Positions 1-64,000 of a stretch of 64,000 nt of DNA are shown piece by piece. Under the pieces are notes generated by a model that was given only the letters and a program-made list of their open reading frames with translations, did no database searches and was not told where the DNA came from. Numbering within the stretch: the first letter of the stretch is position 1; each line of letters begins with the position of its first letter. The stretch is from positions 334,566 through 398,565 of the forward strand of contig CAZNZL010000001.1 in the NCBI GenBank assembly GCA_964577565.1. The letters run 5' to 3'. A program made the translations under genes and the position numbers. The DNA is from an uncultured Candidatus Saccharibacteria bacterium (GTDB lineage Bacteria > Patescibacteriota > Saccharimonadia > Saccharimonadales > JAGQNJ01).

Positions 1-380
1 CCAGGTGCGTCATCTTTATCAGCTATTACGTAAACCACAGGCATTAATAGCACTAATAAAGCACCGATTAGCAAACATAAGCGTTTGATATTTCTAAGCG
101 CAGTTATTGAATCTTCTGAAAACGGTCTGTTTTGTTCTGTATAATTGAGGAGCTGCATGGCTTGTCGCAACGCACCACAGAATGCAATTACACATAAAAT
201 AAGCGCCGACACGATAGGATAGCGAACGTACGCAATATGCGGAAATTCAATCGCCCACTCTCGAAATACAGCAGCAATAAATAGAGTACTCAGAATAAAA
301 ACCGCCAACCCCATCGCAAGTCCTGCAAATCGCAAAAACCAAATAGAACCTCGTTTAGCATCTATTTTCTTATTTTTCAT
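1..380 (-). CDS. membrane protein, N-terminal part (gene runs off the left edge); DUF2975-like (tentative)
   Basis: Absent from ORF track because no stop lies in the window. RC of 378-380 is ATG. Hand translation MKNKKIDAKRGSIWFLRFAGLAMGLAVFILSTLFIAAVF... stays open to nt 1 and has several hydrophobic spans. Confidence 0.55.
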   Translation of the reverse strand, partial: MKNKKIDAKRGSIWFLRFAGLAMGLAVFILSTLFIAAVFREWAIEFPHIAYVRYPIVSALILCVIAFCGALRQAMQLLNYTEQNRPFSEDSITALRNIKRLCLLIGALLVLLMPVVYVIADKDDAP

Positions 381-445
381 GCTATCAGCATAATAAACTA
401 TTTATCGTTTGTCAATATATTTTTATTGTTTCGTATCTTTTTGTT

Positions 446-997
446 CTAAAAATATCTACGTCTTTCAGCGGCGATAATAACACCTTCTTTGGTAATATCT
501 TTCTTTTCGAAATCACGGCGCGCCTCAAAGGCAATATTTGTATAGGCAACATCTCCGCGCTGCATAGCACGTGCGCCCAACCATTGCAGCATACGTTGAG
601 GTGCTGCTATTTTAACCGGTCGCAAACGCTCGACAGTCAATGATAATACCACTAATCCCTGCCGCCTGATCTCATGGGTATCTGGATCTACCGCATCTTT
701 GTACGTGGGGTAAATTCTGAGTTCTCGCCCGTCAAACTCTGCCGCAACAAGATCATAAGCTCCTGCGCTTTCTAAATCATCATTCTCGGCAAAAGCGTAT
801 TCAATGACACTGCCAGCCGGCGGAATAACACCGTTGTTGATGTATTGAGCGGCTTCTTGCGGGGAATACCTTCTAACGCTTTTTAGCTCTTCTCTTAACG
901 CTTCGTCTTCTACGGCAGCAGGAAACGGCAAATATACACCGTTGCGACGTTCAAGTTCCTCAGGTATTTCACCAATCTCACGAGGGAGAATACTCAT
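446..997 (-). CDS. hypothetical protein
   Basis: ORF 446..1114. AAAGGAG lies 10 nt upstream of the ATG at 997 (MSILPREIGEIPEELERR...), so the shorter start is preferred. No motif recognised. Confidence 0.5.
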   Translation of the reverse strand: MSILPREIGEIPEELERRNGVYLPFPAAVEDEALREELKSVRRYSPQEAAQYINNGVIPPAGSVIEYAFAENDDLESAGAYDLVAAEFDGRELRIYPTYKDAVDPDTHEIRRQGLVVLSLTVERLRPVKIAAPQRMLQWLGARAMQRGDVAYTNIAFEARRDFEKKDITKEGVIIAAERRRYF

Positions 998-1157
998 AAA
1001 TACCAAACTCCTTTCTTTCATTTTGTTTTTGGCACGAAGATATATCATATCACTCATGCTTACCCCTGTCAATAATAAAAGATGGGTGACGAGTGGGTAT
1101 TTTTTGTAAAGCAACTATTAACGCCAGCAAAAATAAATTCAAATATATTTGAGCTAA

Positions 1158-2027
1158 CTACATACAAGAGTGGTTGTGATCAAGGTTTTTAACAACGTAC
1201 TGTGTTAGCAATATAACACCGCCAGCTGTTAAAGAAGTTACGCTGCAGTTAGCTTTGGCGTTTGCAAGACTTGCACCGCTTGGCCGCCAGTTAGGTAAAC
1301 CATTGAGATTGCTCGTTGGACTTATATTATTACCGGTGATTTCGGCCCACTGCAAAGCGGTTGAATACAATCCTATTTGAGCACCCTTCGATTGATAGTA
1401 GGCACCGAAGCCCTCGATAGCTGCCGTGTTACGTTGTAATGCCTCGCTACTACCCGACTGCCAGGTATTCATTGTCTCTACATCAAGCCACCAAACATAA
1501 TCTTTGGTATTTGAGTTGAGGCTCTTGCTGATTGCGGCGGTCTTGAAGACACCTTCGGTATAAATTGAGCGATTCCATCCATACAGCCAAGAACAAGCCT
1601 TATCATTAGACCCTTCACACGCTCCGTAAGGATTGACGGGGGTATTTCCCATACTATCCGCAGAGGTCGTTGGCCACGTGCTTATTTGTGATAGTACTTC
1701 ACCAGGGTTAGCAGTGTTCACGTATAGTTGATACTTTGATTGTTTAGAACCGGTTTTAGCTTTATTTGCCCAAACAAGTTGGTCCGCTAAACAGTGGTTT
1801 GCGTTGGCCGCATTACCACCATTAACCCCAACAATGCCAAAATAGTGATCGGTTGGTAATTTTTTACCGCATTGCGGATATGAGACATCATACCCTTTTA
1901 GCTCTACGGTTTGGGTGGGTTTTGAATTCCCCCCTCCTGAGTTAACTGGTTTCGCCGCAAAGACGGTCAAGGGCATGCAAAGAACCGCCATAACAGCAGC
2001 TACCATAACCACAAACACTTTTCTCAT
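1158..2027 (-). CDS. secreted protein, lysozyme/GH25-like glycoside-hydrolase-like fold (tentative)
   Basis: Signal peptide MRKVFVVMVAAVMAVLCMPLTVFA. GYDVSYPQCG...FGIVGVNGG resembles GH25/Rv2525c-like hydrolase N-termini. The function call is weak. Confidence 0.45.
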   Translation of the reverse strand: MRKVFVVMVAAVMAVLCMPLTVFAAKPVNSGGGNSKPTQTVELKGYDVSYPQCGKKLPTDHYFGIVGVNGGNAANANHCLADQLVWANKAKTGSKQSKYQLYVNTANPGEVLSQISTWPTTSADSMGNTPVNPYGACEGSNDKACSWLYGWNRSIYTEGVFKTAAISKSLNSNTKDYVWWLDVETMNTWQSGSSEALQRNTAAIEGFGAYYQSKGAQIGLYSTALQWAEITGNNISPTSNLNGLPNWRPSGASLANAKANCSVTSLTAGGVILLTQYVVKNLDHNHSCM

Positions 2028-2115
2028 GTGCCTATTGTAGCAAACCATCACATAGAACAACCACCTAGATACTAACAATTATGGTTATTCTCCCAAGATA
2101 TGAATTACAAAACTA

Positions 2116-2712
2116 TCATTCTTCACCTGCAGTGCCGGTTTTTACTTCTCCGGCGCGTTTGTAATTGGCAAAGATTACTCCGTTTGGTGTGACGGTGCTC
2201 TCTATAAGCGTAAAGGCTGCCGGAATCGTACCTTCATCAAACAGCTTCTTGCCTTCACCAAGCGTCACTGGGAAGAACTTAAGCCACATTTCGTCTACCA
2301 AGTCATGCTTTAAAAGTAACTGAATTAGCTTGCCGCTGCCGTGCACTTGCAAATCACTACCTTCAGAATTTTTTAGTTTTTTAAGGTCTTCGAGGCTGGT
2401 CAGAATTTTAGTGTTCTGCCAAGGAGCCTCTTTCATAGTTGTACTCACCACATACTTTGTAACATCGTTAATACCCGGCCAGATATCTGCATGCTTTGGC
2501 CAATACGCTGCAAAGATATCATATGTTTTTCTACCTAGCAGAAGATCAGCCGGCTTCATTTGCTTAGCCATAATCTTACCTGCCGCATCATCAAAGTAGG
2601 GTGCAACCCAGCCGCCGTATTTAAAACCACCCGAGGTGTCTTCGTCAGGACCACCCGGCGCTTGCATAACGCCATCAAGGGTAATAAATGATAGAACGAT
2701 TATTTTTCTCAT
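2116..2712 (-). CDS. dihydrofolate reductase family protein (RibD C-terminal domain type)
   Basis: MRKIIVLSFITLDGVMQAPGGPDED..GGW...LLGRKTYDIF..LQVHGSG is the typical pattern of this family. Confidence 0.75.
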   Translation of the reverse strand: MRKIIVLSFITLDGVMQAPGGPDEDTSGGFKYGGWVAPYFDDAAGKIMAKQMKPADLLLGRKTYDIFAAYWPKHADIWPGINDVTKYVVSTTMKEAPWQNTKILTSLEDLKKLKNSEGSDLQVHGSGKLIQLLLKHDLVDEMWLKFFPVTLGEGKKLFDEGTIPAAFTLIESTVTPNGVIFANYKRAGEVKTGTAGEE

Positions 2713-2766
2713 AGCTCTATTGTACCCCCAAAGCAAGTAAATCGTACGTAACTGGTGGTTTTTTTG

Positions 2767-3144
2767 TTAGCCTTCAACTGCTACTTCAAAGCCGCCGTAG
2801 GCCATCTTTTTCATATCGTTTGGCATTTCAAAATCAGCTGGGTCGCCCATTGCCCCCATTTCAGCCATGACTTTTTTGTTTACTTCATCGCGGTGTTTTT
2901 TAGATTTAAAGACAATAAACGAAAACCACACATTATCATCAGCTGTTGCATTAGCCATTTCTTTAAAATCCCTTGATTTTTGGTCACCCATTTCGTTCTG
3001 TTTAAGATCATCACCCCTGCATTCAAAGTATTGAAGCGCACCATGCTTCATCCATGAATCACGTCCCATTTCTGCCATTTTTTGATATTCAGCTTCTTTG
3101 CCCTTCGGCACCACTAATACAAATCCATCAACATATTTACCCAT
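2767..3144 (-). CDS. DUF1428 family protein
   Basis: MGKYVDGFVLVVPKGKEAEYQKMAE...YGGFEV matches my memory of the DUF1428 family. Size is 125 aa. Confidence 0.65.
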   Translation of the reverse strand: MGKYVDGFVLVVPKGKEAEYQKMAEMGRDSWMKHGALQYFECRGDDLKQNEMGDQKSRDFKEMANATADDNVWFSFIVFKSKKHRDEVNKKVMAEMGAMGDPADFEMPNDMKKMAYGGFEVAVEG

Positions 3145-3193
3145 TTTTTACTCTCCTCCATTAAATTGCTCCGTACTTATTTTAGCACCCGGT

Positions 3194-3220
3194 AAAAATA
3201 AAAAGGACGCCGAAGCGTCC
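3194..3220 (-). terminator. rho-independent terminator candidate
   Basis: Hairpin ggacgc-cgaa-gcgtcc (3205-3220) is followed on the minus strand by a T-run (A-run 3194-3204 on plus). It lies downstream of the hydrolase gene. Confidence 0.55.
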
Positions 3221-3386
3221 ATTAATATCTATTTGGTGCCGCCTGTCTGGCATATTTCTAACCGCTACACCTGAGAATGTTGATTTATATAAGCTAAGGG
3301 AGCTTGTGAATCTGTTTAATTTATCTAGTCAGTTAATAGATTAAAGGAGAGGCCCTGTGACCTCTCCCTGCAAAAATTATTAGCTT

Positions 3387-4169
3387 TTAAGCGTCATTGT
3401 TAATCTCCTTCATATCTTTAGCATATTTAGCTTTAATCCATAGTGATGTCATTTCATAGAGGTTGTCCATGGCACCTTCTTCCGTAAACGGATGAGATAC
3501 ACCTGGAATAACCACATGCTTTGTGGCTGCTTTAATATTTTCGGCGTAGTATTTGCCGTATGTCGACATAGCCTTACCACTATCGGCGGCATTAACTACT
3601 AGCGTATCAACAAAAAAAGCATTAGCCATTGTCGTACTGCCCGGTGCGTAATCATTGAAAACTTTACCTGATAATACATATCCAGGTCCCTTTGCAGATA
3701 CATATGAATCAAGCTCATCAATGTACAGGAAGTCTTGTTCAAGACTCTCCTTAGCTTGCCGCTCATCATAGCCATCTGTATGACTGGCGTCCCATAAAAC
3801 AGCTGCATTAAAAGCTTGTTTTTGTGAGTAAACTATCGCCATGCCACTATAGCTATGGCCAATTACGCAAATCCAATCGGCACCACGCTCACGGACATAA
3901 TCAACAATAGTGTCAATATCTTTGGCACAGGTTTTCACGCCGAACTCTCCAATATCTCTCTGCTTTTTGCTATCTCCGTAAAAACTGACCCGCAATGTTG
4001 ATATGCCCTGCTGCTCAAAGTAGCGTGAAGCGTTGAACAACAGCAAGTCGTGTTGCCAACCACCTAATCCTGGTGCAAGCACAACTAACGGCGATATATA
4101 TTTGCCCCTTAATGTTCCCTCAATTTCTATATGACTATCAGGAATAGGGATACTAACGCTCTTTTCCAT
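3387..4169 (-). CDS. alpha/beta hydrolase
   Basis: GHSYSGM nucleophile elbow (GxSxG). GGAG lies 6 nt before the ATG at 4169 (MEKSVSIPIP...). Confidence 0.7.
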   Translation of the reverse strand: MEKSVSIPIPDSHIEIEGTLRGKYISPLVVLAPGLGGWQHDLLLFNASRYFEQQGISTLRVSFYGDSKKQRDIGEFGVKTCAKDIDTIVDYVRERGADWICVIGHSYSGMAIVYSQKQAFNAAVLWDASHTDGYDERQAKESLEQDFLYIDELDSYVSAKGPGYVLSGKVFNDYAPGSTTMANAFFVDTLVVNAADSGKAMSTYGKYYAENIKAATKHVVIPGVSHPFTEEGAMDNLYEMTSLWIKAKYAKDMKEINNDA

Positions 4170-4536
4170 AGTAAACTCCAATTTAAAACCGAGCGTATGT
4201 TTTAGTTGTCATACATTGCTCGGTTTCTTGAAAGATTATTAGTTACAAAAACACTAAATAGTCGCGGAGGATGTATGACTGTTCAGTGGTTTTCGTAGAC
4301 TAACATATTAAATATATCGTAACATTAAGTACTGTTTGTGTCAATTCAGTTAGAGTCCTGTTTGTATGAAGGTCAAAAACAAGCAAAAAACGCCGATTTA
4401 CTCGACGTTTTCTAGGGGTCATTTTCTAAAATATGTTTGGTGCAAGATAGTTGACGCATTTCAAACATCGGCAATTGAGCGTGCAAATGATACGAAACTT
4501 CAACACTTAGTTAAAATCTTTGGTTTGTCGAGTGAC

Positions 4537-5181
4537 CTAATCTAGTTTTTTACGCAATTGTTCTAGTAAATAGCTATGAAATTCTGTCATAAAGTTATTC
4601 CACAGCATATACGGTCGTTTATGTTCAACTATCAAATCAATAATCTTATCTGACTCACTTATGCCAGTGTAGTGTTTATACCTCCAAATTGTAATTTCTT
4701 TTGGTGTTAGGTAGTCCATTATGTCAGGTGTTATTTTATCAATTGCTTTAGCAAACTTTGCGGACTTACTTTTCTTCTTCTCGGCATCGTCATAAATATC
4801 GTGATAAATAGGATTTAGTAATTTTAGTGCGGCATTGTATTCAGCTTTGGCTCCATCCTTATTCTTAGTAAATGTCATCTCATCGCCTGTAATCAACTCG
4901 CCTATATCGTGTATCGCTAGCATAGTTAGTGCATCTCCAAGGTTAACCTCATCGTCACTTATATGTGGGAAAAACGCAGTCGCCATCACAGGAAGTGAAC
5001 CAACGTGTTCCATAAGTGTTTCACGAACTAAATTGTCGTCAGGATGATATTTAAAATTCGGAAAATGTTTGTGTGCAGTCTGCCAAAGATACGGCTGAGT
5101 TGTTGCTCTTAGTGTTTTAGAATATCTTTCAAATAAATACTCTAGTTCGTCTAAAAACTTATGCATATCTTTTTTCGACAT
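4537..5181 (-). CDS. HD-domain phosphohydrolase (YfbR-like 5'-nucleotidase family)
   Basis: LMEHVGSLPV...LAIHDIGELITGD gives the H..HD..D metal-binding pattern. ATG at 5181 (MSKKDMHKF) is preceded by GAGAG. Confidence 0.7.
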   Translation of the reverse strand: MSKKDMHKFLDELEYLFERYSKTLRATTQPYLWQTAHKHFPNFKYHPDDNLVRETLMEHVGSLPVMATAFFPHISDDEVNLGDALTMLAIHDIGELITGDEMTFTKNKDGAKAEYNAALKLLNPIYHDIYDDAEKKKSKSAKFAKAIDKITPDIMDYLTPKEITIWRYKHYTGISESDKIIDLIVEHKRPYMLWNNFMTEFHSYLLEQLRKKLD

Positions 5182-5318
5182 ATTACTCTCAGAATAACAA
5201 AAAATGAGCCAAAAGTGGCTCAAATGTTTGAAAGTATACTGTTTGAAAAACGTTTGGGTTGTATTGGTGCACCTGACCGCGCAGCTCTTGAACTCGGTAC
5301 CTCAGGTGGATCGAGTGT

Positions 5319-5987
5319 TTACAGCTCTGGCCCGGCCGGTCCCGAAGCGTGGTCGGAGGCCGTCGGAGTTCCTCTACCGGTTGGATCCGTAGCGAGCCCG
5401 ACGTGCCAGCGGCCGTCTTCGTCCTGTGATACGTCCAGTTCAGAGAGATCGAGACCACCATCTAGAAGACCCCGGAGCATCTCTCGACCGAGTCCGCGTT
5501 CTGCGGCCGACATGCCTATGTCGTGGGTATAGGACGCCTCGAAGCTGAGTACATCGCTCTGGTGTTGGGCTGGACGCGGTGCTGGTGTCCGACGCGCAGC
5601 GTGGCGCCTGCGAAGTGCTGCCGCTTGTGCTCGGTCGAAAGATTGCTGCCATTCGTCTGCGAACTGACGTACTTCATCACCGTCAAGCATGTCCACGAGA
5701 CGTTGGCCATGTCTCCAGTCGGGTGGTTCCTGTTCTGCCCGACGCTGAGCGCGAGCAGCCTGTCGTTCAGCAGCTACCTCGGCGACGTGTTCTGCGCCCA
5801 GAACCTGATCGACTCGTTTGCCAACAGGAACGATCGCCTGCTCCGCTTGGAGCGCAACTTCTCGTTCTCGCCTTCGTCGTAGGACCCGTTCAGGTTCATA
5901 GGAAGGACCCACACTCGGCAGATCTGACGAAGGTGCTCCCGGTTCACGTTCTCCTGTCATGGGCCACATTATGAGACTCGTTCTCAA
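5319..5987 (-). CDS. hypothetical protein (Arg/Ala/Glu-rich), third gene of the island operon
   Basis: 222-aa ORF co-directional with the two upstream genes, with a 26-nt gap. No motif recognised. The start is uncertain (MTGEREP is an alternative). Confidence 0.45.
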   Translation of the reverse strand: MRTSLIMWPMTGEREPGAPSSDLPSVGPSYEPERVLRRRREREVALQAEQAIVPVGKRVDQVLGAEHVAEVAAERQAARAQRRAEQEPPDWRHGQRLVDMLDGDEVRQFADEWQQSFDRAQAAALRRRHAARRTPAPRPAQHQSDVLSFEASYTHDIGMSAAERGLGREMLRGLLDGGLDLSELDVSQDEDGRWHVGLATDPTGRGTPTASDHASGPAGPEL

Positions 5988-6013
5988 TTCCCTCTAGTGT
6001 GGAATCGACAACG

Positions 6014-6376
6014 TCAGGCAGCTCGTTCGTCCCTGAGCTGCTCTCTGGCGAGGTCGACGAGGGCTCGAGCCAGAGTGGTGAGATCGGGTTCGTCGCGCTG
6101 GTAGGCGGTGACCTTGATGGTGGTCAGCTTCTTGGGGGAGCGAGAGTCTGGGATGGTCATCCGAACCCGGCTGCCACGAGCAACCCGTGGAGGATCTGCT
6201 CCGGGTGGTGGGCTTGGGTTGGTCAGCTCTTCGATGACCGTGAAGCGAAAGCTGGAGGGATCGACAGGGACGTAGGTTAGCTCTGCCGAGACGACAGTTG
6301 CTTCCTCAGTCCCGCGATCTTGCGGGGGGGGGGCGAGGTCATCGCCTGGGTTGGCGAAGAGGGAGAGCTGGGTCAC
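6014..6376 (-). CDS. hypothetical protein, second gene of the island operon; contains a C10 tract
   Basis: GTG start lies 15 nt after the stop of the 911-aa gene (MTQLSLFANPGDDLAPPPQ...). Third-position G/C bias supports the minus strand over the antisense ORF 5999..6280. Confidence 0.5.
   Translation of the reverse strand: MTQLSLFANPGDDLAPPPQDRGTEEATVVSAELTYVPVDPSSFRFTVIEELTNPSPPPGADPPRVARGSRVRMTIPDSRSPKKLTTIKVTAYQRDEPDLTTLARALVDLAREQLRDERAA
6324..6333 (-). repeat. homopolymer G10 (C10 in the coding sense)
   Basis: Counted directly as tgc+ggggggg+ggg. It encodes APPPQ inside CDS 6014..6376. Confidence 0.95.
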
Positions 6377-6391
6377 GGGAGCACCATGCGC

Positions 6392-9127
6392 CTACTTCTT
6401 GAACGAGGACTTAAGCTTCATAGTCCTTCGACTGAATGGAATCGGCCCACCTTCTAGGTGGTCGAGGGCCAACCGGTTGAGCTCGTGGCGTTCGAGCGAA
6501 CCTGATGCCTCGACCTCTCCATGACCAGCAGTCGCTTTCATTGTGACGATCTGCTCGGCATCTCCACTCACCACAATCCCAGGGCTTCGTGTTGCGAACA
6601 GATATTGCCGACTTCCCCGGAGGTCACGCAGACGGTCAACGAGGTACTCCTCAATCCAAGGGGCATGCAAGGCGTCTTCGGGTTGGTCGACTAGTACAGG
6701 CGTGTCCCCGTCAGCGAGCAGGATTACCAGGATGGCTGTGCAGCGTTGGCCATGAGCCAGCTCCTCTATCGCCGTGTACTGGTGATCGTCGGGCTTCTTG
6801 AACTTTATGGTGAGTACATCGGGGCGTTCGATAGTCTGCATCTCCAGGAGCTGCTCCCACATGTTCCGGTCGTCAATGTTGGCGAGAAGCTTCGCGACGC
6901 TGGTTGAGTCGATGCCGTGGGCTGTGTTAACGACTTCGTTGGGCGTCCCGAGCCAGAGGCTGCGTGAGAACTTGAGCGGACTAGTACGCAGCGCAAGTTG
7001 GTGAAGGAAGTCGTCCTTAACGCGTGATCCGACCTTGATCTCATCGAGTGCGTCACGGAAAGCCTTCGCGTCACCCTCATTGGGCACGTCCAGTTTGACA
7101 AACCCCGCAGCCTTTTCATTCAGCTGAAGCACGCGAGCCCGCCTCAGCTCCCGGCGCTCCTTGCGCGCTTCGTGGAGCACATCAATCATCTGTTCGCGTT
7201 GCTGTTCGAGTGTAGCTAGCGCAGGCTTAGCTTGCTCATCCAGCTCTTCCTTTGCGGCTTCGGCGTGGGTCAACTTCCCCTGGAGCTGTTCCAAACTGGC
7301 GCGTAAGGCGGTAAGCGAGGTTCCGTCGGGATCGACCTTCTCTAGCTCTTCGTCGAGCTTCGCCTTGAACTCAATGAACTTGGTAGACCATTGCTTCTCA
7401 ACCAGGCCGAGCTCGTCTGCCGCCTCGGTTAGACCCTTCTCGATAATCTCTAAGCCTTTGGCAACTTGCTCATCGAGCTTCGCAATGGCCTTGGAGGTTT
7501 GCCCAAACAGCTCCTTGTTCGACTCAACCTTGTGAGCGATCTCCGCGTTGGGCACCGCTAGCGTCGGAACTTCAAGTTGTTCGACACGTACTTTGACCTG
7601 CTGCAACGCCGTCTTCTCAGCTGCCCAGCTCGCCTGCTCTTTCACCGCGTCGGTCTTGAACACGTCACTAAGCTTCCGAACCTGCTCCTTAAGATCTGTC
7701 ACCCGTCCAGCATCGTCGGTCAGGCGAGAAACCCGATTACGAGCCGCAATCAACTTGGTGGCATTGGTTCGGAGCCCAGTTGTCGCTGCTGCGATTCGCT
7801 CGTTGATCTCGTCCAAGTCGAGCGCAGAATCGACCAGAGTCATACGGCCGACTGGCTCCCGCGAGTACTCGAGGATCTCGCCTTGCGAGAACGCTGCTAG
7901 AGGACACAGCACTGCCGGATCTACGTCTACGTCAGCCCAGTCTCCACTGGTCTGTTGAGAGACCTGTGCATTTGGGGATCCCGTGGGATCGAAAGTGCGC
8001 TCGATCTTGTAACGCTTGCCTTCGGCAACCAGAACAAGGCGAACAACACTCCCATTCATCAGTGCCTTTTCCATTCGCGAGTCAATCTCGTCACGTATGG
8101 CTGGGAATGAGTCGTGATCTACTTGCTGCTCAAGAGCGAACCGCACTGCCTCAAGGATCAACGACTTTCCCGTACCCGTGCCACCGAGAAGGCAGTTCAG
8201 GTCCGGCGAAAGGTCGATCTTTCCCCCGCCAAGGAACCCACCGATCAGCTCGACAGATTCGATCCGCGCATATGGCGGTGACAATGCTGGTTCTTCTAGA
8301 GTGATTCGCAAGGGAGGATCAGCCAGCGCATGGCGAACGCCTATCAGATCCGGCCGACTGGCCTTGATCCATGTCCGCCTCGCGCCGATGCCGGCAAGCG
8401 AGTGACAGCTGAGCGTTTCGTCCCATGTGTCGGATCCGCGCACGAAAGCCATCGTTCGCTCGTCAGCAATCTTGTTGTTGACATTGTCGATGGTGTCCAT
8501 GTGGACGACCTCGACCGCCGAAATCTGATCGCAAAGCAGAATCTTCTTTTGATGCGCCTTCACGCCAAGCTTTAAGAGACCCTTGGGCTTCTCGATATGG
8601 GCAGCAATAGCGATCCCACCTGCCTTGTCAACTTCAACGGCGGCTTGGGTGAACCCAACATCAGCCGCGATATCGAGCTTGCCTCGGTCCGCTTGTCCGA
8701 TGCCAAGGCGCACAAGCAACTCCTGGATCACCACTGGATCGACACCCTCTTCCCATATGGCGAGGAGGTGTCCTTCCGTAGTGCTGATCTCCACGCCTGG
8801 TAGGACAACTAGCGGACTTTCGGCAGCCGCATCGGCAATCCGCTTGCACCACGTTGCGGTGTTGTGGTCGGTGATCGCGATTGCATCTAGACCAGCGTCG
8901 ATCGCCGCCTGGACGATCTCCGCAGGAGTGCCATAGTGCTCCGGCTTGGCATCTTGCGATCCTGGGGTGTGCACATGGAAATCGACGGCCCAAAACCTTG
9001 CCCAGTCAGCTTTCACGATGCGCACCTTACATACTTCATCACACCCAATTATCACACTCTGCAGGCCCTCAGTCCGTTGCAGAATTCGCAACGCCGTCCG
9101 TCCGCAGCCACTTAGGCCAGCAGGCAA
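6392..9127 (-). CDS. PHP phosphoesterase domain fused to an SMC/Rad50/RecN-like coiled-coil ATPase (Ppl-like architecture)
   Basis: PHP motifs are WAVDFHVHTPGS, AIAITDHNT, GVEISTTEGH and AAHIEKP. Walker A LLGGTGTGKS lies at nt 8162-8185, followed by a long coiled-coil of about 270 aa. The C-terminus carries signature-like HGQR plus Walker B/D-loop VLVDQPEDALH. An alternative GTG start lies at 9025. Confidence 0.8.
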   Translation of the reverse strand: MPAGLSGCGRTALRILQRTEGLQSVIIGCDEVCKVRIVKADWARFWAVDFHVHTPGSQDAKPEHYGTPAEIVQAAIDAGLDAIAITDHNTATWCKRIADAAAESPLVVLPGVEISTTEGHLLAIWEEGVDPVVIQELLVRLGIGQADRGKLDIAADVGFTQAAVEVDKAGGIAIAAHIEKPKGLLKLGVKAHQKKILLCDQISAVEVVHMDTIDNVNNKIADERTMAFVRGSDTWDETLSCHSLAGIGARRTWIKASRPDLIGVRHALADPPLRITLEEPALSPPYARIESVELIGGFLGGGKIDLSPDLNCLLGGTGTGKSLILEAVRFALEQQVDHDSFPAIRDEIDSRMEKALMNGSVVRLVLVAEGKRYKIERTFDPTGSPNAQVSQQTSGDWADVDVDPAVLCPLAAFSQGEILEYSREPVGRMTLVDSALDLDEINERIAAATTGLRTNATKLIAARNRVSRLTDDAGRVTDLKEQVRKLSDVFKTDAVKEQASWAAEKTALQQVKVRVEQLEVPTLAVPNAEIAHKVESNKELFGQTSKAIAKLDEQVAKGLEIIEKGLTEAADELGLVEKQWSTKFIEFKAKLDEELEKVDPDGTSLTALRASLEQLQGKLTHAEAAKEELDEQAKPALATLEQQREQMIDVLHEARKERRELRRARVLQLNEKAAGFVKLDVPNEGDAKAFRDALDEIKVGSRVKDDFLHQLALRTSPLKFSRSLWLGTPNEVVNTAHGIDSTSVAKLLANIDDRNMWEQLLEMQTIERPDVLTIKFKKPDDHQYTAIEELAHGQRCTAILVILLADGDTPVLVDQPEDALHAPWIEEYLVDRLRDLRGSRQYLFATRSPGIVVSGDAEQIVTMKATAGHGEVEASGSLERHELNRLALDHLEGGPIPFSRRTMKLKSSFKK

Positions 9128-9200
9128 AGGGGACTTGAACTCAAACGACCCCTGTAATCAGGGGCCGCAGAGTTCTAGTAATAAGAGTCATTCTCGAAGT

Positions 9201-9276
9201 TGGTGCGGGTGACGAGACTCAAACTCGTGGCCTCTTCCTTGGCAAGGAAGCGCTCTATCAACTGAGCTACACCCGC
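9201..9276 (-). tRNA. tRNA-Gly (GCC)
   Basis: RC is gcgggtgtagctcagttgatagagcgcttccttGCCaaggaagaggccacgagtttgagtctcgtcacccgcacca. The cloverleaf folds by hand and CCA is encoded. Confidence 0.95.
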
Positions 9277-9460
9277 TCGTCAGAATCGACGGTCGCCTTT
9301 CACGAAAGTTTTTAAACTAACTTTCGTTTCACGCTCTAGTCGCTTCTTCCTCTCAGTTTTTTATCCAGTCGAGTCGGCAAAGCCGCTCCTTGGGATAAAA
9401 AACTGGTATTTGAGAAATATCCCAACTACAGGGGTGAATTATATGGTATATGGAGGCTTT

Positions 9461-9751
9461 TTACAAGTCTTCAGATCCTTGAGGGGCATCATCCGACCTC
9501 TCTTTAATCCATTCTTGAAATTCTTTATCTGACATTTCCAGGGTGCGTAAAATGGTCTCTATCATCTCTGGCGCACCCTCAAACGTAACGGGGCTATCAC
9601 CTAAAGGTTCGAAGACGCTTGAAGGAATATAACCTTGACACCCAATTTGAACAGCCAGTCCTTCTCCACGCTCGAATCTATCGCTACACATCACGTTTAT
9701 CTTACCACAAATGAATTGGCTGATCAGGCCTCCCAGGGCTTCCTTCGGCAC
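9461..9751 (-). CDS. hypothetical protein
   Basis: 96-aa ORF between two tRNA genes. No motif recognised. Confidence 0.4.
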   Translation of the reverse strand: MPKEALGGLISQFICGKINVMCSDRFERGEGLAVQIGCQGYIPSSVFEPLGDSPVTFEGAPEMIETILRTLEMSDKEFQEWIKERSDDAPQGSEDL

Positions 9752-9819
9752 ATTTCAAAACTTTCTCGAAGCAAGCTGCTGCGCGTGCTCATCATGAACG
9801 AACTGCCCACTTCGTGGCA

Positions 9820-9832
9820 CCCAGTTCGAGTC
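9820..9832 (+). repeat. inverted 13-nt copy of the tRNA-Phe T-arm
   Basis: cccagttcgagtc on the plus strand equals the sense T-stem/loop of the minus-strand tRNA-Phe (complement at 9907-9919). Confidence 0.85.
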
Positions 9833-9860
9833 GTTAAGCAAAGACTAAACCCTAAGTAAA

Positions 9861-9890
9861 AGCCCCATCCATTAGGATGAGACTTTTACT
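9861..9890 (-). terminator. hairpin plus T-run after tRNA-Phe
   Basis: Minus sense reads aaaagtctcatcctaatggatggggcttttac, with stem catcc/ggatg followed by TTTT. Confidence 0.55.
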
Positions 9891-9891
9891 T

Positions 9892-9967
9892 TGGTGGCTC
9901 CTCCCAGACTCGAACTGGGGACACAAGGCTCTTCAGGCCTCTGCTCTACCAACTGAGCTAAAGAGCC
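9892..9967 (-). tRNA. tRNA-Phe (GAA)
   Basis: RC is ggctctttagctcagttggtagagcagaggcctGAAgagccttgtgtccccagttcgagtctgggaggagccacca, 76 nt. Confidence 0.95.
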
Positions 9968-10141
9968 ACGTCACTGCGTAAATGTTTATTGCCACAGCTT
10001 TTTGAAAGCAAAGCTATCAAAAAGCTATTTGCAACAAACAAAGTCAGTTCCTCTTCCCCAACTTGAATCCCCTCAAGTTGGGGACCCCTAAGTATCGGAA
10101 TTAGGCATACATATAATAGCGGATCAGGGGTGAATTTTCAA

Positions 10142-10501
10142 TTATAGATTAGTGAGCTCGCTGATTTTGTCTTGCCAGTCACGAGCTTGATCTTCAAGCT
10201 CACGTAGTTTTTGCTCAAGTTGCGAACGACGCCTGGCAATGTCATTCTCAAAATTTGAACGGTCACTTTCAAGCTTAATGTTATTACGTGCCGCTAGTGC
10301 ACGCTGGGCATCGTCCGCATTAGGATTGCCCGCCACAATATTGTTGCGGTTTACCTCAGATTCAATCTCCTGTATTCTTCTGTGGCGTTCTTCTTCAAGA
10401 CGACCAATTTGCACCCGAATTTCGTTAGCCTCATTTTGCTTCGCAACTTGAGCACGTTGTAAATTGCTCGCTGCAACTTGTATGTATTCCTCGCCTGCCA
10501 T
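10142..10501 (-). CDS. coiled-coil protein, unknown function
   Basis: 119 aa, heptad-rich (RLEEERHRRIQEIESE...). It lies downstream of the SPFH gene. Confidence 0.6.
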   Translation of the reverse strand: MAGEEYIQVAASNLQRAQVAKQNEANEIRVQIGRLEEERHRRIQEIESEVNRNNIVAGNPNADDAQRALAARNNIKLESDRSNFENDIARRRSQLEQKLRELEDQARDWQDKISELTNL

Positions 10502-10552
10502 GACAAAATTATATGCCTAAGCCTGGCGAATGCTTGTAATTTTTTTAACAGA

Positions 10553-11287
10553 TTACTTTGTGAGTTTTTGTAGGTTCTCAAGCAATTCCACCGGCAACAC
10601 AAATACGCTTTTTTGTGATGGCTCTACCGAGATTTTTTCTAATGTTTGCAGAGTTCTAATTGAAACTCCGCCTTTTACTTTGCTCAGCATCTGAGCGGCT
10701 TCAGCCACTTGTTGAGCTGCCGCTTTTTCGCCCTCCGCCGTAATGATGACAGCTCGTCGCTCACGCTCTGCTTCGGCTTGCTTGGCCATGGCGCGCTTCA
10801 TATCTTGTGGTAATTCAATGTTTTGAATTTTAACGTTTTCTACATCGATACCCCATTTGTCGGTTTCGCTGTCTACTACTTTTTTGATTTGCTGGCTAAT
10901 TTCATCGCGCTTACTCAATAACTCATCAAGTTCGTCGTTACCTACTACATCACGGAGGGCCGCTTGCGCAAACTGGGCAGTCGCATACGTGTAATTGGTT
11001 GTTTCGAGCACTGCTTTCTCGGCTGAAATAACCCGAAAATAAACCACCGCATCGACGCCGATGGTTACGTTATCTTTAGTAATTACCTCTTGCTTTGGAA
11101 CATCAACTGGTGTAGATCGTACATCGACCTTCTTCATGACTTGGATAATAGGAATAATAATATTAAGACCTGGGCTTCTAGTACCCGTGTACTTACCGAG
11201 CGTTAAAATAACGCCACGTTCATACTGGTTAATAATTCGTATACCCGTAATTATCACAAAAGCGATGATAATAACTAAAACCCACAT
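10553..11287 (-). CDS. SPFH/band-7 (stomatin-like, slipin) membrane protein
   Basis: N-terminal TM followed by IINQYERGVILTLGKYTG...VDVRSTPVDVPKQEVITKDNV...ELPQDMKRAMAKQAEAERERRA. Confidence 0.85.
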   Translation of the reverse strand: MWVLVIIIAFVIITGIRIINQYERGVILTLGKYTGTRSPGLNIIIPIIQVMKKVDVRSTPVDVPKQEVITKDNVTIGVDAVVYFRVISAEKAVLETTNYTYATAQFAQAALRDVVGNDELDELLSKRDEISQQIKKVVDSETDKWGIDVENVKIQNIELPQDMKRAMAKQAEAERERRAVIITAEGEKAAAQQVAEAAQMLSKVKGGVSIRTLQTLEKISVEPSQKSVFVLPVELLENLQKLTK

Positions 11288-11488
11288 ACCTGCTCCTTGT
11301 TTATAGTTAAAGTATAAATGAGATATTTGATTTTATGAATTTTTATTCTATCGGGATCTTGTAGGGGGTCCCCACAAAAACGCTAGGTTTAGTGGGGTAA
11401 AGGAGCGTCAACGAAGGCCTTGCCAAAAATATAACAACCTTGTTTTAGGGAAGTTATATTTCCAGCAAGGTAGTAGTTTGGTGCGACG

Positions 11489-11510
11489 TGGTGGGCGCTG
11501 AGGGACTCGA
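11489..11510 (-). repeat. orphan copy of the last 22 nt of tRNA-Val (T-loop to CCA)
   Basis: tggtgggcgctgagggactcga is identical to 11829-11850. No upstream cloverleaf is present. Confidence 0.9.
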
Positions 11511-11673
11511 CCTACCTTCGGCAGGCCCGGAGGTTCACGATTGGCAAGCCAGTTGCCATCGGAACATTCCCTTGCGGAATGCCACTGGCATTCCTCACCC
11601 CTCCCCTTGGAGTCGGGTGTTCGAGGCCACAATCGACAAACAAAAAGCCCATCCCGAGGATGGACTATTTGTT

Positions 11674-11689
11674 TGGTGGGCGCTGAGGG
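11674..11689 (-). repeat. orphan copy of the last 16 nt of tRNA-Val
   Basis: tggtgggcgctgaggg is identical to 11829-11844 and is followed on the minus strand by its own hairpin plus T-run (11642-11668). Confidence 0.9.
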
Positions 11690-11798
11690 GGCGGTTTCGC
11701 CTCTGCTCAACCCGCTGCGTCGCTTACTCTCCGCCAGCTGGCGAATGTGTGAGCTCCTTGCGAACGAACCCCAGGGTTCTCGTCCCTCAAAACCATAT

Positions 11799-11822
11799 AA
11801 AAAGCCCGTCATTGACGGACTC
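11799..11822 (-). terminator. hairpin plus T-run after tRNA-Val
   Basis: Minus sense reads agtccgtcaatgacgggcttttt. Confidence 0.6.
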
Positions 11823-11828
11823 TTTATA

Positions 11829-11905
11829 TGGTGGGCGCTGAGGGACTCGAACCCCCGACCCCTTCGGTGTAAACGAAGTGCTCTAGCCAGCTGAGCTAAG
11901 CGCCC
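11829..11905 (-). tRNA. tRNA-Val (TAC)
   Basis: RC is gggcgcttagctcagctggctagagcacttcgttTACaccgaaggggtcgggggttcgagtccctcagcgcccacca. Confidence 0.95.
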
Positions 11906-11941
11906 TAGACTGGAATATTATACGTATTATTTAACTATTTA

Positions 11942-12676
11942 TCAATACTGGTATTTTGTATGAACGTCATCATCCACACTACTTCGCATTGCCATCAGAA
12001 TTACCCATCCAGGGCCCTTTTCAGCGTAACGCATTGAGGTGCCTTCTGGTACTAAACCAGAGCCAACGAGCTCTAAGGTCATATTATCACTCACGCCAAA
12101 TATTCCTACTATACCTCGATAGGCGTCACTTTCTGCAAAACATTTATTTATAGCAAGTCCGCCAAGCTGTAACGACATACCCGCGTGAACCGCCTTGCTG
12201 TATTCTCGCGTGGCTATTGTTGCAAGTTCGTGGGGTAATACTGATTGATCATCAAGTGCCTTACGGCCAGCCTTGACTAACCGATGATCTACTTGATCGT
12301 TGTGGAGCGGATGAAGCCATGATATACCGTCAACAGAACCGTCTATATCATTGACGGCTATGTACAGTGTGCGCCCCCCTTTATCAATGAGAAACCGCTC
12401 CATAATTTCTTCAACGCTTCTAAAGCGAGTAAAATCGCCGTCATTTTCAGCTGCAACTACCGGTTCAGTCATAGTTCGATAATGCAGCCACTGAGCAACA
12501 ATTTCGGGCATCTCCTCCGTAGGCGTAAATACATATACGCTGTACCGAGTAGTGCCAGCGTTGTTTACAAGTTCAATACTATCTACGAGGTGATCGGCAA
12601 AATGGTCCCCTTTAATGGGGTCGGGGATTTTACATTCGAATTCGTGACTTTGTTCCATTTCTTTACTCACACCCAA
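11942..12676 (-). CDS. hypothetical protein
   Basis: 244-aa ORF. No firm motif, so it is left uncalled. Confidence 0.55.
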   Translation of the reverse strand: MGVSKEMEQSHEFECKIPDPIKGDHFADHLVDSIELVNNAGTTRYSVYVFTPTEEMPEIVAQWLHYRTMTEPVVAAENDGDFTRFRSVEEIMERFLIDKGGRTLYIAVNDIDGSVDGISWLHPLHNDQVDHRLVKAGRKALDDQSVLPHELATIATREYSKAVHAGMSLQLGGLAINKCFAESDAYRGIVGIFGVSDNMTLELVGSGLVPEGTSMRYAEKGPGWVILMAMRSSVDDDVHTKYQY

Positions 12677-12886
12677 CCTTTAATATTTAACTTTAACTAT
12701 TTTGTTGTGGTGCACCTGATGACAGGTGTCTTGAACCTTTAGAGAGTATATCTGACTGGCTATTAAGTAGTCCAGATATAGACTGGGTTTTACAGCTTAG
12801 AAATGCTTCATTATCTGGATTTGTACCACAGTACCAACTCTGATAAGGGCGTGTTATTACTCTCGCTAGAAGTCGTTTGAACCAAA

Positions 12887-13531
12887 TTACTCAGAGACGT
12901 AAAAGGTGTTCTGTGCTTCTTCTAGTAATTGAGGACGACCGAACTCGTCGGAGACCACCTCAACACCACGCTGCTCACAGTATTCAGCAATTTCATTTAC
13001 TCCACCCAGAACCGTTCTAACGGCGGTCTCAAGAGCGACAGCCTCGTCTTGAGTGGGTTTTTCTATGCTCACATCTCTACCAAGAGCTAACTCTACAAAT
13101 GGCTGATCAACTACAATGCCTTTCTTCCCGCTATCATTGGTTTCAATCGCACATATAGGTACATATTTCATAGTTGCAAACTTGAAGAACATATCTCCAA
13201 TCGCACCACTATCTGCTTCAACCTCACCAGCGTAACCCTTTGCAGACTCTTCGAGACACAGACTGTATTTACCGTCTTTCATATTAGGCGTCACACTAAA
13301 ATCGGTACGTAAGTCAGGCTCAGTTTCGGTTGCTGGCTCACCATTTCGCAAAGTAGTGCTTATTGCTCGGAAAAGCATGTCATCACCGAGTATTTTTGTG
13401 CTAAATGCACCCAATGCTTCTGCTAGTACTGCCTTTTTCAGGTCAATATCAAAGTCACCATTATCTTGTGGGATTGGTTCACGTGGTTCTGTCATGGGGT
13501 ACATATTAGCATAATTACTTTGTATTGTCAA
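12887..13531 (-). CDS. hypothetical protein (acidic)
   Basis: 214-aa ORF. No motif recognised. Confidence 0.55.
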   Translation of the reverse strand: MTIQSNYANMYPMTEPREPIPQDNGDFDIDLKKAVLAEALGAFSTKILGDDMLFRAISTTLRNGEPATETEPDLRTDFSVTPNMKDGKYSLCLEESAKGYAGEVEADSGAIGDMFFKFATMKYVPICAIETNDSGKKGIVVDQPFVELALGRDVSIEKPTQDEAVALETAVRTVLGGVNEIAEYCEQRGVEVVSDEFGRPQLLEEAQNTFYVSE

Positions 13532-13693
13532 TAGTTCTTATGCTGTTACTGTGTCGCACAATAAGTATTGTGAGTCAGTACCTAACAGGGGTAGAGCCCG
13601 TTTTTTAGCGACATAGGTGCTTGTCAAGTGCTAGTGTTATTTTCGCCCACCCCTGTTAAATAACATATTATACAATAATGCGATTTGCAGATT

Positions 13694-14788
13694 CTAAATG
13701 TCGTTGCACGAAGGAATGACACCCTTATATGCTTGCTCAAATTGAACGGTTTCTGCTGAACGGCAAGCGTCATAAATACTCTCCTGCACAGCCCTAGCAG
13801 CAGCATGACCAATAATATCTACTTGCGTATATAAGCTGTCCTCTACCTCCTGGAAGTATTGCAGCATACTATTAAATGGATTCTTTAGTTCGCCTGTACT
13901 AAATACAAAAACAGTATCACCGTCAGACGAAGTATGTACAGGATTTATCGCACGTACTTGTCCATGTGAAGCAAGGTGGGCCACTTTCTCTAGATGCAGC
14001 TTCGCCCCTAAGTCTACGTTGATACCTACAACCGAGATAGTTGTATTAGCCCTATCTTGGGTTACGAATTCAATAAGATTTTCGTACGGCTTAAACTTCG
14101 TTTCTTCATCTCTATTTCCCGCAAGCACTTCTCCATTAGGCAAGATGATGTTGCCCAATGAGTTAACCACCGACAATGCACAAACAATAATTCCATTGCC
14201 TAGGTCTACACGAGCAGAGCCAACACCAGCCTTCATAGCACTTGTTTTCGTACCACCCTCTACCCAACGGAACTTACCAACCGAAGTACCAGTTCCAGCC
14301 CCAACATTGCCACTAGCTACTGGCTCCGTATTAGCACTTTCGTATGCTTCACGACCATACACAGGATCGTAGGGTGCAACTTGCATTCCTTGGTCGTAAA
14401 CTATTGCTCCCACAACAGACGGATTATAAATATCCTTGTTCTTACCCGAAACAGAGCCAACTTTGTCTCGTCGCATACACCCCATAATCTCAGAAGCCGA
14501 CATTAAGCCCGTATTGCTTCCGCCAGCAATAAATATTCCTCGTTCTCCATAGTTGGTCTTATCTGCTTTATTTGCTTCAGTCCCAAATGCACCCACAGCA
14601 CCACCATAAGCTTTATATGCAACTTGATACGGTTTATCAAAAAGAATTACAGTGCAGCCAGTTAGCTTATCTAAGTGTGTAGAGTGTCCTACTTTTACGC
14701 CATGTAGGGCTGTAAGTGTATTGTTTTGCATAGTCTTATGCATAGCAGGGAAAAACAGGAATAGCACGGATGTAGCAATTAAGCTCAA
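13694..14788 (-). CDS. S58 (DmpA / P1 family) aminopeptidase
   Basis: LHGVKVGHSTHLDKLTGCTVILF...NVGAGTGTSVGKF...INPVHTSSDGDTVF is the typical DmpA-family pattern. The start is uncertain (TTG 14788 or an internal ATG). Confidence 0.75.
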   Translation of the reverse strand: MSLIATSVLFLFFPAMHKTMQNNTLTALHGVKVGHSTHLDKLTGCTVILFDKPYQVAYKAYGGAVGAFGTEANKADKTNYGERGIFIAGGSNTGLMSASEIMGCMRRDKVGSVSGKNKDIYNPSVVGAIVYDQGMQVAPYDPVYGREAYESANTEPVASGNVGAGTGTSVGKFRWVEGGTKTSAMKAGVGSARVDLGNGIIVCALSVVNSLGNIILPNGEVLAGNRDEETKFKPYENLIEFVTQDRANTTISVVGINVDLGAKLHLEKVAHLASHGQVRAINPVHTSSDGDTVFVFSTGELKNPFNSMLQYFQEVEDSLYTQVDIIGHAAARAVQESIYDACRSAETVQFEQAYKGVIPSCNDI

Positions 14789-14977
14789 AACCCCGTCCTA
14801 GACGCTCTCCGTAGGTCCTAGAGGGCATCCAAATCGGTTCACTATTTAGCCTTGAAATTACTCCAGTTGGTGGTTCCAAATCTTTTTCCCATATTTCTGA
14901 CCGTCAACGCCGTTTTTCGCCGTATATTGTTCTTACCATATCTGACAGCAAAACTCTTAAAAACTATGCAAATGCGA

Positions 14978-15217
14978 CTAGTTAATCTGGAATGGTGTCA
15001 GGAAACTAAACACAACCTTATCCTGGTTGCTGTGAGCTTTCTCCATCTTCTCTGCGAACACTTTGTTACTTAAGTGGCGATAGTAAGTATCACGACTTAT
15101 TCCTGCATACCTACACGCCTCCCCAATAGTGCTATTGTGTTGGATCGAGTCAGCCAGCATCATCATAACCGTATAATTAACCTTAGAGGGTCTGCCTTCG
15201 GCTCTTTTGTATACCAT
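14978..15217 (-). CDS. small helix-turn-helix DNA-binding protein
   Basis: AAGGAG RBS. RAEGRPSKVNY...STIGEACRYAGISRDTYYRHL resembles resolvase/terminase-small-type HTH. It is divergent from the recombinase. Confidence 0.6.
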   Translation of the reverse strand: MVYKRAEGRPSKVNYTVMMMLADSIQHNSTIGEACRYAGISRDTYYRHLSNKVFAEKMEKAHSNQDKVVFSFLTPFQIN

Positions 15218-15280
15218 ATTTACTCCTTTTGGTTTTTGCGGATACCTCTATTCTTATTATCTCAAAACAACAATTTTAAC

Positions 15281-15309
15281 TTGACAATTCTTAAGCATAA
15301 GCGTATAAT
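15281..15309 (+). promoter_or_regulatory. consensus sigma70-type promoter
   Basis: TTGACA (15281-86), a 17-nt spacer, then TATAAT (15304-09). It lies 345 nt upstream of the recombinase ATG. Confidence 0.6.
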
Positions 15310-15659
15310 TAGAAGTACGATAGTGAGTGTCTTGGTGTCATAGAACACATACACACTTGCTTTAGGACTTCCCACCCCTTAGTCGATGTTGTCCTCGATA
15401 ACTTGTCGAGACACATTGGGCTAAGAGATTGATGATCCATCGAATATCCAACTAGTATCAGACGAAACAAGCCCACAGCTAGAAGCGGTGGGTGCTTTTG
15501 GTGTCCACAACAAAAAGACACAAGATATAGACGACGGGCTAATAGAATATGCAGATGCCCTTGAAGCTATAGACGAAAATAACCCGTTAGCCGAACTAAA
15601 TGCGGTGTCAATGTCCGACAACAATGGTGGTCGTATCTTCTACTAATACAAGCTAAAAT

Positions 15660-17249
15660 ATGTTCATGGTACTAGACGAAGAAATTGACCGTACTAAGTT
15701 ACGGTATGTGCTTTATGCTCGTAGGTCTACTACTGATGAAGGTAGTCAGGTTCGTTCTGTACCCGACCAAATCAAGTATTGCAAACGTCACGCCGAAATA
15801 GGGGGGCTAAACATAGTAGCTACGGTTAAGGAAAAAGGTTCAGCCAAGAAGCCAAATATAAAAATACGACCTAAATTTTACGAGTTACTTGATGAAATAG
15901 AGCACGGTGGTAAGTACGATGCTATTCTTTCGTATGCACCGGACAGACTCTCACGCAATATGCTGGACGGTGGTCGTATCATCAACCTACTGGATGAAGG
16001 AAAGATAAAAGACCTGCAATTTCCAACACATCACTTTACTAACGATCCATCTGGAAAACTCACGCTAGGTATCATGTTCTCTATATCTAAGCACTTTTCC
16101 GACGACCTATCTCAAAAGGTTCGTAGAGGGGTATCAGGAAACTGGGAAGAGGGTAAATCAGGGGGCCAACCTAAATGGGGCTATGACCGTGAACCAGATG
16201 GACGTTATCGTCCTAATGAGTGGTTTGATACTGTACAAGAAGCATGGTACATGAGAGCAAGAGGTGCAACAAACAAGATGGTGCTCGATTACTTGCTTGA
16301 GAAGGGCTACCACCGAATGACGAAAATCACGAGAAAGAATAAGAAAACAAAGAAGATACTGCCGACCGAAAAGAGTGTAGGAAATTTGTTCCGTGACCCA
16401 TTCTATTTCGGTATGCTTGAACAAACTCAACAAAATATAGACCTACGCACCGTACAATTAGACTTTGAGCCGATGATAGACGAGGAAATATATAACCAAG
16501 TCCAAGCTCTAGCTTATACTAGAAAGCGAGATATTGACCCCAAGAAAAGGACTGAATTCAAGCCCCTTAGACACTTAGTCTATTGTGGTGTTTGCAAGAG
16601 TGAAAAGTGTATGTCTGTAGGTAAGAATAAGCCAGGGGGTAGCAAACATCTTGTACTGTCATACGAGTGCAAAAACCCTGATTGTACTCGAAAACCTAAA
16701 TCCGTTAGAGCCAAGTTCATCTTTGACGGTATTTACGAGCTACTAGAGAAATTAGAGCTGTCAGACGAAGCGTACGAACGCTACAGCAAACGTATTGACA
16801 GCTTCACTGACGATAAGATTATCAAGATTAAACAAGAAATCTCTAGTAAGAGGGGTGCTTACGCACACAAGAAGAAAGAGCTTGATGAATTGTCGCTCGG
16901 ACTAGGCAAAATTAGCCGTAATTCGCCAGCTTATGTAATAAACGAGAGCAGGATTAACGAGCTGGCAATTGAAACTCAAGATTTAGAAGATGAGATAGAA
17001 AAGCGTAAAGCAAAAATTGCTAATCCGAGCAAAATAAAGCTGACCAAAGAGCAGTTCTTGAACCTCGTAAAATTAGCTCCTGACAAGATGAGAGCGGGTT
17101 CAGCAGTCGAAAAAGACCGTGTCGCACGGATATTATTCTTGAACCTAACCGTAGACAATGAAAAAAGGGTCTATCCTATCTGGAAAGAACCCTTTGCAAG
17201 CCTGGTAAAGGCCATTGAAATGTCGTCTGGTGCGGACGAAAGGACTTGA
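15660..17249 (+). CDS. large serine recombinase (integrase type)
   Basis: The N-terminal resolvase catalytic domain reads YVLYARRSTTDEGSQVRSVPDQ. A recombinase domain follows. Zinc ribbon CGVCKSEKC...YECKNPDC is followed by a C-terminal coiled-coil. Confidence 0.85.
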   Translation: MFMVLDEEIDRTKLRYVLYARRSTTDEGSQVRSVPDQIKYCKRHAEIGGLNIVATVKEKGSAKKPNIKIRPKFYELLDEIEHGGKYDAILSYAPDRLSRNMLDGGRIINLLDEGKIKDLQFPTHHFTNDPSGKLTLGIMFSISKHFSDDLSQKVRRGVSGNWEEGKSGGQPKWGYDREPDGRYRPNEWFDTVQEAWYMRARGATNKMVLDYLLEKGYHRMTKITRKNKKTKKILPTEKSVGNLFRDPFYFGMLEQTQQNIDLRTVQLDFEPMIDEEIYNQVQALAYTRKRDIDPKKRTEFKPLRHLVYCGVCKSEKCMSVGKNKPGGSKHLVLSYECKNPDCTRKPKSVRAKFIFDGIYELLEKLELSDEAYERYSKRIDSFTDDKIIKIKQEISSKRGAYAHKKKELDELSLGLGKISRNSPAYVINESRINELAIETQDLEDEIEKRKAKIANPSKIKLTKEQFLNLVKLAPDKMRAGSAVEKDRVARILFLNLTVDNEKRVYPIWKEPFASLVKAIEMSSGADERT

Positions 17250-17314
17250 ACCTTCACAGGATTGCTCCCACTGGCCCCTCAAGCCAGCGCGTCTACCAAT
17301 TCCGCCACGTCCGC
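17228..17314 (-). tRNA. tRNA-Leu (GAG)
   Basis: RC is gcggacgtggcggaattggtagacgcgctggcttGAGgggccagtgggagcaatcctgtgaaggttcaagtcctttcgtccgcacca. It has a long variable arm. Confidence 0.95.
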
Positions 17315-17368
17315 ATAGATAACGATAGGCAAATAGTATTTTATAATCTTTTTGTCACCCAAACAACT

Positions 17369-17653
17369 CTAGCGCCTACGGCGTTTGGAGCTTGATTTGC
17401 GTTGCTGGTATGAGGTTATACCCTTAAAAGCTACGATTGCCCATAATACATTTAATACCAAGACCACGTAGGTTTTAGTTAAGATATGGTACGTAATTAA
17501 AAACAAAGAACCAGCCAGATTATCTAGTTCATACCAAAAACTATTGGTCTTCCACTTACCAATGCTCGTACGGTAAAAACCAAACAATACCAAGGCGGCA
17601 CCTATCAAACCAATAAACTCTATATGGTCAAATTGATAATTATTAATGTTCAT
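17369..17653 (-). CDS. small membrane protein
   Basis: 94 aa with three hydrophobic spans and a basic tail KSSSKRRRR. Confidence 0.6.
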   Translation of the reverse strand: MNINNYQFDHIEFIGLIGAALVLFGFYRTSIGKWKTNSFWYELDNLAGSLFLITYHILTKTYVVLVLNVLWAIVAFKGITSYQQRKSSSKRRRR

Positions 17654-17656
17654 TAT

Positions 17657-19291
17657 TTAGGAGGTTGGTTGGTGATCATATAAATGATCCATGGAGTATT
17701 CGCTGCGCAAAAGGGGCTTTATATCATCAAGGGTTACATCCATTTTAACGCCAGGATTTAATGTACCGTACGGGTCAAAAATATGCTTAATTTTTCTGAA
17801 CAACTCATATACTTGCTCGCCATATAATTTTGGCAAGTATGGGGCACGTAAGCGACCATCACTGTGTTCGCCGCTGGTACTACCCCCAAGGCTAATTACC
17901 AAATTATAATATTCATCAATTATCTTAAATACCTTTTGACGATCGCCAACTTGGCTTAAATCCAAAAATGGCTGCATGTGTATATTAGCATTACCAGCAT
18001 GCCCCCAAATAGCGATCTTTAACTTATACTTGTCAAATATCTTGTAAACTCCCTTGATGTACTGAGAGAACTGATTGAGAGGCACAATGCCATCTTCAAC
18101 AATAGGCAAAGCTTTCTTATTGCCTTCGGTATACGAAATTGCTGCAGCTGCCGAACGACGTATTTGCCATAATCGTTGCTTTGCTTCTTCTTCGGTTTCG
18201 ACCTGGTATTCAACACCAAACTTATCGAGGATCTTCAGAGCACGTTTCGTTAATTTTTTACGGGTTCTTTGATTAACGTTGTCGAACTCAACCAAAACAA
18301 TTAACTTATGGAACGGCTTATCAACAATACCCTTCAAAAGATTTGGATTGTGCTCATCCAAAAACGTTAAGAGGTTCTCGTCTACCATTTCTAGAGCACT
18401 TGGTATCTCAGGAAGATTACGAAGACTTTGGACGACCTTTTCTGCCCTTTCTAAATCTCCAAAATAAGCGCCTATTAGCGTGGTGTTTGGATTATACACC
18501 TCTGTGCCAAACGTAGCTTCAGTTACAACACCTAATGTACCTTGTGAGCCCACAAGCAAGGGGGTTAGGTCAAAACTATTCTTTTGCTTTACATCACTTA
18601 TGTCATAGCCAGCCGAGTTTTTTGTAACCGCTAAACTGATACCGTCTATTAAAGATTTGTTTTCGTCGATTAATTTATCAAGATTACGGTAAATTTCGCC
18701 CTCAAAACTAGACTGGCCCATCTTTTTACTGAGCTCGCGCTTGCTTAAACGTCTAGTTTCGATTACTTCGCCATTGGCAAGCACAACACGCAATCCTCGA
18801 ACATACTCTCGCGTGGCTCCATATTTAATTGTCTTTTCTCCGGCTGCATTATTAGCAACCGCGCCACCCAGTGTCGAAAATTCAATCGATGAGGGATAAG
18901 GTGGTAAAAAGCGACCGTGTGTGTAAAGTGTCTGCTGTAATTTTCCATATATAAGACCCGGCTCAACCACTACATTACCGGTCTTTCCGTCAAGTTCGAT
19001 AATGCGGTTCATGTGTGCTGGAAACGAAAGAATAATGCCTGAACCAAGTGCTGCCCCTGCCTGGTCACTACCGGTGCCTCGGGCAGTAATAGGGATAACC
19101 CTGCCCCTCTCAGCGAGTTGCCAGGTGAAGCGGGTAACCTTACGAACATCGTTCTCGTTCTTTGGATACACCACAATTGAGGGTGTAACCGTAAACACGC
19201 TACCATCAGTCGAGAAGTATTTGCGAGCGTCACTTGACGTTAAGACTTCTCCAAGCAAATGATCCTGCAGGTAGTGTGCAACCTTATTCAT
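17657..19291 (-). CDS. FAD-binding oxidoreductase (GlcD / D-lactate dehydrogenase family)
   Basis: FAD_binding_4-type N-terminus (VVYPKNENDVRKV...ARGTGSDQAGAALG) and C-terminus HAGNANIHMQP...GGSTSGEHSDGRLR. Confidence 0.8.
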   Translation of the reverse strand: MNKVAHYLQDHLLGEVLTSSDARKYFSTDGSVFTVTPSIVVYPKNENDVRKVTRFTWQLAERGRVIPITARGTGSDQAGAALGSGIILSFPAHMNRIIELDGKTGNVVVEPGLIYGKLQQTLYTHGRFLPPYPSSIEFSTLGGAVANNAAGEKTIKYGATREYVRGLRVVLANGEVIETRRLSKRELSKKMGQSSFEGEIYRNLDKLIDENKSLIDGISLAVTKNSAGYDISDVKQKNSFDLTPLLVGSQGTLGVVTEATFGTEVYNPNTTLIGAYFGDLERAEKVVQSLRNLPEIPSALEMVDENLLTFLDEHNPNLLKGIVDKPFHKLIVLVEFDNVNQRTRKKLTKRALKILDKFGVEYQVETEEEAKQRLWQIRRSAAAAISYTEGNKKALPIVEDGIVPLNQFSQYIKGVYKIFDKYKLKIAIWGHAGNANIHMQPFLDLSQVGDRQKVFKIIDEYYNLVISLGGSTSGEHSDGRLRAPYLPKLYGEQVYELFRKIKHIFDPYGTLNPGVKMDVTLDDIKPLLRSEYSMDHLYDHQPTS

Positions 19292-19374
19292 AAATTCCAA
19301 GCACCCATCATAAGTTTCTTATCACCATAATACCATAACCGCATTGCTGTCATGAAACTATTTCACGTAGTTTC

Positions 19375-19461
19375 TGGTGCCGTAGAGAGGACTCGAACCT
19401 CCACGCCCAAACGGGCACTAGTACCTGAAACTAGCGCGTCTACCAATTCCGCCACCACGGC
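19375..19461 (-). tRNA. tRNA-Leu (CAG)
   Basis: RC is gccgtggtggcggaattggtagacgcgctagtttCAGgtactagtgcccgtttgggcgtggaggttcgagtcctctctacggcacca. Confidence 0.95.
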
Positions 19462-19490
19462 ACATACATATTTTTTCACACAACCAGCTT

Positions 19491-21275
19491 TTACTCTATA
19501 GTGACGCGCTCAGTACGAATACGCCAGTTTTGCACATTCGCATAACGGTCTGTCACGTTGTTGATGACTTTTGAATTAAAGCCATACAACGTGCCACGGG
19601 TTACGTACAAAAAGCGAGGTTGATACAAACCAATTGCTGGCGCCTCCTCACGCCAAGCTGCCTGAAATGGTTTGTATTTTGGCGCCCGAATCGCATCATC
19701 GCTTCTTGTTCGGCCACCTTCAAGCGCACTATCTGCCGTACTCGATTTAAACTCAGAGAAGTTAAGCCGGCTCGAGGCGCGCAAATCGGCTTGTGAGCTA
19801 TGCCAGTAGGCAAAAACATCTGGATCGGAGCCTACCGTTATACCATACAACAACGCATCATAGCCGTGTAATGCTAAGGTATTCTGTAAATCGGTGTCTT
19901 CTTGCAGAATGACATCAACTTTTACCCCTAGCTCGCGCCATTGGCGCTGCAATATTTGCGTAACATAAGCGTACTCACCGCTATTCTGTGAATATAATTG
20001 CACTGTCAAAGGCGTGTTATTCTTTGTACGAACGCCTTCGGCGTTTTTTGCCCACCCGTTTTGATCAAGCAGTGCATTGGCTTCTTCAAAATTATACGCA
20101 AATTGCGTTGTATCAGCTGCGTAACCCAAGTGCGATTTAAGCAACGGGCCATTAACCGGTATCACTCCATAGCCTAAACCGCGAATAACCTCGGTGCGAT
20201 TAGTGCCTTTCGTGAGCGCCTGGCGCACAATTTTATCTTTTAAAATCTCACTGCTGGACTTAAAGAACACCATAACTTGAGCATTCATTGCAAGTTCATA
20301 CTGCGAAATACTTGGGTCAAGCTTTACCGTATTAGGTATTTTGTCTAAACCCACCATGGCATCAATTTCTTGGTTGTTAAACTGTTGTATTAAACGATCT
20401 CGCGTGTGTATGCCCTTAATAATAATTCGGTCAAGCTCTGGCCTGCCCGCATGGTACGACGCATTAGCACTAAGACCAATTTGCTCCTCGCGGGTCTCGG
20501 GCGTTTGGCCGCTAATCTGAATACTATCCCACTTGAACGGCCCCGTACCAATTGGCGAGGTGGTGTTAAAAAATGCGGTCCTCAACTGGGAAGGGGCCGT
20601 GGTATCAAGCAAATGCTTTGGGACTAAACCAGTTGTTAGAAGTGTCGGGAACGAGCTGAGTGGATGTGGCAGTGTAAACTTAACAGTTTTTTCATCTACT
20701 TTTTCCATTTTTATTGATACCCAGTTAGCTCGCAATGATGATTTAGCATCAGGATTTTGAATGAGCTGATACGTAAAAATTACATCGTCAGCCGTTACGC
20801 GATTACCGTCATGCCATTTTAGATCGTCTTTTAAAACCAGGGTATACTCAAGGCTGCGGTCATCTGTTGTCAGGTCTTGCGCCAAGTCACCAATCAATTT
20901 ATTTTGGGCATTGTACTTCATTGGAGCTGCAAATATTAATTTTGAAACCGAGCTATCAACCGGGCCGCTAGCATAAAGCGGGTTGGCGGTCGTAAAGGTT
21001 CCGAGGATACCCTCGGTATAGATACCACCGCTGGCTGGTTGCACCGTTTGGTAATACGGTGATAACGCTCGTACTTGCAAGATTACCCCTAAACCAAGTA
21101 ATAAAATTAACGAGACCCAACTAAAGACAAAACGCCGGACACTCCCCAGACGCCCCAGCCGTTTAAAAAAATGCTGCTCAAGGCCCTGTTCTGCCTGAAC
21201 AGAGAGGTTTTCAACCTGAAACCGACCCCGTCGTAGGCGTCGTCGCCAGCGTAGTTTTGTGGTTCGATTTATCAT
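19491..21275 (-). CDS. ABC transporter substrate-binding protein (family 5, peptide/nickel type) with N-terminal anchor
   Basis: 594 aa. TM anchor, then typical SBP_bac_5 features (KWHDGNRVTADDVIFTY..., GTGPFKW). Confidence 0.8.
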   Translation of the reverse strand: MINRTTKLRWRRRLRRGRFQVENLSVQAEQGLEQHFFKRLGRLGSVRRFVFSWVSLILLLGLGVILQVRALSPYYQTVQPASGGIYTEGILGTFTTANPLYASGPVDSSVSKLIFAAPMKYNAQNKLIGDLAQDLTTDDRSLEYTLVLKDDLKWHDGNRVTADDVIFTYQLIQNPDAKSSLRANWVSIKMEKVDEKTVKFTLPHPLSSFPTLLTTGLVPKHLLDTTAPSQLRTAFFNTTSPIGTGPFKWDSIQISGQTPETREEQIGLSANASYHAGRPELDRIIIKGIHTRDRLIQQFNNQEIDAMVGLDKIPNTVKLDPSISQYELAMNAQVMVFFKSSSEILKDKIVRQALTKGTNRTEVIRGLGYGVIPVNGPLLKSHLGYAADTTQFAYNFEEANALLDQNGWAKNAEGVRTKNNTPLTVQLYSQNSGEYAYVTQILQRQWRELGVKVDVILQEDTDLQNTLALHGYDALLYGITVGSDPDVFAYWHSSQADLRASSRLNFSEFKSSTADSALEGGRTRSDDAIRAPKYKPFQAAWREEAPAIGLYQPRFLYVTRGTLYGFNSKVINNVTDRYANVQNWRIRTERVTIE

Positions 21276-21278
21276 ATG

Positions 21279-21491
21279 CTACGCAACAATGCCGGCAATG
21301 ATCGATGCCGCAAAGACGAAAGCAAGAATAATTGTAATCTGAAAAATAGTCTTGTCAGACCCCCGACGAACAGTATTAACCTCTGCGCCACCACCAAAAC
21401 CTGCACCCAGTGATGCTCCTCGTGTTTGTATTAAAATCAAGATTGTCATTAAAATTGCTGCGCTAATTGTCACATAATTGTAAATAGTCAT
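21279..21491 (-). CDS. secG: preprotein translocase subunit SecG
   Basis: MTIYNYVTISAAILMTILILIQTRGASLGAGFGGGAE...: two TM segments and the Q..G..GAG.GG loop typical of SecG. Confidence 0.75.
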   Translation of the reverse strand: MTIYNYVTISAAILMTILILIQTRGASLGAGFGGGAEVNTVRRGSDKTIFQITIILAFVFAASIIAGIVA

Positions 21492-21850
21492 CGTTCCTCC
21501 ACAATAGCAGTTACTAGGTAGTTTACCAAGCCTATTATCATACCTGCAAGCATAGCTGCCCAAAAGTTTGCTACCTCTAATGAGCCGTACAGCTTGCTAA
21601 CCAAAATCACCATAAAACCATTTATGACAATCATAAACAAACCAAGCGTAAATAATAGTGCCGGAAGCGACAAAATGACAACTATTGGTTTAATAATCAT
21701 GTTTATCAGCGCCAGGACTAACCCGGCTATAACGACAACGCTAATTTTGTTTTGGTACGAGATGCGATCTCCGAGCAGCCCCGCTGAGATCCATAAGCCG
21801 AGGCTACAAACGCCCCATCGAATTAAAAAACGAGCCAAAGGATTGTTCAT
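21488..21850 (-). CDS. phage-holin-4_2 / DUF360 family membrane protein
   Basis: 120 aa, 4 TM. LALINMIIKPIVVILSLPALLFTLGLF is the typical motif. Confidence 0.7.
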   Translation of the reverse strand: MNNPLARFLIRWGVCSLGLWISAGLLGDRISYQNKISVVVIAGLVLALINMIIKPIVVILSLPALLFTLGLFMIVINGFMVILVSKLYGSLEVANFWAAMLAGMIIGLVNYLVTAIVEER

Positions 21851-21878
21851 TGTTATGCTTTATTTTATGCCAGCTACC

Positions 21879-23096
21879 TTATGAAGGCAATAGACGTGAC
21901 AAGTTTTTATACCCATTGTTGGTAACCAGAATGTCATCTTCAATGCGCACGCCAATGCCCTTTTGTGGCAGATAAATACCTGGTTCAACGGTAATAACCA
22001 TGTTTTCAGCCAATGGTTGATCGTAATCGGCTGCATCATGCACATCTAGCCCCAAATGGTGCGAAATAGCATGGGGATAATATTTACGCACCTGCGTCGG
22101 CTCATTGTTAGTAATAATTTTTTGGCTTTTTAAGTACTTGCCTATAAAACGAGCTACTTTGCTGTCAATGTTACGAATATCGGCACCGGGTTTAATCAGG
22201 CTGAGGGCGTAGCTATGAGCCTCTTTTACTGCCTCATAAATCGACGCCTGTTCTGCGCTCATCTTGTTGGCCGAGTAAACACGTGTGATATCAGCGGCAT
22301 AATGATTCATCTCGATGCCAGCATCAACTAATAATAGTTCACCGCTATTAAGTGGCTGGTTATTGGCATTGTAGTGTAGCGTGCAAGCGCGTTTTCCGCC
22401 AGCAACAATAGCGGCATAGGCTGGCTGACCGCCATGTTTTAAGAACTGCTGGTTTAACGCCATAGCTATGGTTGCTTCGCTAGTATAGTTTTTTGACCAT
22501 GAAGAGGTAAAGATGTGCTTAAAGGCCTCTGCGGTTGCATTAACGGAATCTTGAATGGCTTTAATTTCAGCCGGATATTTTACCATCCGCATGCGTGCTA
22601 AGTCCCGACGTATATCATTGACTTCGAGTTTTGTATCTAGTTTCTTTAGTCGGCTCATAAGCCGTGGTTTGCTTGGGTTAAGGTATAAGCCGTGACGACT
22701 ATCAAACCCCTTGTAGGGCGCAGCGTTGAGACGCTTGTGTTTTTTAACGAGTAGCGTGAGCTGCTCCCAACCGTCATGATGATCATAAACCTCAGCAATA
22801 CCTGACGCACGTGTGATGGCCTGCTTATCAAAAGCGCCGTCAAAATAACTCATCACGGCATCTCGTTCAGGTAAGATTATGTAATCTTTTTCTTCTGTCA
22901 TTACCAGCACCGCATCGGCCAGTTCACCTAAACCGGTTAAATACCAAAAGTTGCTATCTTGTCTAAATGGATAGGACGTGTCACCAGAACGCTGCACCAA
23001 GCCATTAGCAGCCACTACAATCGGTGCGTTATTTTGTAGCCGTTTTCTTAACTCGGTTCTGTTATTGACAAAAAACTCGGTACTAAATTCTTTCAC
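21879..23096 (-). CDS. Xaa-Pro aminopeptidase (M24B)
   Basis: Creatinase-like N-domain followed by LLLVDAG...HYAADITR...HAISHHLGLDVHD...ITVEPGIY...GVRIEDD metal ligands. Confidence 0.85.
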   Translation of the reverse strand: MKEFSTEFFVNNRTELRKRLQNNAPIVVAANGLVQRSGDTSYPFRQDSNFWYLTGLGELADAVLVMTEEKDYIILPERDAVMSYFDGAFDKQAITRASGIAEVYDHHDGWEQLTLLVKKHKRLNAAPYKGFDSRHGLYLNPSKPRLMSRLKKLDTKLEVNDIRRDLARMRMVKYPAEIKAIQDSVNATAEAFKHIFTSSWSKNYTSEATIAMALNQQFLKHGGQPAYAAIVAGGKRACTLHYNANNQPLNSGELLLVDAGIEMNHYAADITRVYSANKMSAEQASIYEAVKEAHSYALSLIKPGADIRNIDSKVARFIGKYLKSQKIITNNEPTQVRKYYPHAISHHLGLDVHDAADYDQPLAENMVITVEPGIYLPQKGIGVRIEDDILVTNNGYKNLSRLLPS

Positions 23097-23123
23097 GTAA
23101 TTTGTAGTATATCGTTTTTACGA

Positions 23124-24677
23124 CTATTTTTTGTAATATTTATGCTCGGCTCGTATATATTGCCTGAGCACCGTTGCCTTTTTTTCACCTAAAAGCTGAT
23201 CAAGTTCTTGTTGGCGAGCCTGCATAACCCCGCGCACTGAACCAAACGTTTTCAGCAACATTTTTTTTGTAACTGGCCCGATACCCGGCACTTCATCCAA
23301 CATACTGCTTGTTTGGCGGTTAACTTTTAATACACTATGATAACTGACCGCAAAACGATGCGACTCGTCTCGAATACGCTGTAATAACTTAATAATATTT
23401 GAGTTATTGGGCAAATCAACGGCCGTAAAATCGTCACTTTGGCGGCTAAAGCCCCGCAGCTTCATAATTACTTCGGAGTTGAGATTAGTCTGCGGCCAAT
23501 CGTTACGCACAATAATTTCTTCGTGTTTTTTTGCCAGACCGATGGCGGGCACCGTAAGATTCTTTTCACGCAAAACACTGAGAGCCGCTTCAAGCTGCCC
23601 CTTGCCGCCGTCTATCAACAATAAATCAGGCACACCCCACTGTTTAACATTTTTTTCACTAAAACGTCTGGTGAGTGTCTCGCGCATATGCGCAAAATCG
23701 TCATTGCCCGGAATGCGCGACTTAAATTTACGATAATTACCTTTATCAGATACGCCGTTGGTAAATACCACCATGCTCGCCACCGTATCGGTGCCTGACA
23801 TGTGGCTAATATCAAACCCCTCAATGCGCCGTGGGGGTTTAGGCAGCCCTAATAACGTTGTAAGCTCAACAAGGGCGTGGTCTTTCGATATATCTTGAAA
23901 TTCTTTATCAGAAAATATAACCTGGTGACCTAAGTTTTTGAGCGAGAATAGCTGATTACGCGTTGCAGCGGCGGCCTCAAAATCTTTACGAGCTGATTGC
24001 AGCTTCATGTCTTTCTCGAGTTCGGCAATTAAACTTTTACGCTGACCTTTTAAAACGCGCACTAGCTTTTTTAGGTTAGCTTTATAGGCTTTTTCATCAA
24101 GCTCACCCGTTTCGGGGCCAGGGCACAATCCTAAGTGATACTGCAAGCAAGCCCGTTTTGGCAGCTGTGTGTGGGTAGAGTACGGAAACGCCCACCGCAA
24201 ATATTTAAGAGCTTTTTTTAGAGCAAAAGCGCTCAGGAACGGGCCGTAGTAATCGGCTCCATCGTCTAGCGGACGGCGCGTAAAAGTCAGGCTGGGGTAC
24301 GTATCTTTAAAATTAATGCGGACGTAGGCCATGGCTTTATCGTCACGCAGCAAAATATTATAACGCGGCATGTACCGCCGGATCAGCTCGGCCTCTAAAA
24401 ATAAGGCTTCAACCTCAGAATCAACTACTTGCCAGTCGGTATCATCAATTTCAGCAACTAATAGCTCGGTTTTGGGGTCTCGATTACGGCTCGCTTGAAA
24501 GTACTGCCGAACGCGATTACGCAAAATTGCCGCCTTGCCAACATAAATAATTTCACCTTTAGCGTCTTTATGAAAATAAACACCAGGGCTCTTAGGTAGC
24601 TTCTTTAACTTCTTTTCTAAACGATGGTTCACACTTGTAATTATAGCGTATATATTGTGAATGCTACTACGATACAA
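23124..24677 (-). CDS. uvrC: excinuclease ABC subunit C
   Basis: GIY-YIG domain PGVYFHKDAKGEIIYVGKA..LRNRVRQYF, UvrBC domain, and C-terminal (HhH)2. The start is ambiguous (TTG 24677 or GTG 24632). Confidence 0.85.
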   Translation of the reverse strand: MYRSSIHNIYAIITSVNHRLEKKLKKLPKSPGVYFHKDAKGEIIYVGKAAILRNRVRQYFQASRNRDPKTELLVAEIDDTDWQVVDSEVEALFLEAELIRRYMPRYNILLRDDKAMAYVRINFKDTYPSLTFTRRPLDDGADYYGPFLSAFALKKALKYLRWAFPYSTHTQLPKRACLQYHLGLCPGPETGELDEKAYKANLKKLVRVLKGQRKSLIAELEKDMKLQSARKDFEAAAATRNQLFSLKNLGHQVIFSDKEFQDISKDHALVELTTLLGLPKPPRRIEGFDISHMSGTDTVASMVVFTNGVSDKGNYRKFKSRIPGNDDFAHMRETLTRRFSEKNVKQWGVPDLLLIDGGKGQLEAALSVLREKNLTVPAIGLAKKHEEIIVRNDWPQTNLNSEVIMKLRGFSRQSDDFTAVDLPNNSNIIKLLQRIRDESHRFAVSYHSVLKVNRQTSSMLDEVPGIGPVTKKMLLKTFGSVRGVMQARQQELDQLLGEKKATVLRQYIRAEHKYYKK

Positions 24678-25554
24678 GGGTTGATTTTGACGCTATACAG
24701 TCGCTGCAGCGCGTTTTTTTATCGCACGCCTTACAGACAAGCACCAGACGGTTACAAGCCACATTACTGCAATTTATATAACGGCTGGTGTTGCTACCAC
24801 AGTGAACACATTCACCTATATCTTTTGCTTTGTCGCTAAAACTGTGTACCATACGGTCGTCAAAGATGTGTAACTTACCCTCCCAGTAGCCATCATCGCC
24901 GTATTTTTCACCGTACTTTACAATACCGCCATCTAACTGGTAGACCTCTTTAAAACCGCGTTTTTTCATGAGGGTACTTAAAATCTCGCAGCGCACACCG
25001 CCGGTACAGTAGGTCACGACCGGTTTGTCTTTGATGTCGTTATATTTAGGACTTTCGATCTCTTTAATAAAGTCGCGTGTGGTTTTGGTGTTTGGCACCA
25101 CTGCATTTTTAAATTTGCCAATGTTCGCCTCATAGGCGTTGCGGCCATCAAAAAAAACCACGTCTTCGCCACGCTCTTTCAAGAGAGCGTGTAGTTTGTC
25201 AGGCTTCAGGTGCTGGCCGCCGTTGACAACACCCGTCTCGCTGACGTTTACTTCTTCTGGCACGCCAAAGGCAACAAGCTCCGGCCGAACCTTAACGCTC
25301 AAGCGAGGAAATTCCTTACCCGTACCGTCGCTCCACTTGTACATAATGCCTTTAAAAATAACCGATCGGTTCATCTCGCGCTTGTATTCGCGGAGGTGTT
25401 CAATATGGCCACCCAAGGTACCGTTAATGCCATGCTCACTCACAATAATACGGCCTTTTAAACCTAGCCGGTTACAAAGCTCTTTCTGCCAACGCACCGT
25501 CATAGTAGGATCGGGCACCGGCACAAATTTGTAGTAAAGAATAACTTTATTCAC
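24667..25554 (-). CDS. trhO: rhodanese-related sulfurtransferase, TrhO/YceA (UPF0176) family
   Basis: MNKVILYYKFVPVPDP..., rhodanese active loop YCTGGVRCE, and a C-terminal Cys cluster. Confidence 0.8.
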   Translation of the reverse strand: MNKVILYYKFVPVPDPTMTVRWQKELCNRLGLKGRIIVSEHGINGTLGGHIEHLREYKREMNRSVIFKGIMYKWSDGTGKEFPRLSVKVRPELVAFGVPEEVNVSETGVVNGGQHLKPDKLHALLKERGEDVVFFDGRNAYEANIGKFKNAVVPNTKTTRDFIKEIESPKYNDIKDKPVVTYCTGGVRCEILSTLMKKRGFKEVYQLDGGIVKYGEKYGDDGYWEGKLHIFDDRMVHSFSDKAKDIGECVHCGSNTSRYINCSNVACNRLVLVCKACDKKTRCSDCIASKSTLVS

Positions 25555-25658
25555 GACCTATTATTCTATAATAAATTTACACTCTTGTCATCACCGTTTG
25601 GCTTATGGTATAGTTGACAATCATTTATAAACGTAAAGGAAAGGCGACCACAACAACC

Positions 25659-25715
25659 ATGATTACAACCGTAGTTTTTGCTTTCTCTTCGGTCGCCTGC
25701 GGCGATCTAAGCTAA
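25659..25715 (+). CDS. candidate 18-aa hydrophobic leader peptide upstream of the ABC exporter
   Basis: ATG..TAA encodes MITTVVFAFSSVACGDLS and is enclosed by an 8-bp stem, aggcgacc (25642-49) / ggtcgcct (25691-98). It is too short for the ORF track. Confidence 0.25.
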   Translation: MITTVVFAFSSVACGDLS

Positions 25716-25785
25716 AACGCACTTGTTCGTTGTTAACCAAAACATCTCAAATATAAATTAACCTAACGTGCAGCAGGAGGCTGCC

Positions 25786-27573
25786 ATGCCGCAAAAAAAT
25801 AGCTTAAACGCAAAAAGCGTATTGCGAGTTTACTGGAGTGAAGTGTCTAAGTACAAGCTTAGATTGCTTGGTATTGGTATTGCCCTGCCAACTACGGTTA
25901 TATTTAGCCAGTACTTACCGCCCCTGGTTTTAGCTCATGCGCTTGAAAGAGTCAGTAACAACGATTATATCCAGGGCCAATTTCTACAAAGTTTTGGTCA
26001 TGAGATTTTTATATACGCGCTGCTTGTCTTTACCAGCAGCTTTTTACTATGGCGCTTGCTCGATATTTTAATGTGGGGCCTTGAAATGCGCGTCTTAAAA
26101 AACCTGGCCGACAGGGTTTTTACTCATCTTATTTCATTAAGCTCAAACTTCTTTGCCGATAACTTTAGCGGGTCGCTTGTTTCACAAACAAATAAATTGC
26201 TCGGAAGCTACGTTCGAATTGCCGACACCACCATATACGGAACCATGCAATTGGTAATTGGTCTCATAGCTACCGCTGTTATTTTGTTTCCTAAATCGCC
26301 GCTCTTTGTAGTTTGTCTGATTGGCTTTGCGATTGCCTATGTTCTTATTGCCATTAAGGCATCAAAGGGCGTACGAGAAGCCGGCCGACGCCACGCTCAC
26401 GCTGAAAGCGAACAAACCGGCTACCTCGCTGATGCGCTGACAAATATTATTGCAATCAAGAGCTTTTCATCTGACCAACATGAAATTAAACGCTTCAAGA
26501 CGGCAACCACCCATACCAAAAACACGCTTAGAAACGTTGCCGTCGAGCAGCAAAAGCAAGTTTCGGTGTTCTCGGTTGCCACGGGCACCATTAACGTGGC
26601 ATCATTTGTTATTGCAACCTTTAGCGTGGTGGTTTTTAACGCTAACGTAGCACTGGTATTTCTGATTTTTAACTACACCGCTAACATCATTAGCCAACTT
26701 TTTAGTTTTAGTAACAGCGCGCTTAGAAACTACAACCGCTCAATTGGTGATGCGAGCGATATGGTACACAAGCTTTCTCTGGCGCCAGAAATTAAAGATC
26801 CTGACAACCCAGAAGAGCTTGTCATAACCAGAGGTAAGATCGAGTTTAACAATGTGACCTTTCGTCACAATGGTGCTAACGAGTCAATTTTCAGCAAGCT
26901 GAACCTCGCCATAAAACCAGGCGAAAAGGTTGGCTTAGTTGGCCATTCTGGCTCGGGCAAGACATCGCTGACCAAAATTTTGCTGCGATTCTCAGACATA
27001 GAAAACGGAGTAATTACCATTGATGGGCAAAACATTGCTCATATAACGCAAAATGACCTGCGCTCGGTTATTTCATATGTTCCGCAAGAGCCATTGCTCT
27101 TTCACCGTAGCCTTAAAGAGAACATTGCCTATGGTAAACCAAATGCGCAAGAACGAGAAATAATTGCCGTAGCGAAACAGGCGCACGCGCATGACTTTAT
27201 TGCAGGCCTGCCTGACGGTTACAACACCTTGGTCGGTGAGCGCGGCGTTAAGTTGTCTGGCGGCCAACGGCAGCGCATTGCCATTGCGCGTGCCATGCTT
27301 AAGAACGCGCCCATTTTGGTGTTAGACGAGGCTACCAGCGCGCTCGATTCAGAAAGTGAAGCGCTCATTCAAGACGCCCTCTGGAAGTTAATGGAAGGCC
27401 GCACTGCCATTGTCATTGCCCACCGCCTGAGTACCATTCAAAAAATGGACCGTATTATTGTGCTCGATAACGGTAAAATCATTGAACAAGGTTCGCACCG
27501 CGAGCTCATACGAAAGGGCGGTAAGTACGCGGAGCTATGGAATCGCCAATCGGGCGGCTTTATAGATACGTAA
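25786..27573 (+). CDS. ABC transporter, fused permease/ATP-binding exporter (MsbA-like)
   Basis: AGGAGG 5 nt before the ATG at 25786. Walker A GHSGSGKTS, signature LSGGQRQR, Walker B ILVLDEATSALD. Confidence 0.9.
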   Translation: MPQKNSLNAKSVLRVYWSEVSKYKLRLLGIGIALPTTVIFSQYLPPLVLAHALERVSNNDYIQGQFLQSFGHEIFIYALLVFTSSFLLWRLLDILMWGLEMRVLKNLADRVFTHLISLSSNFFADNFSGSLVSQTNKLLGSYVRIADTTIYGTMQLVIGLIATAVILFPKSPLFVVCLIGFAIAYVLIAIKASKGVREAGRRHAHAESEQTGYLADALTNIIAIKSFSSDQHEIKRFKTATTHTKNTLRNVAVEQQKQVSVFSVATGTINVASFVIATFSVVVFNANVALVFLIFNYTANIISQLFSFSNSALRNYNRSIGDASDMVHKLSLAPEIKDPDNPEELVITRGKIEFNNVTFRHNGANESIFSKLNLAIKPGEKVGLVGHSGSGKTSLTKILLRFSDIENGVITIDGQNIAHITQNDLRSVISYVPQEPLLFHRSLKENIAYGKPNAQEREIIAVAKQAHAHDFIAGLPDGYNTLVGERGVKLSGGQRQRIAIARAMLKNAPILVLDEATSALDSESEALIQDALWKLMEGRTAIVIAHRLSTIQKMDRIIVLDNGKIIEQGSHRELIRKGGKYAELWNRQSGGFIDT

Positions 27574-27580
27574 ATGCAAC

Positions 27581-27619
27581 AAATACTTAACGTGTTAATT
27601 ATTAACATGTTAAGTATTT
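27581..27619. terminator. palindrome, bidirectional terminator candidate; member of a two-copy repeat
   Basis: Arms aaatacttaacgtgttaat and attaacatgttaagtattt (19-nt arms, 1 mismatch) lie between convergent genes. Confidence 0.6.
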
Positions 27620-27642
27620 ATACTGCTTGGTTTGCGGCGGCT

Positions 27643-28302
27643 TTAGGCCTCGGCGTTATCTTGAGCGGCTTCTTCACCTGTCTCGCTGGCTTCGGCGCCT
27701 TCTGCTGCCTCTTCGCCTTCAGCAGCAGCTTCTTCTGACTGCTGGGCTGGCGTTTCTATAACGGACACAATCGGGTGTTCGGCATCAGTAATAATCGTCA
27801 CGCCTTCTGGCGCTGTAAGGTCGGCTACGGTTACTTTGTCACCAATCTCTGTCAGATGCTCAATGTTAATGGTCAGCTCGTCTGGTAATGATCGCGGCAC
27901 GGCTTCGACCTTAACTTGTTCTAGTTGCGGCAAGAGCATCAAGCCGGCTTTTTCGGCAGCGCTGTCACCCTCTAAACGTACTGGAACTTCAGTTTGGATC
28001 TTTTCGTTTTGGCGCACGGCGTCAAAAACAACGTGCCGTAAGGTATTTTTACGTGGGTCAAGATCTACTTCTTTTATGATAGCTAGGTACTTTTCACTGC
28101 CCACACGCAGGTCTACCGGGTGGTGTTTACCGGCCGCTTGGTAAACTTTGGCCATCTCTATCGACGGCGCATTAACTATAATGGACGCTTTGCCGTGATT
28201 ATGAATCACCGCCGGGGTAGCCCCGCTGCGGCGCAGTGCCCGTACTTGTTTACCAATAATGTCACGTTTTTCAAGCGTTAAGGTAATATCTCCGGTTGCC
28301 AT
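27643..28302 (-). CDS. rplY: 50S ribosomal protein L25 / general stress protein Ctc
   Basis: LTLEKRDIIGKQVRALRRSGATPAVIHNHGK..., with an acidic Ala/Glu tail. Confidence 0.85.
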   Translation of the reverse strand: MATGDITLTLEKRDIIGKQVRALRRSGATPAVIHNHGKASIIVNAPSIEMAKVYQAAGKHHPVDLRVGSEKYLAIIKEVDLDPRKNTLRHVVFDAVRQNEKIQTEVPVRLEGDSAAEKAGLMLLPQLEQVKVEAVPRSLPDELTINIEHLTEIGDKVTVADLTAPEGVTIITDAEHPIVSVIETPAQQSEEAAAEGEEAAEGAEASETGEEAAQDNAEA

Positions 28303-28361
28303 GCTTCCCTCCGTATCAGATTAAGTACTACCATTATAACAAAAATATGTCATGAGAAGTT

Positions 28362-28370
28362 TGGTATAAT
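28362..28370 (+). promoter_or_regulatory. extended -10 element (TGGTATAAT)
   Basis: It ends 8 nt upstream of the GTG start of the DedA gene, so a leaderless or very short-leader mRNA is possible. Confidence 0.4.
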
Positions 28371-28378
28371 ACACATCA

Positions 28379-29038
28379 GTGTTTAACATAGAGAAAATTT
28401 TACAAACGTTTGGTATTTTGGGCGTTGGTGCTATTGTTTTTGCCGAGTCTGGCCTGTTAGTTGGATTTTTTTTGCCCGGTGATACCTTGTTGTTTATCTC
28501 TGGCTTTTTTGCTGCCCAAGGACACCTTAATATTTACTGGCTCATAACAGTCATAGTGGGGGCAGCAATTGTAGGAGATAACGTTGGCTACAGCATTGGC
28601 CGTCGTACTGGACCGCGTATTTTTAAAAAAGAAGACGGTATATTCTTTCACAAAAAACATATCGAGCGAGCTGAAAAGTTTTATAACGACCACGGCGGCA
28701 AAACCATTATTCTGGCCCGTTTTGTGCCGGTCGTGCGAACCTTTGCGCCGTTAGTGGCTGGTATTGGCAAAATGCCTCGTCAGCGCTTTATGTTGTTTAA
28801 TGTAGTTGGTGGGTTAATTTGGGGTGTTGGCGTAACGCTGCTGGGTTATTTTGCCGGCGCCATTATCGACCCGCACGTAGTTGAATTGTTTGTTATTCCG
28901 ATCTTTTTACTTGTCACGTTATTAACATTTGGGCCCGCCCTGTATCATTTATTAAAAGAAAAAAGTACCCGGCAATTACTAATAGAGCGGTTTAAACTGG
29001 GGTTGCGAAACATCTTTCTTAACAAAAAAATCGACTAA
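28379..29038 (+). CDS. DedA family (VTT domain) membrane protein
   Basis: FAESGLLVGFFLPGDTLLF...GGKTIILARFVPVVRTFAPLVAG. Confidence 0.85.
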   Translation: MFNIEKILQTFGILGVGAIVFAESGLLVGFFLPGDTLLFISGFFAAQGHLNIYWLITVIVGAAIVGDNVGYSIGRRTGPRIFKKEDGIFFHKKHIERAEKFYNDHGGKTIILARFVPVVRTFAPLVAGIGKMPRQRFMLFNVVGGLIWGVGVTLLGYFAGAIIDPHVVELFVIPIFLLVTLLTFGPALYHLLKEKSTRQLLIERFKLGLRNIFLNKKID

Positions 29039-29074
29039 TTATACAGCAAACCTGCGGTTTTTCTTTACTATCAC

Positions 29075-31885
29075 CTAAAGCATTCGTTTTAAGAACTGGC
29101 CCGTGTACGATTTGGTTACTTTTGCAACCGCCTCGGGTGTACCTTCGGCTATAATCATGCCGCCCTGTTGGCCGCCGTCGGGGCCCATATCAATAATGTG
29201 GTCGGCCGATTTAATAACATCGAGATTGTGCTCAATCACAATCATGCTATTACCAGTGTCGACCAAGGCATGCAGCACGTTTAGCAGCTTGTCGACATCG
29301 GCCATATGAAGACCAGTGGTTGGCTCATCTAAGATATACAGGGTGCGCCCGGTAGGCCGGCGCGATAGCTCGCTAGCAAGTTTAATACGTTGCGCTTCAC
29401 CGCCGCTTAAGGTTGTGGCTGGCTGCCCAAGGGTAATGTAGCCGAGGCCCACATCTACCAGCGTTTGCAGTTTGCGCGCAATGCTTGGAATGTTTTCAAA
29501 AAAACTTAGCGCTGTTTCACATGTCATCTCAAGCACATCACTAATGGTTTTGCCTTTGTAATGAATCTCAAGCGCCTCACGGTTATAGCGCTTGCCCTTA
29601 CAAACCTCACACGGCACATAGACATCGGGTAAGAAGTGCATTTCAATTTTAATAATGCCGTCACCGGCGCAGTTTTCGCAGCGCCCACCTTTAACGTTAA
29701 AACTAAACCGGCCCGGGCTATAGCCGCGTAATTTTGCTTCTGGCACGCTTGCGAACAATTCGCGTATGGGGGTAAAGACACCCGTGTAGGTAGCGGGGTT
29801 TGAGCGTGGCGTACGGCCAATCGGTGATTGGTCAATAATAATGGCCTTATCAAGCTGCTTAATGCCTTCGATATCATCATGCTTACCCGGCACGCTGTTG
29901 GCACGATGCAGCCGAGCCGCTAGCTCCTTGGCTAAAATATCATTAATAAGGGTTGATTTACCCGAGCCCGACACGCCGCTAACAACCACCAATTTACCCA
30001 GCGGTATATCAACGTTGACATTTTTAAGATTGTTTTCACGGGCACCTTTTATGCTTAAGGTTTTACCGTTCCCAGCCCGGCGCTTTTTCGGCACGGCAAT
30101 CTTCTTTTTGCCTAGCAAGTACTGCCCCGTAATACTCTTGGCATTGTTAGCCACGCTTTGAGGTGTGCCCAAGGCCACAATTTGCCCGCCGTGAATGCCA
30201 GCCCCGGGACCAATATCAATTAAGTAGTCGGCCGTTCGAATAGTATCTTCATCGTGCTCAACCACAATCACCGTGTTGCCTAAATCGCGTAAATGCTTAA
30301 GCGTACGAATTAACCGGTCGTTGTCGCGCTGATGTAAACCAATTGACGGTTCGTCAAGCACATACAGCACACCCATTAAGCCGGAGCCAATTTGGGTAGC
30401 CAAACGAATGCGCTGCGCTTCGCCGCCGCTTAACGTGGTTGCGCTTCTGAGTAAACTGAGGTAATTAAGGCCAACGTCTTGTAAAAACGATAAGCGAGCG
30501 CGGATTTCTTTTAAGATTTGGGCGGCAATATGAAGCTCGGTACTATTTAAGGTTATGTTATTAAAGTAAGTGTTAGCATCATCAATTGACAGCTCACAAA
30601 TATCCATGATCGATTTACTATCTACCGTAACGGCAAGAACTTCAGGCTTAAGACGTTTACCCTCGCACGCATGGCACGGCCGCTCTTGCATAAAGCGCTC
30701 AATATCGCGCCGAATAAAGTCACTCTCGGTTTCTTTGTGGCGGCGTTCAAGGTTAGGGATCACGCCCTCATAGGTGGTTTGGTACGATCGGCCAATACCC
30801 AGCGAAATCCGGTATGTTTGACTGCCGGTACCGTATAAAATACGCTCCATGTTAGCCTCAGAAATTTCACCGGTTGGCTGGTGAATACTAAAGCCAAACT
30901 TATCACCCACCGCTTGCAGTTTTTTCATATACCAGGCGTCAGTGTTGACCCGATTAAAGGGCCGAATAGCACCCTCAGCCAACGTGAGGCGGCCGTTCGG
31001 GATGACCAAATCCGGATCAACTTCTAAGCGCGAGCCCAAACCCGTACAAACCGGGCAAGCCCCGTGTGGGCTGTTAAAACTAAAGGTGCGCGGCTCAAGC
31101 TCTGGAATTAACACATCGGGGTGATCAACACAGGCATACATCAGCGTGTGGATTGATTCATCATTGGTATCAGCATTAAGAACGGTTACCTTACCCTCGG
31201 CAACATCCAACGCTTGTTCAACCGATTGACTTAAGCGACCAAGGTTATCTGCATTGTTGGTCAAGCGATCGGCCACAATCTCGATGGTGTGTTTCTTGGC
31301 TTTATCAAGCTCAGGGAACTCATCTAAGGCATAAATGACTCCGTCAACCCGTACACGAGCAAAACCAGCCCGCTGATACTGCTCTGGTATGTGTTCAAAG
31401 GCGCCCTTTTTATCAATAACGACCGGCGCTAAAATAATTAACCGCGCGTCCTCATTATTACGAACAATCGTATCAACAATGGCTTGCGTGGTTTGGCGAG
31501 TCACTGGTTTACCACAAACCGGACAGTGCGGCGTGCCAACGCGTGCAAACAGCAGACGCAGGTAATCGTAAATTTCAGTCACGGTAGCGACGGTTGAGCG
31601 CGGATTGCGGCTGGTTGATTTTTGGTCAATACTTATCGCCGGTGACAAACCATCTATCTGGTCAACATCAGGTTTTTCCATTAAACCTAGAAACTGCCGG
31701 GCGTAGCTGCTTAGACTTTCGACATAGCGGCGCTGACCTTCGGCATAAATAGTATCAAACGCCAAAGAAGACTTACCCGAACCGCTTAAGCCGGTTATAA
31801 CTACTAGCTTGTCACGAGGAATCTCTAAAGAAATATCTTTAAGATTATGCTCGCGTGCTCCCTTAACCGCGATAACATCTTTCAT
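29075..31885 (-). CDS. uvrA: excinuclease ABC subunit A
   Basis: 936 aa. [23 protein letters not shown], zinc fingers, and two ABC modules. Confidence 0.97.
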
Positions 31886-31922
31886 ACAATCAGACTATTA
31901 TACGCGGATTTCAAGATTTTTT

Positions 31923-32528
31923 CTAGACCACTCTGCGAAGTGATGGCTTGTTTCTATATGGCGGCTTACTGCTCTTTTTCGGAATCGAGCCTTCGTATAT
32001 TCGCCGCTGAAAATCAAAGCCTTTAACATGTAGTGACGCAGGAAAGGGCGGCAAATTATCTTTAGCCTTTACGCGAGTACGAGGTGGCCTAACGACTGAC
32101 ACATACCAGCCAATCTCATGCTCTACTTCTACGCCCATTTCTTCTTGAGTAATTTCAATTAAGTCTGATCTCAGCGCCTCCATAAACGGTAATGACCGTA
32201 GTGGAATGGCAAGGTAGCGCCCATATTTCTGAAGCTCATCCCCCTCTGGTCGCAAAACCAGTTGTTGCAAAGGTAAACCAGCGAGGCGCCTATGAATTTC
32301 GCGGCCTGCGTTCCGTAGCAATATAAGATCTTGATCACTATTGATGGGAATCGCCGTTTCTGATGCAGATAATATCGTAACGTGTAATTGATCTTGATTT
32401 TGTGGCACACCATAATGGGGCGGTAGATTACCAAAAAATTTCTCAAATGCTCGGGTGTGGCCGTTTATAGTTAATGCCGCCCCTACTCCCTGAGGTGCAG
32501 TATTATTATACGCTTCCATTTTCTTCAT
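31923..32528 (-). CDS. hypothetical protein
   Basis: 201-aa ORF. A single LHVTIL (HxTx) motif is insufficient to call a 2H phosphoesterase. Confidence 0.5.
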   Translation of the reverse strand: MKKMEAYNNTAPQGVGAALTINGHTRAFEKFFGNLPPHYGVPQNQDQLHVTILSASETAIPINSDQDLILLRNAGREIHRRLAGLPLQQLVLRPEGDELQKYGRYLAIPLRSLPFMEALRSDLIEITQEEMGVEVEHEIGWYVSVVRPPRTRVKAKDNLPPFPASLHVKGFDFQRRIYEGSIPKKSSKPPYRNKPSLRRVV

Positions 32529-32586
32529 TATATCCCAATAATCCCACCATGCTTCGCGAATTAGTGTTTTTTGTTACACTAGCTAC

Positions 32587-33051
32587 ATGTCCAAGCGAGA
32601 CAAAGTTAAAGACACGCTTAAAAAAGATGTCCCCCTGCCAAAGAAGATTGCCGTTGATATTCTTGGTGGTCTGCTAATAATTGCCTCTGTGCTTTTTGGC
32701 TGGTTACCCGGCGTTGGTGGCATACCGTTGTTTTTAGCAGGTTTAGGCCTTTTGGCAACCAATCATGAGTGGGCGCGGCGATTGTTACATCGCGTGAAAG
32801 ACACTGGCACTTCAATTGTCAAAACCATCTTTCGTGATCATCCGGTTTTAGTTATGGTATATGATGTCGCTGCAATCGCCCTACTTGTAACCGCTGGCTT
32901 AACCCTTGGTGCCGCCGATGGCAACTTGGGCCGCGGTTTTGCCAGCATCATGGCGTTCTTCGGCATAGGCCTGCTGATTGGTAACCGCCAGCGTATTCAA
33001 AAGATCAATTCATTCGTACAAAAAGTCACCCGCCGCTCAAAGAAAGCATAA
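32587..33051 (+). CDS. PGPGW-type small membrane protein
   Basis: GWLPGVGGIPLFLAGLGLLATNHEWARRLL. Confidence 0.65.
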   Translation: MSKRDKVKDTLKKDVPLPKKIAVDILGGLLIIASVLFGWLPGVGGIPLFLAGLGLLATNHEWARRLLHRVKDTGTSIVKTIFRDHPVLVMVYDVAAIALLVTAGLTLGAADGNLGRGFASIMAFFGIGLLIGNRQRIQKINSFVQKVTRRSKKA

Positions 33052-33066
33052 GCTTTAACAATATTA

Positions 33067-33094
33067 TTGACTTTTCTGCAAGTTGATATAAAAT
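33067..33094 (+). promoter_or_regulatory. promoter candidate
   Basis: TTGACT, a 16-nt spacer, then TAAAAT. AGAGGAG and the ATG at 33118 follow. Confidence 0.45.
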
Positions 33095-33117
33095 CACTCG
33101 TAAAGAGGAGTGGTTTT

Positions 33118-33246
33118 ATGCTTGAGTTCATCGTTTTGGGCCAGATTCCTGGCACTCATATTCAAATTACCTTTGCGTGGTTCTTGTTCGGCGCACTCGC
33201 CGGTCTGTCATACGTGCTTCACAAAATTAAGCAAACGGCAGTTTAA
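33118..33246 (+). CDS. 42-aa single-TM protein (not in ORF track)
   Basis: AGAGGAG lies 7 nt before the ATG. Product is MLEFIVLGQIPGTHIQITFAWFLFGALAGLSYVLHKIKQTAV. Preferred over the track ORF 33110..33316. Confidence 0.4.
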   Translation: MLEFIVLGQIPGTHIQITFAWFLFGALAGLSYVLHKIKQTAV

Positions 33247-34676
33247 GCCATGTCGGGCAAAATGCTTTGCCCGTACAGCTGTAGCTCTTCTAATAAATAA
33301 CGTTTATCTGCAGTGAGGTGCTTTTGTTCGGCCAGCTCGCCAAGCCGCTTAAAATAGCGCGCTGCCCGGCTTTGCTCACCACCGTTCAGCAAACGGTCGT
33401 GACAGTATGTTTGCCAGGCTTCTCGTTCTTGGTCAGTCAATGTAGCCGGGTAATTGCGAGCTTTATACAGCGGCATCATAGCCTGCAGACGCTTATCTTT
33501 AAATGACACGTTAAGCGTTTTAAGTTCATCTGGGCTGGCTTCGTGCACCCGCTTCATAACCGGCTTGTCTTGGTTGTCAAAAAAGCCGTCATAGAGCTGT
33601 GCATCAATCAGCTGTTCATCAGACAGCAAGGCAACTTGCTGGCGCCGGTTTAAAATCTCAAGCGCTTTTAAGACGTTTTGTATAAACTGCTTTGCCGATA
33701 ATACTTTTTTACGATTTGTATCAATAGTCTTGATATCAATTTTTAGGCGAGCTTTGCTGTCATCATCCAACACTCCTAACGGTGCAACCGCGGGACACCG
33801 ATTATACTGCAAGGTTTTTATAGGAAGCCGAGGCTCGACGCTATCTTTCTTCCACTTCCAGGCTTCGGCTAGTTTTTCTGGCGGCATGCTTAGCCAGGCA
33901 TCAGGGTCATGCCGCAGATCATACACAAGCGCTCCGCTTTTTGGGTTATCGGCAATTCTTACGGCCACAGTCGTTTTCTCAGTCTCAGACGGATACTTAC
34001 CACTTGAGTACACAAATGGCTGGTTACTGGTTACAAGTTCTTCAACTTTCTTCTTATCTCGCATGCCCAGTAAATAATCAAACAATTTTTGCTGTTTTTC
34101 TCTGATTAGCTTAGCGACCGCAATCGTGGCCATAACGTCATTCAGGGCATCGTGCGCTTTTTGATGATCCAGACCATTCAAACCAGTAATGAGCTCGAGT
34201 CGATTCGTTGGCTTGCCTTCACTATCAACCGGCCACTTAATGCCCTCCGGTCGCAGCGCCCGCGTCATGCGCACCACATCAAGCAAATCCCAGCGGCTTT
34301 TGCCGTCTTGCCAATGCCATTCGTATGGGTCATAAAAATTACGGTAATGCAAAAAACGCATAAACTCATCATCAAACCGTATGGTGTTATAGCCCACGAA
34401 AATGGTACTCGGCGTGGCGATTTCTTTATGAAACAACGTTAAAAATTCAGCCTCCGATATGCCTTCTTCAAGGGTTTTTTGCGGCGTAATGCCGGTTACC
34501 ATGACAGCATCAGGGTCAGGCAACACATCAGGGTTCATTGCCAACATGTGGTCATATGGTTTACCAATGGGATTCAGCTCAAGGTCGGTTCGCTGCCCCG
34601 CAAACTGCATAATGCGCTGCTCGCGCGGGTTGAAGCCGCTGGTCTCGAGATCATAAAAAAAGAATGATTGCTTCAT
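33243..34676 (-). CDS. sbcB: exodeoxyribonuclease I
   Basis: FFFYDLETSGFNPREQRIMQFAG (DEDDh ExoI motif), HDALNDV, SH3-like and C-terminal domains. 477 aa. Confidence 0.85.
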   Translation of the reverse strand: MKQSFFFYDLETSGFNPREQRIMQFAGQRTDLELNPIGKPYDHMLAMNPDVLPDPDAVMVTGITPQKTLEEGISEAEFLTLFHKEIATPSTIFVGYNTIRFDDEFMRFLHYRNFYDPYEWHWQDGKSRWDLLDVVRMTRALRPEGIKWPVDSEGKPTNRLELITGLNGLDHQKAHDALNDVMATIAVAKLIREKQQKLFDYLLGMRDKKKVEELVTSNQPFVYSSGKYPSETEKTTVAVRIADNPKSGALVYDLRHDPDAWLSMPPEKLAEAWKWKKDSVEPRLPIKTLQYNRCPAVAPLGVLDDDSKARLKIDIKTIDTNRKKVLSAKQFIQNVLKALEILNRRQQVALLSDEQLIDAQLYDGFFDNQDKPVMKRVHEASPDELKTLNVSFKDKRLQAMMPLYKARNYPATLTDQEREAWQTYCHDRLLNGGEQSRAARYFKRLGELAEQKHLTADKRYLLEELQLYGQSILPDMA

Positions 34677-34972
34677 TTGTACATAAAGTGTACCACTGTT
34701 TCGCTGCCATTACAGCTCATCAGAACAACTTATACTTTGTTGACAGTGCATTGGAGTGGTACGGAGCTTTATGATGATGGCATATGCCAAAAGCTACGAC
34801 GTACCGTCTCCGTTGAGCCTTATTCTTGGTTTATGTGTTCACCAAGACCGTACTCTCTAGCGTCGGGAAAACCCCAAAGCATCCCCTTGCATTTGCGTGC
34901 AGCCCTCGCCGCAGCAAACACTCGCCACCTCACGGTGACTTTTACCTCCGGGTAGAAGTATGTAGACATAAA

Positions 34973-35209
34973 TTACTCGGTACGAGACAGAGCAATCATG
35001 CTAATGACACAAATCAATGTTCCCACAAAGAAGAGTATCACGTTTGCGATCATGAACTGGCTTCTGGTGTAGCTTGAAATGCTGTCGCTATTCCCGAAAG
35101 CTAAAACTGCTACAACCATAACGCAAAGTGCAGTTATTGCCAGTCCGAGACCGATAACTTGCGCCATCAGCCAAGCTTTTCTATGGTTCATGGAGTTGCT
35201 TTTCATCAT
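34973..35209 (-). CDS. small 2-TM protein, paralog 1 of 3
   Basis: GAAAGGAGGTGAG RBS, then ATGATG. Motifs HRKAWLMAQVIGLGL...GNSDS. Confidence 0.55.
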   Translation of the reverse strand: MMKSNSMNHRKAWLMAQVIGLGLAITALCVMVVAVLAFGNSDSISSYTRSQFMIANVILFFVGTLICVISMIALSRTE

Positions 35210-35252
35210 CTCACCTCCTTTCAAAGGTGTCGTGAAGAAAACTGGATCAGCG

Positions 35253-35468
35253 CTACTTCTTCAGCCGATCGATTTTCGGCTGAAGGACAAATAGAGCGAT
35301 ATTGCTCGATACGAGTGCAACCAGAGTGAGCAGGTACGCCAATGTACCTGGATCATCGGTGTTCCTGACGTACAGGATGACTGCAGTCAAAATGCAAAAC
35401 ACCGCTGCACCCCACGCTAACCGCCAAAGGCGGTTCAGCAACTTAAGCTCTTCTGTATTGGCGCTCAT
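35253..35468 (-). CDS. small 2-TM protein, paralog 2 of 3
   Basis: It shares the same 16-nt RBS/start block as paralog 1 (catctcacctcctttc on plus). Product begins MSANTEELKLLNRLWRLAWGAAVF... Confidence 0.55.
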   Translation of the reverse strand: MSANTEELKLLNRLWRLAWGAAVFCILTAVILYVRNTDDPGTLAYLLTLVALVSSNIALFVLQPKIDRLKK

Positions 35469-35561
35469 CTCACCTCCTTTCGAGAGGTAAATCACCTTGT
35501 ACAGGTGCAATAGGTAGACGGTACCCATTGTAACTCATTATAGCATTTTTGTCATGCTATG

Positions 35562-35876
35562 TCAATGGGCGCTCGGCTCTGAGATTCCTGGAGCGGGCGG
35601 CTTGTTGCGCACCTTGCGCACCATGCCAACCAGGCTGGCAAGTGCCATGAAGATGCATACAACCAGTATCGCTGCTGCAACAAGCACATAGAGCGCTCGT
35701 TCAGTGGCCATATCTTGGCTGTTGCCGCTGGCACGCCGAACGATGATCACCAAGGCGATCAACGACAAGACACCCAAGAGGGTGCCGATCACAAGCGTGC
35801 TCCTCCATGCTCTTTTGGCAGATTCATGTTGCTGTGTCACGTTTCTCCTAACCCGAGGAGGTTTGTTGAGGTTCAA
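35562..35876 (-). CDS. small 2-TM protein, paralog 3 of 3
   Basis: AKRAWRSTLVIGTLLG...GNSQD aligns with paralog 1. The start is TTG 35876 or, more likely, GTG 35840 after AGGAGA. Confidence 0.55.
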   Translation of the reverse strand: MNLNKPPRVRRNVTQQHESAKRAWRSTLVIGTLLGVLSLIALVIIVRRASGNSQDMATERALYVLVAAAILVVCIFMALASLVGMVRKVRNKPPAPGISEPSAH

Positions 35877-35923
35877 CCAGGCATTTCCCGATCAGGGGTA
35901 ATTTTATCATTTATCTGACTTAT

Positions 35924-37195
35924 TTAATATTCAATGCTGCCAATTGGCGGGTCACCAATGATAATTTTTTGGTCAGGCTCAATGCCTTTTTTAATCAGCT
36001 CGTTAATAACCCCCGTTTTTTGCAAAATGTCGCGCATGCGCTGAGAGGCATAGTAATCACTAAAGTCGGTCCGGCGTGCAAACGACTCTAGCTTTTTGCC
36101 CGTTACTATAAAGCCGTCGTCGGTCACCTCTATATACCAGCGGTCTTCTGGTTCTTCAAAGGTAAGTACCGGCAGCTCTGAAGCTTGCTTATGCTCAGCC
36201 TTTTTGCGGCTAGCAACAACCATGGTAGCAACGTGATGCAACAGTTCTTTTACGCCTTCACCACTTTTGGCAGAAATAGCCACAACGGCAGTTCTTTTTG
36301 GTACGGCTTTTTTAAGACCCGTAACCAGATCATTAATAATGTCACTGTCAAGACCGTCTACTTTGGTGAGTGCTACCACCTGCGGCCGTTTGCTAAGATC
36401 GACGCGGTAATTTTTAAGCTCGGTTTGAATGGTTTTATAGGCCGTAATAATATCATCGTTATAGGCATCAACTAAGTGAACGAGCACGCTGGTACGCTCA
36501 ACATGGCGTAAAAACTCATCGCCCAAACCCTTGCCTTTACTGGCGCCCTCTATAAGGCCGGGAATATCAGCAATCAACAGACTGGTATTTTGAACATCCA
36601 CCACACCAAGATTAGGTGTCAGGGTGGTAAACGGATAGTTAGCAATTTCTGGGTGGGCATTACTTACGGTTGCTAAAAAGGTGGATTTACCGGCATTGGG
36701 CAGGCCAACCAGGCCGACATCGGCAATCATTTTAAGCTCAAAGATAAGTTCACACGATTCACCAGGCTCGCCTTTTTCGGCTACCCGCGGCGCTTGGCGG
36801 GTAGAGCTGGCAAAGTGCGCGTTACCAAAACCACCCTTACCGCCCTTGGCGATGACGGCTCGGTCACCGTCATGGGTCAAATCGGCAATAACCTTGTTCT
36901 CTTCATTACTAATAACAGTGCCGATTGGTACGTGAACTTCTAGCGCAGTACCGCTTTTGCCATGTTTACGGCGCTTGCCACCGTTTTGGCCATTTTTAGC
37001 CTGCAATTGCTTTTGGTAGCGGAAGGCCGACAACGAGTCTTGGTTGCGGCTAGCAACCACTACGACATCACCGCCGTTGCCACCGTTACCGCCGTCAGGA
37101 CCGCCCCGCTCGACAAATTTTTCATGCCGAAAGCTCACAATCCCATTGCCGCCGTCACCTGCTTTAACTAAAACTTTAACCTTATCAACAAACAT
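35924..37195 (-). CDS. obg: GTPase Obg/CgtA
   Basis: MFVDKVKVLVKAGDGGNGIVSFRHEKF, Gly-rich Obg fold, GLPNAGKST, DIPGLIEGA, and a C-terminal OCT domain. Confidence 0.93.
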   Translation of the reverse strand: MFVDKVKVLVKAGDGGNGIVSFRHEKFVERGGPDGGNGGNGGDVVVVASRNQDSLSAFRYQKQLQAKNGQNGGKRRKHGKSGTALEVHVPIGTVISNEENKVIADLTHDGDRAVIAKGGKGGFGNAHFASSTRQAPRVAEKGEPGESCELIFELKMIADVGLVGLPNAGKSTFLATVSNAHPEIANYPFTTLTPNLGVVDVQNTSLLIADIPGLIEGASKGKGLGDEFLRHVERTSVLVHLVDAYNDDIITAYKTIQTELKNYRVDLSKRPQVVALTKVDGLDSDIINDLVTGLKKAVPKRTAVVAISAKSGEGVKELLHHVATMVVASRKKAEHKQASELPVLTFEEPEDRWYIEVTDDGFIVTGKKLESFARRTDFSDYYASQRMRDILQKTGVINELIKKGIEPDQKIIIGDPPIGSIEY

Positions 37196-37256
37196 GATGC
37201 TCCACCTGAATTAGTGAAACCCCAGTATACCACTTTGTAGTATTATTAACAATTGT

Positions 37257-38237
37257 CTAGTAGATAAAGCGATAAGCGCCAAATTCGCCTGGTGGCACCG
37301 TACGAGTCGTGACTCGACCCCAACTAGGGTAGTTCATGTCTGATACCACCAGTGAACCATCAGCATTGATAGACTCGACATATGCTACGTGACCAAGGCC
37401 ACCTAAGTTGGCGTGCCATAGGACTGCTCCGGCTTGAGGCGTCGTACCAACCGCCATTCCAGCCGCAGCCGCACGGGCATACCACGTACGGGCGTGACCT
37501 AAGTTTGCCGGTATCGGGCGGCCAGCTGCGGCGCGTCGATTCGCGGCGTGCCACGTACAGTAACCATAGTCATAACCGTTATAGCCATAGCGAGCCGTAA
37601 AACCGGCTGCAGATGAAGGAAGTAAGGCACTCGCTCGGCTTGTGGCGATCGGTGGTCGTCCGTCAGGCATTACTACCCGCTCACCAACCGGCAAGTGGCC
37701 AGATTCTAGATCATTAAAGGCTATAAACTGATCACGGTTTACTCCAAATCGCGCCACGAGTAAATCTATCGTGTCGCTTCTTTGAACGGTGTACACAATA
37801 CCGTTAATTGGCGAGATGATTAACTGCGTACCCGGGCGGACAATATCACCGTTTAGGTTATTACTCCAGCGAATGGTGTCTGACGTAACCCCAAATTTGG
37901 CCGCAATGCTTGCCACCGTATCACCTGACTGTACCTCATATACTTGAATGTCTTGGCGTGACTTTAAGCCAGTGGCAATAATCTGCGGTTGCGCTACGAC
38001 AATATCGTCCGATGGGGTTACTGTTAACTGCGCATTAACGGTGTCAGCTAAGTTTGTCACCGCAACTTGTTCTGGCAAATTAGCTGCCCGCGCAACGCTC
38101 ACGGCGATATCAGCCGACGATAATGTATCAAGCGGGTTAGCGATAGACTCTTCTTCAGTAGCCAAGATGGCGTTAGACACGCTGGTACCACTGGTTTTTG
38201 GTTTTTGCAACACAAAAGTCGCTACCACTACCAACAT
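37257..38237 (-). CDS. LysM (x2) plus CHAP-domain peptidoglycan hydrolase (N-terminus probably extends upstream)
   Basis: YEVQSGDTVASIAAKFGV and YTVQRSDTIDLLVARFGV are the LysM repeats. CTWHAANRR...GHVAYVE..DMNY is the CHAP domain. The frame stays open upstream to 38452 without ATG, GTG or TTG. Confidence 0.8.
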   Translation of the reverse strand: MLVVVATFVLQKPKTSGTSVSNAILATEEESIANPLDTLSSADIAVSVARAANLPEQVAVTNLADTVNAQLTVTPSDDIVVAQPQIIATGLKSRQDIQVYEVQSGDTVASIAAKFGVTSDTIRWSNNLNGDIVRPGTQLIISPINGIVYTVQRSDTIDLLVARFGVNRDQFIAFNDLESGHLPVGERVVMPDGRPPIATSRASALLPSSAAGFTARYGYNGYDYGYCTWHAANRRAAAGRPIPANLGHARTWYARAAAAGMAVGTTPQAGAVLWHANLGGLGHVAYVESINADGSLVVSDMNYPSWGRVTTRTVPPGEFGAYRFIY

Positions 38238-38609
38238 GGTTACGTTTGCGAATAATAAACTATACCGAATAGTACGGCGCCGATTGCGTTTGTTTAACAG
38301 GCGCTTATACCAAGCGGTGGATTTAACATCTGATTGTAGGTCGCTTAACTTACCGCTCAGGCGTTCGTTCAGCGAATCACTTGTTGTACTAATATAAATC
38401 TCCCGGGAATCTTCCCGCTTCTGGCAGGGGTTAATGACATGATCTCAAGTTTCGACTACTTGATAGGTTAATGTGATTATCTGCTGCCAAAAGTGTAACT
38501 TCGTCCCCCCTGTCATTCTCCCCAGAGGTGATTGGTTACTGTAAGAAATTTTACCATTACCGCCGGGTAACCACAACCCCCTTCTACCCCTGTTTACCCC
38601 TGTTACGGT

Positions 38610-39671
38610 CTAATTTCCGCACAATTGTTTACAGTGTTGGGCCGTTAGGGCTTCATGTTCTTCAACCGTGCGTGAAAAGTACGTTTTGCCATCATCGCCC
38701 GACACAAAGTAAAGCCAATCGGTCGCAGCCGGGTAGGCTACTGCTCGCAGCGAACTTTCAGTGACATTACTAATGGGGCCGGGCGGCAGGCCGGCGTTTT
38801 GATACGTGTTGTAGGCCGATGGGTACCTGAGCAACTCACTATAGCTCTTACCTTGTGCCTGACCGTCTAAAACGGCGCCATAGCTTGACGTTGCGTCAGA
38901 CTGCAGCTTCATACCTATAGACAGCCGCTTATGAAAAACCTGCGCAACCTGGTTTCGATCTTCTGGTAATGAAACTTCCTTTTCTACAACCGAGGCTAAG
39001 GTAACCGCTTTATGAACGCTTAAACCGCGGCGAGAGTATGCCTCGCGCAGCTCAGGCGTAAGCCGCCGCTGCATTTCATTTAACGACTGGGTAACAATCT
39101 CTTCAACCGTGGTTTCGCTCGTACGATGAAATGATTCGGGATACAGATAACCCTCTAATGAAGCATCGGTCGCTTTATCAACCAGCGCCGGGTGGTTGGT
39201 ATACTTACCGGGGTCAAGAGCAGCATCAATGTCTTTATCGTCATAACCTGCGTTTTTAAACGTCTTTTTTACTTGATCAAGACGCGAACCAGGCAAAATA
39301 GTAATTAACTTATTCACTATTTTGCCATCAGTCAGGATAGAAACAATCTCGGGTACGCTGTAACTAGGGCTGAGCTCGTATGTTCCGGCCTTTATGTCGG
39401 TACTGGCGCCGTTATTGCGAACGTATTGCTCAAACACGCGCTTATTGCGTATGAGTTTTTTGTCAGCCAGCAAGTTGCTAACATCATTTAGCGACGCCCC
39501 TACCGGAACCTCCACCTCAACCAGCTGCTCGCTACTACTAACCGGCTTAAGATTCTTCTCGTAGTATTGCCGAACCATCACAATACCTCCGATGCTAAAC
39601 AGGGCCAACATAACTGCCATGGCAATCAGTAATTTCACGAAACGAATCTTTTTGCTACGAGCGAGCGGCAT
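38610..39671 (-). CDS. mltG: endolytic transglycosylase MltG (YceG-like)
   Basis: N-terminal TM. LASVVEKE, NTYQNAGLPPGPISN are the YceG family motifs. Confidence 0.85.
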   Translation of the reverse strand: MPLARSKKIRFVKLLIAMAVMLALFSIGGIVMVRQYYEKNLKPVSSSEQLVEVEVPVGASLNDVSNLLADKKLIRNKRVFEQYVRNNGASTDIKAGTYELSPSYSVPEIVSILTDGKIVNKLITILPGSRLDQVKKTFKNAGYDDKDIDAALDPGKYTNHPALVDKATDASLEGYLYPESFHRTSETTVEEIVTQSLNEMQRRLTPELREAYSRRGLSVHKAVTLASVVEKEVSLPEDRNQVAQVFHKRLSIGMKLQSDATSSYGAVLDGQAQGKSYSELLRYPSAYNTYQNAGLPPGPISNVTESSLRAVAYPAATDWLYFVSGDDGKTYFSRTVEEHEALTAQHCKQLCGN

Positions 39672-40071
39672 GATTACCCTCCTGGTTTAAAAAATCTTCT
39701 AAAATAATAGTGGCAGCCCAGGCATCAATGTCTTCTTTTTGATAGGCGTCACCGCGTTCTTGTAGGCGATTTACCGCCGCAATCGACGTTACTGCCTCGT
39801 CCTGAAAATGAACCGGAATAGATAAGTGCAGCTTATTGACAAAATCTTTGACATAGTGCGTTTGTTGGGTTGTCTGACCGTCCATACCGCGCGGTAAGCC
39901 AACCACCACCTCTGACACATCATGTTCGGCCAACAGCTGTGTAAGCTGCGTCGCAAATTCGTCATCGTTCGGCAGGGTCACTAATGGTTCGGGCAAACAT
40001 GCCACCGTGTTAGCCCGCGCAATGCCAATTTTTCGCTCCCCGATATCCAGCGCTAAAATGGTTGTACTCAC
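39655..40071 (-). CDS. ruvX: Holliday junction resolvase-like RuvX (YqgF)
   Basis: ILALDIGERKIGIARAN...VVGLPRGMDG....DE..TS. Confidence 0.85.
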   Translation of the reverse strand: MSTTILALDIGERKIGIARANTVACLPEPLVTLPNDDEFATQLTQLLAEHDVSEVVVGLPRGMDGQTTQQTHYVKDFVNKLHLSIPVHFQDEAVTSIAAVNRLQERGDAYQKEDIDAWAATIILEDFLNQEGNHAARS

Positions 40072-41738
40072 TAATTATTTGCCTCTTTAAACTCGATTGT
40101 AATTTTATCGATACTACGCGGCGCCATACTCACCCAGAATGGGCTAAAGGTTACCTCAACCGACTCAACACCGTCAAATGACTTAACTTTGTTTTCTACA
40201 TCGCCCTTCTTTTTACCGGCAATATCTTTTTTAAGCTGCTCTTCATTAATGTTTGGCCCCAGTGCGATCTGAACCTGCATAGTAATATTGGTCGTGCCGT
40301 CATCTTTACGGTCACCTAAACGGAAGGTTGCTTGGTCAATACCGTCGTCTTGTACACGCAAGCTGCGACTCTCGGTCTCATCTTTTACCTCATGCTCTAC
40401 CAACGCACGCAAATCATCACGTTTTACCCCGGTCATGGTAAAAACCCTCTCTGCCGTGATTGTTACCTCATTGGCTTCTTGTCCAACCTCGTTTGAGGGC
40501 TTTATTGACTCGCTTTTAGTAACAAAGGTATCAAGTATGGCATAATACTGTTTGTCTTCAAGTTCTTTTTGTAACTCCGCTTTGACCTCTTGCGTCACAT
40601 CGCTGAGTTTTTGTTTGGCGTTATCAATATCTTGCTGACTTATTACTTTGGCAATTTTACTGCTGCCGCCGCTAAAACCGCTACCGTTTGTGCCGGTAAC
40701 TGACGAATAACCCGCCACCGTAAAACTTCGGCCAGAATTAATGTTGTACTGATCGCCATTATTTTGGGCCGTAACGTTGGTGGACCCCGTAAATTTACAG
40801 CCACCACTAAAGCTTGGGGTCGTCAAACTGGTGCTGCTTTGCGTAATAAATGTCAGGTCGCTGGTGCTAACGCCTGTTCCGGCTGGAATAGTAGGCGGTG
40901 AGCCGCTCACGGCACTACATGGAATCGACAGCGTTACGCTACCACTGGCTTTGGTACCAAGGTCTTTTTGGCCCGTAGCAGCCACGCTTTGGGTTTCGGT
41001 CTTTTGGCTCTCGGCCATTTTAGCCGGAATCACACCACCATCAATGTTAGCGTCTTGAGTAGTGGGTGAAGCCACAAAGTCAATCGAACTATTGACCCCG
41101 CTTGTTTCGGTTTGAATCGCAATGGTTGCCTTGGGGAGTACAAAAAAGGCTGCGTACACGAGCGCCAGCAAGGCAATAACACCTGTCACCCCAATAAATA
41201 CCTTCTTTCTAAACCTATCAAAATTAGGAATTTTGTTTTTGCCTTCTTTTTTAACCTTTGGTGCTTTCTGCTTTTTTCTGGCGGCCGCTTTAGGCATGGC
41301 AGCAGGTGCCGTTGCGGCAGACTCAAACAGCTCATCATCAGACATTTTCTCTGGCGCTGCTAATTCTCCAACTGGGGCATTTTTATCAAGCTCAGGTTCG
41401 GCGGGCGCTTCTTCGGCCTCAAGCACATCATCACCTCCCGTTGGGCCCTCAGGCGGCTCGGGAATCTCGGGCTTAGACTGCAAGTTTTTAGCTACATATA
41501 TTCCAACCGCGCCAGCCAACGGTAATAAGCCAGCTTCAGAGGTAATTAAGACAATTCGTTTACCCGCATCGTCAGCGGTGCGCTTAAGCAGCTTCATATT
41601 AACAATACTCTGCAGTACCGCCGCGCGCTTTGGTAAAACAAGTGCCACAATTTTTGATGAACTTGCGTTTACTTTATCAACGATAGAAGTAATTTCATCG
41701 TCGACATCTATATAAATGGTGTCCTTTTGTGCTGCCAT
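40071..41738 (-). CDS. hypothetical membrane-anchored protein downstream of ftsA
   Basis: 555 aa: a cytoplasmic N-domain, an acidic/Pro linker, one TM (VFIGVTGVIALLALVYAAFFVL), then a large exterior domain. Confidence 0.6.
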   Translation of the reverse strand: MAAQKDTIYIDVDDEITSIVDKVNASSSKIVALVLPKRAAVLQSIVNMKLLKRTADDAGKRIVLITSEAGLLPLAGAVGIYVAKNLQSKPEIPEPPEGPTGGDDVLEAEEAPAEPELDKNAPVGELAAPEKMSDDELFESAATAPAAMPKAAARKKQKAPKVKKEGKNKIPNFDRFRKKVFIGVTGVIALLALVYAAFFVLPKATIAIQTETSGVNSSIDFVASPTTQDANIDGGVIPAKMAESQKTETQSVAATGQKDLGTKASGSVTLSIPCSAVSGSPPTIPAGTGVSTSDLTFITQSSTSLTTPSFSGGCKFTGSTNVTAQNNGDQYNINSGRSFTVAGYSSVTGTNGSGFSGGSSKIAKVISQQDIDNAKQKLSDVTQEVKAELQKELEDKQYYAILDTFVTKSESIKPSNEVGQEANEVTITAERVFTMTGVKRDDLRALVEHEVKDETESRSLRVQDDGIDQATFRLGDRKDDGTTNITMQVQIALGPNINEEQLKKDIAGKKKGDVENKVKSFDGVESVEVTFSPFWVSMAPRSIDKITIEFKEANN

Positions 41739-41748
41739 ATCCTAACTA

Positions 41749-43053
41749 TTATACCTTTAGCATTCTATCTATTTTAGCCCGAATTGAGCCACTGCCGCTA
41801 TTATTTTGCTGCTCTAGGGTGTCAATTCCCACCCGTACCAAACCTAACGCCGTAATAAAGGTATGATCCGTAAGTTTATCTGTTGTATCAGTTATGCCCA
41901 CAACCTGATTTGGCTGAATATGCTGAATAATTGGTTGCTTTGTAAACGGTAAGTCTTTATACCACTTAGTGCCGCTCAGCTGCCGGGGTAGCATAGCTAG
42001 CGACGAACCGCCACCGCACAGCAAAACACGTTGCGGCAAATGGTCTAGCTGATCAAACTCGCTTAAAGCCAACTCTACGCCATGGGTCCACACTTGCAAC
42101 GTCTTTTTCAGCGCAGCTTTTACGTCATCGGCTTTGTCTGAGCTGGTTTCATGGTTGGTAAGGCCTGTTTTAAGAGCTTCTGCCTCTTCAAAGTCAATAC
42201 CAAGATCGCGTTCAATCGCCCGGGTGTAGGCTCTGCCGCCAATGCCAAACATTTTTGTCCCCTGCACGCCGCCATCATTTATAACGGCAATATCAGTGGT
42301 ACCGCCGCCCACATCCATTAATATGGCGTTCATATTAGAACCGGTGTTATCACCAATCACCGACCGCGCGACTGCAAACGGCTCTGCTGCGACAGCCAGT
42401 AAATCTAAATCAAGCTCTTGGGCGGTGCGTTCTAAAGCGCCAATGTGCACCAACGGCGCGAAGGCAGTATATAGCTGCACTACAACATCACGGCCCTGAA
42501 ACCCAACAGGATTGGTAACTTTATAACCATCAATATCAATACGTACCAAGGCGCTGTTTACCAGGCGAATGTCTACTTGTTTACCGCCCAGTTCCCATGC
42601 CAAGCTATCCCGTGCTTTTTGTTCGGCCCGTTCCTGTACTTTGCCAACAATACGAGCTACTTCTTCTAGCGTTAGTTCGCGGTTTGGGTCATTGCGCCGA
42701 TACCGCACCGTCGTAGTTGTACCTTTGACAAGTTCGCCAGCAATACCAATCACTACCGTACGTGCGCTTAAACCGGCTTGTTCTTCAGCTGCTGCCAAAG
42801 CGCTGTCACAATTAGCGACCACTGCTGAAATATCAGCAATCGCACCCGCTTGCATGTCACCTAACGCCTGATGAGCCCGGCCTACGCCAATAATTTCTGC
42901 CTGATTGCCGTCAACTTTAGCAATTAAGGCCTTAACAAACTCGGTACCAATATCAAGCCCTACTACATAGCGCTCGGACTTAAACTTGGGCACTTTTTTC
43001 TGGGGGACTTTAATGTTTTTGGGAACTTTTAAGTTCTTGAATTTTTCAAGCAT
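41749..43053 (-). CDS. ftsA: cell division protein FtsA (actin-like ATPase)
   Basis: VVGLDIGTEFVKALIAKV..., DVGGGTTDIAV, LCGGGSSL. ATG 43053 is preferred over TTG 43080. Confidence 0.75.
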   Translation of the reverse strand: MLEKFKNLKVPKNIKVPQKKVPKFKSERYVVGLDIGTEFVKALIAKVDGNQAEIIGVGRAHQALGDMQAGAIADISAVVANCDSALAAAEEQAGLSARTVVIGIAGELVKGTTTTVRYRRNDPNRELTLEEVARIVGKVQERAEQKARDSLAWELGGKQVDIRLVNSALVRIDIDGYKVTNPVGFQGRDVVVQLYTAFAPLVHIGALERTAQELDLDLLAVAAEPFAVARSVIGDNTGSNMNAILMDVGGGTTDIAVINDGGVQGTKMFGIGGRAYTRAIERDLGIDFEEAEALKTGLTNHETSSDKADDVKAALKKTLQVWTHGVELALSEFDQLDHLPQRVLLCGGGSSLAMLPRQLSGTKWYKDLPFTKQPIIQHIQPNQVVGITDTTDKLTDHTFITALGLVRVGIDTLEQQNNSGSGSIRAKIDRMLKV

Positions 43054-43108
43054 AACTTCTTTAAGTATACCACGGCGCAACCGCCCTTATGCTACTGTAA
43101 AACAGCTT

Positions 43109-43456
43109 TTAACTTTCTGGTTCTTGCTGGGCTAACTCACTGCTACCCCTTATTGAACCCGGTAGCTCAACCACCGTCTCTCGGGCTCCAGCCCTAGCTA
43201 ATGCGCGCTGTCGTCTTACGCGTCTCCGCTCTCTTTCGGTTAACCCACCCCAAATTCCAAATTTTTGACCTGTTTCGAGTGAATACTCAAGGCATTCCTC
43301 TCGTACGGCACAGGCTTGACAAATAAGCTTTGCCGCTTTGATTTCAGCGTTATCTTTAGGGAAGAATAGATCTGGATCTTCACCCAGACAATTGGCATTA
43401 TCTTGCCATGCCGTATCCGGTTCTGCTCTTTCTGCCTCTTGATCAAACTCCGTCAT
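43109..43456 (-). CDS. WhiB-family (Wbl) Fe-S transcription factor
   Basis: W..NANCLGEDPDLFFP...CQACAVREEC...FGIWGGLTERERRR: four Cys in canonical spacing, the G[IV]WGG turn, and a basic tail. Confidence 0.85.
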   Translation of the reverse strand: MTEFDQEAERAEPDTAWQDNANCLGEDPDLFFPKDNAEIKAAKLICQACAVREECLEYSLETGQKFGIWGGLTERERRRVRRQRALARAGARETVVELPGSIRGSSELAQQEPES

Positions 43457-43498
43457 AGCCTTATTGTACCGCTAGTTTACCTACAGGCAAGCTCAAGT

Positions 43499-45397
43499 TT
43501 ATTGCAAAACAGCCTTGATTCTTCTGATTCCAGCTGAACTGGCTTCTTCTTTGATGATTTTAAAGCGCTTACCGCCTTCAAATAGCTGCAAGGTGTGGTC
43601 AACATGCGGGCCGCCGCAAATTTCAAAACTGTACGGCCTTTCATCAGCCGGACTGTTGGGGTCTTTCATGCTGTAGACTTTCACGGTATCACCATAACGG
43701 TCACCAAACTGGCCTAGGGCGCCCAGTTTGCCAGTAGCTTCTTTTGTTGGGTATTCTTGCCAGCTTACCTGCAAATCTTTGGCAATCTCACGGTTGACAA
43801 TGTCTTCGACTTGCTTTAATTCTTCTGGGGTAACCTTCTGGGGATGCGAAAAGTCAAAGCGCAAGCGCTCTTCAGTAATATTGCTACCGCGTTGTATCAC
43901 GTGATCACCCAGCACATCACGCAGCGCTTGGTACATGAGGTGCGTAGCGGTGTGATACTTCTTGTGTTGCATGGTTTGCCCACCGAGGCCACCCTTAAAC
44001 GTGCCTTTAGCGGCTGTTTGGCTACGCTCGCGTTGTGCTTGCATAAGCGCCTCAAACTCTTGCTGCCAATTTTCTGATACCTTTACGTCTTGCTTAAAGG
44101 CCTCTTCGACACTTAACTCTACCGGAAAACCATAGGTGTCATACAGCGTAAAGATTTCTTTACCTGTTAAGCCGCCTTCAGTTAGTTTGCCAAATTCGCG
44201 TAAGCCCTTGCGCAGCGTTTGCCGAAAGGCCTTTTCTTCTTTTATTAACGTGGCGACGATGTCGTCTTTGTTTTTTTTAACTTCAGGATAATCATTCTCA
44301 TACAACTCAGCAATCACGGGCACAATATCTTGTAAGAAATTTTGTTCAATCCCCAATTCAAAGGCAAAGCGAATCGCTCGACGCAGCAGTCGGCGCATCA
44401 CATAGCCCTGCTCTTTATTGCTTGGCCTTACACCGTCAACTGCCAAAAAGGTAGCTGCGCGCAAGTGATCGGCAACTACCCGCATGGCATTAGTATGCGA
44501 ATCATACGTTTTGCCACTTAACTTTTCTAACGACTCCACTATAGGCCACAAAATACTAATTTTATATACATCCGGACTATTTATTGCGGCCATTGCTATT
44601 CGTTCTAGCCCGCAGCCACAATCCACATTTTGCTTTGGTAGCTTTTCAATACCTTTTTCGGTTTTGACATACTCCATAAATACACTGTTGCCAACTTCTA
44701 CAAATCGCCCGCAATCGCAGTTAGGGTGGCATTTTTCACCGTACTGAGGATCATGCTCAACAAAGTCAAATTCGTAGAACATTTCTGTTGTAGGACCGCC
44801 AGGCTCTCCTGTTGGCATATCCTCGGGCTTACCAGATCGACTCCACCAGTTTTTACTGGCATCGTAGTAAAAAATCTTCTCACCCGACTTCATGCCTCGT
44901 TTTGCGGCTTCTTTTTCGCTGCCCATGTCGGCTTCTTGGGCGTTAATTTTATCTTTTGTAAGAACCTCTTTCCAAATGTCCGCCGCTTCGGTATCCCTCG
45001 GCACTTTGTGCTTTTCATCACCTATAAACAGGGTTATATAGAGTTTTTTCGGGTCAAGCCTAGCTTCTTGCGTCATAAATTCCCAAAACCAAGGGATTTG
45101 TTCTTTTTTAAAGTAATCACCAAAGCTCCAATTACCAAGCATTTCAAATAATGTGTCATGCCGGTTATCTCCCACCTCTTCAATATCCTGAACCCGGATA
45201 ACCGGTTGGCTATCCACCACACGAGTGCCTGCCGGATGCTTTTCTCCAAGCAGGTAAGGCAGCAATGGCTGCATACCACTCCCCGTAAACAAGGTGGTAG
45301 GGTCGTTATCGGGGACCAATTTTGCGCGCGGAATAATTTTGTGGCCACGCTCCTGAAAGAATTTTAAATATGCGTTTCTAATTTGTTGGGCAGTCAT
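43499..45397 (-). CDS. alaS: alanine--tRNA ligase (short form, no C-Ala domain)
   Basis: MTAQQIRNAYLKFFQERGH..., FTGSGM, editing-domain HTATHL...CGGPHV. 632 aa. Confidence 0.9.
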   Translation of the reverse strand: MTAQQIRNAYLKFFQERGHKIIPRAKLVPDNDPTTLFTGSGMQPLLPYLLGEKHPAGTRVVDSQPVIRVQDIEEVGDNRHDTLFEMLGNWSFGDYFKKEQIPWFWEFMTQEARLDPKKLYITLFIGDEKHKVPRDTEAADIWKEVLTKDKINAQEADMGSEKEAAKRGMKSGEKIFYYDASKNWWSRSGKPEDMPTGEPGGPTTEMFYEFDFVEHDPQYGEKCHPNCDCGRFVEVGNSVFMEYVKTEKGIEKLPKQNVDCGCGLERIAMAAINSPDVYKISILWPIVESLEKLSGKTYDSHTNAMRVVADHLRAATFLAVDGVRPSNKEQGYVMRRLLRRAIRFAFELGIEQNFLQDIVPVIAELYENDYPEVKKNKDDIVATLIKEEKAFRQTLRKGLREFGKLTEGGLTGKEIFTLYDTYGFPVELSVEEAFKQDVKVSENWQQEFEALMQAQRERSQTAAKGTFKGGLGGQTMQHKKYHTATHLMYQALRDVLGDHVIQRGSNITEERLRFDFSHPQKVTPEELKQVEDIVNREIAKDLQVSWQEYPTKEATGKLGALGQFGDRYGDTVKVYSMKDPNSPADERPYSFEICGGPHVDHTLQLFEGGKRFKIIKEEASSAGIRRIKAVLQ

Positions 45398-45436
45398 CAG
45401 AGGTGATTATAACAGATTGAACGATTCATAAAAACA

Positions 45437-45466
45437 AATGCGCCCTCGGGGTATTAAGGGCGCATT
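45437..45466. terminator. 10-bp hairpin
   Basis: aatgcgccct-cggggtatta-agggcgcatt, lying between the small acidic ORF and alaS. Confidence 0.5.
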
Positions 45467-45492
45467 CATTGGACCCGAAAATATCTGTCAAT

Positions 45493-45633
45493 TTACATAG
45501 CCGCGTTTTGATCGCCGTCAAATAAATCGCGATCTTCTTGCTCTTGCATACTGGTATCGTCATCATCAAACGCATCTTGCGCTTTGTCTTTTAGGTTATC
45601 GCCTGCGTCTTGAAGTCTATCTTTTAATGCCAT
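45493..45633 (-). CDS. 46-aa acidic protein (not in ORF track)
   Basis: AAAGGAGG lies 6 nt before the ATG. Product is MALKDRLQDAGDNLKDKAQDAFDDDDTSMQEQEDRDLFDGDQNAAM. Confidence 0.55.
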   Translation of the reverse strand: MALKDRLQDAGDNLKDKAQDAFDDDDTSMQEQEDRDLFDGDQNAAM

Positions 45634-45720
45634 ACAAACCTCCTTTACTTAGTGTTGCCGTTCTATCGTAACAAGCAAAAAAGTGGAACGCAGTAAGGTT
45701 TATTACAAAAAAGTTATCAG

Positions 45721-46155
45721 TTATTTATTCTGCACAGCACTTAATACCACGCTGGCAATTCGCGGTGGCAGGTCATCTTCATAACCAGCGTTTGCACGCA
45801 CAATCAAACATGCAATCGACCCTGGTTCGAGTGTATCGCAGGCTAAAGGCTTGGTGGGTGATTCATAAATAGTGCACTTACTGTCTGGTGTTAAATAGCC
45901 GCAATCTTTATCAAATTCATATATACCCACAGCAGCAGGAATGAGCTGTGCTGGCTCTTCACTGCTTAAGGGTGGGATTTCCCTGTCATAGTCAACAGGC
46001 TCAACTTTTACCGTTAGTTGCATTTTTGCCCCATGTCTAAAACGCTCACTTGGCGTAAGACTTATGCCAATCCCAGCACGACAGCATTCGCCTGTGCAAT
46101 CCATACAACTTACGATTGGTTCTGTTTCAACCGGTATTTTCTTGCGCTTACTCAT
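45721..46155 (-). CDS. YkgJ-family (UPF0153) cysteine-cluster protein
   Basis: CMDCTGECCRAG matches the CxxCxxCC motif. Confidence 0.6.
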   Translation of the reverse strand: MSKRKKIPVETEPIVSCMDCTGECCRAGIGISLTPSERFRHGAKMQLTVKVEPVDYDREIPPLSSEEPAQLIPAAVGIYEFDKDCGYLTPDSKCTIYESPTKPLACDTLEPGSIACLIVRANAGYEDDLPPRIASVVLSAVQNK

Positions 46156-47399
46156 ACAATAATACCGCCGCCTAAGACATGATCATGTTGATAAAAAACA
46201 GCTGATTGGCCAGGAGTTACGGCTCTAATCTCGTCATCTAACGCTACCTGTAGCGTCGCTGATCGGGGCGACGCTACATCTGGTGTACCAGACGCTATAT
46301 CTAGCGTACCGGTAATAAGCGGTGCTCGATGTCGGGTGCGCACTTGCACATGCTTGTCGCCGGGTTGGCCGTTAATCCAATGAACGTCTGTAAGCTGCAG
46401 GGTTTTGCTCCACAATCGCTTATCATCAAGGTCGGTGGTCACATACACCTCATTTTTAGCCATATCTTTACCCACCACGTAATACGGCAAGCCGCCACCC
46501 ACGTTTAGACCGTGCCGCTGGCCAATAGTATAAAAGATAGCGCCGTCGTGTTTGCCCACTGTTTTGCCGGTTTGGTCAATAATGGCACCGGACGATGTTT
46601 TAACGTACTGGCTTAAGAACTCTTTAATGCCAACTTTGCCGACAAAGCAAATGCCCATACTTTCTTTTTTGCCAGCAGTAACAAGGTTAAACTTTTTGGC
46701 TAATTCACGCACCTCAGGCTTCGTGTAATCCCCTAAGGGGAAGAGCGTCTTTTGCAGCGCTGCCTCGCTCATGCGATATAAAAAGTAGGTTTGATCTTTA
46801 TTGTCATCTTTGGCCCTAAATAAACCACAGCGATCTGGTGAGGTCCTTGGCTCAGATGAGATACGAGGATGAGACGAAGCGCGCAGCGAATCGTACATTT
46901 TGGTACGTTGAGCGAGCACTGAGGAATCAGACGATGTAGCTCGCTGAGAACTTTGCGGTACAGCTTGCTTTGCATGACTGGCAGGCAAAGTGGTCAATGG
47001 CCTCACCCGTGCGTAGTGACCGGTGGTTATTAGATCGGCACCCTCCTCCATGGCAGTATCAAAAAACAGCTTAAACTTGATTTCTTGATTGCACATGATG
47101 TCTGGGTTAGGCGTGCGGCCGGCTTTGTATTCATCAATCATGTAGTCAACGACCTTTTGTTTGTAGTCGTTTTCAAAGTCAAACACCTTAAACTCTATGC
47201 CGAGCTGTACTGCCACGCGTTTGGCATCCTGAAAATCTTCCTTCCAGGGGCATTCAAAACCGGGGATGTCTTTGGTCCAGTTTTTCATGTATACACCCAC
47301 GACACGGTAGCCTTGCTGTTTTAGCAAGGCAGCAGTAACAGAGCTGTCAACGCCACCACTCATGCCAACATAGACGGTCTTGTGAGAATTATCTTTCAC
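46152..47399 (-). CDS. mnmA: tRNA 2-thiouridine(34) synthase MnmA, with an insertion of about 57 aa
   Basis: VGMSGGVDSSV PP-loop, TGHYAR...KDQTYFLY, GGGII. The extra low-complexity block lies between HYARV and FRAKDDNKDQTYF. Confidence 0.9.
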   Translation of the reverse strand: MKDNSHKTVYVGMSGGVDSSVTAALLKQQGYRVVGVYMKNWTKDIPGFECPWKEDFQDAKRVAVQLGIEFKVFDFENDYKQKVVDYMIDEYKAGRTPNPDIMCNQEIKFKLFFDTAMEEGADLITTGHYARVRPLTTLPASHAKQAVPQSSQRATSSDSSVLAQRTKMYDSLRASSHPRISSEPRTSPDRCGLFRAKDDNKDQTYFLYRMSEAALQKTLFPLGDYTKPEVRELAKKFNLVTAGKKESMGICFVGKVGIKEFLSQYVKTSSGAIIDQTGKTVGKHDGAIFYTIGQRHGLNVGGGLPYYVVGKDMAKNEVYVTTDLDDKRLWSKTLQLTDVHWINGQPGDKHVQVRTRHRAPLITGTLDIASGTPDVASPRSATLQVALDDEIRAVTPGQSAVFYQHDHVLGGGIIV

Positions 47400-47493
47400 G
47401 TAACCAGTATAACAGAGGTAGTACGCATTGACAATAAATGCAGCTTAGTTTATTGTTTATTTATCCGACCGCACGTTTACAAGGAGCAACACG

Positions 47494-47868
47494 ATGCTTT
47501 GGTCTATGCCCCTATTGGCTCAATTACTCTTGGCTGGCTGGTTTCTCAGCTGCTTTAGTACAACCATCATGGACAAAGTGAACCACATCACTGCACGACT
47601 TCGAAAGCACCCCCTGCAAGATCCTAGCGGGCTCCAAATAATCCGTTGGAGCCTATTGAGGACCGTTTACAACATCATCTTTGCCCTGTATCTGATCCTC
47701 TCCTGCTTCAATCTTGAGGAGTTTGGCTACGATACAGAGGTCATCATGCCTGCCGATTGTGTTTTGGTGCTTGGATTCGTAGCCATAAGCCTTATGGTTA
47801 CCACCTCGAGGTACATGCAATACCGCCCGGTCTCAAAAGAAGAGGGCAGACGGCTCGTCGAGTGGTAA
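47494..47868 (+). CDS. membrane protein, unknown
   Basis: 124 aa with 3-4 hydrophobic spans. Confidence 0.55.
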   Translation: MLWSMPLLAQLLLAGWFLSCFSTTIMDKVNHITARLRKHPLQDPSGLQIIRWSLLRTVYNIIFALYLILSCFNLEEFGYDTEVIMPADCVLVLGFVAISLMVTTSRYMQYRPVSKEEGRRLVEW

Positions 47869-47962
47869 TCGGCAAGATGGCAGCCAGCGTGTTCCTGTAG
47901 GTAGGGCGAAGACGAGCTTTAGGAAGGTCCTAAGGTGCCTGCAGGAACAAACGGTCGGTTAC

Positions 47963-48020
47963 GCCGCGTAAAATGTTTACAGATTGAGCTTTCGCTCTCT
48001 GAAACACCTGCGCGGCTTTT
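47963..48020 (+). repeat. structured repeat R1 (nested hairpins plus T-run)
   Basis: Outer stem gccgcg...cgcggc, inner bulged stem caga[tt]gagc-tttc-gctctctg. Homologous to 48636-48695. Confidence 0.7.
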
Positions 48021-48044
48021 ATATTTTTACCCCTGTTTTATCTA

Positions 48045-48073
48045 TTGACTGCTATTAACGCTTATGATATAGT
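48045..48073 (+). promoter_or_regulatory. promoter candidate for the small-membrane-protein pair
   Basis: TTGACT, a 17-nt spacer, then TATAGT. Confidence 0.5.
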
Positions 48074-48129
48074 TTACAAGTTCGTCAAGGTGATGAACCT
48101 GCACATTAGCAGCTGTATTAGGAGGCATA

Positions 48130-48366
48130 TTGCGCCGCAAGATAACAATACACGAACCGCGCGATGACAAAGCCTTGCTGTACTTCGCCGGATTCATCTT
48201 CGTGTGGATGCTGTTCTACAACGCATTTGCGATCATTGAAGATGGAACGCTGTCATGGTGGAGTATCGTGCTGTCGATCATTGCCATCATCGCCGCATTC
48301 GCCTACCGCAAGAAGGTCATCCAGCCTTCCCTCAAAAAGAAGGAAGAGGAGAACAAGCATGTCTGA
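48130..48366 (+). CDS. small 2-TM protein
   Basis: GGAGG lies 4 nt before the TTG. 78 aa with a Lys/Glu tail. Confidence 0.55.
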   Translation: MRRKITIHEPRDDKALLYFAGFIFVWMLFYNAFAIIEDGTLSWWSIVLSIIAIIAAFAYRKKVIQPSLKKKEEENKHV

Positions 48367-48544
48367 GCAGTACGAGCCGACCCTCACCTTTCTGATGGCA
48401 ACCGGAGGAATCGCTCTTGTGCTCCTTCTCATCTACCTGCTTCGGTCGAGCTTGAAGAACAACACCCTCCTGAACATCGTCATCGTTCTGACGGTTGGAG
48501 CAATCGTACTTGTTGCGGTTCAGCTCATACCGTTGAGCATCTGA
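48359..48544 (+). CDS. small 2-TM protein, translationally coupled
   Basis: The ATG at 48359 overlaps the upstream stop (ATGTCTGA). Product begins MSEQYEPTLTFLMATGGIALVLLLIYLL... Confidence 0.5.
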   Translation: MSEQYEPTLTFLMATGGIALVLLLIYLLRSSLKNNTLLNIVIVLTVGAIVLVAVQLIPLSI

Positions 48545-48635
48545 TGCGACACCAGCTGGGACTTAACCCGCACGGTCAAGACGCCTGTACTCCAGTACAG
48601 AACCCGTGCGGGCACCATCACCAAAAAACGAACAT

Positions 48636-48695
48636 GCCGCGTACACGGTTTACAGATTGAGTTTACACTCTCTGAACCTTACACACGCGGCATTT
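48636..48695 (+). repeat. structured repeat R2
   Basis: Same architecture as R1. The inner stem shows a compensatory c-g to t-a change. Confidence 0.7.
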
Positions 48696-48698
48696 TAT

Positions 48699-49265
48699 TT
48701 AGAAATACTTGCCTCGTTCTACCGTTGAGGCAGGCGCAGGAGCAGATGTAAACTGCAATGCTTGGTGTAAGTCAGGCACAGCTTTATCAAAACGGCTGCG
48801 CAGGCTAAAATCATACGTTTTGTGCTTAATACGCACCATGCACCCACCGCCAACTTTGCTATATACACTTAGCTGAAATAACGTTTGGGCATGAATGTGC
48901 GATCGAAACCAGGTCACAACCGCCTCTATCAAGCGATTATCATGCCCTGCTGAGTAGACCACTACAACCGGTGCTTGTTGGGCAACCTTGCGCAAAAACT
49001 TAGCTAACTCAAGACGGTGGATGTGGTTCAAGATATTACGCTTATTAGCGGTGGCAAATTTATCAAGCTCTTTAGTGGTAGGCGGCAAACTCATTTTGGT
49101 ACCACTCTGGCGTACCCGGGCACGGTATAAAAAATCTTCTAACGCTAAAAGCTCTTTAATTAAAGCCAGTACTTGATCTTTTGTCTGGATAAAATTAGGC
49201 AATACCAGTAACGAGGGGGGTGTAGCGATGCCACTAACATCACTGTTCACGGCGGATGTCCTCAA
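48699..49265 (-). CDS. hypothetical protein with an ATP-synthase delta/OSCP-like C-terminus (tentative)
   Basis: VVVYSAGHDNRLIEAVV...LSVYSKVGGGCMVRIKHKTYDFSLRSRFDK parallels the OSCP pattern V..SA...(x)..IDxSxxGGxxxRxGDxxxDxSxRxRL. The start is uncertain (TTG 49265 or GTG 49250). Confidence 0.45.
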   Translation of the reverse strand: MRTSAVNSDVSGIATPPSLLVLPNFIQTKDQVLALIKELLALEDFLYRARVRQSGTKMSLPPTTKELDKFATANKRNILNHIHRLELAKFLRKVAQQAPVVVVYSAGHDNRLIEAVVTWFRSHIHAQTLFQLSVYSKVGGGCMVRIKHKTYDFSLRSRFDKAVPDLHQALQFTSAPAPASTVERGKYF

Positions 49266-49827
49266 AAATTTCAGCTTTATGAGCGTTAAGACTGTCTACT
49301 ACCAAAGAAATTTGGCGATCTTGATCAATCACATCACCTACTGCCGCCATAACATACGTGCGTACAACCTCAGCCATGTGGTCTTCAAACCGCTTTATTC
49401 GCCGTGCTTTTTCTGCTTGCAGCTCTTGCTGGTGTTGTTGTTCATTATTGGTGATGGTATTGGTAACCATCTGCTTGGTTTGGTCAATTACCTGTTGATG
49501 GCGAGCCAACTCTTTTTGCAGGGTCGTTAAGACCTCTTGCTTCATATAGTCTTCTAACTTAGCGGCGCTAACGCGTACGTTTTGCTGTAAGAATTGGGCA
49601 TTTTGCTGCATTACGGCATCAAACTGATTGCGCGCGCGCTGTTGCAGCTCATCCTTAAATTCATCAGTAAACGCTTGATTAACAGCGGCATCAACGGAAG
49701 CCGTCGCTACATCTTTGGGTGAGGGGCGACCTTCCGGTACATTACTTAGGCGCATCGCTACCCAAATAAAGGCAATAAACGTCGCGGTAAGCGTTCCGAT
49801 TATTAACAGCAGTTGCCACAATTCCAC
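49240..49827 (-). CDS. N-terminally anchored coiled-coil protein (ATP-synthase b-like topology, tentative)
   Basis: One TM (LLLIIGTLTATFIAFIWVAM) followed by a long helix rich in Q/E/K. Confidence 0.5.
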   Translation of the reverse strand: MELWQLLLIIGTLTATFIAFIWVAMRLSNVPEGRPSPKDVATASVDAAVNQAFTDEFKDELQQRARNQFDAVMQQNAQFLQQNVRVSAAKLEDYMKQEVLTTLQKELARHQQVIDQTKQMVTNTITNNEQQHQQELQAEKARRIKRFEDHMAEVVRTYVMAAVGDVIDQDRQISLVVDSLNAHKAEIFEDIRREQ

Positions 49828-49884
49828 TAGTATTCCACCCTTTAAACGGCAATTATTCTTATTACTACGTTTAATATAACGATT

Positions 49885-51033
49885 TTACGGTTGATTTACA
49901 ATGTCAGATAACGCGCTTACAACAGTTTGTATATCTTTCATTGTAGTTGCATTGCCCATTGTAAACCGAAGGCTGCTGCGCGCTAGCTCATCGCTCAAGC
50001 CCAGAGCTGCTAAAACGTGTGATGGCTTGTCGCTACTAGCGCTACACGCCGAGCCGGTGGCGCACATAATGCCACGCTCATCGAGTTCCATCATTAGGCG
50101 TTCATTATCAGCGCCCGGAATGGTGATGTGCACGTTGTTTGGCAGGCGATGTTTGAGCGAGCCATTAACCTGCGCCGTTGGTAACGCTGCTGTTAGTTGT
50201 TTGATAAATGCTGCTTGTAGTGCCCGCAAGCGTACCGCCTCTTCTTTTTTTCTGGCCGACACTAACTCTAACGCCGCAGTTAGCCCCATAACACCGGGCA
50301 CATTTTCAGTACCACTTCTAAGCGATCGCTCTTGGCCACCACCTAAAATCTGCGCCTGCAGCTGCGTACCGGTTTTTATAAAAAGTACCCCCGTTTGTTT
50401 TGGTCCGTATATTTTACCACCGTTAATGGTCATAAGATCAACACCCAATTTATGCACGTGCATATCAAGGTAGGCAGCTGCCTGCGCTGCATCAGTGTGT
50501 ACATACAGCGGCAAGTCATTGCCCTGCTGTTGGCGTTGAGTCCGCACCGCTGCAATAAGTTGCGTTACCTCTTTAATGGGCTGAATAGTGCCGATCTCGT
50601 TATTGGCATACATAACGCTTACCAGCACGGTTTTATCGGTGATTTTCTTGCTGAGATCATCGAGGTTTATACGACCATCAGCAGTAATAGCAATCTCTTG
50701 CACTGCACCGGCATGAGCCGGTTCGAGCACCGAATCATGCTCTAAAGCGCTAACCAATACGTCTGCACCTGGATACGCCGCTGTCACACCACGAATAGCC
50801 AAGTTGTTAGCCTCGGTACCCCCAGCGGTAAAGATAATTTCACTTGGTTTTGCCCCTAAAATTTTGGCAATACGAGCACGAGCTTCATTAAGTGCTTTTT
50901 TGACTGTTTTAGCAGCTAAATAGCCGGCCGATGGATTGTAAAATTTATCGGCCACATATGGCTCCATAGCCGCGCGCACCACGGGGTCAACCGGTGTTGC
51001 CGCGGCGTAATCGAGGTATATGGGCTTATTCAT
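49885..51033 (-). CDS. cysteine desulfurase (NifS/IscS class V aminotransferase)
   Basis: IYLDYAAATP, FTAGGTEANN, HTDAAQA, GGKIYGPK (PLP Lys), SGSACSA active Cys. Confidence 0.88.
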   Translation of the reverse strand: MNKPIYLDYAAATPVDPVVRAAMEPYVADKFYNPSAGYLAAKTVKKALNEARARIAKILGAKPSEIIFTAGGTEANNLAIRGVTAAYPGADVLVSALEHDSVLEPAHAGAVQEIAITADGRINLDDLSKKITDKTVLVSVMYANNEIGTIQPIKEVTQLIAAVRTQRQQQGNDLPLYVHTDAAQAAAYLDMHVHKLGVDLMTINGGKIYGPKQTGVLFIKTGTQLQAQILGGGQERSLRSGTENVPGVMGLTAALELVSARKKEEAVRLRALQAAFIKQLTAALPTAQVNGSLKHRLPNNVHITIPGADNERLMMELDERGIMCATGSACSASSDKPSHVLAALGLSDELARSSLRFTMGNATTMKDIQTVVSALSDIVNQP

Positions 51034-51046
51034 AGCCGCCTACTAT

Positions 51047-51430
51047 TTAGGCAAATGTGTAGATTTGCTGTTTAACTTTTTGCTGATAGGTTTTGGCGGC
51101 CTTGAGCAAGCGGCGAGCCTCATGGTCGCTTACCGGCTGATAGTGGCTGCCGTTTTGTGACTTTAAGATGCCGTTGGGGCGTACATCGTACCGGGTTGTC
51201 ATAACGTGATGCTTACCCTGATTATCTTGCCACTCTTCATGCCACACCCAGGTGTGCTCATCAAGGCAAAAGAATTCGCGTCGGCGATCTTTGGGAATAG
51301 GGCCAAACACCGTTCCGCCAATGCGTGCTTCGTGTCGCATCAGGTTGCGGTACAGGGTAGCCTCACGTTGCTGCTGCTTCTGTGAGGTAATTTGGTTCGT
51401 AAGGGTTGAGAGCACGTTTTTAATTGTCAT
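51047..51430 (-). CDS. hypothetical protein
   Basis: 127-aa ORF. No motif recognised. Confidence 0.55.
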   Translation of the reverse strand: MTIKNVLSTLTNQITSQKQQQREATLYRNLMRHEARIGGTVFGPIPKDRRREFFCLDEHTWVWHEEWQDNQGKHHVMTTRYDVRPNGILKSQNGSHYQPVSDHEARRLLKAAKTYQQKVKQQIYTFA

Positions 51431-51770
51431 GGTTTACCCCTGAAACAAAGGCGCTGTTAACAAGCTGCCGGGCTGCGTCTTCATCATAAGCTTGGTTCTC
51501 TGCTGTAGCATTTACGTTCTTTTCGGTCGGCGGTTTAACTTCTTCGTGGCCAGCTGATAGATTCGCTGCTACCTCGTGTTCAACTTGTTGAACCGCCTGG
51601 GTTGTATCAAGTGGAACTCGCAACGTAGGCCCGTCAACAACTGGCGCTTCTACCGGCTCTGGCGGAACAGCGTTTTCAAGTAAACGCAGCGCACGATAAA
51701 TAACCCGATCTCGCTCGAGTAGCGGACGGGGAACGTTGAGTACTTCTGGTGAAAAATCGTGTGAACTCAT
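51420..51770 (-). CDS. hypothetical protein
   Basis: 116-aa ORF that overlaps both neighbours by a few nt (operon-like). Confidence 0.5.
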   Translation of the reverse strand: MSSHDFSPEVLNVPRPLLERDRVIYRALRLLENAVPPEPVEAPVVDGPTLRVPLDTTQAVQQVEHEVAANLSAGHEEVKPPTEKNVNATAENQAYDEDAARQLVNSAFVSGVNHDN

Positions 51771-52729
51771 AATTTAAACAACTCGCCGGCGTTACGTGTT
51801 GTGGCCGCGGCAAGCTCCTCAAGGCTTTCCTGCCTCAAGGTACTTATAAATTTGGCGGTCTCAACAACGTGCTTAGGCTGACAGATTGTACCACGAAACG
51901 GAACAGGGGTCAAGAACGGCGCGTCGGTTTCAAGCAACAACCGATCCAGCGGTATCGCTTTAGCCGCCTCGAGTTGTGCACTATCTTTGGTAAACGTCAT
52001 AATGCCGTTTAAGCCAATATAAAGCCCCATACCAAGACATTTGTCAAGGGTAGTGGTATTGGCGGTAAAGCTGTGAACAACGCCCCTAATGCCCTTAAAA
52101 TCGCTCAAAATGGCAAAAAAATCGTCAAACGCTTGGCCCGTTCCAGCGCCAGCCTGTTTCGGGTCGTCTCGTACATGGAAAATTACCGGCAAATCATGCT
52201 CTTGCGCCAGGTTAAGTTGAAACTGAAATATTTCTTGCTGATCTGCTTTTGGTGAGTGAGTGTAGTAGTAATCCAAACCTGTTTCGCCAATAGCCACGAC
52301 CCTACGTACCGTGCTGCCTCTACCGTCGGCAAAGCCACCGGTTTTGGTATCACTTTTGGCACTGAACTTCGTTGCCGGCTGCGCTACTCCTTCACCGTAT
52401 GGTTTATACGCTTTAGTGTGTTGCTCGCTTTCGCCTTGTTCAGTACTCAAATACGAAGGTCGTGCATGATTTTGTGCTAAGGTTCTGAACTGTTGCAAGG
52501 CGATTTCATTATTTACATAATGCTTGGCTTCATGCGGGTGCAGGCCGATGCTCGCCCAAATTGACTGATACTTTGCAGCATACTGCACGGCCATTTTGCT
52601 ATCTTTAAGGGTACACCCCACGCACAACAGACGTGTTACCCCCGCCGATAACGCATCGCTCATTACCTCATCGCTATCGAGCGGGTAATCATCAAAATGA
52701 ATATGACAGTGGGTGTCAACGAGCTGCAT
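51767..52729 (-). CDS. tatD: TatD-family metal-dependent hydrolase, with an insertion of about 55 aa
   Basis: MQLVDTHCHIHF, IGLHPH, AIGETGLDYYY, LPVIFHVRD, VVHSF, LLETDAP. The extra block lies between QFRTLAQNH and VVAIGE. Confidence 0.82.
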   Translation of the reverse strand: MQLVDTHCHIHFDDYPLDSDEVMSDALSAGVTRLLCVGCTLKDSKMAVQYAAKYQSIWASIGLHPHEAKHYVNNEIALQQFRTLAQNHARPSYLSTEQGESEQHTKAYKPYGEGVAQPATKFSAKSDTKTGGFADGRGSTVRRVVAIGETGLDYYYTHSPKADQQEIFQFQLNLAQEHDLPVIFHVRDDPKQAGAGTGQAFDDFFAILSDFKGIRGVVHSFTANTTTLDKCLGMGLYIGLNGIMTFTKDSAQLEAAKAIPLDRLLLETDAPFLTPVPFRGTICQPKHVVETAKFISTLRQESLEELAAATTRNAGELFKL

Positions 52730-54200
52730 GGGATGTCGAGGTATTTTGCTGTGCTGTATCGGTAGCTGGCTTATCAGTTCTTGGAAAGAGCGTGCCCTCA
52801 AGTTGCCGAATAACGCCTTCGTCAAAAATATGCCGTATTTTCACCGCGGTTGTGGGCATAAACGGCTCAAGCAGCTCTGCAATCTGCAATAAACAACTCA
52901 CCTGGTATGCTAAGACTTCGCGTAGGTGGTTTCCATCATTGGTTTTAGCGATTTCCCACGGTTTTTGCTTTTCAATATACTGATTGAGCCCACGAACTAA
53001 ATCCCACACTTCTTCCAGTGCTCGATCAAACTTACAATCTTCAATTGCTTGATGATACGGCGCTACATCGTGCGCTGTTTTGGGAATATTGCCAATAATA
53101 CCCTTTTGGTACCTAACAATCATAGCTGAGGTGCGTTGTACGGCGTTACCCAACTCGTTCGCTAACTCAGTGTTGTAAACCTCTTCAAGGCGTTGCCATG
53201 AAAAATCACCATCATCATAGCTTGGTATGTGCCGAGTTAAAAAATAGCGCATCACATCTGGCTCATATTTGGCTAATATTTCATCAGGTGTAACAAAGTT
53301 ACCGAGGCTTTTGCTCATTTTTTTACCATTAAGCGTAATATGGCCGTGCACATACAAGGTTTTAGGCAACGGCAGGTTGAGGCCAAGCAAAATACCTGGC
53401 CACATCGCCGCATGATGACGCAAAATATCCTTGCCAATCACCTGCACATTTGCCGGCCAGTAGTTGGCAAAATCTGCGTGCTCTGGGTAGCCAAGCACGG
53501 TTATATAATTAAGTAACGCCTCAAACCATACATACATTACTTGATTAGGGTCACCTGGCACCGGTACGCCCCACGATATTTTATCTTTAGGGCGTGAAAT
53601 ACTGATGTCTTCAAGGCCATCACTGATAACGTTTAAAATCTCATTCTTGCGCTTCTCTGGTACGATGCGAAGTTCACCCGTAACGATGGCCTCTTTAATT
53701 TGTTGGTTATATTTGCTGAGCGCAAAAAAGTAGTTTTCTTCTTTCAGAAGCGTATAGGGCTTGTCATGGTCAGGGCACATATTATTGTTGGCCTTTACGA
53801 CTTGCTCGGTAACGTACTCTTCGTGGCCAACGCAATACCAGCCCTCATAAGCACCTTTATAAATATCTTCTTTAAGGCTCTTCCAGACTATTTGGGCGCG
53901 CTGCTCATGGCTTGGGTCTGTCGTACGAATAAAGCGGTCATTGCTGATATTAAGCTTTTTTTGTAAATCACGAAATTTTACACTTATTTGATCGGTAAAC
54001 GCTTTGGGGTCAAGTTTAAGCTCAGCTGCCTTTTCAGCTATTTTACTGCCATGTTCGTCGGTACCGGTGCTAAAAATGGTTGGTTTTTTATGCAAACGGG
54101 CGTAGCGCGCCAACACATCTGCATAAATAAGCTCCATAGCAAAACCTATGTGTGGATCTGCATTCGTATAGGCAATAGAAGTAGTGACATAAAAATTCAT
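52716..54200 (-). CDS. metG: methionine--tRNA ligase
   Basis: YVTTSIAYTNADPHIGF (HIGH-type), KMSKS, and the anticodon-binding domain. Confidence 0.92.
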   Translation of the reverse strand: MNFYVTTSIAYTNADPHIGFAMELIYADVLARYARLHKKPTIFSTGTDEHGSKIAEKAAELKLDPKAFTDQISVKFRDLQKKLNISNDRFIRTTDPSHEQRAQIVWKSLKEDIYKGAYEGWYCVGHEEYVTEQVVKANNNMCPDHDKPYTLLKEENYFFALSKYNQQIKEAIVTGELRIVPEKRKNEILNVISDGLEDISISRPKDKISWGVPVPGDPNQVMYVWFEALLNYITVLGYPEHADFANYWPANVQVIGKDILRHHAAMWPGILLGLNLPLPKTLYVHGHITLNGKKMSKSLGNFVTPDEILAKYEPDVMRYFLTRHIPSYDDGDFSWQRLEEVYNTELANELGNAVQRTSAMIVRYQKGIIGNIPKTAHDVAPYHQAIEDCKFDRALEEVWDLVRGLNQYIEKQKPWEIAKTNDGNHLREVLAYQVSCLLQIAELLEPFMPTTAVKIRHIFDEGVIRQLEGTLFPRTDKPATDTAQQNTSTSHAAR

Positions 54201-54322
54201 AGTAATCCTTGCTTAATTGTAGAGAAATATAAGAGTTAGTAAATAGAAAGAAAGCCCCTATGCGGGCATCATGCGCATGTTTAAATTACTCGCACTTGTT
54301 GTCATAACAACATTATAACACC

Positions 54323-54820
54323 TTAAAGCAAGGCTGTCTGCTCTGCCTCGCCGTTGTCGCCGCCTAGCAGCTCAATAACGCGGTCAATGAACGCCCGCTG
54401 GGCCTCGTTGGCCTTTTCTTTAGCTTGGCTGGCAGAAAACCACGCCACTCGATCAATCTCTGGATACGCTTGCATGCGGCCAGAACGTGGTGGCCATTCA
54501 ATTTCTATAGTGTTACTTTTTAGTTTTGACTCATCAAAATCAGCCTCTACCGCCCAAGCATGCACAATTTTATTGTTTTTCTGCTTCACCGTACCAAGAG
54601 CGGTGTAATCGCCAGGCGGAGCCGGTTGGCCCGTTTCTTCTTTGAACTCACGCTTAGCAGCAGACAACTCATCTTCGTTCTCTTCTATCAAGCCTTTTGG
54701 TATGGTCCAGTAGCCTTTGTCTTTTTTAGTAAAAAACGGCCCGCCGTTATGCGCCAACAAAAACTCTAACCGCCCGTTTTTGCGCCGATACAATAATAAT
54801 CCCGCCGAAACCGCTGGCAT
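54323..54820 (-). CDS. NUDIX hydrolase
   Basis: Nudix box GLIEENEDELSAAKREFKEETG. Confidence 0.85.
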   Translation of the reverse strand: MPAVSAGLLLYRRKNGRLEFLLAHNGGPFFTKKDKGYWTIPKGLIEENEDELSAAKREFKEETGQPAPPGDYTALGTVKQKNNKIVHAWAVEADFDESKLKSNTIEIEWPPRSGRMQAYPEIDRVAWFSASQAKEKANEAQRAFIDRVIELLGGDNGEAEQTALL

Positions 54821-54991
54821 TATATTGCCCGCCTTTTTATACCCGCTTTAGTACTCATAGAACCCATTGTATGCAAAAGTCTCTGATTGGTAAAACTGTC
54901 ATGGTTATGACTAGATTTTTGAGTATAATTGCCGCTTAGGACTAGTGTTTTGTCCTTTAACAATCCGACCCAACCATTCCCTGGAGGCAAC

Positions 54992-55738
54992 ATGACCACT
55001 ATGACTCGAGAGCAAGCTCTCGAAGCCATCATCTGGAGCGCGGATGGCCTAACGCCGTCCGAGCTCTATGCAGTGCTGGACTTGATGCCAGACCTTCGGC
55101 GCGTCAAGCTCGATCGGCTGTTCGTGCGGAAGTACGGTGATGAGCCCATCGTGCACCTCACCGAGCGTGGCTACGACGTCTTCAACGACGCCAAGCTCAC
55201 CGAGGTGACCAGCAAGCTCATCGAGCTGGCAGAAGTCGAACTCGCAACCGATCCCTGGATGCTCAACTGCATGGCCGGTTCAACATCGACCGGCAAGCTG
55301 GAGCATCCCACTCCGCAGAAGGTCGACGCTCTCAAGCAGTTCGCCGATCTGTGCCACGAGACGGGAACGCTGCCGTGTGGCGTGACCGTCCTCACCACCA
55401 AGGAAGACGAGCACGTCGAAGGCGAGTTCAACGGACGACCGCCCATCGACCAGGTGCTGTGGTACGCCGATCTGATGATCAAGTGCGGCTTCACCGACAT
55501 GGTGTGTTCGCCCCAAGAAGCGCAGGCCATCGTCGACGAGTTCGGCTCCGCCATCAGCACCAACACTCCGGGCATCCGCCTGCCGGATTCACCGCCTGAC
55601 GACCAGGCGCGAACCAAGACGCCCGGCGAGGCGATCAAAGCCGGAGCAACCCGGCTCGTCATCGGTCGCCCCATCAGCAAGGGCAACCCAGCCGAGAACA
55701 TCGAGAAAATCGTCGCCGACATCCTGTCTGCGGCCTGA
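54992..55738 (+). CDS. orotidine-5'-phosphate decarboxylase-like protein
   Basis: GGAGG lies 4 nt before the ATG. IIWSAD, RVKLD, FNDAKLTEV (DxK), VTVLTT, MVCSPQEA, TPGIR, DQARTKTP and VIGRPI align to the PyrF landmarks. Confidence 0.75.
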   Translation: MTTMTREQALEAIIWSADGLTPSELYAVLDLMPDLRRVKLDRLFVRKYGDEPIVHLTERGYDVFNDAKLTEVTSKLIELAEVELATDPWMLNCMAGSTSTGKLEHPTPQKVDALKQFADLCHETGTLPCGVTVLTTKEDEHVEGEFNGRPPIDQVLWYADLMIKCGFTDMVCSPQEAQAIVDEFGSAISTNTPGIRLPDSPPDDQARTKTPGEAIKAGATRLVIGRPISKGNPAENIEKIVADILSAA

Positions 55739-55753
55739 CAACAAGGAGACCAA

Positions 55754-56422
55754 TTGTCACTCGACATTGCAAGTAGGCTCGAGGAGGCGGGTGCCGTCTA
55801 CACAGACAAGCACTTTGTCTACAAGAGCAAGAAGCACGGCAACGGCTACATCAACCCGGACCCGCTGTTCCCTGACATCGAGCTACTGTGGCAGCTCGGC
55901 GTGGAACTGTGGGGACCGTTCGCTGGCCGCTTCGACACGGTGGCTACCCCGGCAACGGGCGGCATCGCTTTGGCGTACGCCACGGCCTACACCCTCCGCT
56001 ACGAAGTGGATGTCGGCTCTGGCGGTCCCGCCACGGCGGTCGTCTGGGCTGACAAGGACGGAGACGACTTCGTCTTCGAGCGTGCCGGCTTCCTCGACCA
56101 GATCCGCGGCAAGCAGGTACTCGTCGTCGAGGATCTGCTCACAACCGGAGGTTCCGTCGCCAAGGTGGTCCACGAAGTGGAACGCAACGGCGGTGAGGTC
56201 ATCGGCGTCAGTGCGGTCTGCAACCGGGGCGGTGTCACAGCTGATGATCTCGGCGTCCACCAACTCGAGAGCCTCATGGCCGTCAGCTTCGAAGCGATAC
56301 CGCGTGAAGACTGTCCGCTGTGTGCCGACCAGGTCCCCATCGTCGAGGACATCGGACACGGCAGCGACTTCAAGTCCGAGAACCCCAACTACGAAGGAGG
56401 TTACATCAAGCTGCTGTCCTGA
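55754..56422 (+). CDS. orotate phosphoribosyltransferase-like type I PRTase
   Basis: AAGGAG precedes the TTG start. PRPP loop VLVVEDLLTTGGSV. The gene is adjacent to the pyrF-like gene. Confidence 0.7.
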   Translation: MSLDIASRLEEAGAVYTDKHFVYKSKKHGNGYINPDPLFPDIELLWQLGVELWGPFAGRFDTVATPATGGIALAYATAYTLRYEVDVGSGGPATAVVWADKDGDDFVFERAGFLDQIRGKQVLVVEDLLTTGGSVAKVVHEVERNGGEVIGVSAVCNRGGVTADDLGVHQLESLMAVSFEAIPREDCPLCADQVPIVEDIGHGSDFKSENPNYEGGYIKLLS

Positions 56423-56509
56423 AGAAGGCCATCAACACTCGTCCATTCATAGGGTCGCCGGTCCCCTATTTCCGAAAGGAGAAAATAGACCGGCACTACC
56501 AAGCAACTT

Positions 56510-56550
56510 TACTTAACATGTTAACTATTAACTTGTTAAGTATTTATACT
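56510..56550. repeat. 41-nt palindromic element, second copy
   Basis: tacttaacatgttaactattaacttgttaagtatttatact differs from 27584-27624 at 3 positions. Confidence 0.85.
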
Positions 56551-56711
56551 TTCGTGGCAAGGTGCCACAAATGGCAATATTTGCACTTATAACTATTTAG
56601 TTTTACGTTGCGCTGATGCTCAGCCACCAACGCAGCGGCATTCGCCTGCTCTTTAGTATCAAACGCTAACTTCTCTGAACACGGCAAGGTTTCTTCTTCC
56701 ATAAGTATCAT
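56544..56711 (-). CDS. 55-aa zinc-ribbon-like protein (not in ORF track)
   Basis: MILMEEETLPCSEKLAFDTKEQANAAALVAEHQRNVKLNSYKCKYCHLWHLATKV, with a C..(31)..CxxCxxWH pattern. Confidence 0.5.
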   Translation of the reverse strand: MILMEEETLPCSEKLAFDTKEQANAAALVAEHQRNVKLNSYKCKYCHLWHLATKV

Positions 56712-56918
56712 GGTAACATCTCTCTCATTGAATACTTTTTCGCTCGCTTGCTAACGCAAGCTATCCAGCGACCCACTTTTCTCAGTAGCAAGAAATAAGT
56801 CATCACTGCCCGCTGACACGGGCGGGATGAAAGAATTATGAGAATATCAGGGAGTAGGGTGCGTGTCGTTGGGTGATTTTAAAACCATAACTTAACAGAG
56901 ATGGCGTCTTGGTAAAGG

Positions 56919-57215
56919 TTAAGTTTCGAGTTTGGTGCCGGTTTTTTGAGCGATTTGATGCACCCAGCGGTCCAGTCGGGCAATTTGAGCATCCCGCGCC
57001 ACGCTATCGGTCTCAATATCATCAAGACGTTTTACAAACCCGTCAATCGTGTTGGTTAGCCTGTCTATACTTTGCCTAATGTCAGCAGTGTCAGTCCTGA
57101 CATCTTGAAATTCGTTATGAACATTTTGTGCAAAATTAGCCATAACGTCCGAAATATCTGTAACGGCTTTATCTACAATCTTTTGAACATCGTCTTTGGT
57201 TGCAACGTCTGCCAT
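56919..57215 (-). CDS. coiled-coil protein, unknown
   Basis: 98 aa, Asp/Ile/Gln-rich heptads. Confidence 0.55.
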   Translation of the reverse strand: MADVATKDDVQKIVDKAVTDISDVMANFAQNVHNEFQDVRTDTADIRQSIDRLTNTIDGFVKRLDDIETDSVARDAQIARLDRWVHQIAQKTGTKLET

Positions 57216-57343
57216 AGTGACTATATTTTATCACTCAGCACAACTCGTCACGCTGTATTACCCACAACATCTAGTTCAGACGAGAACTGGGTCAGATATA
57301 GCCCAGCCCCTCCTGGCTCCTGATGGATGCCTTGATGTGGCTT

Positions 57344-57478
57344 GGTTTGAACAAGGTCCTGTCAGCGTCAAAATAACAATACAAGTGAATGACTTGCCCG
57401 GCGTATAGCCGGGTGACTCGTTTACGATCATTGTCATGAACATTGTTATTTTGACAAGCTGATAGCAAGGTTCAAACC
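57344..57478. ncRNA. long imperfect hairpin, candidate structured RNA or MITE-like element; strand unknown
   Basis: Outer arms ggtttgaac (57344-52) / gttcaaacc (57470-78). A perfect 14-bp inner stem gtcaaaataacaat (57367-80) / attgttattttgac (57442-55) encloses the gcccggc-gtata-gccgggt hairpin. Confidence 0.35.
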
Positions 57479-57661
57479 ATTGCCACGAGGGGTTTTGCCT
57501 CCTTTTGACCCAGATGCAAAAGGAGGTCGCCTACAGCTCACGGAGTGAGCGGGCGAAAGAATAAGTATTCACAAAACTTGTCCGGCCGGACACAAAATGA
57601 GAATAATTATTACCGAGACAAAAGATAACAAGGATATTCGAGTTCTTTGCAGAAAGAACGT

Positions 57662-57982
57662 TTAACTAGCCAATTCTTCTACCAAATGGTCTATGGTTGT
57701 TTTGTATAGATGCTTTTGGCGGCTTGTTAGCCCTAAAACTTCGCCACCATACACCCGTATTCCGCCTAAACCGTCCGGGTTATAAACTCTCTCGATGTCC
57801 CCGCATTCTTGCCGTACCGCACAACCCGCACAGACACGCAAGGCAGCGTTCATTTGTTCTTGGTTGTCTGCTGTTTTACCCCTCCCTACTTCTAAAGTGG
57901 GATGAAATATATTAGGATCCATGCCTGCACAGGCATTTACAGCCAATTCTATGCTGATTTTCTCCTCTGCTTCAACGGCCAT
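57662..57982 (-). CDS. WhiB-like (Wbl-like) Cys4 protein, divergent
   Basis: NACAG...(32 aa)...CAGCAVRQEC...GIRVYGG: the CxxCx5C core and a GxxxxGG turn, with a longer first spacer than in canonical Wbl. Confidence 0.6.
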   Translation of the reverse strand: MAVEAEEKISIELAVNACAGMDPNIFHPTLEVGRGKTADNQEQMNAALRVCAGCAVRQECGDIERVYNPDGLGGIRVYGGEVLGLTSRQKHLYKTTIDHLVEELAS

Positions 57983-58005
57983 AGTTTGGATTATCTAACT
58001 GTTTG

Positions 58006-59274
58006 TTACGGTGTGTCAATATAATCCTGGCAGAGGCGTTCAAACACGGCATTGGTCCAGCCAAAGCCCGTTTGTGAAGGGTACACCCCTTTAGCGGGTG
58101 GCTTTTCTGGGTCTACCACGTTGTACTTCTCTAAGAAAATGCCGTGCTTATTAAACCAGTCAAGGTTGTTTTTGAGCCACTTGAAGGCAATCCGCTTAGC
58201 ATCTTCATGGTAACCGTAGCGCTCAAGCCCCTGAATCACAATTAAGTGCAGTGGCGCCCAGCCATTTGGGTGCGCCCATTGCATTGGAAAACTACCAGGC
58301 ATAATTGAGTTAATAGGAATCGTTTGCGGCTCGGTAGTAGCCAGCCCGCCTTTTTGCTCGAACTTACGCAAGTTTTTTACCAGTTTAGCGGCTTTTTGAT
58401 CATCTACCATGCCTGCCCACATAGGGTAAAAGCCGGCCAACGAGCTGACATTACCGCGTTTTTCTTTGGTGTAGTCATAGTCATAGTAAAAATCACGCAT
58501 TTCGTTCCACATCAGTGCATCCATGGTGTTTTTACGAATCTGGGCCTGTTTGAGCCACTTTTTGGCAACCGTCAAATCGCCCCGTAGTTGCGCCGCGCGG
58601 GCAAAATCTGCCTCGTACTTGTAGAGCAAGGCATTTAAATCAACCGGCAAATAATTGAGCGCTTTGCGCCCAAAGCGCGGCGTCATATCCCAGCCACTCT
58701 CTGTCTCGGCAATGTCGTGCAGATAGTTAAAGTCGTAGTAACGGCTTAAGCCGGCATACACTTGGCGCGCATTAGGCTTACGGGTGCCCATCCATACCGT
58801 ATGGTACTCTTCTTCTGCTACCTTAATGGCATCGGTCAGCCACTTGACATCTAGTTTATACGCCTCAAACAAATCAAAAATAAAGCTGGTTAAAAACGGT
58901 GGCTGCGAGCGGCTAGTGAGGTACAACCGCGAGGCGTTTGGAATAATCTTAAAACGCTTTTGCAGATAAAATAAATCTTCGAGGATGCCCATTACTAAGG
59001 CTTTGTGGCGGTCATCAAGCATGCCCTGCACCATGAAGTAACTGTCCCAGTAATAGAGCTCGTTATAGTCAAACTCGTGGCCTTCCTCGTATGAGGGCAC
59101 TAAAAATGGCTTTGGCAACCCAACCAAGCTTTCGTCGTCTTTGGGGTGAAAACGCTCGAGCTGTTTCCAGTAGGCTTCTATGTACTCACGAGCTTTTTTT
59201 ACATCGTGAGCAGTTAGTTCGTACCCAGGCGAACCAAGCAGCACTCGAAGCAGTTTTTTTGAAGTATTAAACAT
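58006..59274 (-). CDS. alpha,alpha-trehalase (GH37)
   Basis: YNELYYWDSYF and MQWAHPNGWAPLH match the two GH37 signature regions (..YxWDxY / QWDxPxGWAPL). Confidence 0.75.
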   Translation of the reverse strand: MFNTSKKLLRVLLGSPGYELTAHDVKKAREYIEAYWKQLERFHPKDDESLVGLPKPFLVPSYEEGHEFDYNELYYWDSYFMVQGMLDDRHKALVMGILEDLFYLQKRFKIIPNASRLYLTSRSQPPFLTSFIFDLFEAYKLDVKWLTDAIKVAEEEYHTVWMGTRKPNARQVYAGLSRYYDFNYLHDIAETESGWDMTPRFGRKALNYLPVDLNALLYKYEADFARAAQLRGDLTVAKKWLKQAQIRKNTMDALMWNEMRDFYYDYDYTKEKRGNVSSLAGFYPMWAGMVDDQKAAKLVKNLRKFEQKGGLATTEPQTIPINSIMPGSFPMQWAHPNGWAPLHLIVIQGLERYGYHEDAKRIAFKWLKNNLDWFNKHGIFLEKYNVVDPEKPPAKGVYPSQTGFGWTNAVFERLCQDYIDTP

Positions 59275-59369
59275 AACTGCTATCAGTGTATGTCTTCTCT
59301 GATGGGCTTACAAGATTAAAATTGAAATATTTCGCATTAAATGTTCTAAGCCGCATGGCAGTACCAAAA

Positions 59370-61361
59370 TTATAGTTGATGACGACGCAGCAACTGAGCG
59401 TTTATGGCCACAATAATGGTCGAGAGCGACATAAGAGCGGCCCCTACCGCTGGCGACAACACAAAGCCCCTAAACGCCAATACCCCAGCCGCAAGTGGAA
59501 TGGCAACGACATTATAACCGGTTGCCCACACAAGGTTTTGTTGCATTTTACGGTACGAAGCTTTTGATAAGTTAATAACCTTTACAACGCCGGTTGGATC
59601 ATTGCCCGCCAGCACAATGCCAGCCGACTCAATCGCAACATCGGTGCCAGCACCTATAGCTATGCCAACGTCTGCTTGCGCCAAAACTGGCGCGTCATTA
59701 ACGCCATCACCAACAAACGCCACCGTTTTGCCCGCCGCCTGTAACTTTCTTACCACGTCTACTTTATGCGGTGGCAACGCTTCTGCATGATATTCATCAA
59801 CTTCAAGCTCTTTCGCAACCCACTGAGCAACACCCTTGGAGTCTCCGGTAACTATTGCTACCGCCTTGCCCAGCCGCTGCAACTGCTTAACCGCAACCTT
59901 GGATGCGGGACGAATGCGATCTGCAATTACCATTGCACCAAGCAGCTTATTTGACGCAAAAACATACACAATGGTTTGGCCATTTTTAGCTGCTTGTTTA
60001 GTAAGAGCCACTTGATCTTCATTAAGTGCCGCGCCTTGCTCAGTCAATAACCGCGGGCCCCCAACATAGTAGGTGGTGTCTCCTATGCGCGCTTTAGCCC
60101 CGCGACCCTCAAGTGCACTAAAGTTTTTTGCCTTTTTAGGCGTAACACGCAGGGCTTTTGCCTTGGCAATGATGGCCCTGGCAATCGGGTGCTCAGAGTC
60201 ATGCTCTACGCCGGCAGCAATCGACAACAGCTCGTTTTTATTTTCTGCAACAATATCTACCACGCCCTGTTCGCCAGTAGTAAGCGTGCCTGTTTTGTCA
60301 AAAAGCACCACATCAACCTCGCGGGCAACCTCTAAAGAACTCCGTTGTCGTACCAAAATACCTGCAACAGCCGCCTTACTAATAGATATTGCGGTTACTA
60401 ATGGTATAGCCAGACCAAGCGCGTGCGGGCATGCAATAATCAGCACGGCAACAGCACGCTCTAAAATAAACTCACTCGACTGGCCAGACAACGACCAGCC
60501 AACCACCGTAATACTAGCCGTGGCAAGCGCCACATAAAACAAATATGCTGCTGCCCTGTCTGCAATGAGCTGAGCGTTAGTTTTGCTTGATTGTGCCTCT
60601 AGTACCAGCCGCATAATCCCTGCCAGCGCGGTATCCTCACCCGTCTTCTCCACCTTCATGGTAAGTGAACCGCTACCATTAACAGTGCCGGCCACAAGGT
60701 TGTCCCTATGTTGCTTAGACACTGGCTTTGCCTCGCCGGTGAGCATCGATTCATTCACGGTTGATTTGCCTGTTACTACCGTGCCATCAACCGGAATTTT
60801 TGACCCCGGTCGTACCAGTACAAGATCTCCAACCTTGAGCTGACTAACAGCAACTTGCTGAGTGCCGTTTTTAGTTATAACCTCAGCCATATCTGGTAGC
60901 AGCTTAGCAAGCTCTTGAAGTGCGTCTTGCGCACCTTTAACGGCAGACATTTCAAACCAATGACCTAAAAGCATAATCGTAACCAGGGTGGCAAGCTCCC
61001 ACCAAAAATCCATGCCATCTACGATATGCAATGTAATGAGTAGGCTGTACGTAAAAGCAACCGATATAGCAAGCGAAATGAGCGTCATCATGCCCGGCTG
61101 ACGCAATGACAACTCTGCTCGAGCCCCCTTTAAAAAGACAAGTCCACCGTAGAAGAATATTAAAACACCGAACACCGCCGGAACGTACTCGTTGCCCACA
61201 AACGAGGCGGCAGTATACCCAAGCAAATCTTGAAAGCCTGAAGAGAAATATAAAACCGGCAACGTACCTAAGAACGAAAACCAGAACTTCTTTTTAAATA
61301 CATGAGCGCTGTGTCCCTCGTGCCTGTCGTGAGCGGTATGGTGTTTTGAGACCATGTGCAT
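59370..61361 (-). CDS. copper-translocating P1B-type ATPase
   Basis: CPH in TM6 ([11 protein letters not shown]), [15 protein letters not shown], and a His-rich N-terminus ([14 protein letters not shown]) in place of an HMA domain. Confidence 0.9.
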
Positions 61362-61363
61362 AG

Positions 61364-61639
61364 TTACCCCCTTACTTTAGTAAGCTCATATATTGCTAAA
61401 AGTTCATCAACAGCTTTTTGGGGGTTGGTACCACGGGCTATGTCATGCTGAACATGGGTTGTAATATGGTTTTCTACGATCAGTTTATTAAGGGATTTAA
61501 GCGATTGCTGCACCGCCAGGCTTTGGGTCAAAATATCCATGCAATATTTTTCTTCGTCTATCATTTTTTGCAAACCCTTTATTTGGCCCTCTAATATTTT
61601 TGACCGATGTAGTGCGCGCTTCTTTAAGTCTTTTCTCAT
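61364..61639 (-). CDS. csoR: CsoR/RcnR-family metal-sensing repressor
   Basis: [28 protein letters not shown]...H..H: the family W-X-Y-Z Cys/His pattern, directly upstream of the ATPase. Confidence 0.82.
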
Positions 61640-61650
61640 AACCTAATTGT

Positions 61651-61667
61651 ATACCCCCGGGGGGTAT
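61651..61667. promoter_or_regulatory. CsoR operator candidate
   Basis: The near-palindrome atacccccggggggtat lies 12 nt upstream of the csoR start. It is the same type as known CsoR boxes (ATACC..GGGGGTAT). Confidence 0.65.
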
Positions 61668-61670
61668 TAT

Positions 61671-62348
61671 TCAAGCGATTCTATTCTCTGGTGATAGAGC
61701 GATTGCAAGATATTCAGCACTGGCAATGGCGCCTACTACAAGAGAAACTGCACCGAGTACTCGTCCTACCTGATGAATTTCTTCTTGAACCCCTTGTAGC
61801 TCGTACAAAGCATCGCCCTGCTGTGCTTCTGAGATCGCCCGTTCGACACCAAAAGCTCCAAGTGTTCCGGCCTCTAACCATGATCTGATTTTGCCGGCCG
61901 GACCCGGATTGATCTCCCGCCCCCGCGCCGTGGCGATCAGTGCCGCAGCTGAGTTGACACCATTTTGCGCTAAAAAGGCACGGCCGATATCTTTCGGCAA
62001 AATATCCTCGTCCATTAAAGTTCTACAGGCACGAAAGGCAACCACCCTGTCAACAACAGGATCAATTACTCGTCCGACACGACTTTTCGTTTTGGTTTTA
62101 TCTGCAACTGTGCCATCAACATAGTCACCTACTTTACCTGCCAAAAAGTATACGGTACCTCGCAAAGTTCGTTTGTTTTTGATATGCGAGAGACCGATTT
62201 CAGCTGCAGCGTAACCACCGAGTGTAAACGGATGAGCAGGTGCTATAACGCCATGAGTTTTAGCTGCGAGCTTTTGCACCGGCGTACGTTCGCTCGGGTC
62301 AATAGTATCCCAGTCGTTTCCGCCACCTTCTAGTCTGTGTAAATTCAT
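61671..62348 (-). CDS. CDP-alcohol phosphatidyltransferase-like membrane protein (tentative)
   Basis: DGTVADKTKTKSRVGRVIDPVVD approximates DGx2ARx8Gx3Dx3D, but with D instead of R. Confidence 0.45.
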   Translation of the reverse strand: MNLHRLEGGGNDWDTIDPSERTPVQKLAAKTHGVIAPAHPFTLGGYAAAEIGLSHIKNKRTLRGTVYFLAGKVGDYVDGTVADKTKTKSRVGRVIDPVVDRVVAFRACRTLMDEDILPKDIGRAFLAQNGVNSAAALIATARGREINPGPAGKIRSWLEAGTLGAFGVERAISEAQQGDALYELQGVQEEIHQVGRVLGAVSLVVGAIASAEYLAIALSPENRIA

Positions 62349-62398
62349 GCAAACCTAATAGTACCGACGAAGCTCGAGATTACGCAAGCATAACCTTG

Positions 62399-62427
62399 TT
62401 GTAAATCCTGCCGTTTCTTGGTATAAT
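62399..62427 (+). promoter_or_regulatory. promoter upstream of the tmRNA
   Basis: TTGTAA, a 17-nt spacer, then TGgTATAAT. It lies about 160 nt upstream of the mature tmRNA 5' end. Confidence 0.55.
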
Positions 62428-62590
62428 ATTTGAGATGGGTCCGAGAGGATTTTATCAGCTTGGTCGAACTAAGGAGACGATTCATTCGACTCGACTGTTC
62501 GAACAAGCTAGAGGAAGAGTCAAGCGAAAATGCAGTTTTTATCTTCATGAGAGATAAAACGAAATAAAGCGTCGACTCTGACGACGACGA

Positions 62591-62995
62591 GGGGCTGACT
62601 TTAAGCTCGACGTAGGACTTTATCGGTTAGATCAGCAGGTCGCGTACTAAGCGTTATATGGTAAAACTTTTTAACTGCAACAGTTAAAGAACGCGTAGCA
62701 AACGCACTGAACAGCCTTGCGGCTGCTTTTCGTGCGCCAGCTATCGCAACAGCTGTAGCTTAATTTGCTTCAGCCGTACCTAGTGTGACGCCAGATAGCT
62801 CTAGCGTGCGCCATATTTTCTGGATGCGTACTGCTTACTATCCATAGGCAGTATTAAGCCTTTAGGATTGCGAAGTTTGGTTATTTTGTCTGTTTTTCAG
62901 GCCAAGCTTCAAAGATAGCAAAAACAGACTAAACCTGTAGACGACTAACCAAGATAAACTTGCGGACGCGGGGGCAGTACCCGCCAGCTCCACCA
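62591..62995 (+). ncRNA. ssrA: tmRNA (SsrA)
   Basis: 5' GGGGCTGAC..CTCGACG and 3' GGACGCGGGGGCAGTACCCGCCAGCTCCACCA form a 7-bp acceptor stem with G3:U70. The internal tag frame is GCA AAC GCA CTG ... GCT GTA GCT TAA (ANALNSLAAAFRAPAIATAVA). Confidence 0.85.
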
Positions 62996-63122
62996 TTCTT
63001 CGCATAAAGCTACGAATGGCAGGCCATATTCACCAATATGAGTTGCCATAAGTGGCTTTTTGTAATTGAATGCGAAGAATGCCCTTCGAAGCCCTTGGCG
63101 AAGTAGGGCTATAATGTAGTGT

Positions 63123-63365
63123 ATGCATTATGTCTATGCACTACAAAGTAAGGTCAACGAAAACGAATTTTACTTTGGAAGTACCTCAGATTTAAAAGGT
63201 CGTTTGGCGAGTCATAACTCTGGGCAATCAAAGCATACGGCTAAACATAAACCCTGGAAAGTAGTCTGGTATGGATGTTTTCAAAACGCTTCTAGGGCAC
63301 GAGAATTTGAAAAGTATCTAAAAACCGCATCGGGCAAAGCTTTCTTACGCAAACGACTCCTTTAA
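63123..63365 (+). CDS. GIY-YIG nuclease family protein (small, stand-alone)
   Basis: YVYAL...EFYFGSTSDLKGRLASHN...AREFEKYLK. Confidence 0.8.
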   Translation: MHYVYALQSKVNENEFYFGSTSDLKGRLASHNSGQSKHTAKHKPWKVVWYGCFQNASRAREFEKYLKTASGKAFLRKRLL

Positions 63366-63408
63366 GAAGTAACCCTGTTTTGCTGTCTCCTCTTCTGCCA
63401 AAACCATT

Positions 63409-63430
63409 CCCGCTTTTGGCGGGCTTTTTT
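63409..63430 (+). terminator. rho-independent terminator
   Basis: cccgc-ttttg-gcggg followed by cTTTTTT. Confidence 0.7.
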
Positions 63431-63480
63431 GTTTCTTGCTCTTGCTTGGTAAATGATTTAACTACAACTAGAATATATTT

Positions 63481-63999
63481 ATGTCCAGACCTGAGAAGAT
63501 AATCGGTTTAGCGGGTGCGAGTTGTAGTGGCAAAACCACACTCGAACGCAACCTTATCACCTTATTGGAAGACGAGTTAGCAATCTTTCCGTTCGATGAC
63601 ATGTTTATTGGTAGACCAGCATTGCAGGGTGTAAAGGTTGATAACTGGGAAAGCCCTACCCTGTATCGATGGGATGATTTCTTACATGGTGTCAGCGAAC
63701 TAAAGCTTGGAAATGCAGTAACGATAAAGGCCAACTCACGAGAGAGCAAAGACGCTGGTATTGATACGAGAGTTATTGAACCCCGTTCATTTGTCATTGT
63801 AATAGGGTTTCTGGCATTGCATGATGAGAGAATACGAGCTTTCTATGACGAAATGATATTTATCGAATTACCTGAAGAAGAGATTATTAGACGCAGAAAA
63901 GCAAGAGCGAACCCTGATAGCCCCTGGGACAGCGATGAGTACATCAATAATTCACTTATCCCAGGGCACCACCGATACGTTGAGCCACAAAAAGAGTTT
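63481..63999 (+). CDS. P-loop nucleoside/nucleotide kinase (uridine-kinase / NRK-like), 3' end beyond the window
   Basis: Absent from ORF track (no stop). MSRPEKIIGLAGASCSGKTTLERNL... is open to the window end. Preferred over the antisense track ORF 63468..63797. Confidence 0.7.
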   Translation, partial: MSRPEKIIGLAGASCSGKTTLERNLITLLEDELAIFPFDDMFIGRPALQGVKVDNWESPTLYRWDDFLHGVSELKLGNAVTIKANSRESKDAGIDTRVIEPRSFVIVIGFLALHDERIRAFYDEMIFIELPEEEIIRRRKARANPDSPWDSDEYINNSLIPGHHRYVEPQKEF

Positions 64000-64000
64000 G

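Follow-up and report, generated by a model that had tools for sequence, protein, structure and literature searches.

A serine recombinase gene split by integration of a small element into a tRNA gene of Saccharibacteria

With regard to the 64,000-nucleotide stretch of DNA analysed here (hereafter the window), which belongs to an uncultured Candidatus Saccharibacteria bacterium (contig CAZNZL010000001.1), the segment from 12708 to 17233 (4520 bp, ~4.5 kb) is very probably an integrative element of a family that is widespread in Saccharibacteria. Comparison of its ends with those of related elements shows that its large serine recombinase (LSR) gene is cut by integration, which leaves a 43-aa tail at the element's opposite end, 4.5 kb from the rest of the gene. 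The same comparison shows that excision to a circle rejoins both parts into a 566-aa gene.

The LSR gene, in its integrated tail-less form, is located at 15660-17249 on the plus strand and encodes 529 aa, ending in ...SSGADERT*. It was assigned on the basis of Pfam, of invariant cysteines and of a PDB match. The resolvase domain (PF00239) matches residues 17-166 (4e-19), the recombinase domain (PF07508), which corresponds to DBD1 and follows helix E, matches residues 191-284 with 23.0 bits against a cutoff of 21.1, and the PHROGs family phrog_95, annotated as 'integrase', matches residues 10-504 (1e-52). The YARRST motif aligns with YTRVST in the catalytic domain of the TP901-1 integrase (PDB code 3bvp). 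R21 and S23 are invariant among 18 homologues, as are the four cysteines C309, C312, C337, and C342; the Pfam zinc-ribbon model gave no match to the LSR of the window. In the AlphaFold model of the homologue P0112, long paired helices are observed at residues 365-413 and 419-450, and a Foldseek search indicates that its full-length fold is similar to that of the SPbeta integrase (9y66 and 9dxh, E about 1e-17; 8e-18 for 9y66) and also to that of the phiC31 integrase (9rah). Judged from its sequence, the CDS is a large serine recombinase with a catalytic domain, DBD1, a zinc ribbon and an inserted coiled coil. The first-pass annotation of this DNA had already described an LSR with YARRST, a zinc ribbon and a coiled coil, which is borne out by the Pfam matches, the TP901-1 alignment, the four cysteines and the fold of the homologue.

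The LSR gene runs into an intact, host-derived tRNA-Leu(GAG) on the minus strand (17228-17314; ARAGORN; Rfam tRNA, 55.8 bits), whose encoded CCA is located at 17228-17230 and reads 'tgg' on the plus strand (ARAGORN). The TGA stop codon of the LSR gene (17247-17249) falls within the T-loop TTCAAGT (reverse complement ACTTGAA). The 22-nt overlap between the end of the LSR gene and the convergent tRNA, which had been reported from the letters alone, is real according to ARAGORN, Rfam and the ORF coordinates. The stop codon of homologues lies inside a convergent tRNA in 60 of 80 Saccharibacteria genome loci, in a register that is fixed relative to the CCA end, with an overlap of exactly 22 nt in 43 loci, of 58 nt in 13, and of other values in 4. 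The tRNAs hit by these homologues are those for Leu, Pro, Met, Lys, Ser, Val, Phe, Ala, Arg, and Ile. With 60 of the 80 homologue loci ending in a convergent tRNA at one fixed register, the overlap goes far beyond what chance would produce. The acceptor sequence varies between closely related elements and agrees with the tRNA of each host. This comparison shows that the tRNA body is host DNA and that the tRNA remains whole. Since the tRNA body is host DNA, the final six codons and the stop codon of the LSR gene are encoded by the tRNA: the element contributes residues 1-523, and the tRNA contributes the six that follow (GADERT) together with the stop.

Both ends of the element carry the hexamer TGGTGC. 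The right core hexamer (17228-17233, plus strand) corresponds, in reverse complement, to GCACCA at the tRNA's 3' end, and the left core hexamer (12708-12713, plus strand) is the crossover region of attL. In eight related loci, unrelated host DNA, often including a terminator hairpin, is found to the left of the hexamer, and homology begins exactly there; in a ninth locus, L014, homology starts further inside. The motif at 12708, one of two candidates put forward for the other junction, is thereby confirmed. The second candidate, a Leu-like fragment at 11479-88, was rejected, as it adjoins tRNA-Val 3'-end copies (11489-11510 and 11674-11695) and is part of another group of remnants. In 15 of 41 loci (the window and 14 others), the hexamer is the sole identity common to both junctions, and the junction sequences are consistent with exchange within a 6-bp core. 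On this evidence, recombination is shown to take place inside TGGTGC, which is made up of the CCA, the discriminator and the final two base pairs of the acceptor stem. The same internal ends are found at other tRNAs, namely at tRNA-Leu(CAG) in L008 and L004 and at tRNA-Leu(TAG) in L005 and L007. The L008 element is located between a FAD oxidase gene and tRNA-Leu(CAG), and the equivalent position of the window (19301-19461) is unoccupied. In all 41 loci, where the element sizes are 3.0-10.4 kb, the same core of 6-12 nt occurs a second time upstream, and an in-frame ORF of 43-48 codons follows this copy. As the two core sites are in direct orientation, excision rather than inversion is expected.

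The predicted attP junction of the element reads ...GAAATGTCGTCTGGTGCACCTGATGACAGG... (also written ...ATTGAAATGTCGTCTGGTGCACCTGATGACAGGTGTCTTGAACC...) and the predicted empty attB junction reads ...ACTATTTTGTTGTGGTGCGGACGAAAGGAC... (also written ...TTAACTATTTTGTTGTGGTGCGGACGAAAGGACTTGAACC...). A comparison of the tRNA-Leu locus in relatives had been proposed as a way to find an empty attB. Nevertheless, a look-up of the exact 94-aa and 238-aa neighbour proteins in public assemblies did not recover an isogenic empty tRNA-Leu(GAG) site, and returned only short contigs from the same samples, none of which bridges the empty site. Two Logan contigs (L001 and L002) end exactly 30 nt (k-1) after 17228. 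These ends fit an assembly-graph branch at the tip of the tRNA, but within-element variation could also cause them, and we give them little weight.

The half-sites follow a pattern that is known from other serine integrases. In the P' half-site of attL (12714-12740, plus strand), the T-loop motif of the tRNA is copied as CTTGAACC (12730-12737), and the block at 12708-12883 is ~90% identical in the closest element located in a different tRNA-Leu gene (77-91% overall). The B' half-site (17234-17257) is formed by the acceptor 3' strand and the T-arm of tRNA-Leu. The offset of T[TC]GAA from the hexamer is 17 in P' (38 of 41 elements) as against 12 in the tRNA B' (all 41). The P' motif TTGAA(CC) is thus the T-loop motif placed 5 bp further from the crossover than in the tRNA. 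As regards the comparison with characterised att sites that the first-pass annotation had suggested, this offset agrees with the published rule that the zinc-domain motif of attB is 5 bp nearer to the centre than that of attP (PMC3783163), a shift common to phiC31-type integrases and the window family. The P half-site of attR (17203-17227, plus strand) lies inside the last LSR codons (...KAIEMSS) and forms an imperfect inverted repeat with P' (10.15 of 26 matches, as compared with a background of about 6.2). The dyad centre of attP is located between hexamer positions 5 and 6; the Met subfamily does not exhibit this centre. Downstream of the tRNA, the B half-site on the host side shows no conserved motif. 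The P and B arms exhibit no clear shared outer motif, and the 5-bp rule was checked for the P'/B' pair only. The central dinucleotide that we infer from the dyad (hexamer positions 5-6) is palindromic, being GC in the Leu subfamily and CG in the Pro subfamily, which is unusual for serine integrases. As it is palindromic in these two subfamilies, the orientation of integration would not be fixed.

The sequence comparison shows that attP is located within the 3' end of the LSR gene and that crossover with the host site takes place at TGGTGC. Once integrated, the LSR gene reads six codons into the tRNA, where the T-loop forms the TGA. The zinc-ribbon domain may read the near-universal T-arm motif, in the attB register on the tRNA and in the attP register on the element, and such a reading of the T-arm motif would explain how subfamilies have moved among about ten tRNA species. 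With a shift of 5 bp, which is not a multiple of 3, the same motif would be read as Leu-Glu on the element but as a stop codon on the tRNA.

The detached 3' end of the LSR gene (12709-12843, plus strand) comprises 44 codons from the core Gly (GAPDDRCLEPLESISDWLLSSPDIDWVLQLRNASLSGFVPQYQL) and ends with a TGA at 12841-12843. This ORF is intact, with the same stop, in eight close loci, and it is homologous to the tails of the uninterrupted genes P0112 and L087/L088. Its pN/pS is 0.20 in frame, in contrast to 1.17 and 2.54 in the other frames, and that of the LSR body is 0.15. The Tyr three residues from the C-terminus of the tail (position -3) is invariant in all subfamilies. On these substitution patterns, the 43-aa tail stays in frame and is under purifying selection.

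Rejoined genes are found in several contigs. L083, a contig of 5204 bp with a 30-nt terminal overlap, closes to a circle of 5174 bp. Its LSR has 563 aa with a homologous tail, the circle contains no tRNA, and the ORF spans the closure point. The circular contig L083 belongs to a relative that is 54% identical, and no circle of the exact window element was recovered. The JGI contigs L087 and L088 carry the junction GAAATGTCGTC-TGGTGC-ACCTGAAGACAG exactly as predicted, and their ORF is continuous. In attP-form junctions, no tRNA sequence is present past the hexamer. Further long-form genes are P0009, P0090, P0116, and P0117, as well as those in L022, L025, and L042, and a profile search with reconstructed C-termini returned mostly short fragments rather than full-length long forms. 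As attP-type junctions also occur inside chromosomal contigs (L089, L088, and L084), where tandem or decayed elements are their probable source, L087 and L088 are not necessarily free circles. A scan of viral contigs revealed no attP junction. The earlier suggestion that the att site may lie inside the terminus of the recombinase gene is well supported by the split ORF, the pattern of the 41 loci and the attP-form junctions.

The remainder of the element comprises cargo and small conserved genes. A cargo ORF of 214 aa (12887-13531, minus strand) is not conserved among related elements and has no match in Pfam, PHROGs or PADLOC. The second cargo gene (13694-14788, minus strand) encodes a peptidase of family S58 (DmpA-like) of 364 aa (PF03576, 2e-32), which is absent from related elements, where other cargo is found instead. 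An anti-phage gene is present in a neighbouring island of the window. The intergenic block at 13551-13693 is conserved in nine related elements. It exhibits an inverted repeat of 12 bp that does not vary, with the minus-strand sequences TAACAGGGGTGG (13647-13658) and CTACCCCTGTTA (13583-13594), which flanks TTGACA (13622-13627), and a TATAAT is located at 13666-13671. The block is probably a regulatory or operator region. A structured RNA in this block was considered and is unsupported, both compensatory changes and an Rfam match being absent. The helix-turn-helix (HTH) protein of 79 aa (14978-15217, minus strand), divergent from the LSR gene, belongs to family F1, which is present in 16 of 41 elements. 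This ORF, previously pointed out as a candidate regulator or directionality factor, exists, has weak HTH matches in Pfam and is a conserved gene of the element; the matches are to transposase-type HTH domains and lie below the curated cut-offs. A small ORF of 52 aa, ending in ...DNNGGRIFY (15488-15646, plus strand), is located 13 nt upstream of the LSR gene. Its family, F2, occurs in the circular L083 as well as in elements that target Leu, Pro and Met tRNAs, with no family match in PHROGs and other family searches. The 52-aa ORF is a candidate accessory or directionality factor.

The two forms of the gene suggest that the tail-less integrated enzyme and the full-length episomal enzyme may differ in activity or regulation. 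It has been suggested that the very C-terminal end of LSRs influences directionality, or that it takes up the site to which the directionality factor binds (PMC12286644, citing Abe et al. 2021). We tentatively propose that the tail swap could be a built-in directionality switch, in which the topology of the DNA sets the direction of the enzyme. The full-length LSR of the circle, whose tail ends in Tyr-x-Leu/Tyr, would be the integration-competent or differently regulated form, whereas the tail-less form would differ on attL x attR, or in its response to the ~50-aa protein. Topology could act without, or together with, a classical directionality factor. It is also possible, although we are doubtful, that the tail has no function as a protein and is conserved for the P' DNA, directionality being provided by the 52-aa ORF or the HTH protein in an element otherwise structured as described. 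The near-invariant residues in codons 1-10 (Gly, Leu/Phe-Glu) are indeed encoded by the core and TTGAA, the conserved small ORF adjoins the LSR gene as many directionality factors do, and an island of the window that has no LSR (5265-9206) retains P'-like DNA and not the tail ORF. Moreover, AlphaFold places the tail without confidence (pLDDT 35-56 in P0112), a level at which docking on the zinc-ribbon/coiled-coil region is not readable. However, codons 11-44 lie outside the ~30-bp half-site and yet exhibit the low pN/pS and frame-specific conservation given above, the ORF length is conserved (43-48 codons), and the Tyr at position -3 is common to all subfamilies, which argues for a role of the tail as a protein.

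That these elements are phage satellites, with the HTH protein as a small-terminase-like subunit diverting the packaging of a helper and the LSR serving for integration and excision only, appears unlikely. This reading is favoured by matches of HTH proteins to PHROGs small-terminase families, which are weak for the protein of the window (3e-8) and extend to a 141-aa homologue (phrog_4102 over nearly the full length, 4e-10) and a 187-aa homologue (3e-12). Nevertheless, the sub-threshold Pfam matches fit a transposase-type HTH equally, the protein of the window has just 79 aa, and the elements, of 3-10 kb, exhibit no capsid, replication or further packaging genes. No helper phage was identified, and the junction is absent from the viral contigs scanned. 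PICI-like satellites carry packaging-hijack genes, such as one for a small terminase, and their induction depends on the helper; the HTH family has weak small-terminase matches in PHROGs, and no other satellite hallmark genes were found.

tRNA-targeting islands with tyrosine integrases share several features with the window element: integration at a tRNA 3' end, a functional tRNA that is kept, small cargo, and an integrase gene adjoining the tRNA-proximal junction. Such islands bring an extended stretch of identity, typically of tens of bp, which takes the place of the tRNA 3' segment and gives rise to a direct repeat. A classical island of this kind would have brought its own tRNA 3' end (~22 nt or more), with the displaced host fragment at the far junction. 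Although the LSR gene end and the tRNA 3' segment coincide, and the left junction of L014 holds a tRNA 3'-end copy of 27 nt, we consider this explanation very improbable. No second copy of the Leu 3' end is present in the window at up to 3 mismatches, which rules out such a copy as the far junction. The identity between attL and attR is the 6-bp hexamer, with no extended direct repeat of the 3' segment of the tRNA, and the attP-form junctions are free of tRNA sequence beyond the hexamer. Close elements adjoin different acceptor and T-stem sequences that match each host tRNA. Element DNA does not rebuild the tRNA, and the recombinase is of the serine class. As for L014, its recombinase gene is disrupted and the locus looks like a secondary rearrangement. 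Of the two options offered by the first-pass annotation, recombination within the tRNA 3' end stands, and supply of the 22-nt segment by the element does not, since each acceptor matches its host tRNA. A fixed domesticated chromosomal gene, such as an invertase or a resolvase, whose overlap with the tRNA would be incidental to genome compaction, is favoured by the LSR being intact in most loci and by the compact genomes of Saccharibacteria with their frequent gene overlaps, but it is hardly credible given that homologues are found at about ten tRNA species and at different Leu isoacceptors in close relatives, that the flanks are non-syntenic up to a sharp boundary, that cargo varies from copy to copy, that a circular form (L083) exists and that directly oriented sites lead to excision, not inversion.

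Among known systems, phiC31, Bxb1, A118/LI, TP901-1, and SPbeta SprA share with the integrative element described here the same set of domains, short att sites and a recombinase gene at the edge of the element. To our knowledge, characterised large serine integrases target protein-coding genes or intergenic DNA and not tRNA 3' ends, and their attP is located outside the integrase ORF, so that integration leaves the protein unchanged. In contrast, the window family targets the CCA/acceptor end of many tRNAs with a P' that mimics the T-arm, and its gene loses the last 43-48 codons on integration. The element at the far C-terminus of SprA and the C-terminal extensions of the SCCmec Ccr recombinases are always present, whereas the presence of the C-terminus in the window family depends on whether the DNA is circular or integrated. 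The closest analogues are the SSV-type 'suicidal' tyrosine integrases of archaea (SSV1, pTN3, pT26-2), in which attP is located in the integrase gene, the target is a tRNA, and integration partitions the gene, which is intact in the circular form only (PMC8371274). The likeness concerns the mechanism, that is, an attP inside the integrase ORF and a gene split by tRNA integration, and not the protein family: SSV-type enzymes are tyrosine recombinases of archaeal hosts, whereas the enzyme of the window is a serine recombinase and exhibits no tyrosine-recombinase fold. Furthermore, the SSV-type split removes a large part of the enzyme, whereas the LSR of the window loses only a tail that follows its last recognised domain; once integrated, the gene is still a complete LSR, ending in a short replacement tail. 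A literature search of incomplete coverage revealed neither serine integrases described at the 3' ends of Saccharibacteria tRNAs nor a serine integrase gene split by its own attP; for both, this is an absence of evidence.

Serine integrases are the workhorses of large-DNA genome engineering, and the control of their direction is an active structural question. A natural C-terminus that depends on integration makes the role of C-terminal extensions testable with two defined protein forms. The family also provides more than 40 matched attP/attB pairs, in which a T-arm half-site is set against a 5-bp-shifted mimic in about ten tRNA targets, and such pairs are suited to learning how specificity is read and changed. 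Very small cargo islands (3-10 kb) circulate in the reduced genomes of Saccharibacteria, and one member of the family (L037, at tRNA-Leu(GAG)) is present in the complete genome of the cultured Candidatus Nanosynbacter sp. TM7-008. Saccharibacteria are hard to manipulate genetically, and the attB of these integrases is already present in their tRNA genes. If the zinc ribbon does read the universal T-arm, the family would be a naturally retargetable group of integrases and would offer an integration tool for Saccharibacteria.

The recombinase gene (15660-17249, plus strand) encodes a protein of 529 residues ending in SSGADERT and converges on tRNA-Leu(gag) (17228-17314, minus strand; ARAGORN, 55.8 bits in Rfam). 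The CCA end is encoded in the tRNA gene, as the plus strand reads tgg at 17228-17230. The stop codon, TGA at 17247-17249, lies within the T-loop (TTCAAGT, or ACTTGAA on the plus strand), and the two genes overlap by 22 nt, exactly as the first-pass annotation had described. With regard to the enzyme, Pfam detects the Resolvase domain PF00239 (4e-19) and the Recombinase domain PF07508 (score over the cut-off), the YARRST motif aligns with the catalytic region of the TP901-1 integrase, and four cysteines are invariant across the homologues. The AlphaFold model of P0112, a long-form homologue, has a mean pLDDT of 74 and matches over its full length the SPbeta integrase complexes 9y66 and 9dxh (Foldseek, E about 1e-17), as well as the phiC31 integrase 9rah. 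All the defining features of a large serine recombinase (LSR) that can be tested on a sequence are present, and the enzyme is a member of this class.

A protein search retrieved more than 500 homologues, nearly all of about 520-527 residues and originating from Saccharibacteria wherever the source organism is named. The C-terminus SSGA(D/R)ERT, or a similar one, corresponds to the translated tRNA 3' end and is kept down to 54% identity. We scanned one genome per species, which yielded 80 loci, ran ARAGORN on each of them and traced the reading frame to its stop. A convergent tRNA contains this stop with an overlap of 22 nt in 43 loci, of 58 nt in 13 loci, where the T-loop TTCGA provides no TGA, and of another length in four loci. 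The gene is disrupted at the same position in two loci, in nine the contig breaks off no more than about 40 nt from the end of the gene, and 12 loci comprise long-form genes, tRNA remnants or truncations. The targets include tRNAs for Leu (gag, cag, tag, taa), Pro (ggg, cgg), Met, Val, Phe, Ala, Ser, Lys, Arg and Ile, and the register is constant in all of them, with the Gly codon GGN complementing the CC of the CCA end. The overlap between the LSR gene and the tRNA is a trait of the family and no accident.

On the left side of the element, BLASTN comparison with close relatives reveals a block (12708-12883) with 77-91% identity in eight loci (L003, L004, L005, L007, L008, L009, L010 and L014), the counterparts of which sit 4.0-5.8 kb upstream of the LSR stop. 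Homology begins at the hexamer TGGTGC in eight of nine loci, the exception being L014, where it starts further in. When the junctions are compared side by side, the sequence to the left of the hexamer is unrelated between loci and often comprises a terminator hairpin, which is expected directly downstream of a tRNA. The hexamer is present at 12708-12713 and at 17228-17233, the right copy being the start of the tRNA, and the element is 4520 bp long. The two copies have different neighbouring bases on either side (g/c on the left, A/G on the right), which places strand exchange inside these 6 bp; the hexamer is also the sole sequence common to both junctions in 15 of 41 elements. Of the two left junctions proposed by the first-pass annotation, the motif at 12708 is the true one, given the start of homology and the hexamer copies, and the fragment at 11479 is not a junction of this element.

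In L008, the element lies between a FAD oxidase gene and tRNA-Leu(CAG), and this position is vacant in the window (19301-19461), where a hairpin directly abuts the tRNA end. After the hexamer, the sequence reads GGACGAAAGG in the window, GCGAGAGAGG in L003 and CGCAAAGAGG in L008. The acceptor and T-stem beyond the elements of the close relatives differ, each being that of its own tRNA, and a search for a displaced copy of the tRNA end found none. Since the sequence after each element fits its tRNA and no displaced end is present, the body of the tRNA belongs to the host, and so do the six final codons and the stop of the LSR gene in its integrated form, which are tRNA sequence. The element does not rebuild the tRNA; all it has to restore is the CCA, the discriminator and the last two pairs, and these are the same in both partners. 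The earlier interpretation is supported in its main lines, with recombination within the tRNA 3' end, at a 6-bp core, and an att site inside the LSR gene terminus. The suggestion that the element supplies the tRNA segment is not retained, and two refinements are made: the tRNA body belongs to the host, and the recombinase gene is split.

An exact 22-nt copy of the 3' end of tRNA-Val(TAC) (11829-11905) is found at 11489-11510, abutted by the lone TGGTGC at 11479, and a partial one lies at 11674-11695. A hairpin precedes both copies, and the stretch 11479-11905, with a GC content of 55%, looks like the remnants of repeated insertions at tRNA-Val. In the syntenic relative L014, a 27-nt stretch of the tRNA-Leu 3' end occupies the left junction (7284-7330) and is joined at CTTGAACCT to the outer portion of P', the element arm at this junction, so that the spacing of the half-site resembles attB. 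The recombinase frame of L014 (10001-11641) has an early stop, and its element looks locked in place via recombination between two TTGAACC motifs. Both contigs with an LSR identical to that of the window, L001 and L002 (Logan SRR7082976 and SRR7082966), end exactly 30 nt (k-1) past tRNA base 1, which points to a branch of the assembly graph located at the tRNA tip in each of the two samples. Such a branch would fit a mixture of occupied and empty sites, but is no proof of it.

When position 17233 is joined to 12714, the frame stays open for 38 further codons, up to a TGA at 12841-12843, and the detached tail, counted from the Gly of the core, reads GAPDDRCLEPLESISDWLLSSPDIDWVLQLRNASLSGFVPQYQL. 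The tail ORF and its stop are kept in all eight close relatives, with mainly synonymous or conservative substitutions, including a TCT-to-AGT switch of a serine codon. The pN/pS ratio of tail codons 11-44 is 0.20 in frame versus 1.17 and 2.54 in the other two frames, and that of the final 100 codons in the gene body is 0.15. Across the family, 41 loci, with elements of 3.0-10.4 kb, exhibit an upstream core copy that leads into an in-frame ORF 43-48 codons long. In the aligned reconstructed C-termini, the Gly of the core and a Tyr three residues from the end are invariant, and a Glu is near-invariant. The tail of P0112 is modelled as two short helices with a pLDDT of 35-56, which says nothing on docking. 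A recent paper points out that C-terminal extensions, present on some LSRs, could obstruct the binding site of the directionality factor (PMC12286644), which makes a functional role of this topology-dependent tail plausible.

Several LSR homologues are longer, with 553-569 residues. The C-terminus of P0112, GGTEDKTLEPLNSIAEWLMDNPGIAWLDEL..., is clearly homologous to the tail predicted for the window. The contig that encodes it, L083 (Logan SRR31511107), has a length of 5204 bp and a terminal overlap of 30 nt; as the assembly used k=31, this corresponds to a circle of 5174 bp. It contains no tRNA, an ORF spans the closure point, and the same small ORF stands upstream of the LSR gene. When JGI metagenomes were scanned with an exact pattern of the predicted attP junction, two contigs were retrieved, both reading ...GAAATGTCGTC TGGTGC ACCTGAAGACAGATGTCTTGAACC... 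within an uninterrupted ORF that ends in ...AIEMSSGAPEDRCLEPLESISDWLLSSPDIDWNLQLRNASLSRLVPQYQL. Long forms are also present at three genome loci (L022, L025 and L042). The rejoined LSR gene occurs in nature. Chromosomal attP-type junctions beside decayed copies (L089, L088 and L084) are read as tandem or degraded elements, so such junctions are not always free circles. The chromosomal contigs L089 (ENA ERZ27247837, 5.9 kb) and L084 (GCA_034680565.1) contain lone tail ORFs. One of them shows a C-terminal recombinase fragment still joined to its tail (P0122, P0158), and another a full recombinase with the tail of a different element, then a second serine recombinase and a DUF87 ATPase, which suggests that elements have inserted in tandem and decayed at these sites.

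The motif T[TC]GAA, complementary to the T-loop, starts 12 nt past the hexamer in the tRNA in all 41 loci. In the P' arm, it starts 17 nt past the hexamer in 38 of the 41, and almost nowhere else; the Lys-targeting L078 and L079 exhibit TCGAA in both copies. In the Listeria integrase, the zinc-ribbon motif is 5 bp nearer the centre in attB than in attP, and this shift was proposed to be general for serine integrases (Rutherford et al., PMC3783163). The Saccharibacteria family fits this rule at P' and B', the latter being the acceptor/T-arm half-site at the right junction, and its zinc-ribbon domain would read the T-arm. As the T-arm is nearly universal among tRNAs, a switch of target would chiefly call for alterations in the inner portion of the site, on the acceptor stem. 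The two arms of the reconstructed attP form an imperfect inverted repeat, the centre of which falls between positions 5 and 6 of the hexamer; on average, 10.15 of 26 positions match there, versus about 6.2 at other centres. This dyad is most evident in the Leu, Pro, Lys, Arg, Ile and Phe subfamilies and absent in Met. The central dinucleotide may accordingly lie on the last two acceptor base pairs, where it would be palindromic in Leu (GC) and Pro (CG), which is unusual. No conserved motif was seen in the host arm downstream of the tRNA. Since a 5-bp shift is not a multiple of three, the motif reads ACT TGA, a stop, in the tRNA register and CTT GAA (Leu-Glu) in the P' register. The same DNA signal would terminate the integrated gene and let the circular gene run on.

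Clustering of the ORFs from 41 elements shows that only the recombinase, an ORF of ~50 residues directly upstream of it (15488-15646 in the window; C-terminus ...DNNGGRIx(L/Y/F)) and a small HTH protein (14978-15217) are common; all else is variable, and no replication, conjugation or capsid genes were seen among these ORFs. The cargo of the window element comprises an S58 peptidase and an unknown 214-residue ORF. The HTH family weakly matches small-terminase PHROGs and transposase-type HTH models, and a satellite lifestyle is possible. An intergenic block of ~140 bp (13551-13693), conserved in nine related elements, contains an invariant 12-bp inverted repeat (TAACAGGGGTGG / CTACCCCTGTTA) around TTGACA, its arms separated by 52 nt, as well as a TATAAT that lies upstream on the minus strand. 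Neither covariation nor an Rfam match points to an RNA structure in this block. It probably functions as an operator or a promoter, possibly as operator for the element's HTH protein.

A second island, devoid of a recombinase gene, is located at tRNA-Gly(GCC) (5265-9206). Its left end shows TGGTGC, 16 nt and CTTGAAC, which is the P' geometry of the LSR element, and its right end is the tRNA-Gly 3' end, TGGTGCGGG, at 9201. Its GC content is about 58%, versus about 43% in the flanks. It encodes a 911-residue PHP and AAA ATPase protein matching the PADLOC defence protein Ppl (8e-51) and two further unknown ORFs, with no tail ORF. This island may be a decayed relative of the LSR element, or may be mobilised in trans.

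Archaeal SSV-type "suicidal" tyrosine integrases have attP in their own gene, which is partitioned upon integration into a tRNA gene (PMC8371274). The LSR gene of the window likewise contains its attP and is split at tRNA integration; in contrast, the enzyme is unrelated and only the tail is lost. Unlike tRNA islands of tyrosine integrases, the element has a 6-bp core and no rebuilt tRNA segment. In our literature search, of incomplete coverage, neither the use of tRNA 3' ends by serine integrases of Saccharibacteria nor the interruption of a serine integrase gene by its own attP was seen described, and tRNA is unmentioned in the text of the large LSR survey by Durrant et al. Many independent loci underlie the structural account, comprising boundaries, core, split gene, half-site geometry and family-wide conservation, and we consider it very probably correct. 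A 7.6-kb member of the family is present at tRNA-Leu(GAG) in the complete genome of Candidatus Nanosynbacter sp. TM7-008 (L037, NZ_CP157587.1), with a 22-nt overlap and an intact detached tail, and offers a practical experimental system.

Follow-up and report, generated by a model that had tools for sequence, protein, structure and literature searches.

A lone pyrF-like/pyrE-like gene pair

The 64-kb window (the whole stretch of DNA analysed), which comes from a Saccharibacteria (TM7, Saccharimonadia) genome, bears on its + strand a pyrF-like gene (54992-55738; ATG start, 248 aa) and a pyrE-like gene (55754-56422; TTG start, 222 aa), separated by a 15-nt spacer and each preceded by a ribosome-binding site on the same strand, GGAGG at 54983-54987 for pyrF and AAGGAG at 55743-55748 for pyrE. 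The database proteins P0001 and P0121 are 100% identical to the two products and have the same starts as those called here. The pair is oriented opposite to nearly all neighbouring genes. On its upstream side, the intergenic region at 54821..54991 (read on the + strand), from which pyrF (+) and a NUDIX gene (-) diverge, has a native-like GC content of about 44% and is 83-86% identical to its counterpart in the sister genome L001. The TATAAT that had been noted upstream of pyrF is present at 54924-54929, but a sigma-70 scan gave no complete -35/-10 match on the + strand ahead of the pair and so does not support the hexamer as belonging to a full sigma-70 promoter. On the downstream side, a hairpin with a GC-rich stem (56457-56494) and an AT-rich palindrome (56510-56542) lie between pyrE (+) and a convergent 55-aa ORF (-). 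The predicted RNA fold of 56457..56542 has an energy of -34.8 kcal/mol (z = -4.25), the repeat search gives an inverted repeat (I3) there, and these hairpins are probable terminators closing a two-gene operon.

Every landmark motif of OMP decarboxylase (OMPDC) and of type I phosphoribosyltransferases (PRTases) quoted in the original prediction could be located, all on the + strand. In pyrF, the codons for DAKLTE (D66, K68, E71), the catalytic loop that aligns with DLKFHD (D71, K73, D76) of the Escherichia coli enzyme, are at 55187-55204, those for VTVLTT at 55382-99, for TPGIR at 55565-79, for DQAR at 55601-12 and for VIGRPI at 55658-75, and a further signature, WSAD, is encoded at 55034-45. 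In pyrE, the PRPP loop VLVVEDLLTTGGS (residues 122-134) is encoded at 56117-56155. The pair also proved to be as isolated as had been claimed: no further pyr gene was found in a Pfam scan of the 30 other ORFs of at least 200 aa in the window, among the six ORFs closest to the pair, or in the annotation of the syntenic region of L001.

The two proteins and their putative function

The PyrF-like protein matches Pfam PF00215 (OMPdecase) with 54.4 bits (cutoff 27) over profile positions 6-221 of 221. It scores 104.4 bits with NCBIfam NF001273 and 56 bits with TIGR01740, under the respective cutoffs of 193 and 92.3 and thus at about half of what is set for type 1 equivalogs, and its relatives in L055, L036 and L057 likewise fall under the NCBIfam equivalog cutoffs. 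Its AF2 model (pLDDT 90.6) has the (beta/alpha)8 OMPDC fold, with OMPDC chains making up all of its top 50 Foldseek matches in the PDB (50/50; TM 0.79-0.86). A few of the OMPDC chains matched carry other deposition titles, the molecule itself being named OMPDC. Searches with NCBIfam models and against PDB folds give OMPDC alone, and retrieved no match to KGPDC or hexulose-phosphate synthase.

The catalytic network of OMPDC consists of K42, D70, K72 and D75' (Methanothermobacter thermautotrophicus numbering). In the window protein the first three residues are kept, as K39, D66 and K68, and the fourth position is E71, which in phmmer alignments with OMPDCs in the PDB falls opposite D76 of E. coli. 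This D-to-E change is the one exception among the OMP-binding and catalytic positions, which otherwise retain D18, K39, D66, K68, T136 (Ser in >95% of the subfamily described below), Q205 and G225-R226. Since the exchange is conservative, it argues for a variant enzyme and is not evidence against OMPDC chemistry. Nor is it a peculiarity of this copy, as had been supposed, for Glu at the fourth catalytic position is invariant across a whole set of PyrF proteins that combine DxKxxE with WSAD. These account for about 50-64 of roughly 7,700 OMPDC family representatives and are nearly restricted to Saccharimonadia, 42 of the 48 loci that encode them being titled Saccharibacteria, Saccharimonadia or Patescibacteria. 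Judged by sequence comparison, these proteins form a small OMPDC subfamily, uncharacterised and almost confined to Saccharimonadia, with DxKxxE/WSAD as its signature.

With bacterial type 1 PyrF (E. coli 1EIX, Vibrio cholerae 3LDV, Klebsiella pneumoniae 8CSO) the window protein shares the (beta/alpha)8 barrel and about 26-28% full-length identity, the N-terminal Asp, the first Lys, D-x-K, VLT[ST], PGIR, DQxR and the GR phosphate-gripper, and also the adjacency to an orotate phosphoribosyltransferase (OPRT) gene. It differs in the additional WSAD signature and in the canonical IPNT, which becomes (I/V)P-x-K in the subfamily and VTSK in the window protein.

The PyrE-like protein matches Pfam PF00156 (Pribosyltran) with 42.5 bits (cutoff 26.3), TIGR01367 (pyrE_Therm) over its full length with 98.8 bits (under the cutoff of 150.25) and TIGR00336 with 48.8 bits (under the cutoff of 106.8). 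The OPRT models cover its residues 5-198, whereas those for apt, hpt, upp and prs match at about residues 113-173 alone, around the PRPP loop, with at most 35 bits. OPRTs dominate the fold matches of its AF2 model (pLDDT 88.9) in the PDB, with 4paw ranking first. The earlier assignment of the two products as OMPDC-like and OPRT-like is thus borne out by Pfam domains and motifs and, for PyrE, can be narrowed to what its sequence indicates is a relative of Thermus-type OPRT. With the latter (TIGR01367; Helicobacter pylori HP1257, PDB 4PAW) it aligns over model positions 2-183 of 187, shares the PRPP loop and an N-terminal HF..S..H...Y motif, and has its best structural match (TM 0.67-0.77); it differs in an insertion at residues 81-95 (RYEVDVGSGGPATAV), and its family has its own WADK...FxFERAGF loop and C-terminal CxxC...PIVxDxGHG tail.

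From these assignments the pair is likely to convert orotate to UMP, with the PyrE-like protein using orotate and PRPP to form OMP, which the PyrF-like protein would then decarboxylate to UMP. In relatives, the only widely conserved neighbour of the subfamily pyrF is a PRTase gene. It belongs to any of three OPRT lineages, one of which is canonical pyrE (TIGR00336 at 152.5 bits, above the cutoff of 106.8); moreover, pyrD or pyrD-pyrC precede pyrF in L009, L013, L017 and L019, and some relatives have pyrD-pyrF-pyrE or pyrD-pyrC-pyrF-pyrE clusters. Both the OPRT partners and the clusters make orotate to UMP the best functional reading, as first suggested for an organism with a reduced genome. 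They also speak against a second suggestion, namely, repurposing as a nucleotide-modifying module or, likewise, one of natural-product type, with the two proteins acting on a substrate other than orotate or OMP. Such a change of role would fit with the scores of both proteins under the equivalog cutoffs, with the remodelled catalytic loop (DxKxxE..K) throughout the subfamily, and with the copies in large Actinomycetota genomes, where the canonical pathway is presumably present and these copies stand alone in non-pyr contexts. We nevertheless consider it very improbable, given that the OMP-contacting residues are all retained, that the subfamily is in relatives partnered with a bona fide pyrE and found within pyrD-pyrC-pyrF-pyrE clusters, and that the model and fold searches yield OMPDCs and OPRTs and neither KGPDC nor hexulose-phosphate synthase.

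As no other pyrimidine gene was found in the 64 kb, the pair here most likely serves to salvage orotate or is a remnant of the pyrD-pyrC-pyrF-pyrE cluster kept in some relatives. Stand-alone pyrE/pyrF genes also occur in organisms that use orotate and lack the upstream de novo pathway; examples are some lactobacilli, which require or use orotate, and Mycoplasma penetrans, for which orotate-related genes have been reported. Like these, the window has the two terminal enzymes without nearby pyrB, pyrC or pyrD in a reduced, host-dependent genome, but here they come with a lineage-specific enzyme subfamily and a persistent compositional anomaly. In the literature collection searched, no paper mentioned both Saccharibacteria and orotate, and nothing relevant on pyrE/pyrF came up.

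Another reading is that the window copy is under relaxed selection and on its way to loss. Of 65 family columns with high conservation, the window PyrF departs from five (P73T, S136T, L162M, R181V and T229S, among them the pyrimidine-binding Ser and the loop Pro), which places it at rank 4 of 120, and this could reflect relaxed constraint. PyrF also evolves faster than the flanking genes, and in the syntenic relatives L057 and L059 the conserved Arg of DQxR is gone. On the other hand, both frames are intact and have good ribosome-binding sites, the PyrF substitutions are conservative, PyrE has no departure at 73 conserved columns, and dN/dS (0.10-0.37 for PyrF, 0.18-0.28 for PyrE) points to purifying selection; that this copy is a decaying relic therefore seems improbable.

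Composition of the pair and its age at the locus

The pair has a GC content of 0.617 against 0.46-0.47 in the flanks. The contrast of about 60% GC with AT-rich flanks drawn in the original prediction hence stands for the pair (62%), but the flanks, at about 46%, are not strongly AT-rich. The step up coincides with the pyrF start codon and the step down with the pyrE stop codon, and the excess is mainly in GC3 (0.80 for pyrF and 0.78 for pyrE, compared to 0.47 in neighbouring genes), on which ground amino-acid composition was rejected as its cause. C occupies 50% of third positions in the pair, where ATC (92%), TTC (93%), AAG (91%) and GTC (68%) prevail, whereas host genes prefer ATT (67%), TTT (86%) and AAA (64%). 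Two further candidate causes were rejected: head-on orientation, with the pair in L003 co-oriented with its neighbours and yet at a dGC3 of +0.35, and translational optimisation, with the ribosomal-protein genes in the window not sharing such preferences of the pair as those for AAG, CTC, GTC and CCC. Nor is high GC intrinsic to the pyrF family, since in an animal-associated clade and several other genomes its members are at the genome level (dGC3 about 0).

This composition had led to the view of the pair as a dropped-in foreign insertion, which in its most direct form means that a high-GC donor, for instance an actinobacterial host, supplied it recently, with amelioration yet to occur. The codon usage of the pair indeed looks foreign and actinobacterial, its strand is opposite to that of nearly all neighbours, and Actinomycetota genomes, among them a 5.3-Mb contig, contain homologous pairs. 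In addition, the window has another GC-rich island, namely a Ppl defence gene beside a tRNA-Gly gene, which shows that the genome does take up GC-rich DNA. Yet, the locus order MetRS/NUDIX, pair, trehalase is common to at least eight related genomes (the window, L001, L016, L023, L029, L057/58, L059 and L060) whose MetRS are 66-84% identical. Every one of these genomes has the pair in GC-rich form (PyrF GC3 of 0.70-0.93 against 0.44-0.56 in neighbouring genes), PyrF identities follow the MetRS grouping, and deeply diverged syntenic pairs show saturation at four-fold sites (excess identity of 0 to 0.13, like MetRS). The borders fit no better with a recent arrival: the GC step matches the CDS limits exactly and the region upstream is native-like and conserved, a repeat search found no direct or inverted repeats bracketing the pair, the flanks contain no integrase or mobility genes, and the nearest tRNA genes are >35 kb away. 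The PyrF subfamily was also not found in a scan of viral contigs, so that nothing points to a phage as carrier.

The phylogeny points the same way. In neighbour-joining trees, of moderate support, the few PyrF copies from Actinomycetota make up a single clade (199/200) that lies within Saccharimonadia (155/200), and the best Actinomycetota matches share 50-58% protein identity (only about 52-58% for the nearest). The window proteins thus cluster with lineage-typical orthologues, the very outcome named at the outset as refuting the original prediction. Polarised four-fold changes in the pair are balanced, with 6 S>W and 8 W>S (n=14), where under neutral decay some 78% would be expected to be S>W (binomial test on the 6/14 seen, p = 0.0045), and so its GC-richness is being maintained or renewed rather than decaying.

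The pair was very likely at this locus before the genomes of a family-level group separated, as a long-standing resident and not a recent insertion. Acquisition in its recent version is largely refuted and appears improbable. With a classical genomic island the pair has in common a sharp break in GC and codon usage and the orientation opposite to neighbours, but it differs in its lack of mobility genes, tRNA and border repeats, in a position kept across deeply diverged relatives, and in a composition that is steady, not decaying.

Recombination and its possible role in the GC excess

A recombination footprint is discernible at 55471..55770 (+ strand), taking in the 3'-terminal third of pyrF together with the spacer and the initial codons of pyrE. 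In sliding-window and blastn comparisons, it is about 93% identical to L001 at the nucleotide level (a 280-nt patch at 93%), compared to 75% for the 5' part of pyrF, 73% for pyrE and 70-87% for the flanks, and this patch is also the most GC-rich part. PyrE identity is lower between the window and L001 (0.68) than between the window and L059 (0.77), the reverse of MetRS (0.84 and 0.74, respectively), and PyrF is better conserved than NUDIX towards L060 but less so towards L001. Within the syntenic clade, moreover, OPRT partners come from different families, indicative of partner swaps. Taken as sequence signatures, the patch, the swaps and the incongruent PyrE distances indicate that the locus recombines.

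We tentatively propose that recombination or replacement at the locus is what keeps the GC excess, a plausible explanation that falls somewhat short of being probable. The GC-rich, C-ending codon usage is at a compositional steady state, which would be kept up as GC-rich homologues, supplied by other Saccharimonadia and now and then by Actinomycetota, repeatedly recombine into or replace the pair; GC-biased gene conversion may contribute. Residual un-ameliorated foreign DNA was discarded as the cause, composition being at steady state and polarised changes balanced. No GC-rich donor came to light that was closer than about 55% in protein identity. The account as a whole, in which an orotate-to-UMP operon with a lineage-restricted PyrF subfamily has long resided at the locus and owes its GC-richness to recombination, strikes us as reasonably probable.

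We know of no citable precedent for GC-biased conversion this strong at a single locus. Still, a force specific to the locus could hold GC-rich codons in a vertically inherited pair, either as a recombination hot spot subject to such conversion or through selection on codon usage, for instance for low or conditional expression in a genome whose codon usage is otherwise complementary to that of GC-rich hosts, as described for Patescibacteria (Katayama et al., 2026; bioRxiv 10.64898/2026.06.21.733656). That report lends some weight to the codon-selection variant, and a composition that stays steady despite saturated synonymous sites and balanced polarised changes, the confinement of the excess to the CDSs, and the evidence of recombination, with the patch being most GC-rich, are all as such a force would leave them. 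So is the cluster of L017, where pyrD and pyrC have native GC3 (0.36-0.38) and pyrF (0.59) and pyrE (0.47) are raised. Against it stands the equilibration of the pyrF family to genome composition in the animal-associated clade and other genomes, and we regard a locus-specific force as possible but rather unlikely. A bolder proposal, which we consider doubtful, is that the cassette is actively kept host-like, GC-rich and C-ending, in epibionts with codons complementary to those of their GC-rich hosts. Its composition would be reset by repeated shuttling between Saccharimonadia and Actinomycetota hosts ('ping-pong'), or selection or GC-biased conversion would tie its expression to host contact. 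If true, the cassette locus would be a long-lived hot spot of recombination and exchange between parasite and host lineages.

Functionally, the pair adds little, partial pyrimidine pathways having already been reported in Saccharibacteria genomes (PMC7786006; bioRxiv 10.64898/2026.09.16.751625). The OMPDC subfamily has wider bearing: the textbook Lys-Asp-Lys-Asp network is treated as invariant, and here is a natural subfamily with Glu as its fourth member and Lys in place of the neighbouring Thr of IPNT, which makes it an easy target for enzymology. As for composition, the pair shows that a sharp island of GC and codon usage does not by itself signify a recent transfer: in this case the anomaly predates the splitting of a family-level clade. 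This bears on how horizontal transfer is called from composition in Patescibacteria and on the current proposal that host RNA shapes their codon usage by acting as what it is selected against.

Assignment of the pair and its predicted function

The pyrF-like gene (54992-55738, + strand; 248 aa, ATG start with GGAGG 4 bases upstream) and the pyrE-like gene (55754-56422, + strand; 222 aa, TTG start with AAGGAG 5 bases upstream) are separated by a 15-nt spacer and run co-oriented among genes nearly all on the - strand. Their start codons are those of 100% identical database proteins (P0001 and P0121, respectively). Two hairpins lie 3' of pyrE (56457-56494 and 56510-56542; z = -4.25), and the upstream TATAAT noted earlier is present at 54924-29 but is not part of a full match in a sigma-70 scan. 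Pfam identified OMPdecase (54.4 bits) in the first protein and Pribosyltran (42.5 bits) in the second, and every motif listed for the two ORFs in the original prediction was found where it had been placed. Its statement that no further pyrimidine genes lie nearby held for the whole 64 kb, as checked by Pfam, in 30 further ORFs of at least 200 aa, in the ORFs adjoining the pair and in the annotation of L001, the sister locus (L numbers denote loci in other genomes that carry this PyrF subfamily). Convergent with pyrE is a 55-aa ORF (56544-56711, -) with a C-terminal YKCKYCHLWHLATK (CxxC) motif, kept in L001, L023 and L059, with no Pfam family and a weak DUF2024 match (E = 0.095).

In phmmer searches of the PDB, PyrF matched only OMP decarboxylases (OMPDC; V. 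cholerae 3LDV, E = 3e-20; E. coli 1EIX, E = 3e-19), and its AF2 model (pLDDT 90.6) had TM scores of 0.79-0.86 to OMPDC structures, the top 50 matches all being OMPDC chains; it reaches roughly half the score that the NCBIfam equivalog models require (104 vs 193). The segment FNDAKLTEVTSK aligned to FLDLKFHDIPNT, with D66, K68 and E71 at the positions of E. coli D71, K73 and D76, and the remaining ligand-binding positions are retained: D18 (WSAD), K39, T136 (VTVLTT), Q205 (DQAR) and G225-R226. The catalytic-loop motif DAKLTE had been taken for a deviation of this protein, but its Glu, together with WSAD and (I/V)P-x-K, is common to all 120 best database homologues and to essentially all locus-derived sequences. 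An HMM search of 1.84 billion representatives gave 7,724 family members (64 with E <= 1e-30), in which DxKxxE/WSAD occupies approximately ranks 1 to 48 and the canonical DxKxxD-IPNT form ranks 65-150, and hence the signature delimits a small, distinct OMPDC subfamily. At columns at least 93% conserved, the window's PyrF carries five substitutions (P73T, S136T, L162M, R181V and T229S; rank 4 of 120), and its dN/dS relative to L001 is 0.10-0.37, indicating constraint that is weakened yet present.

For PyrE the best model was the Thermus-type orotate phosphoribosyltransferase (OPRT) TIGR01367, matched over its full length with 98.8 bits, short of the 150.25 cutoff; non-OPRT PRTase models matched only the PRPP loop. 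The first structural match of its AF2 model (pLDDT 88.9) was H. pylori HP1257 (4PAW, deposited as an OPRT), followed by yeast, M. tuberculosis, human and other OPRTs, and none of 73 conserved family columns deviates.

The strongest functional argument is genomic association in relatives. The PyrF subfamily adjoins a canonical pyrE in an animal-associated clade (TIGR00336, 152.5 against a cutoff of 106.8) and PRK13809-like or Thermus-like OPRTs elsewhere, and it lies directly downstream of pyrD (L009, L013) or pyrD-pyrC (L017, L019). The pair is therefore predicted most likely to perform orotate + PRPP -> OMP -> UMP, in line with the original guess of orotate conversion to UMP. With no upstream genes nearby, it could be an orotate salvage route or the terminal remnant of a larger cluster. 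Published work describes most Saccharibacteria as lacking complete nucleotide synthesis, although a number of them retain many of the pyrimidine enzymes or even whole pathways (PMC7786006; bioRxiv 10.64898/2026.09.16.751625). Genes for nucleotide biosynthesis, that for OMPDC among them, are reported to have a scattered phylogenetic distribution within the phylum (bioRxiv 10.64898/2026.06.21.733656).

Composition and age of the locus

The pair is GC-rich as predicted (61.7%), but its flanks, at 46-47% on each side, are moderate rather than strongly AT-rich. GC at third codon positions (GC3) is 0.80 in pyrF and 0.78 in pyrE vs 0.47 in neighbour genes, and the GC step falls exactly at the pair's first and last codons. 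Codon usage favours C-ending codons and looks actinobacterial (ATC 92%, TTC 93%, AAC 100%, AAG 91%, GTC 68%, CTC 49%), against the genome's own preference for ATT, TTT and AAA, and the pattern is absent from ribosomal-protein genes in the window. The GC3 excess is above 0.15 at 17 of the 49 loci and near zero for the animal-associated clade, so high GC is not intrinsic to the enzyme family. In the L017 cluster, pyrD and pyrC are native (0.36-0.38), with pyrF (0.59) and pyrE (0.47) raised. The L029 PyrF gene (8001-8732) reaches a GC3 of 0.93 vs 0.54 in neighbouring genes, above the neighbour-gene GC3 of every sampled Saccharimonadia locus (highest average 0.67).

The window and L001 share the order AlaRS ... 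MnmA ... aminotransferase-TatD-MetRS-NUDIX-[pyrF-pyrE]-small ORF-WhiB-like-trehalase, and MetRS(/NUDIX) ... pair ... trehalase is found in the window, L001, L016, L023, L029, L057/58, L059 and L060. Across this syntenic set identity falls from 84% to 65% for MetRS and from 89% to 63% for trehalase, and is lower for PyrF (77% to 47%), whose identities group the loci as those of MetRS and trehalase do: (window, L001), (L016, L023) and L029. In the deeper pairs, four-fold sites of PyrF are saturated to the same degree as those of MetRS, with four-fold identity -0.01 to +0.13 above the composition expectation (window vs L016, L023 and L029). In all syntenic genomes the pair has 58-63% GC and its flanks 42-51%, PyrF GC3 being 0.70-0.93 vs 0.44-0.56 in neighbours. 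Had the pair been imported once, in an ancestor, and then ameliorated neutrally, its GC3 could not still be +0.2 to +0.4 in excess once synonymous sites had turned over completely. When four-fold changes in the pair were polarised on the window and L001 branches with L060 as outgroup, 6 were strong-to-weak (G/C to A/T) and 8 weak-to-strong; decay from 78% GC4 under an approximately symmetric genome bias predicts ~78% strong-to-weak (binomial p = 0.0045), and these small counts point to a composition at steady state.

Other features of the window were also recorded. A segment of ~840 bp (56729-57571) is missing from L001; imperfect inverted repeats of 27 nt (78% complementary) bound it, each arm recurring in the window only as its partner; it holds a 98-aa coiled-coil ORF (56919-57215, -). 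The WhiB-like protein (57662-57982, -), of a family typical of Actinobacteria, adjoins the trehalase gene (Pfam Whib, 26.8 bits vs a cutoff of 23.6). A second GC-rich island (5319-9127; 57-64% GC, TTC 85%, AAG 88%) abuts tRNA-Gly (9201-9276) and resembles a classical defence island that has integrated there: it encodes a 911-aa PHP + AAA ATPase protein matching the PADLOC Ppl anti-phage model (171 bits, E = 8e-51), upstream of which two ORFs (120 and 222 aa) had no family match. One of the few + strand genes, for a 529-aa serine recombinase (Resolvase and Recombinase domains; 15660-17314, +), ends within or against tRNA-Leu(GAG) (17228-17314); it is possibly what is left of an integrated element, or marks the edge of one. 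A tmRNA gene (62591-62995, +; Rfam RF00023, 80 bits) lies close to the window end.

Recombination, partner exchange and the persistent GC excess

Compared in sliding windows over 7.7 kb, the nucleotide sequences of the window and L001 are 70-87% identical. The values are 71-83% for the 5' two thirds of pyrF and 68-79% for pyrE, but 91-96% at ~55470-55770, a patch made up of the last third of pyrF, the spacer and the initial codons of pyrE (blastn, 92.8% over 279 nt; adjoining parts 75% and 73%). PyrE is closer to the window's in L059 (77%) and L057 (72%) than in L001 (68%), whereas MetRS shows the opposite (84% in L001 vs 74%). Likewise, PyrF of L060 is 69-73% identical to those of the window and L001 with a NUDIX of only 62%, an order reversed between the window and L001 (PyrF 76%, NUDIX 87%). 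The OPRT beside pyrF is Thermus-type in the window, L001, L029, L057 and L059, PRK13809-like in L023 and L060, and a weak Thermus-like form in L016, genes of every type being GC-rich in the syntenic clade; over all loci, a PRTase is the only widely conserved pyrF neighbour in otherwise varying contexts. The high-identity patch, the conflict between PyrE and flanks, the OPRT swaps and the distinct GC together indicate that pyrF-pyrE acts as a cassette that can be exchanged and has a composition of its own. The pair is accompanied by neither mobility genes nor a tRNA nor repeats at its borders, and homologous or homology-facilitated recombination is therefore the likely route.

PyrF evolution is very uneven in this clade. 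In two of the syntenic relatives, L057 (9234-9986) and L059 (5287-6090), PyrF shares only 44-49% identity with that of the window beside PyrE at 72-77%, DQVN replaces the family-invariant DQAR, and VNAGIR/NTPGVR variants occur; L059 pyrF has a run of N within the catalytic loop.

For both proteins the closest relative (PyrF 75%, PyrE 66-68% identity) is encoded on a 127-kb contig, with the gene order given above, from another MAG of an uncultured Candidatus Saccharibacteria bacterium (GCA_964426755.1). Scanning one genome for each GTDB species with a pattern for this PyrF subfamily gave 48 loci, 42 of them labelled Saccharibacteria, Saccharimonadia, Saccharimonadales, Nanosyncoccus, Microsaccharimonas, Saccharimonas or Patescibacteria; the other labels were Nomurabacteria (1), unclassified (2), Solirubrobacterales/Actinomycetota (3) and Mycobacteriales (1), and no copy was found in viral contigs. 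In neighbour-joining trees, the Solirubrobacterales-type copies (one on a 5.3-Mb contig) form one shallow clade (199/200 bootstraps) within one Saccharimonadia subclade (155/200). Given these labels and this nesting, PyrF is lineage-typical for Saccharimonadia, and the window's protein clusters with such orthologs. Judged from these trees, the copies in Actinomycetota seem to have been received, or at most exchanged locally, and do not look like the family's source.

Saccharimonadia-type pyrF-pyrE occurs in Actinomycetota MAGs with Solirubrobacterales-like and Mycobacteriales labels (L004/L015, L018, L020, L055 on the 5.3-Mb contig, and L013/L056), at native ~70% or 61% GC and in unrelated contexts, with the order pyrD-pyrF-pyrE in L013. 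Presumably they are additional to a canonical pathway in these genomes, and they suggest that Saccharibacteria and their host phylum have exchanged genes at least twice.

The original view of the pair as a dropped-in block is not supported, given its presence at the same locus across deeply diverged relatives, saturated synonymous sites, balanced changes and a lineage-typical family. In view of residence, saturation, steady state and recombination at the locus, a recent import not yet ameliorated is rejected as the cause of the GC excess. We favour renewal and maintenance of GC-richness through recurrent recombination at the locus, to which GC-biased conversion may contribute. That the pair stays GC-rich because host-like codons are selected is a less likely alternative. 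Katayama et al. (bioRxiv 10.64898/2026.06.21.733656) described Patescibacteria codon usage as complementary to that of their GC-rich hosts, so that a host-like cassette inside an epibiont is conspicuous. What remains of interest is an OMPDC subfamily, so far uncharacterised, whose catalytic network includes a Glu; a compositional island that is long-lived and at steady state although its locus recombines; and signs that genes were exchanged with Actinomycetota, to which the known hosts of Saccharibacteria belong.
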